Shown: in pieces, positions 1-64,000 of the stretch
Numbering within the stretch: the stretch's first letter is position 1
How the letters are laid out: every line of letters begins with the position of its first letter
Source of the DNA: Octopus vulgaris
Lineage: Eukaryota
Length of the DNA stretch: 64,000 nucleotides
Direction of reading: 5' to 3'
NCBI GenBank assembly: GCA_951406725.2
Contig: OX597822.1
Span: forward strand, 67,084,001-67,148,000
Notes under the pieces: model-generated
The model's database searches: none
What the model was told of the DNA's origin: nothing
Seen by the model: only the letters and a program-made list of their open reading frames with translations
Made by a program: the position numbers and the translations under genes

Positions 1-31
1 AAAATAAAGTATATATATATATATATATATA

Positions 32-578
<547 letters not shown>

Positions 579-1272
579 GTATACGTACTTATATATAAGC
601 GTACATACAAACATGAGAAGATAAATGTGTATCTTTCATGATCAGCACAAAGAGTATTCTGTTCACCCTAAATTGTATTACTGTAGAACTACTAGTACAC
701 AAGCTACCATATTATACGTGCGTATGTAGCAAGCTGTACCTTAAAGTGTGTGTCGCATCACTTAGTACGTTGGGGCCACGGGTTATTGTTTCAGTTGCTA
801 TTCATTTTAAAGCAATCCCTACAAATCAATTTTCATCTCATTTTACTTAGAATGCCCCGATGCAAATTATAACTGTTAATTAATTGTACTCCCCCACCCC
901 ACTCCACCTAATGTAATCGGTTTACTGTTCGTCTACCAAGAAAACAATATGATTAACGGAACATACACTAAGAATCCTATAAAAAAAGCACACGAACGCA
1001 AGTACACAAATTCTCAATCTTCTTTTCTTTTTTGTTGTATGTGTATAATTCTCGTAGTCAATCAATATATCACTGAATTTTCCTATCTCACAAGATATCT
1101 AGCTATCGATACATCTATGTAAGAATGTATATATGATGAATGTACGTACGCATGTATGTGTTTGTGTATGTATGTTTGTACGTATGTTGGGATATATATA
1201 TACATATATATATACGTATACATGTATACATCAACATTTATGTATAGATATAGATACAAATATAGCATATAC

Positions 1273-1366
<94 letters not shown>

Positions 1367-1502
1367 CTATATATGTTACATACATACATAGAAAGATAGA
1401 TAGTTAGACACAGACACACAAATGAATAGATATTAAACTTTATTAAGATATTAATCATTTCTGACAATATTTGCATACAAACGTGCAATCATTCGTGTAT
1501 AT

Positions 1503-1541
<39 letters not shown>

Positions 1542-1654
1542 AAAGCTTTTTTCATTCTGTATATATGTATATATATGAGCTTGTTTTTCATTCTGTATAT
1601 ATATATATATATGTGTGTGTATGTGTGCGTGTGTATGTGTGTGTATATGTGTAT

Positions 1655-1696
<42 letters not shown>

Positions 1697-2263
1697 AGTG
1701 AAGAACAAACACACACTCACAAACACATATACATACATGTATATGTATCTCATATGAATATTTACTCGTACGATAATAAAGAAAGAGCACTGGAAATAAT
1801 TCCATTAAGCAATGTTATTATTCATAACATAATTATTTCATGTTTATGTAATTTAATTGTAATATAAATTCTTCCTGGAAATAAAAGGATTTTGTTCTTC
1901 CCCTTTATTAGTAGATTTTCTTTTAATCACCTTAAACGAATTATCTTCTGAAATCAATTATTGAACTGACTGAGATCTCTCTTTTATCTTTTGCCTTCCT
2001 TTTATCCAAACTGTTTCTCTTATCACCTCATAGTGTTTATTCAAGAAAAAAAATGGGAAGCAGTGTATTCATTACTGATGTTTCAGTTCACCGCATTTGC
2101 CATCCGTAGATTATAAATTCTAATATTAAATCAAAGACACACAAACAGACAGTATGGAAGCACGTAAATATATATAAACACACACACACATGCATGCATG
2201 CATACATAAATACATACGTACATACGTACATACATATACGTATTAACATATATATATACATGT

Positions 2264-2298
<35 letters not shown>

Positions 2299-2403
2299 TA
2301 TATATATATATGTATATTTATATATATAGTTGTATATATATTAACGTATGAGGAATATATTCGTTAACTTTGGGAAAATGCTATTAAAGGATGAAAACAT
2401 ATA

Positions 2404-2534
<131 letters not shown>

Positions 2535-2995
2535 GAACGAAAATGCTACTTTTATAAAATTAGGTATATTTAAATTTCTTTATATAAATGCATTAAAAAA
2601 TGTTTTTGTTTTACGTATTTTGTTTGTTTACAACCCTTATCAAAAATATGCACTTAAATGAAATATGTAGAGAAAAATTATTAATAAAATTATTTATAAA
2701 ATATACGTGTATATTCTTTTTCCCAGCAAGAGCACGTGGTAGTTTCCACTAATTTTCGCGGAATTCCTGGTAACAACTTCAGCTGCTGTCTCTGATGATA
2801 AATTAAGTATTGGTCAAAAATGTTTTCAAAAGAAGTGCCTGCAGCAGTCAATTAAGCAGCAGTAGCAATAATACTTGTCGTAAAGTTATCTCCCCTGAGG
2901 TCATTACAGAAATAGATTTATTCAGTCCCTCTTCTTTATATCTTATGTATAATATACATATACTTTCAGTGTTCCGAGCTTAAAGAATTTAGATA

Positions 2996-3142
2996 GGCTA
3001 TGTGGTAAGAGGTTTGCTTCCCTACCAAATGGTTCCGTGTTCAGTACCACTGCGTGACACCTTGCGCAATTGTCTTCTACTTCGCGCCAACCAAATCCTT
3101 GTGGGTGGATTTGGTAGACGGAAACTGAAAGAGGTTCGTCGT

Positions 3143-3192
<50 letters not shown>

Positions 3193-3397
3193 GTGTGCGT
3201 GTGTGTTTCCCCCACACCATTACTTGACAACTGATGTTGGAGTGTTTACATCCCGTAACCCTGCGGTTTGCCAAAACTGTCCTATAGAATAAGTGCTAGG
3301 GTTACAAAGAATGGGTCCTGCGGTTGATTTCTTCGACAAACACTCTTTAAGGTGGTGCTCCAGCATAGCCGCAGTCAAATGAATGAAACAAATAAAG
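2996..3397 (+). mobile_element. tRNA-derived SINE family B with internal (TA)n/(TG)n
   Basis: Head ggctatgtggtaag...gttcagtaccactgcgtgacaccttg; internal microsatellite; tail ggtgctccagcatagccgcagtcaaatga..gaaacaa; homologous to ~9 other copies here. Confidence 0.85.
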
Positions 3398-3429
3398 GAA
3401 TATATATGTAATATTCATAGTGGCTTATA

Positions 3430-3513
<84 letters not shown>

Positions 3514-4001
3514 ATCAATAATAAATCTCTGAACGAGGTATAAATAGTAGCTGCACGACAATGTGAAGTATATTTGCCACGTAAATGTGGGTAACTACAA
3601 AGGGTCGATGCTACTGCCGCTTGTAGCCCAGGAAAACATCTTCTCCAGCTGGCTATTGACACACTTTGTACGCCCTATCAGTATTTGCAAAGGAAAGCCA
3701 TTCTTCCCATCGTCAACCTGATGTCATACGCACGGATCCGGGTTTCTGGTTAATAACCCGTCGTCAGCGCACGACAATCACCGGTATTATATATATATAT
3801 ATATATATATGTCCCCTTCTTCCTCGCTCTTCTGTCCAACTACCTTTTCCCAACCAGTCACCATTTTTATTCTCTCTCTTTTTTATTTCCTCATATTTCT
3901 TTCTGTTGAAGAGCGTAGTCTCGAAGCGTAATAGGCTTTCTCACCTTCCCGAGCGGTAAACTAACACATGGCTCTTCGTCTTATATTTTCGTGTAAATTT
4001 C

Positions 4002-4046
<45 letters not shown>

Positions 4047-4138
4047 CATAGGTAGATAGATAGATACATACATACATATATACATATGCATATATAGATA
4101 TATAGATAAATATTTACACACACACACATATATATATA

Positions 4139-4240
<102 letters not shown>

Positions 4241-4707
4241 CATACATACATAGATACACAAATATATTTGGTGGAGTACAGCCATAACCTGTTTAAGACG
4301 ACCAAGTTGTCACCACTACAGATTTCCAAATGTGTTACTTGTTCTATCCTCTTTTAACTACACGTGTCTGCACCTAACATGTATCGCATCAGACGCCTAA
4401 AGGCATGCATATTTCCAGAGTTACGGTCCGATATATTAACAACATGTCGACATATACTTCTGCAATTTTATCGTAATAATATCAATATTAAATATATTAA
4501 GGAAAGGAATGCGAGATGACTATCATTTAGAACTGATTGCGAAACAAGCATTGATTCAAAATCGTATGAAAGCGTACCAAACAAACACAGTTATTTGAAG
4601 AAAATCATCGATCCAGAGTTATTATCAGAAACCAACGACAAAGTACAACTGCCACAGTATATAGACACAATAGGTATATTATAATCAATGTTAAGTAATT
4701 TCTTGTG

Positions 4708-4744
<37 letters not shown>

Positions 4745-4750
4745 TATATA

Positions 4751-5396
4751 ATTAGTTGAATGAATTATCTTAGTATGGATAATTCGGTTAACCGATACCT
4801 GGGTAGCAAATTCACGTCAGAAAAACACAGTTGAAGCTACATGCCAAGGGCAGAGATCACATGCTTTCGTGTGGAAATTTGTGTGTTTTTTTAATACAAA
4901 TAAATGAAAGAATGGAGTTGAACGACGATTTAACAAAATTCCTTTATTCTCGACATATGTTTCGAAGGCTGCATATTCCTAATTCTTATATATATACACA
5001 CACATAGGCACTCAATCACAAAAGCAAACAACACATCACCATTCATATGATTTGCACCCTATCACCTTCCTATTCTTAGATCTCTCCCCTCCAACCTTGT
5101 TTGAACCCTTGAACTTTCTAGAATCTTCTACATTCAACCATTTTTGACGTCACTGCTTATAACGGAATATTTTAAAGAAACACTCATTATCGCTATGGGC
5201 TCCGTGTGGGCAGTCATCTAAGAGTTTTTGTTCATCTTGATGCTGAATTAAGTTCCTTGTTTTTCCTGATGAGAAGGCGGCATAATGCACCCCTTATTCC
5301 TTCGAAATTAGGAATATGCAGCCTTCGAAACATATGTCGAGAATAAAGAAATTTTGTTAAATCGTCGTTCAACTCCATTCTCTCATTTATTTGTAT
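4751..5396. mobile_element. Penelope-like-type insertion with inverted arm and hammerhead, between (TA)n tracts
   Basis: ~4894-4984 is the reverse complement of ~5306-5395; hammerhead at 5261-5343; head motif ttaaccgatacctgggtagcaaa shared with the element at 53447-53788. Confidence 0.7.
5261..5343 (+). ncRNA. Minimal type I hammerhead ribozyme, intact core, long stem II
   Basis: ttttc-CTGATGA-gaaggcggcata...tatgcagccttc-GAAA-catatg-TC-gagaa; stem III is the palindrome catatg. Confidence 0.75.
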
Positions 5397-5525
5397 ATAT
5401 ATATATATATATATATACATATTCAGAGAGAGAGAGAGAGAGTGACAGAGACAGAGACAGAGACAGAGACAATGTGTACTAGATAGGCACATGCATCTTT
5501 AATGCATCAATATATCCACCAATGT

Positions 5526-6513
5526 AAGGCACGGAGCTGGCAGACTCGTTAGCACGCCGGGCGAAATGCTTAGCCGCATTTCGTCTACTGCTACGTTCTG
5601 AGTTCAAATTCCGCCGAGGTCGATTTTGCCTTTCATTCTTTCGTGGTCGATTAAATAAGTACCAGTTACGCACTGGGGTCGATGTAATCGACTTAATCCG
5701 TTTGTCTGTCCTTGTTTGTCCCTTCTGTGTTTAGCCCCTTGTGGGTAGTAAAGAAATGGGTATTTCGTCTGCCTGCGAGGTCGACTTTGCCTTTCATCAT
5801 TTCGGAGTCGATTAAATAAGTACCAGTTACGCATTGGAGTCGATGTAATTTACTTAATCCCTTTGTCTGTCCTTGTTCGTCCCCTCAATCTTTAGCCCCT
5901 TGTGGGCAATAATCAAATAAGAAATGTTAGCACGCCGGGTGAAATACTTAGGGGTATTTCGTCTGCTGCTATGTTTTGAGTTCAAATTCCGCCGTGGTTG
6001 ACATTGCCTTTCATCTTTTCAGGGTCGATTAAATAAGTACCAGTTACGCACTGGAGTCGATGAAATAACCTTAATCCGTTCGTCTGTCTTTGTTTGTCCT
6101 CTCTGTGTTTAGCCCCTTGTGGGTAGTAAAGAAATAGGTATTTCGCCTGTCTTTACCTGCTGAGTTCAAATTCCACTGAGGTCGACTTTGCCTTTCATCC
6201 TTTCGGGGTCGATAAATTACGTACCAGTTGCGCTCTGGGGTCGAGGTAATCGACTTAATACCTTTGTCTATTCTTGTTTTTCCCCTCTATGTTTAGCCCC
6301 CTGTGGGCAATAATGAAATAAGAAACGTTAGCACGCCAGGCAAAATGCTTAGCGGTATTTTGTATGTCTTTACGTTCTTAGTTCAATCTCCGCTGAGGTC
6401 AACTTTGCCTTTCATCCATTCTGGGTCGATAAATTAAGTATCAGCTGAGTATTGTGGTTGATTTAATCGACTAGCACCCTCTCCATAAATGTGTTCTTAG
6501 AGTAGAAAAGAAT
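5526..6513 (+). mobile_element. SINE family A, tandem array of ~5 units
   Basis: A-box-like gctggcagactcg, B-box gagttcaaattc; central gtcgactttgcctttcatcctttcggggtcgat..aagtaccag repeated 5 times; ends tagagtagaaaaga. Confidence 0.9.
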
Positions 6514-6583
6514 ATATCCACCTATGTATTCTCACATAAAAGATCATATACATACCTGTGCGTGTGGGTGCGTATGTGTGTGT

Positions 6584-6635
<52 letters not shown>

Positions 6636-7564
6636 ATGTACATAAATATATATACGCACACGCACACACACATACACATAATTGTGTAAATATATGTATA
6701 TATATGTGTGTGTGTGTGTGTGTGCGTGTATGTATAAATATATATATATATGTGTATGTATGTGTATATATATATATACACACACACACAATTGACAAGG
6801 AATAAAGAACAAATGATTAATGGATGTTTGGAGATTCGTAGATTAATAAGGTGAATAAAATATAAAACATCATCCATCAATGCTTTTTCACAATACTTGT
6901 AAGAATATATAGTACATTCCTAGGTTCCTGAAGAACAGGAATAATAGCGCACTCCCACCCATACAAAAATGTATATCAAATATAATAACAGCAGCAACAA
7001 TAGGAACGAAACTGATAGAACAATGTTATAAATAAATATAAATAGCAATAACAAAAATGTTACAGGATCTTGTATAGGTAAATGACGAGGAGATTACATG
7101 TAAAGACTGCAGAAGTGAGGAACCCACTCGCACGTCTCTTAATATTTCGTCCTCTAGACTATTTACTCGCCGTTCGCAGCCTAATGGGGCGAATAATGGC
7201 CGCGGATGGCCTCAGTGGTACACCCTATCATGGAATTGCGTTTCCCTGTGTAATTCTTTTTTCCTTAGGAATGTCACTTTATTATTCGCTGACTTCACAT
7301 GTGAACGTGTGACTCATCACTTGGAATTTGCTGCCGCAACTCCCAAGCCTCGGCACCGTACGAAATTAAACTCGCTTCGCTTGTTGATTTATAATATATA
7401 CATATATACATATATATACGTATATATATATATACATACATACAACCATATACATGTATATATATGCATATATATATATAATTGTATATATATGTATGTA
7501 TGTATGCATGTATATAACTATACATATATATTTATATTATATATTTATTATTACTAGTATATTA

Positions 7565-7773
7565 AAGGCGGAGTGCTGGCAGAAACGTTAGCACGCCGGG
7601 CAAAATGCTTAGCAGTATTTCGTGTGTCTTTACGTTCTGAGTTCTATATTCCGCCGAGTTTGACTTTGCTATTCGGGGTCGATAAATTAAGATACCAGTT
7701 GCGTTTGTGTTCGTTCTAATCGACTGGCCCCTTCTCCAAAAAATTCGGATTTTGTCTATAGAGTAGAAAAGAT
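7565..7773 (+). mobile_element. SINE family A monomer
   Basis: Homologous to the 5526 unit; ends gagtagaaaaga. Confidence 0.85.
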
Positions 7774-8664
7774 TATTATTATTTTAACGTTATCATTGTA
7801 GTAGTGGTAGCAGTAGTAGTTTCTTCACTACTACCACCACTATTATTTTTCATCATTTTGAGTATCCGTGTTATTGTTGTGATCGTTATTATTATTATTT
7901 ATAATTTGGGAAATGCATCGAACATTCTGATCTGGGAACGAAAATTTGATACGTTTAGCAAACGTGCATAAACTAAGTTAAAATAATGTTCAAACTTAAC
8001 GAATCTTAGTCTTATCATTTGTGGAATACACGTATATAAATCATAGTGTATTTGCATAGGTACTAATAGTGACTGACTTCTAGGTGTTGCGACTTGTAAG
8101 TCCTGCATAAAGAACTTCACATCGTGTTCTTATATTTTCTACGAATGGATTACATTTCTTATTACTTTTAACTGCTTAACCGCAGTAACGATACTGCTTT
8201 TTAAAATTCAACAGTCAAGTCGATGTTCAGCTTGTTCGTATTCAAACCAAGTCCTTTCTATTCGATCATCTTTATATTATTGCTAATTTTTACAACAAAA
8301 TATTCTCAGGCTTTTCATGCTGTTAGCGATAAACAGCCTAATATTTCACATATTTCTGCTATGATCCTCAAATATTTCATATACAGTGTAGTTTCCTATT
8401 AATAATGTAACAAAACGTTTGATAATGAGGCCTTGCTCAGTTATTGACCATCATCTGTATTTATCTGATGGGATAAATGTGTGGGATAAATAATATTACA
8501 GCGTTTTGTCGCTGCCGGTGCAGAGATGAGAAAATTCCGGTATGTAATCGTGTCGTTATATAAGCTACCAAACATGTTGTTGCAGTAGTGAGTAACTACA
8601 TCAATGAGTTCTTTATTGAACAACAGATCACCGAATCTCCTGATATAATTTAGTTTATTTAAGT

Positions 8665-8822
8665 CAGTAAGCTAGCGCAATCATTAACACGCCAGACAAA
8701 GTACTTAGCCGTATTTTTTTTAGTTCCTGGTTCAAATTCCGCTCAAGTCTACTTTGCCTGTCTTGTTTCGTGCTTGACTAAATAAGTACCAGTTAAGCAC
8801 ATGCCTCCCCTAAATTTGCAGA
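8665..8822 (+). mobile_element. Degenerate SINE family A, interrupted by a family B copy
   Basis: acacgccagacaaagtacttagc...gttcaaattccgc...aagtaccag; its gtagaaaag end resumes at ~9301. Confidence 0.6.
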
Positions 8823-8827
8823 ACATA

Positions 8828-9298
<471 letters not shown>

Positions 9299-9499
9299 TA
9301 GTAGAAAAGCAGTTCATGGAAAATTATAGGAGGATAGAAACTTATAATGATTTCCGAATGTTTACAATTTGCTTTATATATAGCAGGCAAAAATTATTAA
9401 AGGTTCAATTTTTATCTCCCTTATCTCCATTGGCCTATTCTGATAACACCAATCCGGTGTATCCGGCGTATCTATACAAGTCTACCTCTATGAAAATTA

Positions 9500-10150
9500 T
9501 TTTTAAGAGCCTCTTAGTCAAACAAGTCAAGAAGAACGAATAATTATGCGCTTTAGAACGGTCCACAATGAAGCTGAATGAACAGAGTATGATCTGGTAT
9601 TTTTTAAGCTAGTTTGGTCTTCGTAGCATATATAACATCTACATCACTTTCCTCTGTTGCATTTTCCATTTTTAGCACATTCCATAGAGATAGCAGGTTA
9701 TGATTTCTAGTATAAATTTCGAAATATCGAATTGGCTAAATTCATGGTCACTTCCATGGTGAATAATTTTGACCCAGCTCATCACTGAGTAATATTATTC
9801 TTTTCCTAAAAATTAATGCTTCCATAATATAATCATTTATATTGCTTAATTCGCTTTTTTGGACTCTTTCTCTTTTGGTGCTTTTTTTTCTGGTTAATAT
9901 AACCGCAGCTTGGTTTTTGCAGGTCGAGTAATCTGCGTTTAGAACTGCTGGTGAAAGTCTCCTAATGGTACTTAATTCTGATATTCATTTCATGTTTTGC
10001 TAAAAGTTTCAGAATGATATTATCCTGTTTCATTATTTATGTATTGTTGAATGTGCGAGTTAATCATTTTTATGGGTTAGGCCGATGGACTTTTTATTAC
10101 TTGGTTATTTGTGTCACTTTCTACAATATAAATATTTTTGTTTTGTTTTA
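9500..10150 (-). pseudogene. Possible highly decayed LINE reverse-transcriptase remnant
   Basis: Minus-strand patches read STIRRL.., KNQAA, FDISKF..NHNLL in the order of RT motifs; many stops and frameshifts. Confidence 0.3.
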
Positions 10151-11025
10151 TGGGAAAAAACAAATGTATATATTTTATGTTCATAATATTCGTAATATCA
10201 TAGTAAAGATTGCTTTTGAATGTGCTAGTGCAATTACGAAATATGATGTTCGAATATCAGATGGAAAATTTCGAAACTAATGTTTCCAATACCTTAATGT
10301 TTTGACGAGTTGTTTTCTGCTTTAATGTTTAAGCGATAGAAATTTGAGCTGTTGAGTTCTGATTCATGATAAAGAAAACCTTCAATCGCATGCACTTGAC
10401 AATATCTTTTCCGTGTCCAACAGATATGCCATACAGTATTTATATTGCTATGGAACAACCTAACTTTTATAGATCGTATTTTAGGGGTGGTTTTCGTTGG
10501 CGAAGAGGCATTTACTATTTACTGTGCTGGAATAATTCATACATTAAAGGAATTGGTGATAGAAATGTCAATAGTAGAATTGTCAGAGCACCGGGAAGAA
10601 TTCCTGCATTTTACTTTCAGCAATCAAATCCACCTTTGAAATTGGTATTCCAATTTTGCGTTTCATCTTTTTGAGATCGATACGACAAAGAACCAGACTC
10701 AGTGCTATTTAAGGTCGATTTAATCGACTATACATCGAAAGGTGGATTCTATAAATTTATCTGACGTTCTCTTCAACTTAGTTTGGGCGACCACTGTTAT
10801 GGCACTCGTGCCATAGTTTATCATGCCTTGCCTTTTCCAAGGAAATCATCAATTGCACTGGACAGGTGAGAATGCCAGGCAATGTTATATTGTGTAATCC
10901 TAACCGAAGCTTGCAGCTTGGTATAAAGACTCCAGTATATATTTCCCCGCTCACAACCGACATAGACAGAACCAAGACATACCACATGCAAATACACAGA
11001 ATTACAAAGTGTACAGTTACTAAAA

Positions 11026-11230
11026 GTGTACGGCCAATGCAACGGTATTTATTGCTTACTTCTATCAGTTCTCGTCTGATCAGCAGAGTTTAGCAACAAT
11101 GAGCCTAATTAATACTTAGATGGGTGACCGTTTGCGAAACCTAGGTGCTATAAACATCTCAGTTTGTCAAGGCAGTGCCCCAGCAAGGTTGCAGTCTAAT
11201 GACTGAAACAAGTAAACGAATAAAAGAAGA
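11026..11230 (+). mobile_element. 5S rRNA-derived SINE (SINE3-type) with family B 3' tail
   Basis: gtgtacggcca...gttctcgtctgatca..gagtttagcaac..gagcctaattaatacttagatgggtgaccg..gaaacctaggtgctataaacat resembles metazoan 5S rRNA; followed by aaggcagtgccccagca..gcagtctaatgactgaaacaagtaaa. Confidence 0.8.
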
Positions 11231-11511
11231 GACATTTTTTGTCCTATGTATATCTTTCGGCGCGGCAGAGATAATAGCAATGCGCTTTATAGATATTCAG
11301 AAATAGATATTTCTAAAGGGTAAATCTTCACTGGTTATACTTATTAACTTCGAGTTTCAAGCTAATAATTATTTATGAAGGAATAAGTTCAGTCTCATGA
11401 GTTAAGACTTTTAAAATAAAATAATAACCTGTCTTTCATTCATACACACACACATAGACATGTATATATCCATTCACACAGATATATATACATACATGTG
11501 TATGTAAAGAC

Positions 11512-11572
<61 letters not shown>

Positions 11573-11579
11573 TGTGTAC

Positions 11580-11880
11580 GAAGGCTATTGATTTAGTGGT
11601 TACAGTTTCCGGCTCCCGATCATAGGGTCCCGAGTTCGATTTCCGCGCAAGATACTTTATTTCACGTTGCTCCAGTCCACGCACCTGGCAAAAATCAGTA
11701 GTACCTGTATTTTAAGGGGCCAGCCTTGTCACATTCTGTGTTACGCTGAATCTCCCTGAAAATTATGTTAAGGGTACACATGTCAGTGGAGTGCTCAACC
11801 ACTTGCACGTTAAACTCAAGAGCAAACTGTTCCGTAGATCGGATCGGCTGGAACCCTCGTTGTCGTAAGGGACGGAGAGG
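11580..11880 (+). mobile_element. tRNA SINE, D-like head with tail E
   Basis: tagtggtta..gagttcgatt, gcaagatactttatttcacgttgctccag; tail ...ggaaccctcgttgtcgtaagggacggag also at 47291 and 54102. Confidence 0.7.
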
Positions 11881-12168
11881 CGGTTATTTCTGAAGGTGCC
11901 TGGCTTAGTGTTTAAGGTGTTGCAATCACGATTGCAAGATCGTGTGTTTGATTCCCAGACCATGAATTTAATGTCGATCTGATGGATATTTGCAAAGTGT
12001 TGAACAGCATATGGGCACCGGTATTAAGCAAGGATAGGAGAATACTAGATTTATAAGCCCTAAAATTCACTACATAATTGCCCACGGGCATATGAAGTAG
12101 TTTTTAAGAGCGCGGGCTACTAACCCCCCAGATTCCGAGTTCAATTGTAGGCAGTGATCTGAATAATG

Positions 12169-12248
<80 letters not shown>

Positions 12249-12294
12249 AAGAAGAAGAAGAAGAAGAAGAAGAAGAAGAAGAAGAAGAAGAAGA

Positions 12295-12972
12295 AATATT
12301 ACAAGTAACTGCAGAATATGTGGAGATGGACATGAAACAATAAATCATATTATCTCTAGCTGCCCAGTCTTGGCTAAGAAGGAATATATTCACAGACATG
12401 ACAGAGTTGGAACCTACATACATTGGAAGCTATGCCAACATTATGGAATAACAACAGAAAAAAGATGGTATAGGCACACACCAGAAAAGGTCACAGAAAA
12501 CGAGAAAGCAACCATACTCTGGGATATGCCGATACACACAGATAGAGAAATTAAGGCCAACAGACCAGATATAGTTGTCAGAGATCATGAAGAAAAAAAT
12601 GCTTTCTAATTGATGTATCAATACCGGCTGATGACAACGTGTCTCTAAAAGAAATGGAGAAACTCTCAAAATACAAAGACCTGGAAATAGAGGTAACTAT
12701 AATGTGGAATCTGAAAACAGAAACAATTCCTATCATAGTAGGTGCATTAGGCATGATAAAAAAATATTCAGACAAATACATAACAAAAACACCAGGACTT
12801 ACAAACACATATAACATACAGAAAATTGCACTACTAGGCACTGCACACATCCTACGCAGAACACTTTCCATACAATAACCATCAGAGCATCACAACAAAT
12901 CACAGCACATACCCAAGGCACACAGAGCTGTGCTCGGTAGTGAAGTGAAAGCACGCTATAAAAATAAAACTA

Positions 12973-12975
<3 letters not shown>
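12295..12975 (+). mobile_element. 5'-truncated R4/Dong-clade non-LTR retrotransposon (CCHC zinc knuckle, restriction-like endonuclease, 3' UTR)
   Basis: CRICGDGHETINHIISSC, RHDRV, ILWD, NRPDIVV, then after a 1-nt slip in a poly-A run at ~12600 CFLIDVSIP..KEMEKLSKYKDL..IPIIVGALG..TAHILRRTL; (TAA)n(GAA)n upstream and (TAA)n downstream. Confidence 0.9.
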
Positions 12976-13004
<29 letters not shown>

Positions 13005-13005
13005 G

Positions 13006-13039
<34 letters not shown>

Positions 13040-13054
13040 TAACAATAATAATAA

Positions 13055-13144
<90 letters not shown>

Positions 13145-13211
13145 CAACAACAACAACACAACATCGAAAAAATACCTTAGGAATGAGAACCCAGGTTCGA
13201 AATTTCCCCAA

Positions 13212-13257
13212 GACACCTGATGAAGCCTGGAGAGTATATCAGCCGAAACGTTGTGTT
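13212..13257 (+). ncRNA. Minimal hammerhead ribozyme in the SINE H tail
   Basis: gacac-CTGATGA-agcctg(gagagtatat)cagcc-GAAA-cg-TT-gtgtt; palindromic aacgtt at stem III. Confidence 0.7.
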
Positions 13258-13348
13258 GTCAACAAACAAGATGAGGACAAATATCCGTCAATTGTAAATA
13301 ACTTAAATAATGTACATAATTACTCAGCTCTTAAATATAGAACTGTAT

Positions 13349-13770
13349 AGACGAAATACCTGTTTCTTTATTACCCACAAGGGGCTAAACATAGAGGGGA
13401 TAAACAAGGACAGACAAACGGATTAAGTCTATTACATCAACCCTAGTGCGTAACTGGTACTTAATTTATCGACTCTGAAAGGAAGAAAGGCAAAGTCGAC
13501 CTCGGCGGAATTTGAACGTAACGGCAGACAAAATACCTATTTCTTTACTACCCACAAGGGGCTAAACATAGAGGGGACAAACAAAGACAGACAAACGGAT
13601 TAATTCGATTACATCGATCCCAGTGCTTAACTGGTACTTATTTAATCGACCTCGAAAGGATGAAAGGCAAAGTCGATCTCGGCGGAATTTGAACTCAAAA
13701 CGTAACCGCAGACGAAATACCACGAAGCACTTCGCCTGGCGTGCTAACGTTTCTGCCAGCTCGCCGCCTT
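13349..13770 (-). mobile_element. SINE family A, tandem dimer plus partial unit
   Basis: Reverse complement of family A units; head ends ctcgccgcctt at 13770. Confidence 0.9.
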
Positions 13771-13796
13771 GCATATATTCATGTGTTGTTTTGCCT

Positions 13797-14118
13797 GCAC
13801 TTGTTTCAGTGATTGAATTTGGGCCGCGGTAAGGTGCTTCCTCGAAGGATTTAGACTTAAAAATAGATCCGAGTATTTATTTTCAAGTTTAATGCTTATA
13901 GTATTGTCGTGGTTTTATTTTGTCGAACTGTTAATCCAAGGGGACGTAATCAAGCCAACATCGTTTACAAACAGTGGGGGATTAATAGAGAAATAGATAT
14001 TCATACACACACATACAAATATATACATACATTCACAAACACATATGAATATATACGGGACGGGTTTCCACATAGATTTCTAGCGAATCTACTCGGAAGG
14101 TTTTGGTTGGCCCTGAAG
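13797..14118 (-). mobile_element. Old diverged SINE family B relative
   Basis: acttgtttcagtgattg tail; ggggacgtaatcaagccaacatcg; CA/TA tract; aaggttttggttggccc. Confidence 0.5.
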
Positions 14119-15787
14119 TCACACACATCTTTTACGATATTCTAACGATTCTGTCAAGCTATCTCGAGCAACCGCTTTAATGATGATATTCATTTTCACT
14201 TGGAGGATGCAAGATCGCTTCTGAAATGAACCATTTTTTGGATTTGATCGCAGAAGATAATTCCTGCTATTGTATTCTGCAATGAATTTGTCTGGTGCTC
14301 AAACTATCCACCGTTTAATCGCTTGTTGAATTTTATAAAATATACTATATCCCTCAATAGAGAGTGAAACTTTTTTTATTTTCTATCCGTTAATGTATAA
14401 ATCGATCAGGATATTGCGCTGACTTCAATTCACAACTATAAATATAAGTATTTAAATGTTTAATGAAACGTAATATATTACAGCAAAGAATGCATAAAAT
14501 AATAATAAAAAAAAACAAATTGTACGTTACTTGAATTTTAATTTGTAAGAGAACAAGTTTGGTATATTGATACATTAGCAAATGTAATTACATTAAAACT
14601 CTATAACATACTACTGTAAAAACTCAAATCAGACATTCTGGCACCTGGACTAGTAATTAAAAAAATATTATGCAAACGAATGCAGCATGTTTATAGCTGC
14701 CAACTAAAAGATGCAACCAGTGAAAGCTACGAAATAAAATAGGAATGTTTTCGAGTAGTATGATTTTTATGTAGGAAATAGATTTGTCTTTTACCTAGAG
14801 TATAAGGAAATCAGAGTACCGTGCTCTAAACTGCTGCATTCATAAACTAAGCATTCGATGTTACAATTCGCTACTAAGTTTCGACGAAATTTAAACAGTA
14901 TGAAGATGGTGAGTCCCAGAGTTGGTGTTGGTGATAGTACAGAAGCTAGTGAGATAGTATTAAAAGCAGTTATCTTATTATGTAGGCTAATAGTTATAGG
15001 AAGAAACAATGTTTGCTTGTATAACATGGGTGTAGTAAGAAGTATGGACTTTTTAGTTCCTAAAATAGAACAATTATAAAATAGTAAGAGGGTTAATACC
15101 TCATTCAGTGTTTTTAAAAAGAACAATGTTTTAGAGAAGCAAAAGTCGGCGGGCGCTTTTCGTCTTCTCCCATCCTTATCATTCTTGTATCATTATCATT
15201 CATCTCATTAATGCCCGTGACCAGCCCGCAAGCTACCTTACTCTATGTTCTGCCTTTATGGCAAATTTAATAAAGTAAAGAAGTATGGTGTTGGTGATGA
15301 CAGTCATGTGATTTATTTAGATAGCTTGTTATGATTTGTGAAATATTTCGCTTCTATTTCTAGCATAACCTGGTAATCGGGTACTTGGTCCTTAGTTGGA
15401 TAGAAAAAGGGCGACGATAGGAAAAGAGGAAGTGAATTAGCTAGTTTTCTGAATAGAAGTTTACTGACTTATAGCAGGGTAAATTAGAATGATGTTATCA
15501 TGTTTGCAATGATGGTGGGGCTCATTGTAATGATGATGATGTTGGTGGTGGTGATGGTCTAACAGTTGTGGTGGTGGTAATGGCGGTGATGATGACGACG
15601 ATGGCGATGAAATAAAATGCTGAGTGTGATATTGGACATTGTAGTGGTAGGAGTAAGAAATCTCACTTGCTGGCGGCATTTTTTTTATTGTAGTTAATAA
15701 AATCTGTAAGCGGCTAATAAGATATCCAGGCAATAGAGATATTTCTGTAGTCAGCTATTTGGTAGTTTAGTAGTAAAAACTACAGCG

Positions 15788-15802
15788 ATGCTGCTGCTGC
15801 TG

Positions 15803-15859
<57 letters not shown>

Positions 15860-15903
15860 TTACTACTACACGTGTTGTTGTTGCTGGTGGTGGTGGTGGT
15901 GGT
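15788..15903. repeat. Compound trinucleotide microsatellite (CTG)(CTA)(TTG)(GTG)
   Basis: Direct inspection. Confidence 0.95.
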
Positions 15904-16500
15904 GTTCCTGCTCGTCACTACTACTGTAAGAACAGCTGTAGCAGTTATAATGGAGCTATTGATAATGTTAATGATATTATAATGTTTTATTATGACACGA
16001 TAATTATGATACTATTATAGTAATTATGATATTAATTTAGGTGATATAAATCATAATATCGATTTCCTAAGCTGTAAAAGAAAAAGTGAGGAGCCAGTAT
16101 TACAGATTTAATCGACGATAGTTCAAGGCTGATAATTATTTTGTATCAAGCGTAGTGACTAAGTGGGGAATTAATTGGCCAGGGTTTGAGTTGGAACATC
16201 GCGTGAAATGAATAAACATTAGAGGGGCCAACGATAGGGGATGTATGTGGTTTACTCATCCTGCTGAAGATAGCAACATAATCTCCCTCGAATCACATTC
16301 TAAAGTTTTGAGAAAGAAGTGAAACATTATTTAATGATGTTCTAAGTATATAAAACAAACATGTGTGTGTACTCTTGGTCGATTGAACTGGGGTCATCCC
16401 AGGTTAGCGGTCCCACAGGTGTCATCGTGCCTAGAGCCGTCCATGTCGACCAGTGCCCCAACTCCATCAGTGGCGGTTCTGTACCTGCCCTTATACATCC

Positions 16501-16550
<50 letters not shown>

Positions 16551-18414
16551 GAACTCTCCCATCATTAGACGACGCATGAGAGTTCGCCAATTTCTTACCG
16601 GACAACTACACAGATGATTTATTTATAGTGATCCAATGTTTGTGTAGACATAATCTCACTCCATCCATCAGATCGACATTACATTCCCGGGAATGTAATA
16701 TCGATCTGATGTCTTTACAAGGTCGAATTTGCCCTTCATCCTTTTGGGGTGGATAAATTAAGCATCAATTGCGTACAAGGGCCGTACGAGGGGGATAGTA
16801 TTATACCACGTGGGATATTAAGGCTGCTGCCTAATTTCATATGTAACCAGCTTGGTTGTAGCATTTTGCACAACAAAGGATTTAACATTGTTAGAAAAAA
16901 TTACTGACGAGCAAGTGCCATACTGCGAATGAGGGTATCTATCCAAGACAAATTGTATGTAATACATCGTGGAATAAGATTATCTGTTCTACTCTATCCA
17001 AAGAGCACACCATTTATGTTCATATTTCAGAGTCTACATTACATTATTGTAATGGAGAACTTTCTTGAATGGTCAGAGTGGAGCTGGTTATCTATAGGGA
17101 TGATAGAGCATCACTTCTAGAGTCTGTATGGCTAGTGTTTTCTCAAGGTGTGTTTGGGAATTGAGGATATACGGAATGTGGATGTAGAAAGTACTGAGAA
17201 GCTGACGCATGCATAGATTGCAATCACAGTTTCGGTTAAGCTGGAGAAATAAGAATGGCGGAGGTTACTCTGAATCATATCGTTTTTGGTAAATCAGTAA
17301 TCTTTTTTTTATCAACCAAAAAGTCAAGTAGGAAGTTGTACAATATGAAGTCAAAATAAAAGTGGACACTCGTTGTAACGAATTTACATTTCTTGTTGGA
17401 ATTGGAGCGTTTCTAAAACCTCAGCGGTCAGATATTTATTATTCATGATTTTGAGATTGCAACGGCTGAACACTATATAAATATAAGTATAGCTTTCGTT
17501 ATTTTTTATATTTTGCATTTCAGAAATAAGCATAGAATGGCTAAATGCGGCGATTCGGAAAAACAATTGAGGCAAAATTAATATTGTACTTTAGACAGGT
17601 AACAAGGGAAGCAACTGAGAAACGTTTCTGCCATTAGATTTCATCGTTCGAATTTATATAGATTTCGTTATATTTTTCTGTTTCATGATGATGATGGTGA
17701 TGATGATTATGATTTCGATTATGGGAGAAGCGATAACGTGCACTATCATATATTGTGATGTTTTTTAATTATGAAATTTTCAATCCGTCGCTGTTTTAGA
17801 CTGATATTTATAGTTGCACTATATATTTTAACAATGCTGTGTTTCTTTTCTCTATATTTTCTACAAGGCATAGAGAAGTAAATTTATATATTTTGCTGTT
17901 ACAGCTGCAACATTGTTCTTTTTGTTGTTTGTTTTTAAATTTTTGCTGAGTTCGGAATTGATAATGTGCGATTCCTTGTTATTGTATTATTTGTTGCTAT
18001 ACTTGCCGGTCTAACTGTTGTTATTTATGCTTTCCCTATTGTTTCTTCAGTTGTTTTGCAGTATTCATTGATTTACTTCTGGGATCTCCATTCGAAAGTT
18101 TTCGATTTTGCGGTTGTGTGGTCTTCTTGTTTATTGTTTATATTGTTCCTGTTATGGTCCTACTGTAATGATGGATCGATGTTTAGAGAGATATTCTATT
18201 CTCGGCAAATATGCTTGCATACAGCGTAACATAAATTACACTAACTTTCTTCTTCCACTAAATTCGCCCCTTAATTTTGGTTATGCCGTATCTCAATGTC
18301 TTCATATCAAATACAGTGCTGATGGGATAGATGTCGAAATTAGCGAGCAAACATGCGATCGCTGGTCTCCCGGTGTATTTCACTTGCTTTGTATACCATG
18401 TATTAGTATCATAT

Positions 18415-18763
18415 CCGTGAAGGCAAATGGCTCAGTGGCTAGAGCGTAGAGCTTACGATCGTGAGGTTGTGAGTTCGATTCCTGGACCGGCCTGTGTGTT
18501 GTGTTCTCGTGCAAGACGCTTTATTTCACGCTGCTGCAGTTAACTCAGCTGTAGAAATGAGTTGCGACGTCACTGGTGCCAAGCTGTATTGGCCCCTTTG
18601 CCTTTCCCTTGGATAACATCAGTGGTGTGGAGAGGGGAGGCTAGTATACATGGGCGACTTTTAACCTTCCACAAACAATCTTGCCGAGACTTGTGCCTCG
18701 GAGGGTAACTTTCTAGGTGCAGTCCTATGGTCATTCATGACCGAAGGGGGTCTCCTCATCCTC
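18415..18763 (+). mobile_element. tRNA SINE family D with 13-bp target-site duplication
   Basis: A box tggctcagtgg, B box gagttcgattc; TSD attagtatcatat at 18402-18414 and 18764-18776. Confidence 0.9.
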
Positions 18764-18957
18764 ATTAGTATCATATGCACTGATATAGTGTTTTTGTTGC
18801 GCGTGTCTATTCGGAGACGGTTATACACTCAATTCATGAACATTTGGTCCACCACTCTACTGAAGGGATCAATCGCCTGTAGTGTTGCTTCGCTGCTTGA
18901 AATCTTTGCTGTGCTGCTCGGGTCGTTGCTGCGCTGCCCGGGATCGTTGCTGCATCA

Positions 18958-19305
18958 TAGCCATGTGTTTAGAGGAATTCTTTGGGGTTTGAATAATTCG
19001 CCTCTGGAAACATGGGTGTTTCATTCAACATCCTTAAACATGGGTGTTTCATTCAACATCCTTAAACAACTCTTATTCAGTGACCTTTTGAGCAGGATGG
19101 GCTACTCAACCAAAAGAAAATTCTAACTGGGCCCCACATGCAAAGTCATGCGCTGTATATCGTGATACGAGGTCACCATGTCGCGTACACATGGTTGTGA
19201 TGCATGTGCCTTATCAGACTGGTAGTCGTGATGGGTATATCGGGCTTCGTATATTTGTAACCCAGCGTCACTTTGATAGCGCACTGCTCTCTCACACAAC
19301 AACAA
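18958..19305 (+). repeat. Unclassified interspersed-repeat-like segment ending in (CAA)n(TAA)n
   Basis: GC-richer block with an exact 28-bp tandem duplication (19008-19063), running into a trinucleotide tract. Confidence 0.4.
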
Positions 19306-19313
19306 TGACAACG

Positions 19314-19392
<79 letters not shown>

Positions 19393-19421
19393 TAATAAAT
19401 TTGATAAATTTGATAAAACAA

Positions 19422-20028
19422 GAAACCATCTCGTCTCGGGAAGTCCTGTGCTGACACCAAACGAATCGAAAAATGTGGTATGAACATCATCCTGAGCCAG
19501 TCGTTGAAGGTAAAAATGTCAGTATCCTCTGAGATTTTACAGTCGACACCTACAGGACGATTCAAGATAATCGACCAGACATAGTCAATAAAGACAATGA
19601 AGAAAATACTTGGAGACTAATAAATGTAAATGTTCCCACAGATAAACATATATTTGTAAAGGAATTTGAGAAATTAAGTAAAAATACAAAGGGTGTAGCA
19701 TCTTAAACCAAGAACTGTTCCTGTTAGGTGGGCGCCCTTGGTATAGGAATGAGATGTCGGAAACATCTAGATAATATCCCAGGAGAATCATGTCTCAGCG
19801 GAATCCAAAAGATTGTGCTGACAAGTACAGCGCACATCCTTAGTAAAACCCTATTAATTCAAATGTATGTGTTGTATTACATGAAGTTATTTCGATAGTG
19901 CCCCTAAAACTTGCCCTCCTCAAGCTTTCTGTCATTATGTAACATCTCTTATCCGTCACTCTCCCTAGGACGCTGGGTGTGTTTCGGCGAGTGATTGTAA
20001 CAAACATGCAGATTGAAATTAAAAAATA
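19422..20028 (+). mobile_element. Second, older R4/Dong-type LINE 3' fragment
   Basis: Reads NHLVSGSPVLTPNE / WYEHHPEPVVEGKNVSIL*DFTVDTYRTIQDNRPDIV..KEFEKLSK / VGALG / IQKIVLTSTAHILSKTL; follows a (TAA)n tract. Confidence 0.8.
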
Positions 20029-20928
20029 CATACATACATACATGAAAACATTCTTATTTTTGCACCGAGACAATAAAGATCCAAAAACATTGTTCTTTAA
20101 TTATTTTTTTTTCTTTTGATTAAGCTATATTTCTGCTAAGATAATAATTCAGAGTCGCACACAGCTACTAAGTCCCGTCTCCACTCTCGCTATATATACT
20201 ACTCAGATATGATGATTACAGAGGTTGTTTCTGTTTGGTAGTGATATTAAAATTACCGGTCTCTCTGTTCAGACAATAAAATATCAGTGTTAGCTATGTA
20301 GTTATTATCTTGTTGCCGCCATTTTTTATTCACCGAAACTGTCGAAATTTTTTATTAGTACTAGAATTGTTTGATCTAGAAATGTATCACCTATCCATTA
20401 CAGAGACTCTCTATATATATATTGAATTACCAGATTAACTTTTATGTAATTCATTTACAATCTCTGTAATTTAATTTTTTTTCCATTTCATAATCTACAT
20501 TTTTTACCATACGGCTAAAAATCTCTGACAACATAAATTTGTATATATCAAATGGCAATCATCATATCCTCCTTAACGGGAATATATTATCAAAGTAGTG
20601 CCAAATACTGTTGTATTCGCTTTGAAAGACCCTTTCATATAGATGTACGGTGCTTAAAAGCACTGACATATATCATAATAGACGAGAACCGTCTGGTACT
20701 GGCACTGGGGATGCTAGATCACTGGATTTCAAAATGCTATATATACTTCAGTGGCAGGCATGGATCACTGTATAGCAGCCACAGCTCACTGCTAATGACA
20801 TATAGAATAACAGTGATTTTCCAGTGACTAATGTGACAAATAGGCAGCAGGCTAATAAGGATATAAATATTGGCTACAGAAACAGTACCAAAAAAACAAT
20901 CTTCATATCCTTTAATTATGGATGTATT

Positions 20929-21261
20929 GAGACCCCTTTCGGTCATGACTGACTGTGGGATTGCACCTAGAAAGTTACCCTCCGAGGCACAAGTCTGGGC
21001 AAGGTTGTTTATGGAAGGCCAGCAGTCGCCCATGCATACCGGCCTCCCCTCTTCACGCCACCAGTGTTATCCAAGGGAAAGGCAAAGGCCGATACAACTT
21101 GGCACCTGTGACGTCGCAACTCATTTCTACAGCTGAGTGAATGGAACAACGTTAAATAAAGTGTCTTGCTCAAGAACGCAACACGCAGCTCGGGCCGGGA
21201 TTCGAACTGACAACCTCACGATCGAAAGCTTGACGCTCTAACCACTGAGCCATGCGCCTTC
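20929..21261 (-). mobile_element. SINE family D
   Basis: Reverse complement of 18415-18763; candidate TSD atgtatt at 20922-20928 and 21262-21268. Confidence 0.9.
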
Positions 21262-21411
21262 ATGTATTATTAGAGGGCCAAATACTGCGATAATAGCATC
21301 GAGAGATTCTCTCATATAGATTTATGGTACGTGAAAACACTGGAATACAAGCAGGCGACACTTTTCTGATAGGGTCACTGGGACTGGCATATCACGTGAT
21401 TTCAATGTATC

Positions 21412-21577
21412 GTACATTATTTATGTTATTTACACTCGACGGATATTTGTCTTCATCTTGTTTCTTGTTAAAAGAACGTTTCACCTCAAATACCCTCCAG
21501 CCTTCTTCAGGTGTCTTGGGGGAAACTTTTGAACCTGGGTTCTCATTCATAAGGTATTTTTGATGATGTTGCTGTTG

Positions 21578-21615
<38 letters not shown>

Positions 21616-21703
21616 GTTCAGATCACTGCTTGGAATCGAACTCGGAATCTTGGGGTTAGTAGCCCGCGCGCTTAACCACTATGCCATATGCCCGAGGGCA
21701 TAT
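21412..21703 (-). mobile_element. SINE family H, uninterrupted copy
   Basis: Minus strand: tgccctcgggca hairpin, A box tggcatagtgg, B box gagttcgattc, (AAT)n(AAC)n, then gacac-CTGAAGA..GAAAcgtt (21470-21515). Confidence 0.8.
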
Positions 21704-21834
21704 CTAGAATAGAGAGAACTGTATTCAATGTATTGTGCTTTATCAGTAGCCCGCGCTCTTAACCACTATGCCATATGCCCGAGGGCATATCTAGAATAGA
21801 GAGAACTGTATTCAATGTATTGTGCTTTATCAGT
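21661..21834. repeat. 87-bp tandem duplication
   Basis: 21661-21747 and 21748-21834 are near identical. Confidence 0.95.
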
Positions 21835-21907
21835 GGCAGGTGTCGAGCAACGGACGGAAGACATATGTCCCTGCTAACGATACTATAAACTAAATCTTAT
21901 CTAATTC

Positions 21908-22255
21908 TTTGTTTCAGTCATAGGACTGCAGCCACGTTGATGCAATACCTGAGGGATTTTAGTCAAACACATATACCCCAGTGCCTATTTTGCTTTTAAA
22001 ACTGCTACTTATTCCTTCGCTCTCTATGGCCAAACCGATAAGTTAAGTGAACGAAATTGGCGCGTCAAACAGGGACACACGCACGGATACACGCATACAC
22101 ACTCATATAGACCTATGAGTTTTCACAGCTTCCCACCAACAAATTCACTCACAATGCGTTATATTTAAAGTGTCATCCTCAATATGCTGCGCAAACGGAA
22201 TGAACCCGGAACTATGTGTTTGCAAAGCGAGCTTCTTAACTATACACCTATACCT
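21908..22255 (-). mobile_element. Old diverged SINE family B relative
   Basis: ttgtttcagtcataggactgcagcca tail; tgaacccggaactatgtgtttg head remnant. Confidence 0.5.
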
Positions 22256-22264
22256 CTGATCGAA

Positions 22265-22529
22265 TACTCTTTTACTCATTTACTTGTTACAGTCATTTCA
22301 CTGTGGCCATGCTGGAGCACCACCTTTAGTCGAACAAATCGACTCCAGGACTTCTTTATTGTAAGCCTAGTACTTATACTACAGGTCTCTTTTACCGAAC
22401 CACTAAGTTACGGACACGTAAACACACCAGCATCGGTCGTCAAGCGATGTTGGCGAGCCAAACACAGAAACATAAACATACACATACACAAACACACACA
22501 CACACACGCACACACACACACACATATAT

Positions 22530-22577
<48 letters not shown>

Positions 22578-22743
22578 GCATATATAGGAAGGGCTTATTC
22601 CAGTTTCCATCTACCAAATCCACTTACAAGGCTTTGGTCGGCCCGAGGCCATTGTAGAAGACACTTGCCCGAGGTGCCACGCAGTGGGACTGTACCCGGT
22701 ACCATGTGGTTGGTAAGCATACTACTTACCACACAGCCACTCG
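22265..22743 (-). mobile_element. SINE family B
   Basis: Full reverse-complement copy with internal CA/TA tract. Confidence 0.9.
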
Positions 22744-23308
22744 TATATTCTTTAAATATCATCCACGTGAATGAATCTGGATGGAGATGGACATTTAAAT
22801 GAAACATATGCCACCGATTATATGCCACCGATTGAATGATAACAGAAATATAACCTCAAGTGTTTAGTACTTTGATGCGCCTATGTATGTACCTAATTTA
22901 AGTAAATATCTTTACTGCATATTTTTAACACCTCAATAAATAATTCAAAAATGACCGCTTCATTTCAGCATATTAATAATTAGTTGACATTAATTAACTC
23001 TAATAAACACTACGATGTACATTTAGCCTCAAGATAGGCTGATGCTTACTGACTGATTTGATCTCAATATACCACGTGTGATTGAATTTCCACCTGAATG
23101 ACCAACCGAAATGTTAAGAAAAATATATTAATTTTACTGCACCATCTCTAGTTTCCTATTACAGCCAATTTAATAAATGAACTTTTATCCTCAAACAATT
23201 ATTGTAAACATACATGAATTTACACACGCATCTCATGAGTGAATATACAAATACATAATACATATATATCTGTGTGTTTGAGTGTGTGTGTACACATAAT
23301 CATATATG

Positions 23309-23365
<57 letters not shown>

Positions 23366-23564
23366 ATCTCTATCCTCCTCCGCCTCCTCTGGTAGTGTAT
23401 ATGTATGTATATATATACACACACTTATACATATATATATATATTTGTATATACACACACATATATATATATATTTATATATGCGTGTGTATATGTATAT
23501 ATTTATATACATATATACACACGCACCACATATATTTACAGACAGACAGACAGACAGATATACT

Positions 23565-23645
<81 letters not shown>

Positions 23646-24243
23646 GAAATATTCTCGAGAGAAATGTTACCAACTGCAAATATGATTACGGTATTATACA
23701 TTATAAAAGCAACGGAAATAGTGTTTGAAAGCAACGTCGCTTCATAACTAATTACATATGATGGAGGTTAGTAAGGTTAGTACGGTATATTAACCGACGT
23801 AATCAATGCTGTGTTAGTGTAAACGTTATTTTAATAAATATTAATCTTTCTTCAATAAATTGTGGTAGATGTCAATGGTTTTAACCATGATCAAATAATG
23901 TCTCTAATTACTGTAGCAATTTCCAAGTACATGTGTACACATATATGGGTCTGCTTATGTATATGAATGTGTGTAGAAGTATGCGTGTATGTACATATGA
24001 ATGTAAGATTTGTATGCACATTAGAGCTACGTCAACGGCGCATCTTAATAGATTCAAAACTGAACTAATTTCAATGAAACGCATGCAATATTCTTTGCAA
24101 AATAGATACAGAAATAATTTTTTTATAGATTGCATATATATATATATATATATTGGTATAAACGGTAAGATAACAAAATAAAGAAAGAGACCTCAATATT
24201 ATGTAAATAGTTTTATCTTGACTATTGAATAATTGTAACACAT

Positions 24244-24279
<36 letters not shown>

Positions 24280-24283
<4 letters not shown>

Positions 24284-24502
24284 TTTGGCAGGATTTACAG
24301 AACACACCTGTCATATCAGCAAGTTCGTCAATTGTTCGGTGAAGATCCTCTAATACCAGTTCATGAATTTTCATGATATTTTCATTCGTTCGGGGGAGGT
24401 TGGCCTTCAAGCGACAAGTGGTCATTCCTAAATCGTAGAAACCACTCATAAACATGTGTTTTGCACATGGCAGCGTCCTTGAAATCTGTTTGAATCACGA
24501 CA
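24280..24502 (-). mobile_element. Inverted fragment of the neighbouring mariner transposase
   Basis: Reverse complement of 26122-26343; same peptide RTNENIMKIHEL..RTIDELADMTGVFCKSCQRI. Confidence 0.9.
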
Positions 24503-24661
24503 GGAATGGCTGTGTGGTAAGTAGCTTGCTAACCAACCACATGGTACTGGGTTCAGTCCCACTGCGTGGCATCTTGGGTAAGTGTCTTCTACTATAGCCT
24601 CGGGCCGACCAATGCCTTGCGAGTGGATTTGGTAGACGGAAACTGAAAGAAGCCCGTCGTA

Positions 24662-24701
<40 letters not shown>

Positions 24702-24930
24702 CGTGTGTGTGTTTGTGTGTCTGTGTTTGTCCCCCTAGCATTGCTTGACAACCGATGCTGGTGTGTTTATGTCCCCGTTACTTAGCGGTTCGGCAAAAGA
24801 GACCGATAGAATAAGTACTGGGCTTACAAAAAAAAAAAGAATAAGTCTCGGGGTCGAGATGCTCGATTAAAGGCGGTGCTCCAGCATGGCCGCAGTCAAA
24901 TGACAGAAACAAGTAAAAGAGTAAAGAGAG
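24501..24930 (+). mobile_element. SINE family B
   Basis: Full copy with internal TA/TG tract. Confidence 0.9.
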
Positions 24931-24957
24931 AGTATATATATAAACGCTGAACAGATG

Positions 24958-25029
<72 letters not shown>

Positions 25030-25856
25030 CATATAACTCTAATTGTGAAACGCATTCCTGATTTTCGGATTGTTGCCTTTCAAGTTTGCGAACACGTCTT
25101 CGTAAGGATGACATAAGATAAAGAAGGCTCATTAATTTGCTGAATTCGCGAAACTAATGTAGTACAATCGAATTCTGTTCTATAGCGTCTGCTACTAACT
25201 GCTGCAAAATGTCGAATGATATTGCTCCTAGCTAGCAGCTTGATGAGTGTCTAGCGACTGATGAATACTGCACCCTTTTTATTTGATCAAGTTTTTTTTA
25301 GCAATATCTATTGTGGGCCATAGACGTTTTTAGATACGTTACGCTTGTCTTTCGAGAAATTTTATGGAAGATGTTAACTGCTTGTAAACTAGACGTAGTC
25401 CTGTTTTTACTCCTACAAAAGCAGTGGGCTTTTATACTTAGATTATGTGATAGTATTAACAGGTCATGATTTAAATAGTTAGCCAGTAAGACGTACCACA
25501 TGTGACAACGGAATGATAGATTCTTTTCCGTATTAACGGACACATCTCTCTGTTGCAATATTTCTGAATTGTCTTCCTACAGCGGGTCTAATTCCTAGTT
25601 ATTTCCAGTTTAATACCTTTCATTAACCTTTACCGATGCCTCAATAAATCTTGTATAATTTTCAATAAACTTTCCGATGAGCACTGTTCTTCGCTTCCTG
25701 AGCTTTACTTGCAAGGCAGTTGCTTCAGTTAGCATACCATATTTCTGAGCCAATGTCACAGCCTCAACCTTTTAATCTATCAGACTGAAAAATATAGCAG
25801 CAAAATAATTTTCATTCAGAGCAGCCTTGAAAAATCGATTGACACGGCGTAACATA

Positions 25857-26737
25857 TGAGGGGGTACCCAAAAGTTACCGGAAACGTTCTCAATGGGACA
25901 AACCCGTTGTTGTTCAGGCTTCCGCCGCTAGAAGACACTTGATGCAACCCTAAAGCTTCAGTCTGCCGACCGGTGTGTTCCAGTGCAGTTGTCACGTGGG
26001 GCGTCTTTGTTTTGATGTTCTTCTCCCCTGTTCGTTGACTTTTGCGATGACTGAAACGGATGAACAGCGTGCTCCTGTGAAATTTTGTTTTCTTTTTGGG
26101 GAAAACGGCAGCCGAAACAGTTGTCGTGATTCAAACAGATTTCAAGGACGCTGCCATGTGCAAAACACATGTTTACGAGTGGTTTCCACGCTTTAGGAAT
26201 GACCACTTGTCGCTTGAAGGCCAACGCCCGCGAACGAATGAAAACATCATGAAAATTCATGAACTAATATTAGAGGATCATCACCGAACAATTGACGAAC
26301 TTGCTGATATGACAGGTGTGTTCTGTAAATCCTGCCAAAGAATTTTGAGCGAGAGATTGTGAAGGAAAAAAGCTGCAGCCAAACTTGTACCTCGCTTGCT
26401 CACGGAAAATCAAATGCAGTCACTACTAAATGCGTGTCGTGAACTGAAAGAACAGTTTGAAGTTGATTCGGACCTTTTTTCGAAGGTCATCACTGGTGAC
26501 GGAAGCTGGTGGTACGGAATTTTCAGAAGTGGCAGAGGTGAAGAATAAAACGACGAAGACTTTTAAAAGGTTTCACTTTGCAAGAGATGCAGCACTGTTC
26601 GAATAATGGAAAACGCGCCTGGACCGATGCAGTGCTTCGAATGGAGAATACTTTGAAGGCGATAAAAGTGTAAATATGTAAAACTAAGAAAATAAAACAA
26701 TATTGCAAAATTCCAATTTCCTTGGGGTACCCCCTCG
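25857..26737 (+). mobile_element. Internally deleted mariner (Tc1/mariner) transposon
   Basis: TIRs TA-tgagggggtacccaaaag / cttggggtaccccctcg-TA; EQRAPVKFCF..GKTAAET..VYEWF..AKLVPRLLT..VITGDGSWWY, then jumps to C-terminal GEYFEGD. Confidence 0.9.
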
Positions 26738-27674
26738 TATAGTCACTGGCAGCTTTGAAGCGACAGAATGAACATAATTGGAATCACTGTAGTCATAGAT
26801 CTGCTTAATCAGAGTAGATCTGAGGTAGACAACAAAGCTACTACCTCATGAAGCATCAGCTGAACTTGTACCAAATGTGAACCAAGCTGCAACATTATTT
26901 TTCCGTAAACAAATAGTAGTTTAAAGTTGGAAAGCACAACTTCAACCGTTTGCTTTTTCACCAAACATCGAGAAGATATTTTGAAATAGTTGCTCGATAT
27001 GCGAGAGATTGCAGCCAAATATGTTTCAGATATCGCATCAGTTTAGATAGAAAAATAATACATGTGCGATTGTTCGGTTAACCATTACACAGGATGGTAA
27101 TAATCAGAATACATATGAGCTGGTGTTAAATGACATCACGAACCATCCATCTGTTAGAATCACTATGCTGTATTGCATTGGACCGCCTTTTCTGGTCTCT
27201 GTGCATAATTTTATTCTCAAAACATTCAACTATATATATGATCTGGGTGGAAATCATCTGCGTTTATTTATCCTATTCGCTGTCCGCATCATTGATTGGT
27301 TCTGAACGTTCCCTTGTCGGCTCTACTTATTGTTTTAAATATATATGTATCTATGTAATGAAAATATCTATTTTAAGATAATGTGCGAAGGTCATCTCAA
27401 GAAAACCTATGATCACAATCGTTCCAGACATGACCAGCCTGGTATTTTATATTTCTACTTCTATAATTTCATGCCATCATTAATACTGAGAGATAAAATT
27501 TCAGTAAATCTTGGCTACTATTTCCAGCAGGTGGAGCGAAAGTGTAGAGAATCGCTGGAAATACGATGTAAGCAGATATTCAGAGAAACAAAAACAAGTA
27601 CAGTGGTGTATACAAACACAGACACACACGCGCACACACACACACACACACACACACGCGCACACACACACACG

Positions 27675-27719
<45 letters not shown>

Positions 27720-28711
27720 CCGCGTCCGTTCATACACTATTTTTCTCTTCTACAATCAAACAAATTTAAACAATCAATTCTGTTTAATCATAAGAAGATA
27801 TGTTCGATTTAAAAACTAAATAAAAGGAATTTTATGACGAGATGAATTACTATAGAAACTCACCATCCTATCTATAGACAACATTTCCTAACACGCTCTA
27901 CCATTTCGTTTTTAACTATTTTTTAAAAGTCTTTGTAAAAATCGAATGATATTAGGGATTGATAACGAGTTTTAAAAAGTAATTCTAGTTAGAAATTTTT
28001 CACTGGCAGAGAGCCTTAAACTCTACAGCAAATTAATCACCTCATAATCCCATGGACGTTTTATTACATAGTTAATTTTATCAGAAATATGGGCAATACT
28101 CTTGGTTTGTTCGGTGTAAAGATTAACGAAAATGAGAGACATTAGTTCGCGATGACTGACACGATACATTCAAATTTCTGGTTTTGAAGTCATCAATTTT
28201 CTATTCATTTCTTCGCATTTTCTCTCACAATATTCATATTTTCTCACTGTGCTTGCTTTAAAAGTATTTCATGCTTTATTCGTTTTTGTATTAACGTGAT
28301 TTCAATCTTTGTTTTCTACACGAATAAACCTTACAGGCGGAACATTTTCCGCCAAACTATGATTTTGCAAAAATTGATAAATTATGAACAAAATAGAAAA
28401 CTAAGGAAGAAACAGACTAATAAAAATCCTTATTCCTATTGTAGCAGCCATTTTGTTTTCTCCAAAGTTAACGTCTGTACTTTATTTTTCCTTTTATTTA
28501 TTTATTTATTTTGCTTCTTTTCAATTTTCGTTTTGTATTTTTCATAACATGGCTGCCAGTTTTAATAACTTGTGTTAGTGTTAACCCTTTGGTCATTAAA
28601 GGTGCTACAAAAGTATTTTCGAGAAAGAGAAAATGAAAATATGAATTTTCTTTCAAATCATATTGATAGAAAACATTTCGTAATCATGTTTCATTCCATT
28701 TTATTGCTGGC

Positions 28712-28745
28712 AATAATAATAAAAATAGTAATAATGATAATAATC

Positions 28746-28797
<52 letters not shown>

Positions 28798-29114
28798 TAA
28801 TCAGAAGAAGAAGAAGAAGAAGATGAGGATGATGAGGATGATGAATGATGAAAACGAAGAAGGGGAGGATTAGGAGAGAACGAGAAGGAGAAGAAGAAGA
28901 AGAAGAAGAAGAAGAAGAAGAAGAAGAAGAAAGAAGAAAAAGATGAGGAAGAAGATGAGGAAGATGAAGAAGGAGGGAGAAGGAGGAGAAGAAGAAGAAG
29001 AAGAAGAAGAAGAAGAAGAAGAAGAAAAAGAGAAGAAGAAGAAGATGAAGAAGAAGAAGAAGAAGAAGAAGAAGAAGAAGAAGAAGAAGAAGAAGAAGAA
29101 GAAGAAGAAGAAGA
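28712..29114. repeat. (TAA)n followed by a long (GAA)n/(GAG)n tract
   Basis: Direct inspection. Confidence 0.95.
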
Positions 29115-30112
29115 ATATTTATTATGTTTGTAGTTATTGTATTTCATGGTTAAGTTTTATTTCGTTTGCAGAATGACATCAAAGCGAAATCACACGGAGA
29201 AAAACAATTACAAAGGATTTTCAATCAAACTTTTCTTTAATTTACTTTCCATCTTGCATTTTTATTAATACATTTGCAACCGAGAATTAATTAAACCATA
29301 CAATGGATTTTATTAACGGAGAAAATGTAGCGAATGGAGGAAATTTTTTTTTCCTCACTTGCTCCTCCTTTTCAAGAATCTCGGCTGGAATTATCACATT
29401 TCGAACGAAAGTGTTAATCCTCTATATTGGATAGTATTTCTAATATGGTTCCAAGAAAGATGTTGTAATATTTCTGTTGATCCAAACAGAAGGAATTTCT
29501 TGCAATGCTATTTTGATTCTTTTGAAAACTGTATCCGGGATAATTGAAAGAAAAATTTGAAAGAAGTTATAAAAAAATCTGAAGATGACGGGAAAAACAA
29601 TTCTTCATAGGGTACAAAAGAAAATGATTCGCAATGAGATTAATTAAAGAAATTCATTTTGAGAATACAATCCCTTTTCTTAATTAAGGAGAAATCATGA
29701 GACCTGGTTTACAGAAATATTTGTTTTAAGACTTAATGCTTTATTTGGCATAAACACACCAACGATAATTATATGCAAATCGTGAGGCTTACAATAACGT
29801 AACCACTTCAAGATCACAAAGAACAGATTAAGGTCAGCTTCATTGTTTTCTGTTCTCTTGCAATGCAATTTTTTTTTTTTTGATAAATAGGATATATGAA
29901 TTGAGGCCAATACTAGAAGGATTAATTTAATCATATTTTATCGTGATCGTTCTAGATTATCGTGATGGTTTACAGTAAGGGAATATTCCTCCACATCACA
30001 AATATTGCATTGACATATGCATGAATGCATGTGTGGCGTATAATTACATATATTAATATATATATATATATATACAGAGAGAGAGACAGACAGACAGAGA
30101 CAGAGATAGACA

Positions 30113-30678
30113 GAGAGAGCGTAAAATCTATTTTCCAATGTGGATTAGTAGTCCTGGTTAGGACGATGTTAATCCCTTTTTCCAGCTCCAGGAAATCATC
30201 ATTTACAGCTGGCTACCGACGCACAACTGCATCTTTATACCCGGAACAAGGTAGCTAATGTCCCCACTTAGCCTTAAATGCTACCTGCGGATCATGGTTT
30301 CTGGGTAATTTCTCTCCATAGGCACAGGATAATCGTTGGCTAGAGATGGGAGCACTAGGCCTTCTTTGAGGTATTTACATTTAAAGTGGCACACAGCCAC
30401 TGATCTCGTAAAAAACAAAACATTTGCTTTTAAATCTGAGCGAGAAATAAATAATAACAGTACTAGAGAGAAAAATCTATTTCACAGCGATACTTGGCAG
30501 TCCTGTTTAGGACGATGTTACTCCCTGTTTTAGCCCCAGGAAAACATCTTTTCCACCTGCCTACCAACGCACAAATGCGTCCTTATACCTCAAACAAGTG
30601 AGCTAAGGCTGAGTGGGGACATTAGCTCCGTTGTTCGGGGTATGCGGACGTAGTTCTGCGTCGGTATCTAGCCGGAAA
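30113..30678. repeat. Direct plus inverted copies of a ~140-bp module
   Basis: 30113-30257 resembles 30466-30605; 30604-30678 is the reverse complement of ~30200-30276; related sequence at ~3605-3680. Confidence 0.7.
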
Positions 30679-30782
30679 ATATATTGAACTTGTGAAGGAA
30701 TGGTGGGAGACAAACATTGACACAAAGGCACACACATAAATTCTATAGTGCTGTTACTACTTACATCTCGCTCAAAGATCAT

Positions 30783-30837
<55 letters not shown>

Positions 30838-30852
30838 TTTATTTAAAGCAGC

Positions 30853-30920
<68 letters not shown>

Positions 30921-31108
30921 ATACTAGTAACAGAAAGACGGAATTTCGATTATCCCCTTATCCCCACGTGGTGGGTTGTAATATATATAAGAAATTAAAA
31001 AGGAAAATACGCACACTTCACATAGTTTTAATATAATTTTTAATATATCGACCGGTTTCGCTATCGCTATTCATGATATTTTGGTTTACTTATTTGAATA
31101 TGTGTGTG

Positions 31109-31165
<57 letters not shown>

Positions 31166-31167
<2 letters not shown>

Positions 31168-31350
31168 TCTTTTACTTGTATCATTTACTTGTATCTTACT
31201 TGTATCATTTTACTTGTATCTTAATCGAAGACATCAACCTAAGAACTTATTCTTTGTAATCCTGGTATCGGTCTCTTTCGACAAATCGCTAACTTACGGT
31301 AATGTAAACACACTAACATCGGTTGTCAAGGGATGATGGACGACAAACAT
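31166..31350 (-). mobile_element. SINE family B 3' half
   Basis: acttattctttgtaa..cggtctcttt..catcggttgtcaag. Confidence 0.7.
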
Positions 31351-31924
31351 TCACTTTCTGCGAGCGATTCAACTCGGAAGTTTGTGAAGAAAACATTGAC
31401 CCGATTTGCTGACTTTCGGATGGCAGGCAGGTGTCGATGAATGGTTGAATGACAAAATCCCAGCTTCTCTGCTACTTCATCAACAGTTACGATGGGACTT
31501 TGTTCCATCAGATTTTGCAGAGCCTCCTGGTCGAGCAGTGCAGAACTTCCAAGACGAGTCTTGTCTTCTTGACTGTAGTTTCCGGTTCTGAATTTCTGCA
31601 ACCACCGTTCACACTGGCTTACGCTTATTGTCCAATCTCCATAAACTGCATCGATATTTCTCGCACTTCCCGTTGCGTTGTTGCCTTTATAGAACTCATA
31701 AAGCAAAATATGCTGAATATGCCCCTTTGTCACTTGCATTATAGCTTTGAAAAAATAACTGTTAAAATCGAACTACATACTTTAAACCTTGCACTAAGAA
31801 GAAAGACAAGGTAAAACTACTACATGCGTTTATAGCAAGTTGATGCAGGTAGTTTATTCCGCCCATCTCCGACTTTTAGCTCATGCAATTGAAAAAACCG
31901 CATTATTTATGGGATGTCCCAACA
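31350..31924 (-). mobile_element. 5' part of a second mariner (Hsmar1/Mos1-like N-terminal HTH)
   Basis: HIQHILLYEFYKGNNATGSARNIDAVYG..SQCERWLQKFRTGNYSQEDKTRLG..EVAEKLG..STIHRHL; TIR-like ttgggacatcccataaataatgcgg abutting TA. Confidence 0.85.
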
Positions 31925-32229
31925 TATATATATATATATATATATATACATTACAGATATAGGGTAAAGAATTATTAATTTAGTAATTAATTAATTTTAC
32001 CAAGTAGTTTCGGTATGGAAGGAAAACCATCGAAGACTGTTTGATTTCGTTATTTTTTCTTCTTTTTGCCTATGCGAATTACAAATATTGTTATCTGTGG
32101 AGTCATATCTGTAGTAAAAAGGAATGAGTTGTCTTTGGCTGCTATTTCTAAATTATCGGTATGTGGTAAAGCAATTGTTGGTTAGCCCTTAATTATATTT
32201 AATTATATATATATATATATATATGCTTC

Positions 32230-32372
32230 AAGCTTATTGCGATGACCGTGCAATGACTAAGGAAAATACTCTAATGAAGGGGCATATAAACCTTCTTTTT
32301 TCTGTTCAGAGCTTATATGCCCCTTTATTACACTATTTTCCTTAGCCATTGCATGGTGACCGCCATAAGCTT
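32230..32372. repeat. Imperfect foldback (~60-bp arms)
   Basis: aagcttattgcg...aaggggcatataa versus ttatatgccccttt...cgccataagctt. Confidence 0.85.
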
Positions 32373-33417
32373 AAACTTATATAAAAAATACCATTATTAT
32401 TACTTACAGGATTGTAAATCACGGCGCCGTAATAAAATACCATTCGCACCGAAAGGATATACATAACTGATTGTTGCAGAAATATTGTTTTCATTTGACA
32501 TTTAGTTGCACTGTGTCAACGAGTATGCTAAAATTATTAATGTTATCAATCCAAAACCCAACATATCCTTGAAATAATCTTCAACTTATTCACTGAATCA
32601 AACTAGCGTATAGAATGATATCGGTTATTTAATCGTTAAAGTTATTAGTTATGCTTAATAAACATATGAAGTGCAATTCCATATTTCTTCATTAAGTTGC
32701 CTGATAGCCTTGCTTAACTTCCTTTCCATTAGGTTAATCATGTGGATTATGAAGGTTCATTATACACATTTATTCCAACTGAACTCTTTGAAGTTCAGTT
32801 TCAAATCTTGCACTCAGTTGAAACCTATAACAACCTCATAATTTTAACATGTTGCCACCTCTTTCTGATAGGTCGAGAAACCACGTGGAATAAATGCCAA
32901 GACGGATGTCCCGTCGTATTCGTGTGACTTCTTAAATTGAATATTGAAATCTCTTACAAATTATATCCTACAAAATTAACTATGAGCATACTGGATAATC
33001 AGTAAGCGCGTAACATTTTTTTCGTAACTCACAATTTTTTCTTGATTCAAACTGCGTATTTACTGTTTGTGTACATATATTTGGTATGAACAAATACTGA
33101 CAATTTTCTTGACCAGCTACCGGGGTCAACTTCGATTTTAATATTTGCTCACTCAAATAGAATATATAGAAAGCAAGTATACATGTTGATGTAATTGAAT
33201 GCAGCCTTCGCCAGTGTTCGTGGCATAATTATATTATTATTAATAGCATTGGCTCCCGACTACCTATACCCATTTTTACAAGTCTTCTCCACGAAGAGTT
33301 TTACTAGACGAGATGGTGATGGTTTTACCAAAATTCATACAGAGAGTTAACATTCAATTATCTAGAGTGTCACTTTAAAAAGAATGACGTAAAAAAATAG
33401 TGTATCAGTTGAATATT

Positions 33418-33644
33418 TACTCTTTTACTCCTTTACTTGTTTCAGTCATATGACTGTGGCCATGCTGGAGCACCGCCTTTAGTCGAGCAAATTGACCCCA
33501 AGACTTATTCTTTGTAAGCCTAGTACTTATTCTATCGGTCTCTTTCGCGAATCGCTAAGTTACAGGGACGTAAACGCACCAGCATCGATTGTCAAGTGAT
33601 GTTGGGGCACAAACACAGACACACAAATATATACACACACATAC

Positions 33645-33683
<39 letters not shown>

Positions 33684-33846
33684 ACGGGTTTCTTTCAGTT
33701 TCCGTCTACCAAATCCACTCACAAGGCTTTGGTCGGCCCGAGGCTATAGTAGAAAACACTTGCCCGAAGTGCCACGCAGTGGGACTGAACCCGGAGCCAT
33801 GTGGTTGGTAAGTAAGCTACTTACCATACAGCCACTCCTACGCCTA
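33418..33846 (-). mobile_element. SINE family B
   Basis: Full reverse-complement copy. Confidence 0.9.
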
Positions 33847-35478
33847 CGACAAAATTTGAACAAAAATTAATTTTTCCTCGTATCTCAATGTAAAGTGAGC
33901 AGCAGCCATGAACATTTCACGCTAAGCACCCCACAAAATAAAGCTGAAAATGTAAAGAATAGTACATTTCATATTCAGAGAACAGAAAAAGAAGAACGAG
34001 AACTTGATTGTAACACAAAATATCAATAATGTACACGAAATAAAATATATAAACCTTATAACTACACTAACAAGTCAATTCATCGACAATAACGTCAACA
34101 GTATGCATTCACTTGTCGCTTCGCGTCTCAACATGAACGTTGATAAATTGCCTTTTGTTAATGTCTAATTTTAAAGTATGTCTCACGATGTGAAATATTT
34201 ACCCGGTGGATCGGAACAACATCGATATTTTGTACATTGAACTTTGGCCAGATTTCCAGAACCGGAAGCATATGAGGATGGGAAAGGAATGTACCTCTGT
34301 CTTGCGAAAAGTGAGTTTATTTTTGACCCGTTTAAAAAACGAATTGGAAATAGCGCTGGCAGATATTTGAAGTGAAATATCTCCTTAGTTAAAGAAGAAT
34401 ATATATATATATATATACATTTACGAAACGTTTTTGAAAAAGGTGACGGGGGTAAAAAGTATACTCCAAATAATATTCTCTACAGCTGCTCATAAGATAG
34501 TTCCGCATAATTTAGGCTAACATATATGACAATGCGGAGGGGTAACCTGTATTTAGCTTCGTAATGCAATGTTAGTCGCAGAATATAAATTTTGACGATA
34601 CGATTGAAATGACTATGCAAGAGGATAAAGCAATACTGGGAACTGTGTTGTAGAGGCTGATGAGAGGAACATCCTAAGGTTCATCACCCAGGTTATATGA
34701 CACAGCTCTCACATATGTGGAAGGAAATATCTTAAAAGATTGAAGTAAGGACTGAATATCATGATGTCTTTCAATCCGAAGATAACACCATGCACATCTA
34801 AATCGGTACATGAAATTACACCATGCACATTCCCAGGGGCGGGCCATAAGACGAAATGATCCCATCATCCATCCACAACCAGCAAGGCATGGAGTTGGTC
34901 ACGGCAAAAAATACAACGGCTAGGTAACAGATTTCGGTCCAGAGGTAACGGCTTTCGGTCCAAGTACTACACCAGGCCAGAACCTCGAGATAGGGTTGGT
35001 ATCCTTCGACCAATATGGTACGATATCGGTCCTGGATGTGAAAAGCAACGAAGGGATGCCTGCAGTCAAGTGACTCTGAAAGATCCGACAGGATACGTAT
35101 AAGCATAATTATTGTGTTCTTTTAAAATTTTGTTTTAATTTCATTTTGTTTTTTACATTCTGCGTTCAAAACCAGCTGAGGTTTAAAGCTTCTTTTATCT
35201 TTCCGATGTTAATATATTAAAATATCAACCGCATATCAGAGTTGACGGTTTGCTTCCCCGAAAGATCAGATCTTTGCTTCTATGTAATAACACAATGAAA
35301 TTATCAAACTTGCTCCGTCAATTTTGCAAATCATTCATTTAGAGTCCAGGAAAAAAGGCATCTCTCAAGCACTAATATCAATGGTCTTCCCACAGACCAA
35401 GAAAAATAAATGGATACGGCATCTTTCGTACAATATATACATATGTACACACACACACACACACACACACACACCCAC

Positions 35479-35551
<73 letters not shown>

Positions 35552-35553
<2 letters not shown>

Positions 35554-35911
35554 CTGTAGATATAATATGTGACGATTATTCGGTAGCCATGATGAAACTC
35601 CCAGTTTCGGATGACGGGGCAGAAACCCGCGCCGCCATCTCTTCATTTATCCGGCCATCGAAAAAATGCTATGAAAATGACCGTTAAACAAAGGGAAATT
35701 ACTGTGTGATTGACTGTTATTAAGACAAAAGAGCTATTAGATTGACGGTCAATCACACAGTAATTTCCCTTTGTTTAACAGTCATTTTCATAGCAGTCAT
35801 TTTTCGATGGCCGGATAACTGAAGAGATATCGGCGTTGGTTTCTGCCCCGACATCCGAAACTCGGAGTTTTATCATGGCTACCGAATAATTGTCACATGT
35901 ATTTACAGATA
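35552..35911. mobile_element. Foldback element (~165-bp arms) with a hammerhead in each arm
   Basis: 35552-~35720 is the reverse complement of ~35740-35911; left end abuts (TA)n. Confidence 0.85.
35814..35874 (+). ncRNA. Minimal hammerhead ribozyme
   Basis: gataa-CTGAAGA-gatatcgg...ccgacatc-c-GAAA-ctcggag-TT-ttatc; the mirror copy on the minus strand (~35588-35652) has ATGAAGA. Confidence 0.7.
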
Positions 35912-35969
35912 AATTTCTCTATTTACATAATATCGAGGTCTCTTTATGCTTTTGTTGTCTTACATTTCT

Positions 35970-36026
<57 letters not shown>

Positions 36027-36437
36027 TCGTGTATATGTATATATGTATCTATATATTTATACGAATTAGTTATTATTCCGAGTGTACGAATTAGGAATAA
36101 CAAATTTAAATCTTTCAGTAAGGAAACCTGAACAATAGTTAGTGTTTATCCATAATAGTAGTTAATGCTTGCTGTAAAATATAAATATAATATAAGATTT
36201 CAGTCGATTTCGTTTAATTAGAATATTATGCAAGAGAATATATCATGAGATAGAGCTTGATTGTTCATTAAACTGTTATATTTTTTTTATTTCTTATAGT
36301 CGAAGTTCTTCAGAAAATCAATATATTGAAATTCATTTTAATTAATTTGCAACTAATTTTGTAAAATTTACATTACGTTAGAACGAATAGGATTCTTGGA
36401 TTCTTCAACTAGTATTTCAATAACCTCAGTTGTGCGT

Positions 36438-36517
<80 letters not shown>

Positions 36518-36649
36518 CATTAAGTACAAACTTGTAAGTGCATTTGTAAGTTAGTAAGTGCATTTGTCAATGATTAAATTCCTGTGTGAGTGTATTCACA
36601 TATATGTATGCACGAATATGTGTATCTATAGATACATGCACACCTACAT

Positions 36650-36701
<52 letters not shown>

Positions 36702-37271
36702 ACATATGTATGAATGAATGTATGTATGTATACGTATGTATGCTGCATATATATATATATATCTGTTTGTTTGTGTGTGTGTGTGTGTACAAATAGAAAG
36801 AGGGAGAGAGATAGAGAAACACAGTAAGATAAACGGGGAGATTTGGAAAACGGACGGGTTTATAATGAGAAGTTACGGACAAGTAGATTTATGCAAATAT
36901 GCTAATATACTGTCGTGCCTACTGAAAAATTAATGAATACAAGTGGTGGGTCCTCTGATGTGACATTGTTTATATTAGTTTGCTGTAATTACCTTAACTG
37001 GCTTACAGATTGTCCAGTAGTTTTGCACAGAACCTTAATTAAACGAAACTAAACTTGTTATAATTGATCACTCAATAGAATTAGCTGATGTCAAGTCAAA
37101 CCGATGTTCGCCTAACTCGATGCAAATTGACTAACGAAAGTAATAACTCTGAAGCTTATATTAACTATATTGCCATACTAATGAGTCAGAGCAGTATCTA
37201 TTAATTAAGAAGTTAAAATAAAATACGATGAAAATGCGCCACCTTGAATAATAGATATGTCTCATTCTCTC

Positions 37272-37775
37272 TACATTCAATTAACAACTATTTTATGAAT
37301 GGAGCCAAAAACGGAGCTTCAACACAGTTATTGCTATTGTTCGACATTGGTTAGCATGAAGCTATGATCAGAGGCGTTCCAGTCGTGGCCATTCTGATTT
37401 TTACGTTTACTTAACAACTATTTTATGACGGAGCCAAAAACGGAGCTTCAACACGGTTGTTGTTGTTTAGCCATTGGCTAGCATCAGGTTATGATCAGAG
37501 GCGTTCCAGTCGTGGCCATCCTGATTTTTACATTTAATTAACAACTATTTTATGACGGAGCTTCAACACGGTTGTTGTTGTTTAGACATTGGCTAGCATC
37601 AAGCTATGATCAGAGGCGTTCCAGTCGTGGCCATTCTGTCTTTTACATTTAACTAACAACAAATTTATGACGGAGCCAAAAACGGCGCTTCAACACGGTT
37701 ATTGCTGTTGTTAGACATTGGTTAGCATCAAGCTATGATCAGAGGCGTTCCAGTCGTGGCCATTCTGTCTTTTAC
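37272..37775. repeat. Minisatellite, 4 units of ~115-130 bp
   Basis: taacaactattttatga..ggagcttcaacac..tatgatcagaggcgttccagtcgtggccat occurs 4 times. Confidence 0.95.
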
Positions 37776-38282
37776 TTATGTGGTTTGTATCGATAAACAC
37801 CCACACAGGTGGTACGCTGTGACTTCTAAGAGATTTCGATATTCTATCTAAAAGGTCACGCGACTATGATTGTACACCCATCTTGGTTCATTTCTATATG
37901 GTCTCGCGCCCTGCTAGAAATAGCATCTAGATCTATCTCAGATTCATTGTTAAATAATCAAGGATTTAATGACTGAATGATAATGACTATGTACTCGCGT
38001 AAATATTTACAAAAATAGAAACACAATCACCAAGAAACCTCATCCTACAGTTCTATAAAAGAATTAAGGATTGCATGTAGTCCTATATATACATATATGT
38101 GTGTGTGCGCGTGAGAGCGTATGTGGGTGTGTTTGTGTGTGGGCGTGCGTATGTATCTACGTATTTGTGTGTATGTGTGTACGTATGTACGTAGTATATA
38201 TCTATGTATGTATGAGTGTACGTATTTATGTGTATGTATGTATGCATGTGTGTGTATGGAAATACATGTATGTATGTATGCA

Positions 38283-38484
<202 letters not shown>

Positions 38485-39294
38485 GAATAGCTCCAATTGT
38501 CCGATAAGTTTGGATTCCTGGATATTCTGAGTTGCTGATGTCAAGTAAAAGAGAGTAAAAGAGATATATATTTTGACGGAAACGTAATGCAGATAACATG
38601 TATTCGAAACAATAGTACGTATTTTAATCTAATTTTTTTCCGGTATATTCTAGATATGCATTCCATATCACTATCCTTTAGAGCAATGAAAACATGTGAT
38701 ATGCATGTATTCGATAAAATGGTGATTTAATGTGGATAAAATAAGTGAACATAATACCTGATTTCTTCATAAATTTTAAGAGCGAGTGAGCGCTATCAGA
38801 CGATAAAAGATGCATATCAAGATTATGCGTAATATATCAGAAAAGATATGCATATCTGAAATAAAATTTAAATATTATCTAACGAGTAGTAGAAAACATC
38901 GCGGAGTGCGGTATTTCTCCTGGTGTATATTTTATTGTTGTAAAGAAAATTCCCCCAAAAATTCATAGCCTTGTTAATCTACTATGGCTATAAAATATAT
39001 ATGAGTAAATGTTGCAACGATTTATCTTTAATAAAGTTCTATACACAGATATGACCATACTGTAAATGAAAGATAAGTGTCATCATGTACTGTGTAATAC
39101 ACTCCAACACACCCCAAAACACAGGCACACATACACACACACATATGAGCATATGCACGTCCGTGTTTGTGTATGTGTGTGCATGCAAAGACGAAGTGAT
39201 ATTTATGAATATAGTCCAATTTATTTCTTCTTGTTTTGCTGCCTTCTTTTTTCCATTTTTCTCTCTTTCTATTTTTAACTGCCTTACCATCTCA

Positions 39295-39337
<43 letters not shown>

Positions 39338-40249
39338 CATACATACATATACATACATACATACATACATACATACATACATACATACATACATACTTAC
39401 ATACATACATATATATATATAGGCGCGTACAGGACACGAACACACAGGAGCGCACATATTCTGAAGGAGAATGAAGTGAGCGATATCCCATTTTTTATAT
39501 TTTCTAGTGTATTTGTATTTTCATCCTCTTATCTGGTAATAGAGTACTTATTTTATGGAAACCAACCAACAATCCAGTGAACAAGCCCTGCAAATTGCCA
39601 ACCAAACATTGAAATATCCAAATCAAAGAACATCAGACTTCAGAGATTTTTAATTGATTCAACATGACGGGTTTTTTTATTCCTTTATTCTCACTTCCTT
39701 TCAAATTGTTATTTTTTTCTTAGCGGTTCTAAATATTTTTTTTGTTCCTTTTGTCATGGGTTTTTTTGGCCATTAAGACTGTTAATAAATAGAAGTTATC
39801 TATGAAAAATATCTGGTTGTATTTGATGTCGTCTATTTGATGAGGTAATCACCTGCAGTTTAGTATTCTTTGCAAGATAAGATAGAGAAGAAAACCTATT
39901 CTACACTGCTAAAAGACACGCGATAAATGTCTGAATTAAACATAGATAATACTTTATGTTTTCCCTTCCATTTTATCAGTATTGCCAAAGTAAAAATAGC
40001 GAGGGAATGAAGTTTGCAGCTTAAGATATCAAATTTGGAAACGTCTTCATTCTACTTTATATAATTGTCAGGTTGTGATTGTATATCTTTAACATTTTTA
40101 TATTTTATTTTTGAAATAAGATTTAGATAGTCTCTTTCTTTGATCTTATATTTTTTTTAGCTGTGTATGTCATAGATATATGTGCGTGTGAGAGTGTGCG
40201 TGTGAGAGTGTGTGTGTTTGTATGTATAGATGCATACACATATATACAT

Positions 40250-40315
<66 letters not shown>

Positions 40316-40987
40316 GTATCTTTGTCGATATGTATGGATATATATATATATATATAGTGTATATATGTATATAGTGTATACATATATATGAATGTGTATA
40401 TATGCATACATACGTATGGGCACGTCTATATGCGTGTATACATATGTGTCTACGCGCGTGTATATAGTTCTATTCCTTAAAACATAAACATATATTTTTA
40501 TGTGTCTATTAATATTACCCTATACTTTGTCATCTGTTTTGATTATTATTCCTTGTCAGCTTGTCTTGTATATGTGTGAGCATATGGCATATATGTCTAT
40601 GGGGTTATGTATATGTGTAACTGCGTGTGAGAGTGTGCGTGTTTGAGTGTGTACGTTTGTGTATGCGTTTGTGTGTGCGCGAGCACTTATAATATCGAAG
40701 TAAATAAAATCGATATTTATGCATAAATATATATGTGGTTTGGTTTTTTATTTGTGTGTGTTTTATTCATAGTCAACATTTAATAATCGTTGCTTAGGTA
40801 TGATTATTCTGTTGATTTTCTTTTAATTATTTTAATCACAGTGTTACAAAGAATTTTTTCCTGTGATGCTGGATGATGGTTGTAATTTGTGTCATTCTTA
40901 CAAAAGAGGTGGCACATAATGTTTCCTTACTTTTCAGCCATTTACATATGTACATGAAAGAATACGTAAACATATATATATATATAT

Positions 40988-41124
40988 ACTCTTTACTCTT
41001 TTACTTGTTTCAGTCATTTGACTGCGGCCATGCTGGAGCACCACCTTTAATTGAGTAACTCGACCCCGGGACTTATTCTTTGTAAGCCCAGTACTTATTC
41101 TATCGGTCTCTTTTGCCGAACCGC

Positions 41125-41163
<39 letters not shown>

Positions 41164-41480
41164 GAAAGTATATATATATATATATATACACTCTCTCTTT
41201 ACTTGTTTCAGTCATTTGACTGCGGCCGTACTGGAGCACCGCCTTTAGTCGAACAAATCGACCCCACGACTTATTCTTTGTAAGCCTAGTACTTATTCTA
41301 TCGGTTTGTTTTTGCCGAAGCGCTAAGTTACGTTGGGAAGGGGAACAAACACAAACACACAACTATACATTCAGACACGCTCGCGCGCGCACACATGCAC
41401 GTACTCACACGCACGCACATAGACACACACACACATGCACACACACGCACACACACACATATATATATACACACACATAT

Positions 41481-41530
<50 letters not shown>

Positions 41531-41672
41531 GAAGGGCTTCTTTCAGCTTCCGACTACCAAATCTACTCACAAGGCTTTGGTCAGCCCGAGGCTATAGTGC
41601 CCAAGGTGCCACACAATGGGACTGAACGCAGAACCATGTGGTTGGTATGCAAGCTACTTACCACACAGCCAC
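40988..41672 (-). mobile_element. SINE family B (41190-41672) plus an extra 3' tail (40988-41128)
   Basis: Two acttgtttcagtcatttgactgcggcc tails separated by (TA)n; one head ending at 41672. Confidence 0.85.
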
Positions 41673-41710
41673 TTATATATATATATGTGTGTGTGTGTGT
41701 GTATATATAT

Positions 41711-41793
<83 letters not shown>

Positions 41794-41821
41794 GATAGAT
41801 AATTGAGAGTATATATGTATG

Positions 41822-41870
<49 letters not shown>

Positions 41871-42171
41871 GAATGCCCGTGTGTATATGTGTTTTGTTAG
41901 TGAATTTTGCTTTGACATATGTTGCCATAAATTGTCAGTTCTCTTAGACACTTTACAATAGATTTAGAATCTTTCCAGGAAAGGCATCTGATTAATTTAT
42001 TATATTATGGGCGTTTCACATTGTTGTTGTTGTTGTTTGATTCTTCTTTGGGTTAGCCTCAAGCCAGCCCATATCAGTTAAACCTATCGTTGTAAACATT
42101 TCCAGCCTTGAACATCGCCTTTTCTGTTCTGTTCAAACATACTTTGTCAAGAACCACTTTACTGAGTCCGC

Positions 42172-42560
42172 ATCATCATTTGTTTATGATACGATGATAC
42201 TTCAGATAGATTTGACTGCTATTGCTACCAGAGTTTTCTAATAAAATAAATCCATCTACTTTGGCTCTCAATAGCTTGATGAGCATATTCGGTAGAATGG
42301 TGCGCAGAAAATCCGTCGTGATATTCAGGTAACTTTCCCTATGTCCCAACTTTGCATCGTTCTTGTTTACTACTATATTTTGGCTCTCCAGACTTTCGAA
42401 GTCGATGAAAGGATATGAGAAACATCGCACTCTCAGTGGAGTCCTGGCACCAGTACTTGACAAACAATAAGCCAAGGGATAACTTTACACTAAATGAGAA
42501 GACAGCGCTATCCAACCTCCTGCAGCTCCTGTGAGCATATTCGCTTACAGTTAGATCGGT
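42172..42560 (-). pseudogene. Possible decayed RTE-type LINE C-terminus
   Basis: Minus-strand patches SFHRLRK..WRAK and LPNMLIKLLRAKVDG, ending tgatgatg. Confidence 0.3.
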
Positions 42561-43009
42561 GGATGTTCTTGAGTTAGGAGAAAGGTAGAAAAAGCTGTTG
42601 TAAATAGGCAGTGGACTTCACATTTGTGGAGGGAGTCAATCTCGTATGCACAGAGTTATAAAATGAATTCTTAGAGACAAAGCCATAGTCATGTTGTATT
42701 TTGTGTGACAGAAGAACAAAAACAATATTAACAATTTTGTTGTATCGAAGGAGGATCATTACGCCAATAATAAACACGCGCGTACTTGGTTTGCAATTTA
42801 ATCGTTCGATCAGTCATTCAATCAGCGAGGTTTGTCAGAGTCGTTTCGATGTTATGCGTCACCTCATTAATGAAAATATTGGCCGCATGATACTCCCGAG
42901 GTACCAGAAAATATATCTCAACACAAACCAAATACAAAAAAAGAAAAATCATGAGATGAACAATTTAATATCTACAATTTTTCATATCAGTCAATATCTG
43001 GAAATATTT

Positions 43010-43434
43010 AAGGCGGCGAGCTGACAGACACGTTAGCACCCAGGGCGAAATGCTTAGCGGTATTTCGTCTGCGTTAAGTTGTGAGTTCGAATTCCGCCGA
43101 GGTCGACTTTGCCTTTCATCCTTTCGGGGTCGATAAATTAAGTACCAGTTACGCACTGGGGTCGATGTAATCGACTTAATACCTATGTCTGTCCTTGTTT
43201 GTCCCCTCTGTGTTTAGCCCCTTGTGGGTAATAAAGAAATAGGTATTTCGTCTGCCGCTGCGTTCTGAGTTCAAATTCTGCCGAGTTCGACTTTGCCTTT
43301 CATCCTTTCGGGGGTCGATTAAATAAGTACCAGTTACGCACTGGGGTCGATATAATCGATTTAATCCGTTTGTCTATCCTTATTTGTCCCCTCTGTGTGT
43401 AGCCCCCTTGTGGGCAATAAAGAAATAGGCATTT
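43010..43434 (+). mobile_element. SINE family A dimer
   Basis: Head aaggcggcgagctg; two central-domain units. Confidence 0.9.
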
Positions 43435-43639
43435 CTCTCAATTCTTCAAACAACTTCATCAATGATTATCACGTAAATATCAGAAGATATACCACAGCAA
43501 CTACAGTACAAGGAACCACAGAGGCACATTACGTGGTTACTGAGACTGCAAGGAATCATTATTTTCACTCACTGCATTCTTTGAATAAAGTTAACGTGTA
43601 ATGTGCTTTATTTCTTTATTGCCCTTTAGATATATTTGT

Positions 43640-43821
43640 TATTTCTTTATTGTCCACTAGGGGCTAAACATAGAGGGGACAAACAAGGACAGACAAACGG
43701 ATTAAGTTGATTACGTCGATCCCAGTGCGTAACTGGTACTTATTTAATCGACCCCGAAACGATTAACGGCAAAGTCGACCTCAGCGGAATTTGAACTCAC
43801 AACGTAACGGCAGACGAAATA
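43640..43821 (-). mobile_element. SINE family A headless unit
   Basis: Reverse complement of one repeat unit. Confidence 0.9.
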
Positions 43822-43885
43822 GTCTGGGGTCAACTAGTGTCATATGGATAAAGTTTGGTATATAGAAAACTATGATGAAGATGGT

Positions 43886-44200
43886 GAAGGCGCAATGACA
43901 CAGTGGTTAGGGCAGTGGACTCGCGGTCGGAGGATCGCGGTTTCGATTCCCAGACCGGGCGTTGTGTGTGTCTATTGAGCGAAAACACCTAAAGCTCCAT
44001 AAGGTTGCGGCAGGGGGTGGTGGCGATCCCTGTTGTACTCTTTCGCCCCCAACTTTCTCTCACTCTTTTTTCCTGTTTCTTGTGTAACGCTGCGATGGAC
44101 TGCCGTCCCGTCCAGCTGGGTGGACACATACGCCACAGAAACCGGGAAACCGGGATCATGAACCTGGCTAGGCTTGAAAAAGGCGCATAAATAAATAAAA
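43886..44200 (+). mobile_element. tRNA SINE family C with a V-domain-like tail
   Basis: aggcgcaatgacacagtggttagggcag..gtttcgattcc; tail gtaacgctgcgatggactgccgtcccgtccag..cagaaaccggg; ends (taaa)n. Confidence 0.8.
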
Positions 44201-44871
44201 ATAATGAAGATGAGGATGATGATGGAGTTGGTAATGATGATGGTAGCAGTGATTGTGGTTGTGGTGGTAGTGGTGGTGGTAGTAGTGGTAGAAGTGATGA
44301 TGGGGGTGGTGGTGGTAAGAGAGATGATAATGACAGAGTAAGTAATGGTGGTCATAGAAGATAGTGATTGTGCTCTCGTTATTTAGGTCTTGGTGAAATT
44401 CTGAAAGCAATCCAAACACAAATATGGATTTCTAGAGCTATATGGCCTCCTTTTTCAAGTGGTTAGTGTTTTATATGTTCAACAGTCAGTTGGTAATTCT
44501 AGCAGGTGGAACGACCAGATACAAATATTTTGTTGGCTTGTGGTTCTGATCTTCATTGTGGTGGCAATAGAGGTCTCTAACTGAAATCTTCGTTGTATTC
44601 GTGCTCCAGCTTGGGAACGGAAATTGGGATACTTGTGATCGTTGTCATGTTAGGGATTATTGTGATAATGATGGTTATGGTGACGATAATGCTGGCGGTG
44701 GTAGTGGACGGCTTCGTCGTGGTGGTGGCGTTGTTATTGATGTATCTCTAGTGTTTATTTTGTTGGGGATATAAAATCTGTGTTGATGTTGATGTTGGAA
44801 CTACTACTGGCATATCGCATATTATTGTTGATTCTCATGGTGGCCATCTAGTACTCATGGCAGCACCAACT

Positions 44872-44966
<95 letters not shown>

Positions 44967-46004
44967 TATATATATACACATACATATACATATATATATA
45001 TATATATATACATATATATACATACACACACATATACATACACATATATATACACACATATATATACATACATATATAATAAATATTTTTATTTTTCATT
45101 CCCTTCGAGAATTTATCCCTAATTAGTGGTTTGGACTTTAGCTGTTCTTTCTGACGTAAAGGATTCCTATGATAGAAACTTCTTAATGTGCTTAAATGTA
45201 CACTGTATTTTATACATACATATATATGTATATATATGTGTGTGTGTGTGTGTGTGTATAAACATACACACTTATATGTATAAATAATACATATAAATGT
45301 ATATGTATATATATACACACACGCATATATATACCTATATATAAATATACGTATATGTGCAGTGCGTGCGCGCTTGTGTGTGCAGACATAGCCGAAGCTT
45401 GTAGAGGATGTCGGTGATTAAAACTTGTAATGTTTGTCTTGGCAGTGTCGATAATGTGTTAGAAGATGTGGAAGGTAAGAAAGGTGCAAGTGTTGGAAAT
45501 ACGTCACGAATGAAACCTTTCTGAAAGGAAAGTTTCCTTATAAGAAATTAATTATAAAGATAGTCTCGTAGAGTGGGAGAGGCCAGCATGTGTTTCGAAT
45601 TATTGATTGTAAAAGGATCGTTTGATACAGGTTGTTATGATAAGGAATCACGTTTGGGTGCTTGTGGACGGCCGGGGAATCCCTATTGAAACATTTGACT
45701 GTTAGATTAAAACGATTAAAGAAACTGTTGGAAAACGAGAGGAATAGAGGCGCGCCTTTCGTCATTGTGTAATACAAAAGAAAACGAGATTATATTGGGA
45801 GACTGGCGCTTACTCATTTGGTTACAACTGGGAAAGAGCAGAGAGAGCGAGGGAGGGAGAGAGAGAGAGAGAGTGGCGAGAAAGGTAGAATGAGACAAAG
45901 AAGGGGAAACAGAGACAGAGGTGAGAGGTAAAATGCAGAAATGCATATAAAGAAGAAGAATGTAAGAATGTGCATATTTAACTGTATTATAAGTGTGTGT
46001 TTGT

Positions 46005-46128
<124 letters not shown>

Positions 46129-46258
46129 ATATATATATATATACGTTTTTAAGGATGAAAGATTTAAGTATATATACATATATATATATGCATATATATA
46201 TGTGTGTGCGTGTGTGTGTGCGTATGTGTATACACATATGAATAAATATATACATGAA

Positions 46259-46301
<43 letters not shown>

Positions 46302-47290
46302 TTATACATGCATATATATGTGTGTGTCTGTGTGTATATCTGTGTAAGTATAGATGGATGGATGGATGGATGGATGGCGGTTATGTTTCTATAAGAGTGT
46401 ATTTGTGTCGATGTACTCTACGTATGTAAACGTGTGAATGTTTTCTTTGGGTACAATTTAAGCCATACAATTGCGTACATAATAACGTCAACTACGTTCT
46501 CTTAGTCATCCTTACATCAAATTTACACTTTCTAAAACGCTTGTTTTTCAATGAATGGTTTCTACACTTCTTGCTAAAGTTCACCAAATTCTGCTGCAAA
46601 GGGCTTGAAAGCAAAAGTAATTTCCACACGCTTATTTTTTCAAATAAATCTATCACCGTATATTACTGCAGACCACCCTATGTGTTCAAGTCGAAATAAC
46701 AGGTATAGATGACATTGTTGTATTTGAACTATGTACAAATACGAGACACGAAATATTTTAAACTTTTCAAATAGATATACATTTGTTTCTGGCAATTCAG
46801 TATATTCAAATCATTTAATAATAATGATGAACCAGCATCTGTCATGTTCGTTATCTTCAGAATCTGTCATGTTCGTTAAGTTCAGTATAGTCACGTACAT
46901 GTGTATAAGGTATTTGGTTAAGGAAGGGCTGGGAAGTTCAAATGCTTGACAGTTTTACGGACGCAAAAGCACAAATTCTCATTTCTGAAGACAAGGATAG
47001 AATTAGTAAGAATCTCAGTGCATTCAACTGAAAAGAAACACTATTGTCTGTCTTGCTGACAGCCAAAATATCACGTGATCAATATGAATTCCAGTAACCA
47101 TGCTGATATAATTTCTCTCAGCATTTTGTAAGGCTACGCTATTTAGTCGTGTTTAAGCCCTTTTAACCTTTAAATGTCTTAATTCGTCGGAGGCGTCTGA
47201 TGAAGTAATCAACGGACTACAATGCTAACGGCATGGTTGCCAAGATAGCAGCGATTTTTGTTATTGTCTGTGAGTACATCCATGTAATAA

Positions 47291-47585
47291 GTGGCACTCC
47301 CTCGGTTATGACGAAGAAGGTTCAAGCTCATCCGATTGGCAGAGCAGCCTACCCTTGAAATTGATGTGCGAGTGGCTGAAGGCTCCAGAAACATGCATAC
47401 CCTTAACGTAGTTCTCAGGGACATTCAGCATGACACAGAATGTGATGATTGCAGCTACAACACGTTGGACTAGAACAACGTGTAATAAAGTGTCTTGCCT
47501 AAGGAAAGAACGCGCCGTCAGGAATTGAACTCACGATCTTACGATTGTCAGCTGAATACCCTAAACACAAAGCCATACGCCTTCC
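47291..47585 (-). mobile_element. tRNA SINE, D-like head with tail E (diverged)
   Basis: Reverse-complement similarity to 11580-11880. Confidence 0.65.
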
Positions 47586-47674
47586 CTACATTCATGTAAA
47601 CAGTTTTAATAGCACAAGCTATAGCGGCCTTTGAAACTGATAGGTGTATATGGTCCGTGACAAAATCTATATCA

Positions 47675-48102
47675 TTTTCTGCTCTAGGCACAAGGCTCAA
47701 AATTTTGGGGGAGAGGGGCAGTTGATTAGATCGACAATAGTATGCAACTGGTATTTAATTCATCGACCCCGAAATTATGAAAGGCAAAGTCGACCTCGGC
47801 GGAATTTTAGCTCAGGACGTAAAGACAGACGAAATAACACTAAACGTTCGCCCGGCGTACTAAAGTTTCTTATTTTTTTATTGCCCACAAGGGGCTAAAC
47901 ACAGAGGGGACAAACAAGGATAGACAAACGGATTAAGTCGATTACATCGACTCCAGTGCGTAACAGGTACTTATTTAATCGACCCCGAAAGGATGAAAGG
48001 AAAAGTTGACCACGGCGGACTTTGAACTCAGAACGTAACGGCAGATGAAATACCGCTAAGCATTTCGCCCGGCTTGCTAACGTTTCTGCCAGCTCGCCGC
48101 TT
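47675..48102 (-). mobile_element. SINE family A dimer
   Basis: Two units; head ends ctcgccgc. Confidence 0.9.
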
Positions 48103-49350
48103 TAGGAGAAAGTCTATGGTAATTCCTTTCGCTACACATTGCAGATAACACTACTTGAACGTTCATAGTAGGGTCGCTGAACTAAGGACAAACCACGTCT
48201 CATGCGGTCTGCTTATCGAAAAAATTCGCCTAAGCCTGTTGAAGACGATGAACAACTCTGTATACAGTATAGCGTTTTTTGTAATCCTTAAAACATTGGA
48301 AGCAATATTCACTACTTTATCATAATGAAGTTCTGTATAAAGATTCAAATCATGGTTAAATTCATAATATCGCATACCAATTTAAATATCAAGAACTTTA
48401 TAAACATCTATCAAAATATAACTAGCCAATAAGAATTCCCTGTTTCCTATACAGTTGTAGCAATCCTTAAATTCTTCTTATATTCAGATTCTGTTAGGAT
48501 TCCTATTGATATTTGCCGTATTGTCATTTTGTATTATTATTAAGTTTTCTAAGAAAACATTGCATAATATTCCATTTCTTTTGTAGAACAAGTAGCAGCC
48601 TAAAAGGTATTTTCATTATTGCTATCGCATTCTAGTTTCTTATCGTTTTACGCTGCAGAAGATATCCCCAATGGCAATATTTACGTTTTACTCTTCGTGA
48701 ATCTGAAATTATAGATACGTTATTTCAGCCAGAAGTAAAGATAATCAATAAAATATATGACGTAAAACAAAATACAATAGTGAGATATTATATTTCACTT
48801 GAGACTATCAAAATAACAGAGATTTGATATTTTTTTTAAATATTTTATTTATACAACACTTGTTTTTAACTTCATTTTTGTTCATTTCTAATATCACTAA
48901 CGCTTATTTATTCTACCCAGAAATATATTTTTAATTTTAGTATTTATTTTGTATTAATTTCAATCTTAATTTTAATTTTAATGTTAATTCGGATTTAACA
49001 ATTTATTCTCTCTAGCCAGTTATTGCAGCTTTGCTAGAGTTGGGTATAATTGACAAGTGATGAAAATAAATCAACACAAACATATACTTTTAGCTTTAAG
49101 GATGGTAACAATGTACGTATGAATGTGCTTAAAGTATGTGCGTACGGCGGATGGTTTTGCACGGGTTTGTAAACGAAATCCGCGTCACTGAATAGTAATA
49201 TTGGCTTTCCATTCCATGAAGGAAGCAGTTACAAAAGAATATTCTAATTACCATTAGTGTTCCTAAATGAATGCATCAAAATAATTTTATATACAAATTC
49301 CCTAACATGTACCACAGATACACATACATACACACACAGACACACACACA

Positions 49351-49388
<38 letters not shown>

Positions 49389-49539
49389 CACACACACACA
49401 TACACACACACATACACACACACACACATATATATATATGATATGTATGATTATATGAATGTATTTAAATATATATGTATAAAGCCCGTTGGATATGTAT
49501 ATTTATATATGTATATATATATATATTTATATGTTTGTG

Positions 49540-49740
49540 CGTCTGTGTCAGTCTCCTCACCATCGTTTGACAACCGATGTTGGTGTGTTTATGTCTCCGT
49601 AAATTAGCAGTCCTGCAAAAGAGACCGATAAAGTACTAGGCTTACAAAAAATAAGTCCTGGGGTTCATTTGTTCGACTGAAGGTAGTGCTCCAGCATGAC
49701 CACAGTCAAATGACTGAAATAAGTACAAGAGAAAGTAAAA

Positions 49741-49742
<2 letters not shown>
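49540..49742 (+). mobile_element. SINE family B 3' half
   Basis: gacaaccgatgttggtgtgttt...cagtcaaatgactgaaa. Confidence 0.8.
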
Positions 49743-49788
<46 letters not shown>

Positions 49789-49851
49789 TGATGTATGTGT
49801 ATGTGTGTTTGTGTATGTGTATGTGTGTTTGTGTGTGTGTTTGTGTATTAT

Positions 49852-50090
49852 ATTTCTTATTTCTTTATTGCCCACTAGGGGCTCAACATAGAGAGGACAA
49901 ACAAGGACAGACAAAGGGATTAAGTCGGTTACATAGACACCAGTGCGTAACTGGTACTTATTTAATCGACCCCGAAAGGATGAAAGGCAAAGTCGACCTC
50001 GGCGGAACTTCAACTCAGAACGTAGCGGTAGACGAAATACGGCTACGCATTTCGCCCGGCGTGCTGACGTTTCTGCCGGCTCACCGCCTT
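49852..50090 (-). mobile_element. SINE family A monomer
   Basis: Reverse-complement copy. Confidence 0.9.
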
Positions 50091-50367
50091 CTTTCTATGT
50101 TTGTCCGCATGCATTTATGCATCTGCACAGGATGTCATTGATGTCCTGATTTCGGACGGTGTCCAAGCAAATAAACCGCCTAACCAGACATTGCTGGGTG
50201 ATGTTGAACACACCGTTAGTCATCTGGTTCATAATAGTGTATAGTTCGAGGTTTAGGTCGAACTAGAACTAAAGCATTTTGACCGTTCTAAAACTGCAAG
50301 GAGTGCAGCTCAACATGGTATGGAAAATTTGAGAAAATAACGATGCCTGTAATACTTATGATACTTG

Positions 50368-50373
50368 TGGTGG

Positions 50374-50440
<67 letters not shown>

Positions 50441-50561
50441 TGTGGTGGCGATGATGGTGATGATCATGATGATGATTATGATGATGATAACGACGATAGA
50501 GATGACAATGACAACGACGTGTATGGCGATGGTAATGATGGTGAAGATGATGATGTTGATT

Positions 50562-50608
<47 letters not shown>

Positions 50609-50808
50609 AACGACAATGGAGATGACGATGATGATGATAACGACGATGGGGATGACGATGAGGACGACGTATATAGTGATGGTAATGATGATGATGATGA
50701 TGAGGAGGAGGAGGAGGGGGTGAGAGATATCGACGATGGAGATGTTGATGACGACGACGATGACGTGTATGGCAACGGTAATGATGATGATGAAGATGAT
50801 GATGATGG

Positions 50809-50858
<50 letters not shown>

Positions 50859-50870
50859 GTGATGATGATA
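50368..50870. repeat. (GAT)n compound microsatellite with higher-order structure
   Basis: GAT runs interrupted by three related blocks gataacgacgat..gacgtgtatggc..ggtaatgat. Confidence 0.9.
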
Positions 50871-51461
50871 GAGACAGACAGGAGCGTGGAAATGCAAATA
50901 CAAAGAGCAGATCATATACGGTAACGATGAAGGAAATGACTACACTAGAAGACCATCGACTGTGAACATGATTGTATTTTCCAATTTCATACATACTCAT
51001 TAACGTTACGTAATTCTTGGGAGCGCACACACTGACGTAAAGTGAGAGGGACACGTACGCAATGCAAACGATTATAATCTTATACCTCTGCACAGAAACA
51101 GCTCGCGAAACCCACATATGCAGGATGTTCACATGAAGTTACCACAGATGCATGTATATAAACTGACATACTTAAACAACACTGTATTCGCATAGTCGGA
51201 GTTATATGCATTTACGCAAATGATTCATATCCAGATACATAAACACAGAGACAATCAAACAGACACCAACATATCTTTGTGCGTATGTGTGCATATATGT
51301 ATACACTCACATGTACACACACACACACACGAACACTCATATATATGTACATGTTTATGTGCATATGTATGCATGTATGTATATATACCTACAAGCATTG
51401 ATATATGCATATCCACATATATATACATATAAATTATGGATCCATAATATGGTTTCTGTTT

Positions 51462-51530
<69 letters not shown>

Positions 51531-51553
51531 ATATATAGAAATACATATGCATT

Positions 51554-51607
<54 letters not shown>

Positions 51608-53255
51608 CACACACATATGCGTTTGTGTGCATGTGTACATGCCCATATATATGCGTGTGTCTGTATACATACATGCTTATATACACATATATATATTATA
51701 CATACATACATATATATATATATATACATATAGCCACACACATATTTGTGTTATTGTGTGTGAATGCATGTGTGTATATATTTGTATGTGTATACATAAA
51801 CACAGAAGGGAGCAAAGTGTATATATTTGTTTACGTACACACACGAAGTTAGCGCCCATAACATTATTAATTCAAAGAAACTTACATATAGCACACCGAA
51901 TCTATTTCCATTGCATCTGTATATTTTAATCCCTAGGTGTCTTACACATACACACACAGGCATCTTCACCATCCACCCCTTGCTCATACGAAGTATTGTT
52001 CGCACATGCGTATGCACACGCATGAACAATCTCTTTTCCAATCTTTCTCATCCGACCTTCATCATTTTCATTTTCTTTCGCGCTCAAACACCTTTTAAAC
52101 CTGCCGCCACATTCGAACGCACGTTTTCTTTTAGACGAAATTACGGTAATCTTTTAATTTTGGAACGATGCTGCAGAAATGAAAATAACACAGTGATCAA
52201 GCGTCAATGACCGACAGGCATATTCGGGGATTCATTGGATGTTAGCGAAAGCGAATACTTGTTATATCCTTTCTGCATCTTAATCACAATATTATAAAGG
52301 GTGATGGTGGCAAAAAGTGAAAATAACTGGAAAGTCCCTAATCTTAGGACAAAAGTGACTCATCTTAAGAACCTGGTCGATCGGCTCTAGGAATTGATGG
52401 ATAGAGAAAGAAAGAAACAATAACAGAAATAAAGAGAGAGAAAGGAAGCATCAATAAATGAATGAAAGAAAGGAAGCATCAATAAATGAATGAAAGAAAG
52501 GAAGATAAATAGTGGGAGAGAAACAGAGAAATAAATGCATAAGTAAAGAAAGAAAGGAAGAAAGAAAGAAATAAAGGAAGGAAGAAAGAAAGAAAAGAAG
52601 GAAGGATGGAAGGAAGAAAGAAAGAAATGGACAAACGAAGGAACAAGGGGTGAAGGAGAAAATAAGAAAGGAACAAAAAGAAATCCAGAATGAAGTTAGA
52701 TAAATTAGTGGAGTAAAGCTTAAGATGGAGTGCTGTAATTCTGAAGGAGAATCATGAAGTGGGGATGGGTGAGACCAGATCAACCGAGAGAGAGAGAAGG
52801 ACAGAGAGTGACAGAGAGTGACAGAGAGTGACAGAGAGAGAGAGAGGGTGAGAAATGTGAGGAAATAGTGGAATCGTGAGAAATAAAATGTAGGCGTTGG
52901 GAAAGGGATGTAGGGGGGGGATAAAGACGAGATAAAGAGGTGGGAGGATTGGTGATGTATAAAGGGATGGAGAAGAATTATAAGGCAGGGGAGGAGGTAA
53001 AGGAAAAGTCAGCGAAAAGAAAACGAAAATCGTAGGTAAAAAAAAACCAATATAAAAACACATTTTAAAAGGAAAATATGGGTGATAAGAAAGAAGGGAA
53101 AAAGTAAATTATAATAAGAGTAAATATGTGAATGGTTGGGGGGGGATGTAAAAGTGAAGAAATATGAGCCGAGTGATTCGAGACAGAACTAGTAAGATAG
53201 AGTAAGAGAAAAAAAGCGAAGACCGAAATGTAACAGAAGGGGTGCTATATACGAA

Positions 53256-53293
53256 CTGTCCGACGAACGGGAACGTGAAACTCTGAGTAACAG
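53256..53293 (+). ncRNA. Minimal hammerhead-like motif (one core substitution)
   Basis: ctgt-CCGACGA-acg(ggaa)cgt-GAAA-ctctgag-TA-acag; same family as 58447 and 58530. Confidence 0.65.
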
Positions 53294-53325
53294 CTTTTGT
53301 TATGTTTCTGCTGCTTTTAAATAAA

Positions 53326-53372
<47 letters not shown>

Positions 53373-53380
53373 CTACATAC

Positions 53381-54266
<886 letters not shown>

Positions 54267-55174
54267 CATACATACATACATACATACATACATACATACA
54301 TACATACATACAGACATACATATATACATACATACATACATATACACATATACACACACACACACATATGCTGCTATGTAGTGGGACAAAATTATGTGAG
54401 CATGGCGTTACTTTACATAATAAGTTTCACAAATTGAACAGTAACACGGCACAACGAATGGAAAATACACACACGGGATGTAGACATGCTTATTCCTCCT
54501 CAGTTATCGTCGAAAAAGTTCACGCCCTTAGCGATAATATTGTTCTTCTTTGGTGGCGTCAGCTGTTAAAAACTGCTGGGAATACTGAATGAACTTTGAG
54601 GATAGTGAGGAAAACAAACGATGCAAGTAGTGGTACGAATATAAATATATACAAACGGAATAACATATATAATATGCAAACGAAATAAGGCCTTACGGCT
54701 CAGAAACAAAGGTCGGACAAGACGTGTGAGTAGGTAACAGAAGGTAAATGTCCTTAAGGACTAGAAATGGAAAGTAGAGATGGAAAGACAGAGCGGTGAA
54801 GAAACAAAGCAACCATTGCTAGTTGAACCTAAGAGAAGCGTGATTGAACGAATAGGCGACAAAGCGAAGGAAGAAAGAGGACAGAGACAGAATAGTCACG
54901 GCTCACAGGATTGTGGAAGGAAAGAGAGAAAAAAGTGTTGGACAGAAAGCAACAGTGAGCGAGAACTAGAGAGAGGAAGATAAAAGAGAAAGAAAGATAC
55001 CTCGCATAAGATATTACTGCTGGGTAGAGAGACAAAACACGTGGGCGTTGTATTGCTTTAAAAAAGATTCGAAAATTAAACAGTAACATAACACCTTTGT
55101 TTCCGAGCCATACAGCCTTTATTTCGTCTGTATATTGTATTTCGTTGATGATTTATATTCGTACTACTAGAAGT

Positions 55175-55285
55175 GATGAATGGCAAAAGTCAATTTCAGC
55201 GAAATTTGAACTCAAAATGTAAAGTCGGACGAAATGTCGTTTCGTATTTTGCCCTGCATGCTAAAGATTCTGCCAGTTCCCCGCC
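55175..55285 (-). mobile_element. Older SINE family A 5' fragment
   Basis: ggcaaaagtcaatttcagcgaaatttgaactc..gattctgccagttccccgcc. Confidence 0.6.
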
Positions 55286-55303
55286 TCACAATCTAGAAAT
55301 AAT

Positions 55304-55691
55304 CTTTTCTACTCTAGGCTCAAGGATCGGAATTTTGGGGGAGGGGTCCAGTCGATTGGATCGACACCAGTACGCAACTGGTACTTAATCTATCGACCCC
55401 GAAAGGCAAGTCAACCTCAACGGAATTAGAACTCAGAACGTAGCGGCAGACGAAATACCTATTTCTTTACTACCCACAAGGGGCTAAACACAGAGAGGAC
55501 AAACAAGGACAGACAAACGGATTAAGTCGATTATATCGACCCCAGTGTGTTACTGGTACTTATTTAATTGCCCCCGAAAGGATGAAAGGCAAAGGCAACC
55601 TCGGCGGAGTTTGAACTCAGAACGTAACGGCAGACGAAATACGGCTACGCATTTCGCCTGGCGTGCTAACGTTTCCGCCAGCTCGCCGCCT
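55304..55691 (-). mobile_element. SINE family A dimer with 18-bp flanking direct repeats
   Basis: tcacaatctag(a/g)aataat at 55286-55303 and 55692-55709. Confidence 0.9.
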
Positions 55692-55735
55692 TCACAATCT
55701 AGGAATAATGAATTAGGCAATGGAAGAGAGAGAGA

Positions 55736-55775
<40 letters not shown>

Positions 55776-56846
55776 AGTTGAGATTCCGATACTAGACTGA
55801 TACGACATTGTTTCCGATTTAGACCCAAGTCGGTTTGAGATTAAGGGTTTAGTAGCTGGAATCGACTATCAGCACTCGTACTCCATTTTTTGGACCACAA
55901 TATGATAAAAAATCAAAGTTAAATTTGGCGGAATTTGAACGTAGAATGTAGAGTCACATACACGAAATTGAATATAAAAGTTACTGTTTAGCAACGGACT
56001 TGTTTGTTGTTTAATTTGCGTGCGTGAATATATTTATACACAAGTGTGTTTGAATGCGTTTATGTGTAAATGTGTTTGTAAGATGTTTATTGCTATTAAG
56101 TATTTGTAAAATAACGTTTACTTAGAAAGAGAAACTGTAGAGCATATCTTTGATTAAACGTAACACAGACCTCATTTAATAAAGATTTACGTAACCTTTC
56201 TAGTTTTACTAAGATCAAAAGATATACATTGGCCTGTTCAATAAATAAAGCATTTCTCTGCGCCTGGTATCTGCAGTAACAGAAACTTTAGTAATGTACA
56301 CTGACCAGCCATCTGCTACTAGTTACAACTAATGAACGAATATCTGATGCAATATAAACATATCATCCGGCACACACGAAAGTCCTGATAAGTTAAATTG
56401 ATAAGGAAAAATAAATGAAAGAAACCAAAGGAACGTAAAACTCTAAAATGAGTCAAAGATACGTCAGTGATACACTCGGCCGTCCATCATGAAATAGTTA
56501 AACTTCAAAAGCTGTAAAAATCATCACAACAAATGAAACACACCACACAAACCTGCGTACATGTGTATATATGTGTGTACATATGAGTGAGTGTATGTGT
56601 GTATGTATGTATGTATACATATGTGTGTACGTTTTAGAGGCATGTGTCTACTGTGCGCATATTTGTATATATATGTCTGAGTGAATACTTTAATTTTTAT
56701 ATATCTGTTTATAGTTGCGTGCGTTTGTTTATATATTTGTTTATGAGTGTTTGTTCAATTTATGTGTATCTGTGTGTTGGTATGTATATATTTGTGTGTA
56801 TATGCTTATGTATGTGTGTATGTGTGTATACGTGTATATAAATGTT

Positions 56847-56985
56847 AAGGCGCGTAGCGTAGTGGTTAAGTATGTAGCATTCGTTATCATCAAATTGCTG
56901 TATCGATTCCTCGACCGGACGATGCGTTGTGTCCCTGAGCAAAACACTTCATTTCACGTCGCTCTATTCTACTCAACTAACGAAA
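56847..56985 (+). mobile_element. Degenerate D-like tRNA SINE head
   Basis: aggcgcgtagcgtagtggttaag..tcgattcc..gttgtgtccctgagcaaaacacttcatttcacg. Confidence 0.55.
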
Positions 56986-57767
56986 ATACGGTGGACGATC
57001 GTCGTCGAAGTTTAGGGGAGAGTTTAGTCGATTACATTATCCCAGTACTCGGCTGATATTTACTTTTCTAGACCGAAAGAATAAAAAGCAAATTTGACTT
57101 CAGCAGCATTGGAAAAAAATGCCTACCGCTAAGCATTTTATCGAGGTCGTTAACGCTCCTACAAGTTCACTTGTTTCGTATGTATGCATATATATTTTTT
57201 ATTTATATTAAGGGTAGGGACTCTTAAAGTCAAAACTATCATAATTAATACACAGTCTACCGAACGCGAGGGAATGCAACTTTCGAAGCCAACCCCTTAA
57301 AAACAGAATCAGCAGCATATCATATGATTTCATAGTTAGTGTACATAATCCACTTTCTAATCCTCAGTGCAGGCATAATAAAGACACAAAAAATAAACAA
57401 ATCAACACATCAGACAAAAACCAAATGTATCCAACATAGTATGTAGAGATGCTCACTCTTATATATCTATGTAAGGGGCAGGGTTTTTTTAATTGCATCT
57501 TGGTACACGGGTATATTCAAAATAATTCAGCACTGAATATATTCCGGTTAGATTTAAAATTTAAAATAGGATAAATTCTTTATAAGAATTTATCAAGTAA
57601 TCAGCGTGAAAACATTCTAAGGGAAAAATTTATATTTATGGATATATATATATAAATAAATAAATATATGTGTGTGTGTGCATGCGCATGTGGGTACGTT
57701 GAATAAAATGAGGCAACAAAGCCAGGACAGTGTAAATTTTCTAAGACATTTATAAAGATAGAGGTAG

Positions 57768-57813
57768 TCTTACTGCTGTTTCGGGAATATCAAGGACATC
57801 CCATCATCAGGGA
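57768..57813 (-). ncRNA. Minimal hammerhead ribozyme (core intact, weak stem I)
   Basis: Minus strand: tcc-CTGATGA-tgggatgtc(ctt)gatattccc-GAAA-cagcag-TA-aga. Confidence 0.6.
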
Positions 57814-57859
57814 TGATACGAGAGAGTTAAACAGAAGGAAATAGTAGAGATCAATATAA

Positions 57860-58172
57860 CATTTACGGTTGCTATGAATGCGATATATAAAATTAGCCTG
57901 AACAACCACAGATCTTTCAAGGTCCCGGAGTGATGCAACATAACACTCGCAGCATAAGTATGACGTCTAAAGAACGAGCATACCCCCCTTTAGCATCAGG
58001 TGGAAATTAATTACTGAAAACTTGTGGACCCTATCACAATGGAACAAGACTATGTAAATTGTGCATGGCAGAAAGATACATAATCCTTATAAATTCACAT
58101 GAGCCAGGAGGCTACGTGAACCCCAGGAGGGAAGCCGTGGGGGAGTTGTCCATATTTTCGGAAGTTTTTACT
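57860..58172 (+). pseudogene. Penelope-like element GIY-YIG endonuclease C-terminal remnant
   Basis: NNHRSFK..TLAA*V*RLKNEHTPFSIRWKLI / KTCGPYHNGTRLCKLCMAERYIIL..VNPRREAVG / SCPYFRKFL matches the pattern NNH..SF..W.LK...I.W.I...PY.N....C.LC..EK..I..LN.R.E....C.H..KFL as I recall it for these elements. Confidence 0.75.
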
Positions 58173-58293
58173 TCAAAATTGAAAAACCTAACTATCAAGC
58201 GAAGGAATAATGTTTTCGGAGGAATATTTCTTCAACTATCACCGGCATTCTTGTGTTTAAAAAAACGTTCTTTGCAGAGAACACTTATCGTTT

Positions 58294-58351
58294 AGAGAAA
58301 CTGAAGATATGTCTAGTTCACGCTAGATATGAAACCAACTGATTTTTTTCT
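58294..58351 (+). ncRNA. Hammerhead-like motif downstream of the GIY-YIG remnant
   Basis: gaaa-CTGAAGA-t-atgtctag(ttcacg)ctagatat-GAAA-c..; stem III and cleavage triplet degraded. Confidence 0.5.
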
Positions 58352-58375
58352 AGAACTGTTACTTTACACGTATAG

Positions 58376-58411
<36 letters not shown>

Positions 58412-58446
58412 ACTTTATTGACAAAGCTGCAAAAACCACACCAAAA

Positions 58447-58570
58447 ATGTTACTCAGTTTCACTTTCCCGTTCGTCAGGCAGTTTTTGGGAGACGTTTAA
58501 AAACTTGCCTTTAGGTTTTAAATTGCTAAGACCGCCCGACAAACGGGAACGTGAAACTCTGAGTAACAGT
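58447..58570. mobile_element. Divergent (inverted) pair of hammerhead motifs
   Basis: Minus 58447-58482 CTGACGA-acgggaaagt-GAAA-ctgag-TA; plus 58530-58570 ccgacaa-acgggaacgt-GAAA-ctctgag-TA-acag. Confidence 0.65.
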
Positions 58571-58674
58571 CCTTGTGATGTTTCTGCTGCTTTGTTAATA
58601 AAGCATATTACTCTGCCTCCGGTAATCGAGTACTATTTTTTCTACCTTATCCCATATTCATGCACTTACACTGG

Positions 58675-58751
<77 letters not shown>

Positions 58752-58917
58752 ATATTTATATATGCATACACCTATATATATATATATTATATATATATAT
58801 ATGTACCTATATTTATATATGCATACCCCTATATATATTTATATTTATATATATATATATATGGCTGTATGTACCTATATTTCTATAAGCATACATGAGT
58901 ACACCAATCTAGGCATA

Positions 58918-58987
<70 letters not shown>

Positions 58988-59062
58988 TATTTATGCATTG
59001 CTTATTCCTCTATACCTTCTTATGACCGTACATATCTAGGAAACAATACAATGACCTTATGC

Positions 59063-59248
59063 AAGGTGGCGAGCTTAGCAGTATTTCTTCTGTCTATACG
59101 TTCTGAGTTCAAATTCAGCCATGGTCAACTTTGCCTTTCATCCTTTCGAGGTCGATAAATTAAGTACCAGTCGCTTACTGGAGTCGATCTAATCGACTTG
59201 CCTCCTCCCCAAAAATTTCGGTCCTTGAGCCTAGAGTAGAAAAGAATA
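59063..59248 (+). mobile_element. SINE family A monomer (deleted head)
   Basis: gagttcaaattc..gcctttcatcctttcgaggtcgataaattaagtaccag..ctagagtagaaaaga. Confidence 0.85.
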
Positions 59249-59699
59249 CAGTATACTTAAGTATTAAGTATTCATCTAGTTGTAACATCGACCAGTTTTG
59301 AACCATTCATTTTATCATTAAGGCGGCGAGCTGGCAGAATCGTTCGCACGCCGGACAAGACACTCAGCTGTATATCATCCGTCTTTACGTTCTCGGTTGA
59401 AATTTCACCGAGGACGTACTATCGGTTGTCAAACATTCATTCAGACACACAAACATGAAATAAATACACAGCTAAGGACTAGGGTCGATGTTTTTGTTAC
59501 AAACTGCGCTAGAGTAATAAGCGTGTGTATATGTATGTGTATCCGTGTGTATATATATATATATATATATATGTATTTTATGCATATAGATATATCTAGA
59601 GGCAAGACATGCTTCTTCCCTCTTATTATTTAGGTCTTCTGAAGAGGAGTTTACACTCGTAACGTCAACAACGCTTAGATTTTTCCTTGAATCCTCTTT

Positions 59700-59912
59700 T
59701 TACCCTTTACTCTTTTAATTGTTTCAGTCATTTGACTGAGGCCATGCTGGAGCACCGCCTTTAGTCGAGCAAATCGACCCCAGGACTTATTCTTTGGAAG
59801 CCCAGTACTTATTCTATCGATCTCTTTTGCCGAACCGCTAAGTTACGGGGACGTAAACACTCCACCATCGGTTGTCAATTGATGTTGGGGACAAACACAG
59901 ACACACAAACAT

Positions 59913-59965
<53 letters not shown>

Positions 59966-60128
59966 CATATATACGACGGGATTCTTTCAGTTTCCGTCTA
60001 CCAAATCCACTCAAAAGCCTTTGGTCGGCCCGAGACTATAGTAGAAGACACTTACCACAAGGTGCCACGCAGTGGGAATGAACCAGAAACTATGTAGTTG
60101 GTAAGCAAGCTACTTACCACACAGCCAC
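59700..60128 (-). mobile_element. SINE family B
   Basis: Full reverse-complement copy. Confidence 0.9.
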
Positions 60129-61128
60129 ATTTATAATAAAACTATGCGTGTGAGTGTCATGTATAACTGTATCATTCTATATAAGTAATAAAATGCATAT
60201 AATCCATGCAGCAACATAAATTATTATAATTGCTTTGGACGTTTGAAGAAATAATAGCAAAAAAAAAAAAATCCTTAAAGAAAAACGGACTAAAATAGAA
60301 TTGATTTCGATTTTAAAACATCTCAACAACCACATGAAAGCCAAAATAATTTAGAAGTAATAGCGATAAAGTTACACAGAATACTGATTGACTTTTGCAT
60401 TTCGTTAAATAATGAGGCACGCCAGAAATGTCTGATATTTTGATATCTGCCTCTTGTTAAAAAACTCTAATCACGCGTTGTTGCTATCATTCACGTCAGA
60501 ATTGGAGCCGTTTTGACCGTCTCCTTAATCTTCAGTTCCCAACTCCAGCTTTTCTAAGAATATTTTTTTCTGAACATTATTTTCAGTTAATTATATTATT
60601 GTTTTTTTTTTATTATTATTATTATTTGTTCCCATCTATTTAGCTCAGTCGGTTCTCTTCTTACGCTTTCATTTCATTCTCTTTTCCGATTTTGTTTGTC
60701 GTAGTTACATTTATTTCCGTGTTCCTTCTTTTATATGTTGTTCGTTTTTACTTATTTAATTGTTAAGTTCCTATTCGATTTCAATATTTCACATGTGTTC
60801 TTACCATTACACTGCAATGCCTAATGTAAAGTAAATTAAAATTTCGAGAACCAAACGTCATTTATTTTAAAAGTATTTCTTCTTTCAATTACTCTTCAGC
60901 TTCTCATTTAACAGCAGTATGTTAACTGTGTAGCACCATCATTGGAATTTAGCACTAGATTATATAACAACATGCGATCATATAATACAAATTGTGTGTA
61001 ATCTACAGCATTGTTATTAAAAAGGACCTAAAAACCTTGGTTGGCAGAGTTTGTTCAGTCATACCCCACACTGATCTTTAGTTACGTCCCTTTACATTCT
61101 GAGTTCAAACCATCCCAGGATAGGACTT

Positions 61129-61822
61129 GGATCTTTACCTTTTGACCGACAGATTTTAAAAATAATGTTTTGTAGCTGAATACTTTCAAACTTCGGACAC
61201 TGGTAGAATGTGTCATACAAAATCTTTTACTCTTAGCGTTTTTGAGAAAAGCTTATATTTAGGAAGTTATTTCACGTTGAAGTTGTCCTATTTCGATAAT
61301 TTCAACCAATCAATGACGTGTATTCAGCTGAATAAAATTACTGCTGTTGTTTGTCAACAAGAACTTCCGGCGGTGTATATTTTGCTTGTCACTGTTATTT
61401 ATGACAACGCTAATCCTAATCCTAACTCTAACCCTAAAACCTTAACTCTAACCCTAACACCCAAAACCTAAAACCCTAACCCTAACCCCACAACCCTAAC
61501 CCTAAAACCTTAAAGCTAAAACCAGTGCAAACACACAAACGATGTCATAAGTAACAGTGAGAAACGAAAAATACACCGCCGATAGTTGTTGACAAACAAC
61601 GGCAGTAATTTTATTCAGCTGGATGTATGTCATTGATTGGTTGAAATTACCGAAATAGGACAACTTTAACGTGAAATAACTTCGTAAATATAAGTTTTTT
61701 CTCAAAAATGCTAAGAGTAAAAGATGTTTTATATGACACATTCTACCAGTGTCCGAAGTTTAAAAGTGTTTAGTTACAAAAAATTATTTTTTTAAAATCT
61801 GTCGGGCAAAAGGTAAAGATCC
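61129..61822. mobile_element. Non-autonomous TIR element (~280-bp TIRs) with telomere-like (CCCTAA)n core; possibly Merlin-like
   Basis: Ends ggatctttaccttttg / caaaaggtaaagatcc; arms are reverse-complementary; flanks taggactt / tagaacat match 6 of 8. Confidence 0.85.
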
Positions 61823-61953
61823 TAGAACATTCTTTTCATTCTTCATAGATAAATAAATAGGTAAAAGTCCCATGCTCAAGTTTATAAATACAATGGATCG
61901 TTCACTCATTCAAACGCTATTTTCCTTGAATCTATCTCAAAAATCTCCATTAA

Positions 61954-62146
61954 ACGTAAGGCCATAACACGTTGGATGTAACAGTGCTCGTACGACTACC
62001 GAAGCTAAGCAACATCAAGCCTAGTTAATCCTTAGATGGGTGACTGCTTTGGAAACTTAGTTGCTGTAGGCATCTCACACTCTATTGGTAGTACTCCAGC
62101 ATGGTCACATCCTTAGAGCTTAAAGGTATAACAGAATAAAAGAATA
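61954..62146 (+). mobile_element. 5S rRNA-derived SINE, second copy
   Basis: taaggccataacacgttg..ctcgtacga..accgaagctaagcaac..gcctagttaatccttagatgggtgactg..tgctgtaggcat, then gtactccagcatggtcaca..gaataaaaga. Confidence 0.8.
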
Positions 62147-62934
62147 TACTAGTATAATAGAAGGAATGTTTAGAGCGTCAAAAATGATTACGACATATAC
62201 TTCGGTTCTTTATGCTATGATATTAAATCTCGGCCATGCTAATTTTAAGATACTCTCAACGGGATGTACAAAAGCAACGTACTGAAAGTGGTAGAGAACT
62301 TCATTTTATTAGTTGAAATCTCTGTTATCTTCGCATTAAATGCCAGGCCGTGTGTCGATATTAGATACAATTGTAAAACTGTTTTAAATGACTATATTAG
62401 AACTTAGATGAACATAAGATTTCTCTAAGTTTAGTCACTGGAACTAAAAGATAATCTCAGTGCTTCCTGTAAAATCGTTTAAACATCTGCAGTTTAATGC
62501 CAGCTAATAATGACACATGAATAACAAAGCAATATCGCGATATCAAACTGAAGATAACGAATGTAGGTCGCTGTTTCGAAATTTACAACATAAATTCTAT
62601 TTTAAAATGTTCTTTAGCGTCCGTAATAATTATACAAAGTGTTTAAATATTTATCTAGTCATCTCACACGTGTGATGAATAAAGTCAAACAGCTTGGAAT
62701 GTTCTGATATTATTTACGTAGCGATTAGTATTTGTGATAAAAGACTGGTTATTATTCCCTAAAGGGCGAAAACGTACGCGGTGCAGAATAAAGTTGTGCA
62801 AAAACACTTAAGAAATAGTTGCAGTGGATGTGAACATAAAATTTCTCCCTTCTTGACTCGATAACATGTATATTCCTATTCGCCTTGCTTATCAAAACAT
62901 TATGTGTGTGTATGTCTGTAGATATATATTCTTT

Positions 62935-63136
62935 TATTTCTTTATTTGTTTCAGTCATTAGACTGCAGCCATGCTGGAGCACCGCCTTATTCTTTGTAAG
63001 CCTGATACTTATTCTTTTGGGTGCTTTTGCCGAACTACTAAGTTACGGGGACGTAAACACACCAACACTGGATGTCAAGCGATGGTGTGGGACAAACACA
63101 CAAACGAACATATACATACACATATATATATACATA

Positions 63137-63181
<45 letters not shown>

Positions 63182-63325
63182 GGCAGGCTTCTTTCAGTTT
63201 CCTACTACCAAATCCAATCACAAGACTTTGGTCAGCCCAAGGATATAGTACAAGATACTTTCCCAAGGTGCCATGCACTAAGACTGAACCCAGAACCATG
63301 TGGTTGGTAAGTAAACTACTTACAC
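62935..63325 (-). mobile_element. SINE family B
   Basis: Reverse-complement copy with internal CA/TA tract. Confidence 0.85.
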
Positions 63326-63330
63326 ACACA

Positions 63331-63431
<101 letters not shown>

Positions 63432-63505
63432 GTTCCACATCATCGCGTTGTTGTGTTATTTTTGTGCTTTCATGCTTGGATTAACTATACATATATATAT
63501 ATATA

Positions 63506-63630
63506 TTGGCCTGCTCGCTTAGCCAGCGGTGTGGCGTCATTTGAAAGCTAAAAACAAGGCGAAGCGCATTGTGACCAGTGATGTGTAGCAACATCTGACA
63601 GCCTCGTCCGTCACGGTGATGACGGTGATA
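63506..63630 (+). mobile_element. Stand-alone tail F module within (TA)n
   Basis: ttggcctgctcgcttagccagcgg..ctaaaa..gtgaccagtgatgtgta..acatctga; matches ~63856-63965. Confidence 0.75.
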
Positions 63631-63682
63631 TATATATATGTGTGTATATATATATATACACACATATATATAGATATACACA

Positions 63683-63975
63683 CGCAATGGCCCAGTGGTT
63701 AGGGCAGCGGACTCGCGGTCGTAGGATCGTGGTTTCGATTCCCAGAGTGTGAGTGTTTATTGAGCGAAAACACCTAAAAGCTCCACAAGGCTCAGGCAGG
63801 GGGTGGTAATCCCTGCTGTACTCTTTCACCACTCTATCTCCCACTCTTTCTTCTGTTGGCCTGCTCGCTTAGCCAGCGGGGTGGCGTCATTCAAAGGCTA
63901 AAACAATGCGAACGCATGGTAACCAGCGATGTGTAAAAACATCTGATGGTCTGGTCGGTCACGTGATCACGTGAT
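63683..63975 (+). mobile_element. SINE family C head with tail F
   Basis: cgcaatggcccagtggttagggcagcggactcgcggtc head; tail F begins ~63856. Confidence 0.85.
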
Positions 63976-64000
63976 ATATATATATATATGTATATATGTA

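What the first reader, a model, noticed from the sequence alone, without database searches (positions are those of the whole stretch)
12076..21703. Chimeric SINE: Pol III tRNA head + (TAA)n + hammerhead-ribozyme tail (two copies)
Seen: copies at 12076-13347 (+) and 21412-21703 (-) are colinear. Each has a short 5' hairpin (tgccc-nn-gggca), a tRNA-like head (A and B boxes clearest in the second copy), an (AAT)n(AAC)n tract, and a tail with gacac-CTGAnGA-stem-GAAA-cgtt. Known: SINE tails normally derive from the partner LINE; minimal hammerheads with palindromic stem III mark Penelope-like pLTRs; schistosome SM-alpha is a precedent for Pol III plus hammerhead repeats. Inference: this may be a SINE mobilised by Penelope-like machinery, or one that self-cleaves to define its 3' end or to circularise. 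I do not know of such a family being described in cephalopods.
Basis: partly seen in the sequence, partly recalled or inferred. Interest (0 to 1): 0.78.

Follow-up and report, generated by a model that had tools for sequence, protein, structure and literature searches.

The report
Penelope retrotransposon with tRNA-derived promoter
These two repeats are short copies of a protein-coding Penelope-type jumping gene whose front end is a borrowed piece of a transfer-RNA gene that likely acts as its promoter, an arrangement typical of non-coding SINE parasites.

Summary
The repeat is real: thousands of copies genome-wide, head linked to tail in 77 of 90 unbiased loci. It is not a separate SINE family. 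Head+(AAT)n+tail is the pseudo-LTR of an autonomous Penelope-like element (RT + GIY-YIG, about 2.6 kb). The 'tail' is the first ~55 codons of its ORF, with a minimal hammerhead inside. Penelope-type insertion is shown: head-to-head copies, 8-15 bp target duplications, and the terminal ~30-40 nt on only one arm in 116 of 134 pairs. The unusual part is the tRNA-Arg-like head. Of 57 copies that reach it, 43 end there (about 4% expected). Some head-started copies run on into the ORF, and the coding strand has no shared TTTT run. So RNA polymerase III likely transcribes the whole element from this head, and the SINE-like copies arise when the RT primes near the RNA's 5' end. Pol III activity and ribozyme cleavage are untested; RNA reads were uninformative. 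The window copies are damaged and not colinear: copy 1 holds a 680-bp Dong/R4 insert and begins in the Penelope ORF; copy 2's hammerhead is broken.

The parts
12001..12056 (+). 3' end of the Penelope-like ORF (GIY-YIG C-terminus, ...RILDL then stop TAA 12054-12056)
12057..12085 (+). 29-nt spacer between ORF stop and head; ends in hairpin arm TGCCC (12079-12083) and 2-nt loop; inferred transcription start lies at -7 to -3 of the head
12086..12161 (+). copy 1 tRNA-Arg-like head; A box mutated (contains T5)
12162..12295 (+). (AAT)n then (AAG)25 microsatellite
12296..12975 (+). later insertion: 5'-truncated Dong/R4-type LINE (zinc knuckle and restriction-like endonuclease end, 3' UTR); 98.5-98.8% identical to four other copies
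   Evidence: clade name from recalled motifs
12976..13164 (+). (AAT)n(AAC)n tract
13168..13345 (+). copy 1 'tail' = first ~55 codons of the Penelope ORF (candidate ATG 13183), ending at the long RT start site
13212..13257 (+). minimal type I hammerhead motif, one mismatch in stem II; predicted cleavage after 13252
21619..21693 (-). copy 2 tRNA-Arg-like head with A and B boxes
21694..21703 (-). hairpin loop and fold-back arm (snap-back letters, not the master's upstream letters)
21562..21618 (-). (AAT)n(AAC)n tract
21412..21561 (-). copy 2 tail ending at the short RT start site; hammerhead relic at 21470-21515 with broken stems
21704..21723 (+). short inverted piece resembling the long tail end (second arm of a head-to-head insertion)
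   Evidence: read from sequence
21724..21733 (-). 10-bp target-site duplication, left copy (right copy 21401-21410)
21658..21834 (.). local 87-bp tandem duplication covering the 5' junction and first 46 nt of the head

Best explanation
The repeat is the terminal repeat (pLTR) and 5' end of an autonomous Penelope-like retrotransposon, and its tRNA-Arg-derived head is likely an internal RNA polymerase III promoter for the whole element. Shown: the unit is head, (AAT)n, ORF (its first codons carry the hammerhead), stop, 29 nt, head again; copies insert with Penelope signatures; 5' ends pile up at the head. Inferred: Pol III starts 3-7 nt before the head and reads a T4-free RNA of about 2.6-2.9 kb. 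The RT primes inside the RNA at one of two sites about 30-40 nt apart. Priming at the first copy of these sites, about 300 nt from the 5' end, gives the short SINE-like copy; priming at the second gives long, mostly 5'-truncated copies. At the RNA's end the cDNA snaps back on a 5-bp hairpin or joins a second cDNA, giving head-to-head insertions. The template is mostly uncleaved; the hammerhead is likely a weak, dimer- or protein-dependent ribozyme. How the RNA is translated is unexplained.
For: Head follows the ORF end in 27 of 30 ORF-anchored loci. A complete copy, partial head-AAT-tail-ORF-head-tail, is L520. L423 and L435 start at the head, have unrelated flank upstream and run into the ORF. 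Tail peptide matches N-termini of relatives P0019/P0114. Tail on exactly one arm in 116 of 134 head-to-head pairs, 67 expected, p=4e-19. Target duplications of 8 bp or more in 65 of 128, control mean 2.75. Of 126 unique tail-anchored arms, 57 reach head position 10 or earlier; 43 end there and 14 continue into the ORF; 3.6-4.9% expected. Among 69 head-start copies, letters -8..-10 are fold-back in 18 and master in 0. A and B boxes are intact in the majority of 117 heads not chosen by the head pattern. T4+ runs: 49 in 139 kb of ORF copies (0.35/kb), none shared by more than 16% of copies, against 2.6/kb in 46 control Penelope loci. B-box C56 intact in 115 of 130 head-start against 47 of 68 ORF-linked copies, p=0.0016, with no such difference at G57 or other CpGs (post hoc).
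Against: No transcript end was seen: three RNA runs were unstranded, 71-78% of laid reads ran into unlike flanks, and no start or end pile fell at the head or the cleavage site. T4 depletion is moderate per copy (p 0.008-0.36 by copy and null model), and 2 of 16 control families also had none in the representative ORF, though both have T4 in their 3' repeat. A hairpin sits exactly at the pile-up and could itself stop the RT. The one dissected Penelope promoter is LINE-like with Inr/DPE and an intron (PMC2377424). An uncapped Pol III RNA is a poor mRNA (own knowledge). Copies are not fully independent (segmental duplicates, two arms of one insertion). Long copies inspected carry stops or frameshifts.
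Confidence: 0.62

Rival explanations
1. Ordinary Pol II-transcribed Penelope element that once captured a tRNA-SINE piece in its pLTR as a passenger. The 5' pile-up comes from the RT stalling or snapping back at the hairpin and tRNA-like fold, or from RNase P-like cutting of a longer RNA in front of the head.
For: The pile-up coincides with the hairpin; fold-back junctions are common in genomic copies and in RNA reads (323-410 reads per run at position -7). Several control elements have TATA-like motifs before the hammerhead. D. virilis Penelope has a LINE-like internal promoter.
Against: No head-start copy keeps master letters at -8..-10 (0 against 18). The head does not fold as a tRNA (ARAGORN none; z=0.28), which argues against RNase P. 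A passenger would not explain the lack of shared T4 runs or the C56 asymmetry.
Confidence: 0.22
2. One reading: a distinct non-autonomous SINE family. Dispersed short copies are themselves transcribed by Pol III and moved in trans by the Penelope protein, while the autonomous element is expressed otherwise.
For: Short copies outnumber ORF-linked ones (69 against 20 of 89; 2862 head against 842 ORF-end 23-mers). A short copy has promoter and RT start sites, so it could be a template. Internally deleted tandem units exist (L415, L421, L424). Non-autonomous derivatives of these elements are in print (10.64898/2026.07.22.740005).
Against: No variant is confined to short copies; the G/T, A/T and A/A types at H64/T54 occur in both classes and divergence is alike (49 long, 118 short). 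Head-started copies also run into the ORF.
Confidence: 0.13
3. A retrozyme-like element in which hammerhead cleavage sets the RNA ends or makes circles that are the transposition intermediate.
For: Core motif intact in the majority of 58 copies. 11 of 85 5' ends inside the tail fall at T84-89, 5.7 expected, p=0.026 for that pre-chosen window.
Against: Two other windows hold as many or more ends (13 and 12; chance of a peak of 11 or more anywhere 0.70). Most copies span the site uncleaved. The core is no better kept than its surroundings (0.945 against 0.923). 3' ends are not at the site. In the anole element cleavage is not needed for insertion in vitro (PMC11167929).
Confidence: 0.03

Closest known systems
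Penelope/Poseidon-type PLEs, e.g. Poseidon of Anolis carolinensis (PMC11167929, parts 1-2 of 4 read) and D. virilis Penelope (PMC2377424, passages)
   Same: Single RT + C-terminal GIY-YIG ORF, pLTRs, hammerhead overlapping the ORF start, two RT start sites bounding a 30-40 nt tail, inverted and tandem insertions (PMC8557442, passages).
   Different: Here the pLTR begins with a tRNA-Arg-derived A/B-box head and an (AAT)n tract, 5' ends pile up at that head, and the coding strand has no shared T4. No tRNA or Pol III promoter appears in the passages read.
Schistosoma Sm-alpha / Sj-alpha (as described in PMC6765202 and PMC2770079, passages; originals not held or not read)
   Same: tRNA-derived, apparently Pol III-transcribed repeat of SINE size with a hammerhead.
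   Different: Those are described as non-coding, often tandem, cut out of multimers by an active hammerhead and related to tRNA-Gln; no autonomous element with the same end is described in those passages. Here copies are dispersed or head-to-head, uncleaved, and are the end of a coding element.
Non-LTR retrozymes (PMC7229834, passages; bioRxiv 10.64898/2026.07.22.740005, parts 1-3 of 5 read)
   Same: About 300-nt hammerhead repeats derived from PLE pLTRs and proposed to use PLE enzymes.
   Different: Defined as tandem units giving circular RNA; no tRNA head described in what was read. Here mostly single or inverted pairs.
Octopus tRNA SINEs OK, OR1, OR2 (Ohshima and Okada 1994; not held)
   Same: tRNA-derived octopus repeats; an Arg origin for OR1/OR2 is recalled, not checked.
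   Different: OR1 and OR2 are cited as CORE-SINEs (PMC4824008, PMC4758252, passages); this unit has no room for a central domain between head and tract. Sequences could not be compared, so identity with one of them is not excluded.

Membership tests
Penelope-like elements (EN+, C-terminal GIY-YIG) | One ORF with RT followed by GIY-YIG endonuclease | tested here: met
   RVT_1 hits. Pfam GIY-YIG did not hit the octopus piece directly; its C-terminal part aligns (E 2e-13, 26%) over the Pfam GIY-YIG region of homolog P0066.
Penelope-like elements (EN+, C-terminal GIY-YIG) | pLTRs from partial tandem arrangement | tested here: met
   L520, L189, L200, L203.
Penelope-like elements (EN+, C-terminal GIY-YIG) | Inverted 5' copies and a 30-40 nt tail at one end only | tested here: met
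   116 of 134 pairs discordant, 67 expected.
Penelope-like elements (EN+, C-terminal GIY-YIG) | Minimal type I hammerhead motif in the pLTR | tested here: met
   Majority of 58 copies has the core, 5-bp stem I, 6-bp stem II, palindromic ACGT; Rfam does not detect it.
Penelope-like elements (EN+, C-terminal GIY-YIG) | Hammerhead self-cleavage | not testable with these tools
   Genomic 5' ends at the site inconclusive.
Penelope/Poseidon clade | No extra zinc-finger motif between RT and EN; placement in the clade's tree | tested here: inconclusive
   No extra motif seen by eye; no named reference sequences, no tree.
tRNA-derived SINE | tRNA-derived head with A and B boxes | tested here: met
   Best match tRNA-Arg among 30 host tRNA loci, which did not cover all isotypes; profile score above shuffles; boxes intact in majority.
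tRNA-derived SINE | Transcription by Pol III | not testable with these tools
   Indirect only; RNA reads uninformative.
tRNA-derived SINE | Separate non-coding lineage, distinct from its autonomous partner | tested here: not met
   The whole unit, head included, is part of the autonomous element; shared variants.
tRNA-derived SINE | 3' end from the partner's 3' end, finishing in a simple repeat | tested here: not met
   Tail is the partner's ORF start; the microsatellite is internal.
Non-LTR retrozyme | Direct tandem units each with a hammerhead | tested here: not met
   Mostly single or head-to-head; a few internally deleted tandem units.
Non-LTR retrozyme | Circular RNA | not testable with these tools
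   No suitable RNA data.

The most novel reading that the evidence does not exclude
A protein-coding, autonomous retrotransposon is transcribed end to end by RNA polymerase III from a captured tRNA promoter, and the same RNA yields both the full element and thousands of SINE-like copies because its RT primes internally. SINE and autonomous partner would be one transcription unit, the RT-endonuclease would be translated from an uncapped Pol III RNA, and a second case may exist in metagenome locus L455.
Probability: 0.45. Interest if true: 0.82.

Novelty: new variant of a known kind. Interest (0 to 1): 0.66.

Why it matters
The usual division is that autonomous retrotransposons use Pol II (or Pol I read-through) and only non-coding SINEs use tRNA-type Pol III promoters (own knowledge). 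An autonomous Penelope element with a tRNA promoter would break it, offer a route by which SINE-like hammerhead repeats such as Sm-alpha could arise, and pose a testable question about cap-independent translation. Apart from that, the copies give an in-genome record that fits the two RT start sites and two-strand priming reported in vitro for a Penelope protein. For annotation, thousands of octopus 'tRNA SINE' hits would in fact be Penelope ends.

Tried and rejected
Rfam on the whole window was swamped by microsatellite matches; targeted scans found no tRNA or hammerhead (gathering scan of 10 control loci none). ARAGORN found nothing in the window or on the head majority. Run search: no RNA holder listed; three raw RNA runs added by species label and two contig sets were laid and gave no transcript ends (one search was laid on the strand opposite to the element). 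An intron in the tail was considered and dropped because the frame runs open through it. An independent head-only SINE pool was not seen: 13 of 90 heads lack a tail within 800 nt, several through Dong insertions. A search of the genome with a distant Penelope protein returned only this family in 30 of 30 loci, so there is no same-genome control for T runs. Viral contigs held no relative. Covariation of the hammerhead was not tested because copies derive from near-identical masters. Earlier scan notes: none found.
Full report
Observation. Both copies are present and related (heads 84%, tails 85-86%). They are not colinear. Both are damaged: copy 1 in the A box, copy 2 in the hammerhead stems. 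The host genome has 2.8 Gb in 227 contigs; I infer an octopus from size and repeat make-up, without testing it.

Family size and linkage. Exact 23-mers occur 8135 times (hammerhead), 2862 times (head) and 842 times (ORF end), reversed controls 0; these are floors, since tails are about 91% identical to one natural copy. In the first 90 head matches on contig C1, 77 have the tail downstream within 800 nt. In 30 best head hits, 27 do.

What the unit belongs to. Upstream of some heads lies the end of a reading frame. Searching with it, 27 of 30 loci have the head next; the stop lies 29 nt before the head. Walking upstream gave an RT and complete elements. RT is detected by Pfam; the C-terminus aligns with the GIY-YIG region of a homolog but has no direct Pfam hit. 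The tail is in frame with the ORF in 5'-complete copies, and relatives from other assemblies carry a similar peptide at their N-terminus. The anole element also starts its ORF in the hammerhead and primes about 111-118 nt into the ORF (PMC11167929). So head+(AAT)n+tail is the pLTR, and also the 5' end, of an autonomous element.

How it inserts. Of 469 unique tail arms, 3' ends cluster at T134-153 and T175-178. In head-to-head pairs with both ends in range, 116 of 134 have one long and one short arm (67 expected, p=4e-19), the pattern described for these elements (PMC8557442). Of 128 such discordant pairs, 65 have an 8-15 bp target duplication (shuffled pairs: mean 2.75, maximum 7). Window copy 2 fits: short direct arm, inverted piece of the long end, 10-bp duplication.

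Where the RNA starts. From 140 tail-anchored loci, 126 unique arms remained after removing duplicates: 25 end in the tail, 32 in the tract or lack a head, 55 in the head, 14 continue into the ORF. Of the 57 that reach head position 10 or earlier, 43 end there; truncation rates inside the head and ORF predict 3.6-4.9%. Boundaries come from BLAST and are good to about 10 nt. Among 69 head-start copies the letters at -8..-10 follow a fold-back in 18 and the master in none, while the two loop letters mostly follow the master; the template end is therefore at about -7..-3. Of 30 loci chosen by the ORF's 5' part, two (L423, L435) begin at the head with unrelated flank and run into the ORF, three more begin inside the head, and one is a tandem junction. 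RNA that starts at the head therefore continues into the coding region.

Is the head a Pol III promoter? It is tRNA-derived, closest to tRNA-Arg among 30 host tRNA loci, with A and B boxes intact in the majority, but it no longer folds as a tRNA. A Pol III RNA cannot cross T runs (own knowledge; the run length needed in molluscs is unknown to me). In 171 ORF segments (139 kb, every position covered at least 20 times) there are 49 T4+ runs, none shared by more than 6 of 37 copies; the head and tail have none shared by more than 23 of 378. Controls were the 46 longest of 79 related metagenome loci: 2.6 runs per kb, 16 families, median 3.1 per kb; two family representatives had none in the ORF, both with runs in the 3' repeat. 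Single octopus copies give p from 0.008 to 0.36. This is moderate support. One post hoc result points the same way: B-box C56 is intact in 115 of 130 head-start and 47 of 68 ORF-linked copies (p=0.0016), while G57 (p=0.85) and other CpGs (p=0.08) do not differ (first seen as the top of 46 positions).

Separate SINE? Among 49 long and 118 short copies no variant was confined to short ones and divergence was alike. The simplest reading is that both come from the same masters. Trans-mobilisation of short copies is not excluded.

Hammerhead. The majority has the full minimal core, but it is no better conserved than neighbouring coding letters and folds only modestly better than shuffles (z=-1.46). 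Ends at the predicted site are slightly enriched but not the largest peak. Most templates were uncleaved. Low activity and dimer dependence are reported for such motifs (PMC4209133, part 1 of 4 read).

RNA. No indexed RNA holder was listed. Three raw runs gave thousands of reads, unstranded, mostly running into unlike flanks, with depth following genomic copy number and no start or end pile at head or cleavage site. They neither support nor refute.

Literature. Ten full-text searches listed no paper describing a tRNA or Pol III promoter in a Penelope element; I read listings and the passages cited, not all hits. The 2026 O. vulgaris repeat annotation counts 190 Penelope-like families but has no 'hammerhead' or 'ribozyme' in text or supplement; its sequence library, Repbase, Dfam and SINEBase were not available, and bioRxiv supplements were closed, so the family may already have a name. 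Sm-alpha is the nearest functional precedent. Ohshima and Okada 1994 and Ferbeyre 1998 were not held.

Verdict. Membership in Penelope-like elements is established (about 0.95). The Pol III reading is the best mechanism (0.62) and is the new part. Interest 0.66.

Noticed in passing
L455:2790-3050 (metagenome contig JGI1357J11328_10009043): Tandem Penelope-like element (2791-bp unit) with A-box- and B-box-like motifs and a short AAT run before its hammerhead; 6.4 bits against the host tRNA profile, no hit in 100 shuffles; two T4 runs and no T5 per unit. Possible second tRNA-headed element; Rfam finds no tRNA.
   Followed up: partly
window 12296-12975; L012, L038, L059, L107, L176, L237, L365, L376: Dong/R4-type LINE ends repeatedly sit in the (AAT)n tract of this element, so the pLTR microsatellite is a landing site; the window copy is 98.5-98.8% identical to four others and thus young.
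   Followed up: partly
L415, L420, L421, L424, L427, L428: Internally deleted units (tail, first 160-250 nt beyond it, then head or tail again) form short direct tandems with two hammerheads, resembling retrozymes.
   Followed up: no
window 57780-57825 (-), 35810-35865 (+), 5260-5315 (+): Other hammerhead-like motifs unrelated to this family; the one near 57810 has a long stem II; no Penelope ORF found near them.
   Followed up: partly
window 61954-62072 (+): 5S rRNA-like sequence above the Rfam gathering score (47.4 against 38 bits), probably a pseudogene or 5S-derived repeat.
   Followed up: no
window 13349-13694, 5602-6472, 43059-43815, 47725-48045, 49860-50014, 55350-55635: A ~170-185 bp repeat family, often in tandem, 85-92% identical; one array abuts the end of copy 1.
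   Followed up: no
window 11579-11890, 18418-18754, 20920-21265, 47286-47584: Other tRNA-headed SINE families with unrelated heads flank both copies.
   Followed up: no
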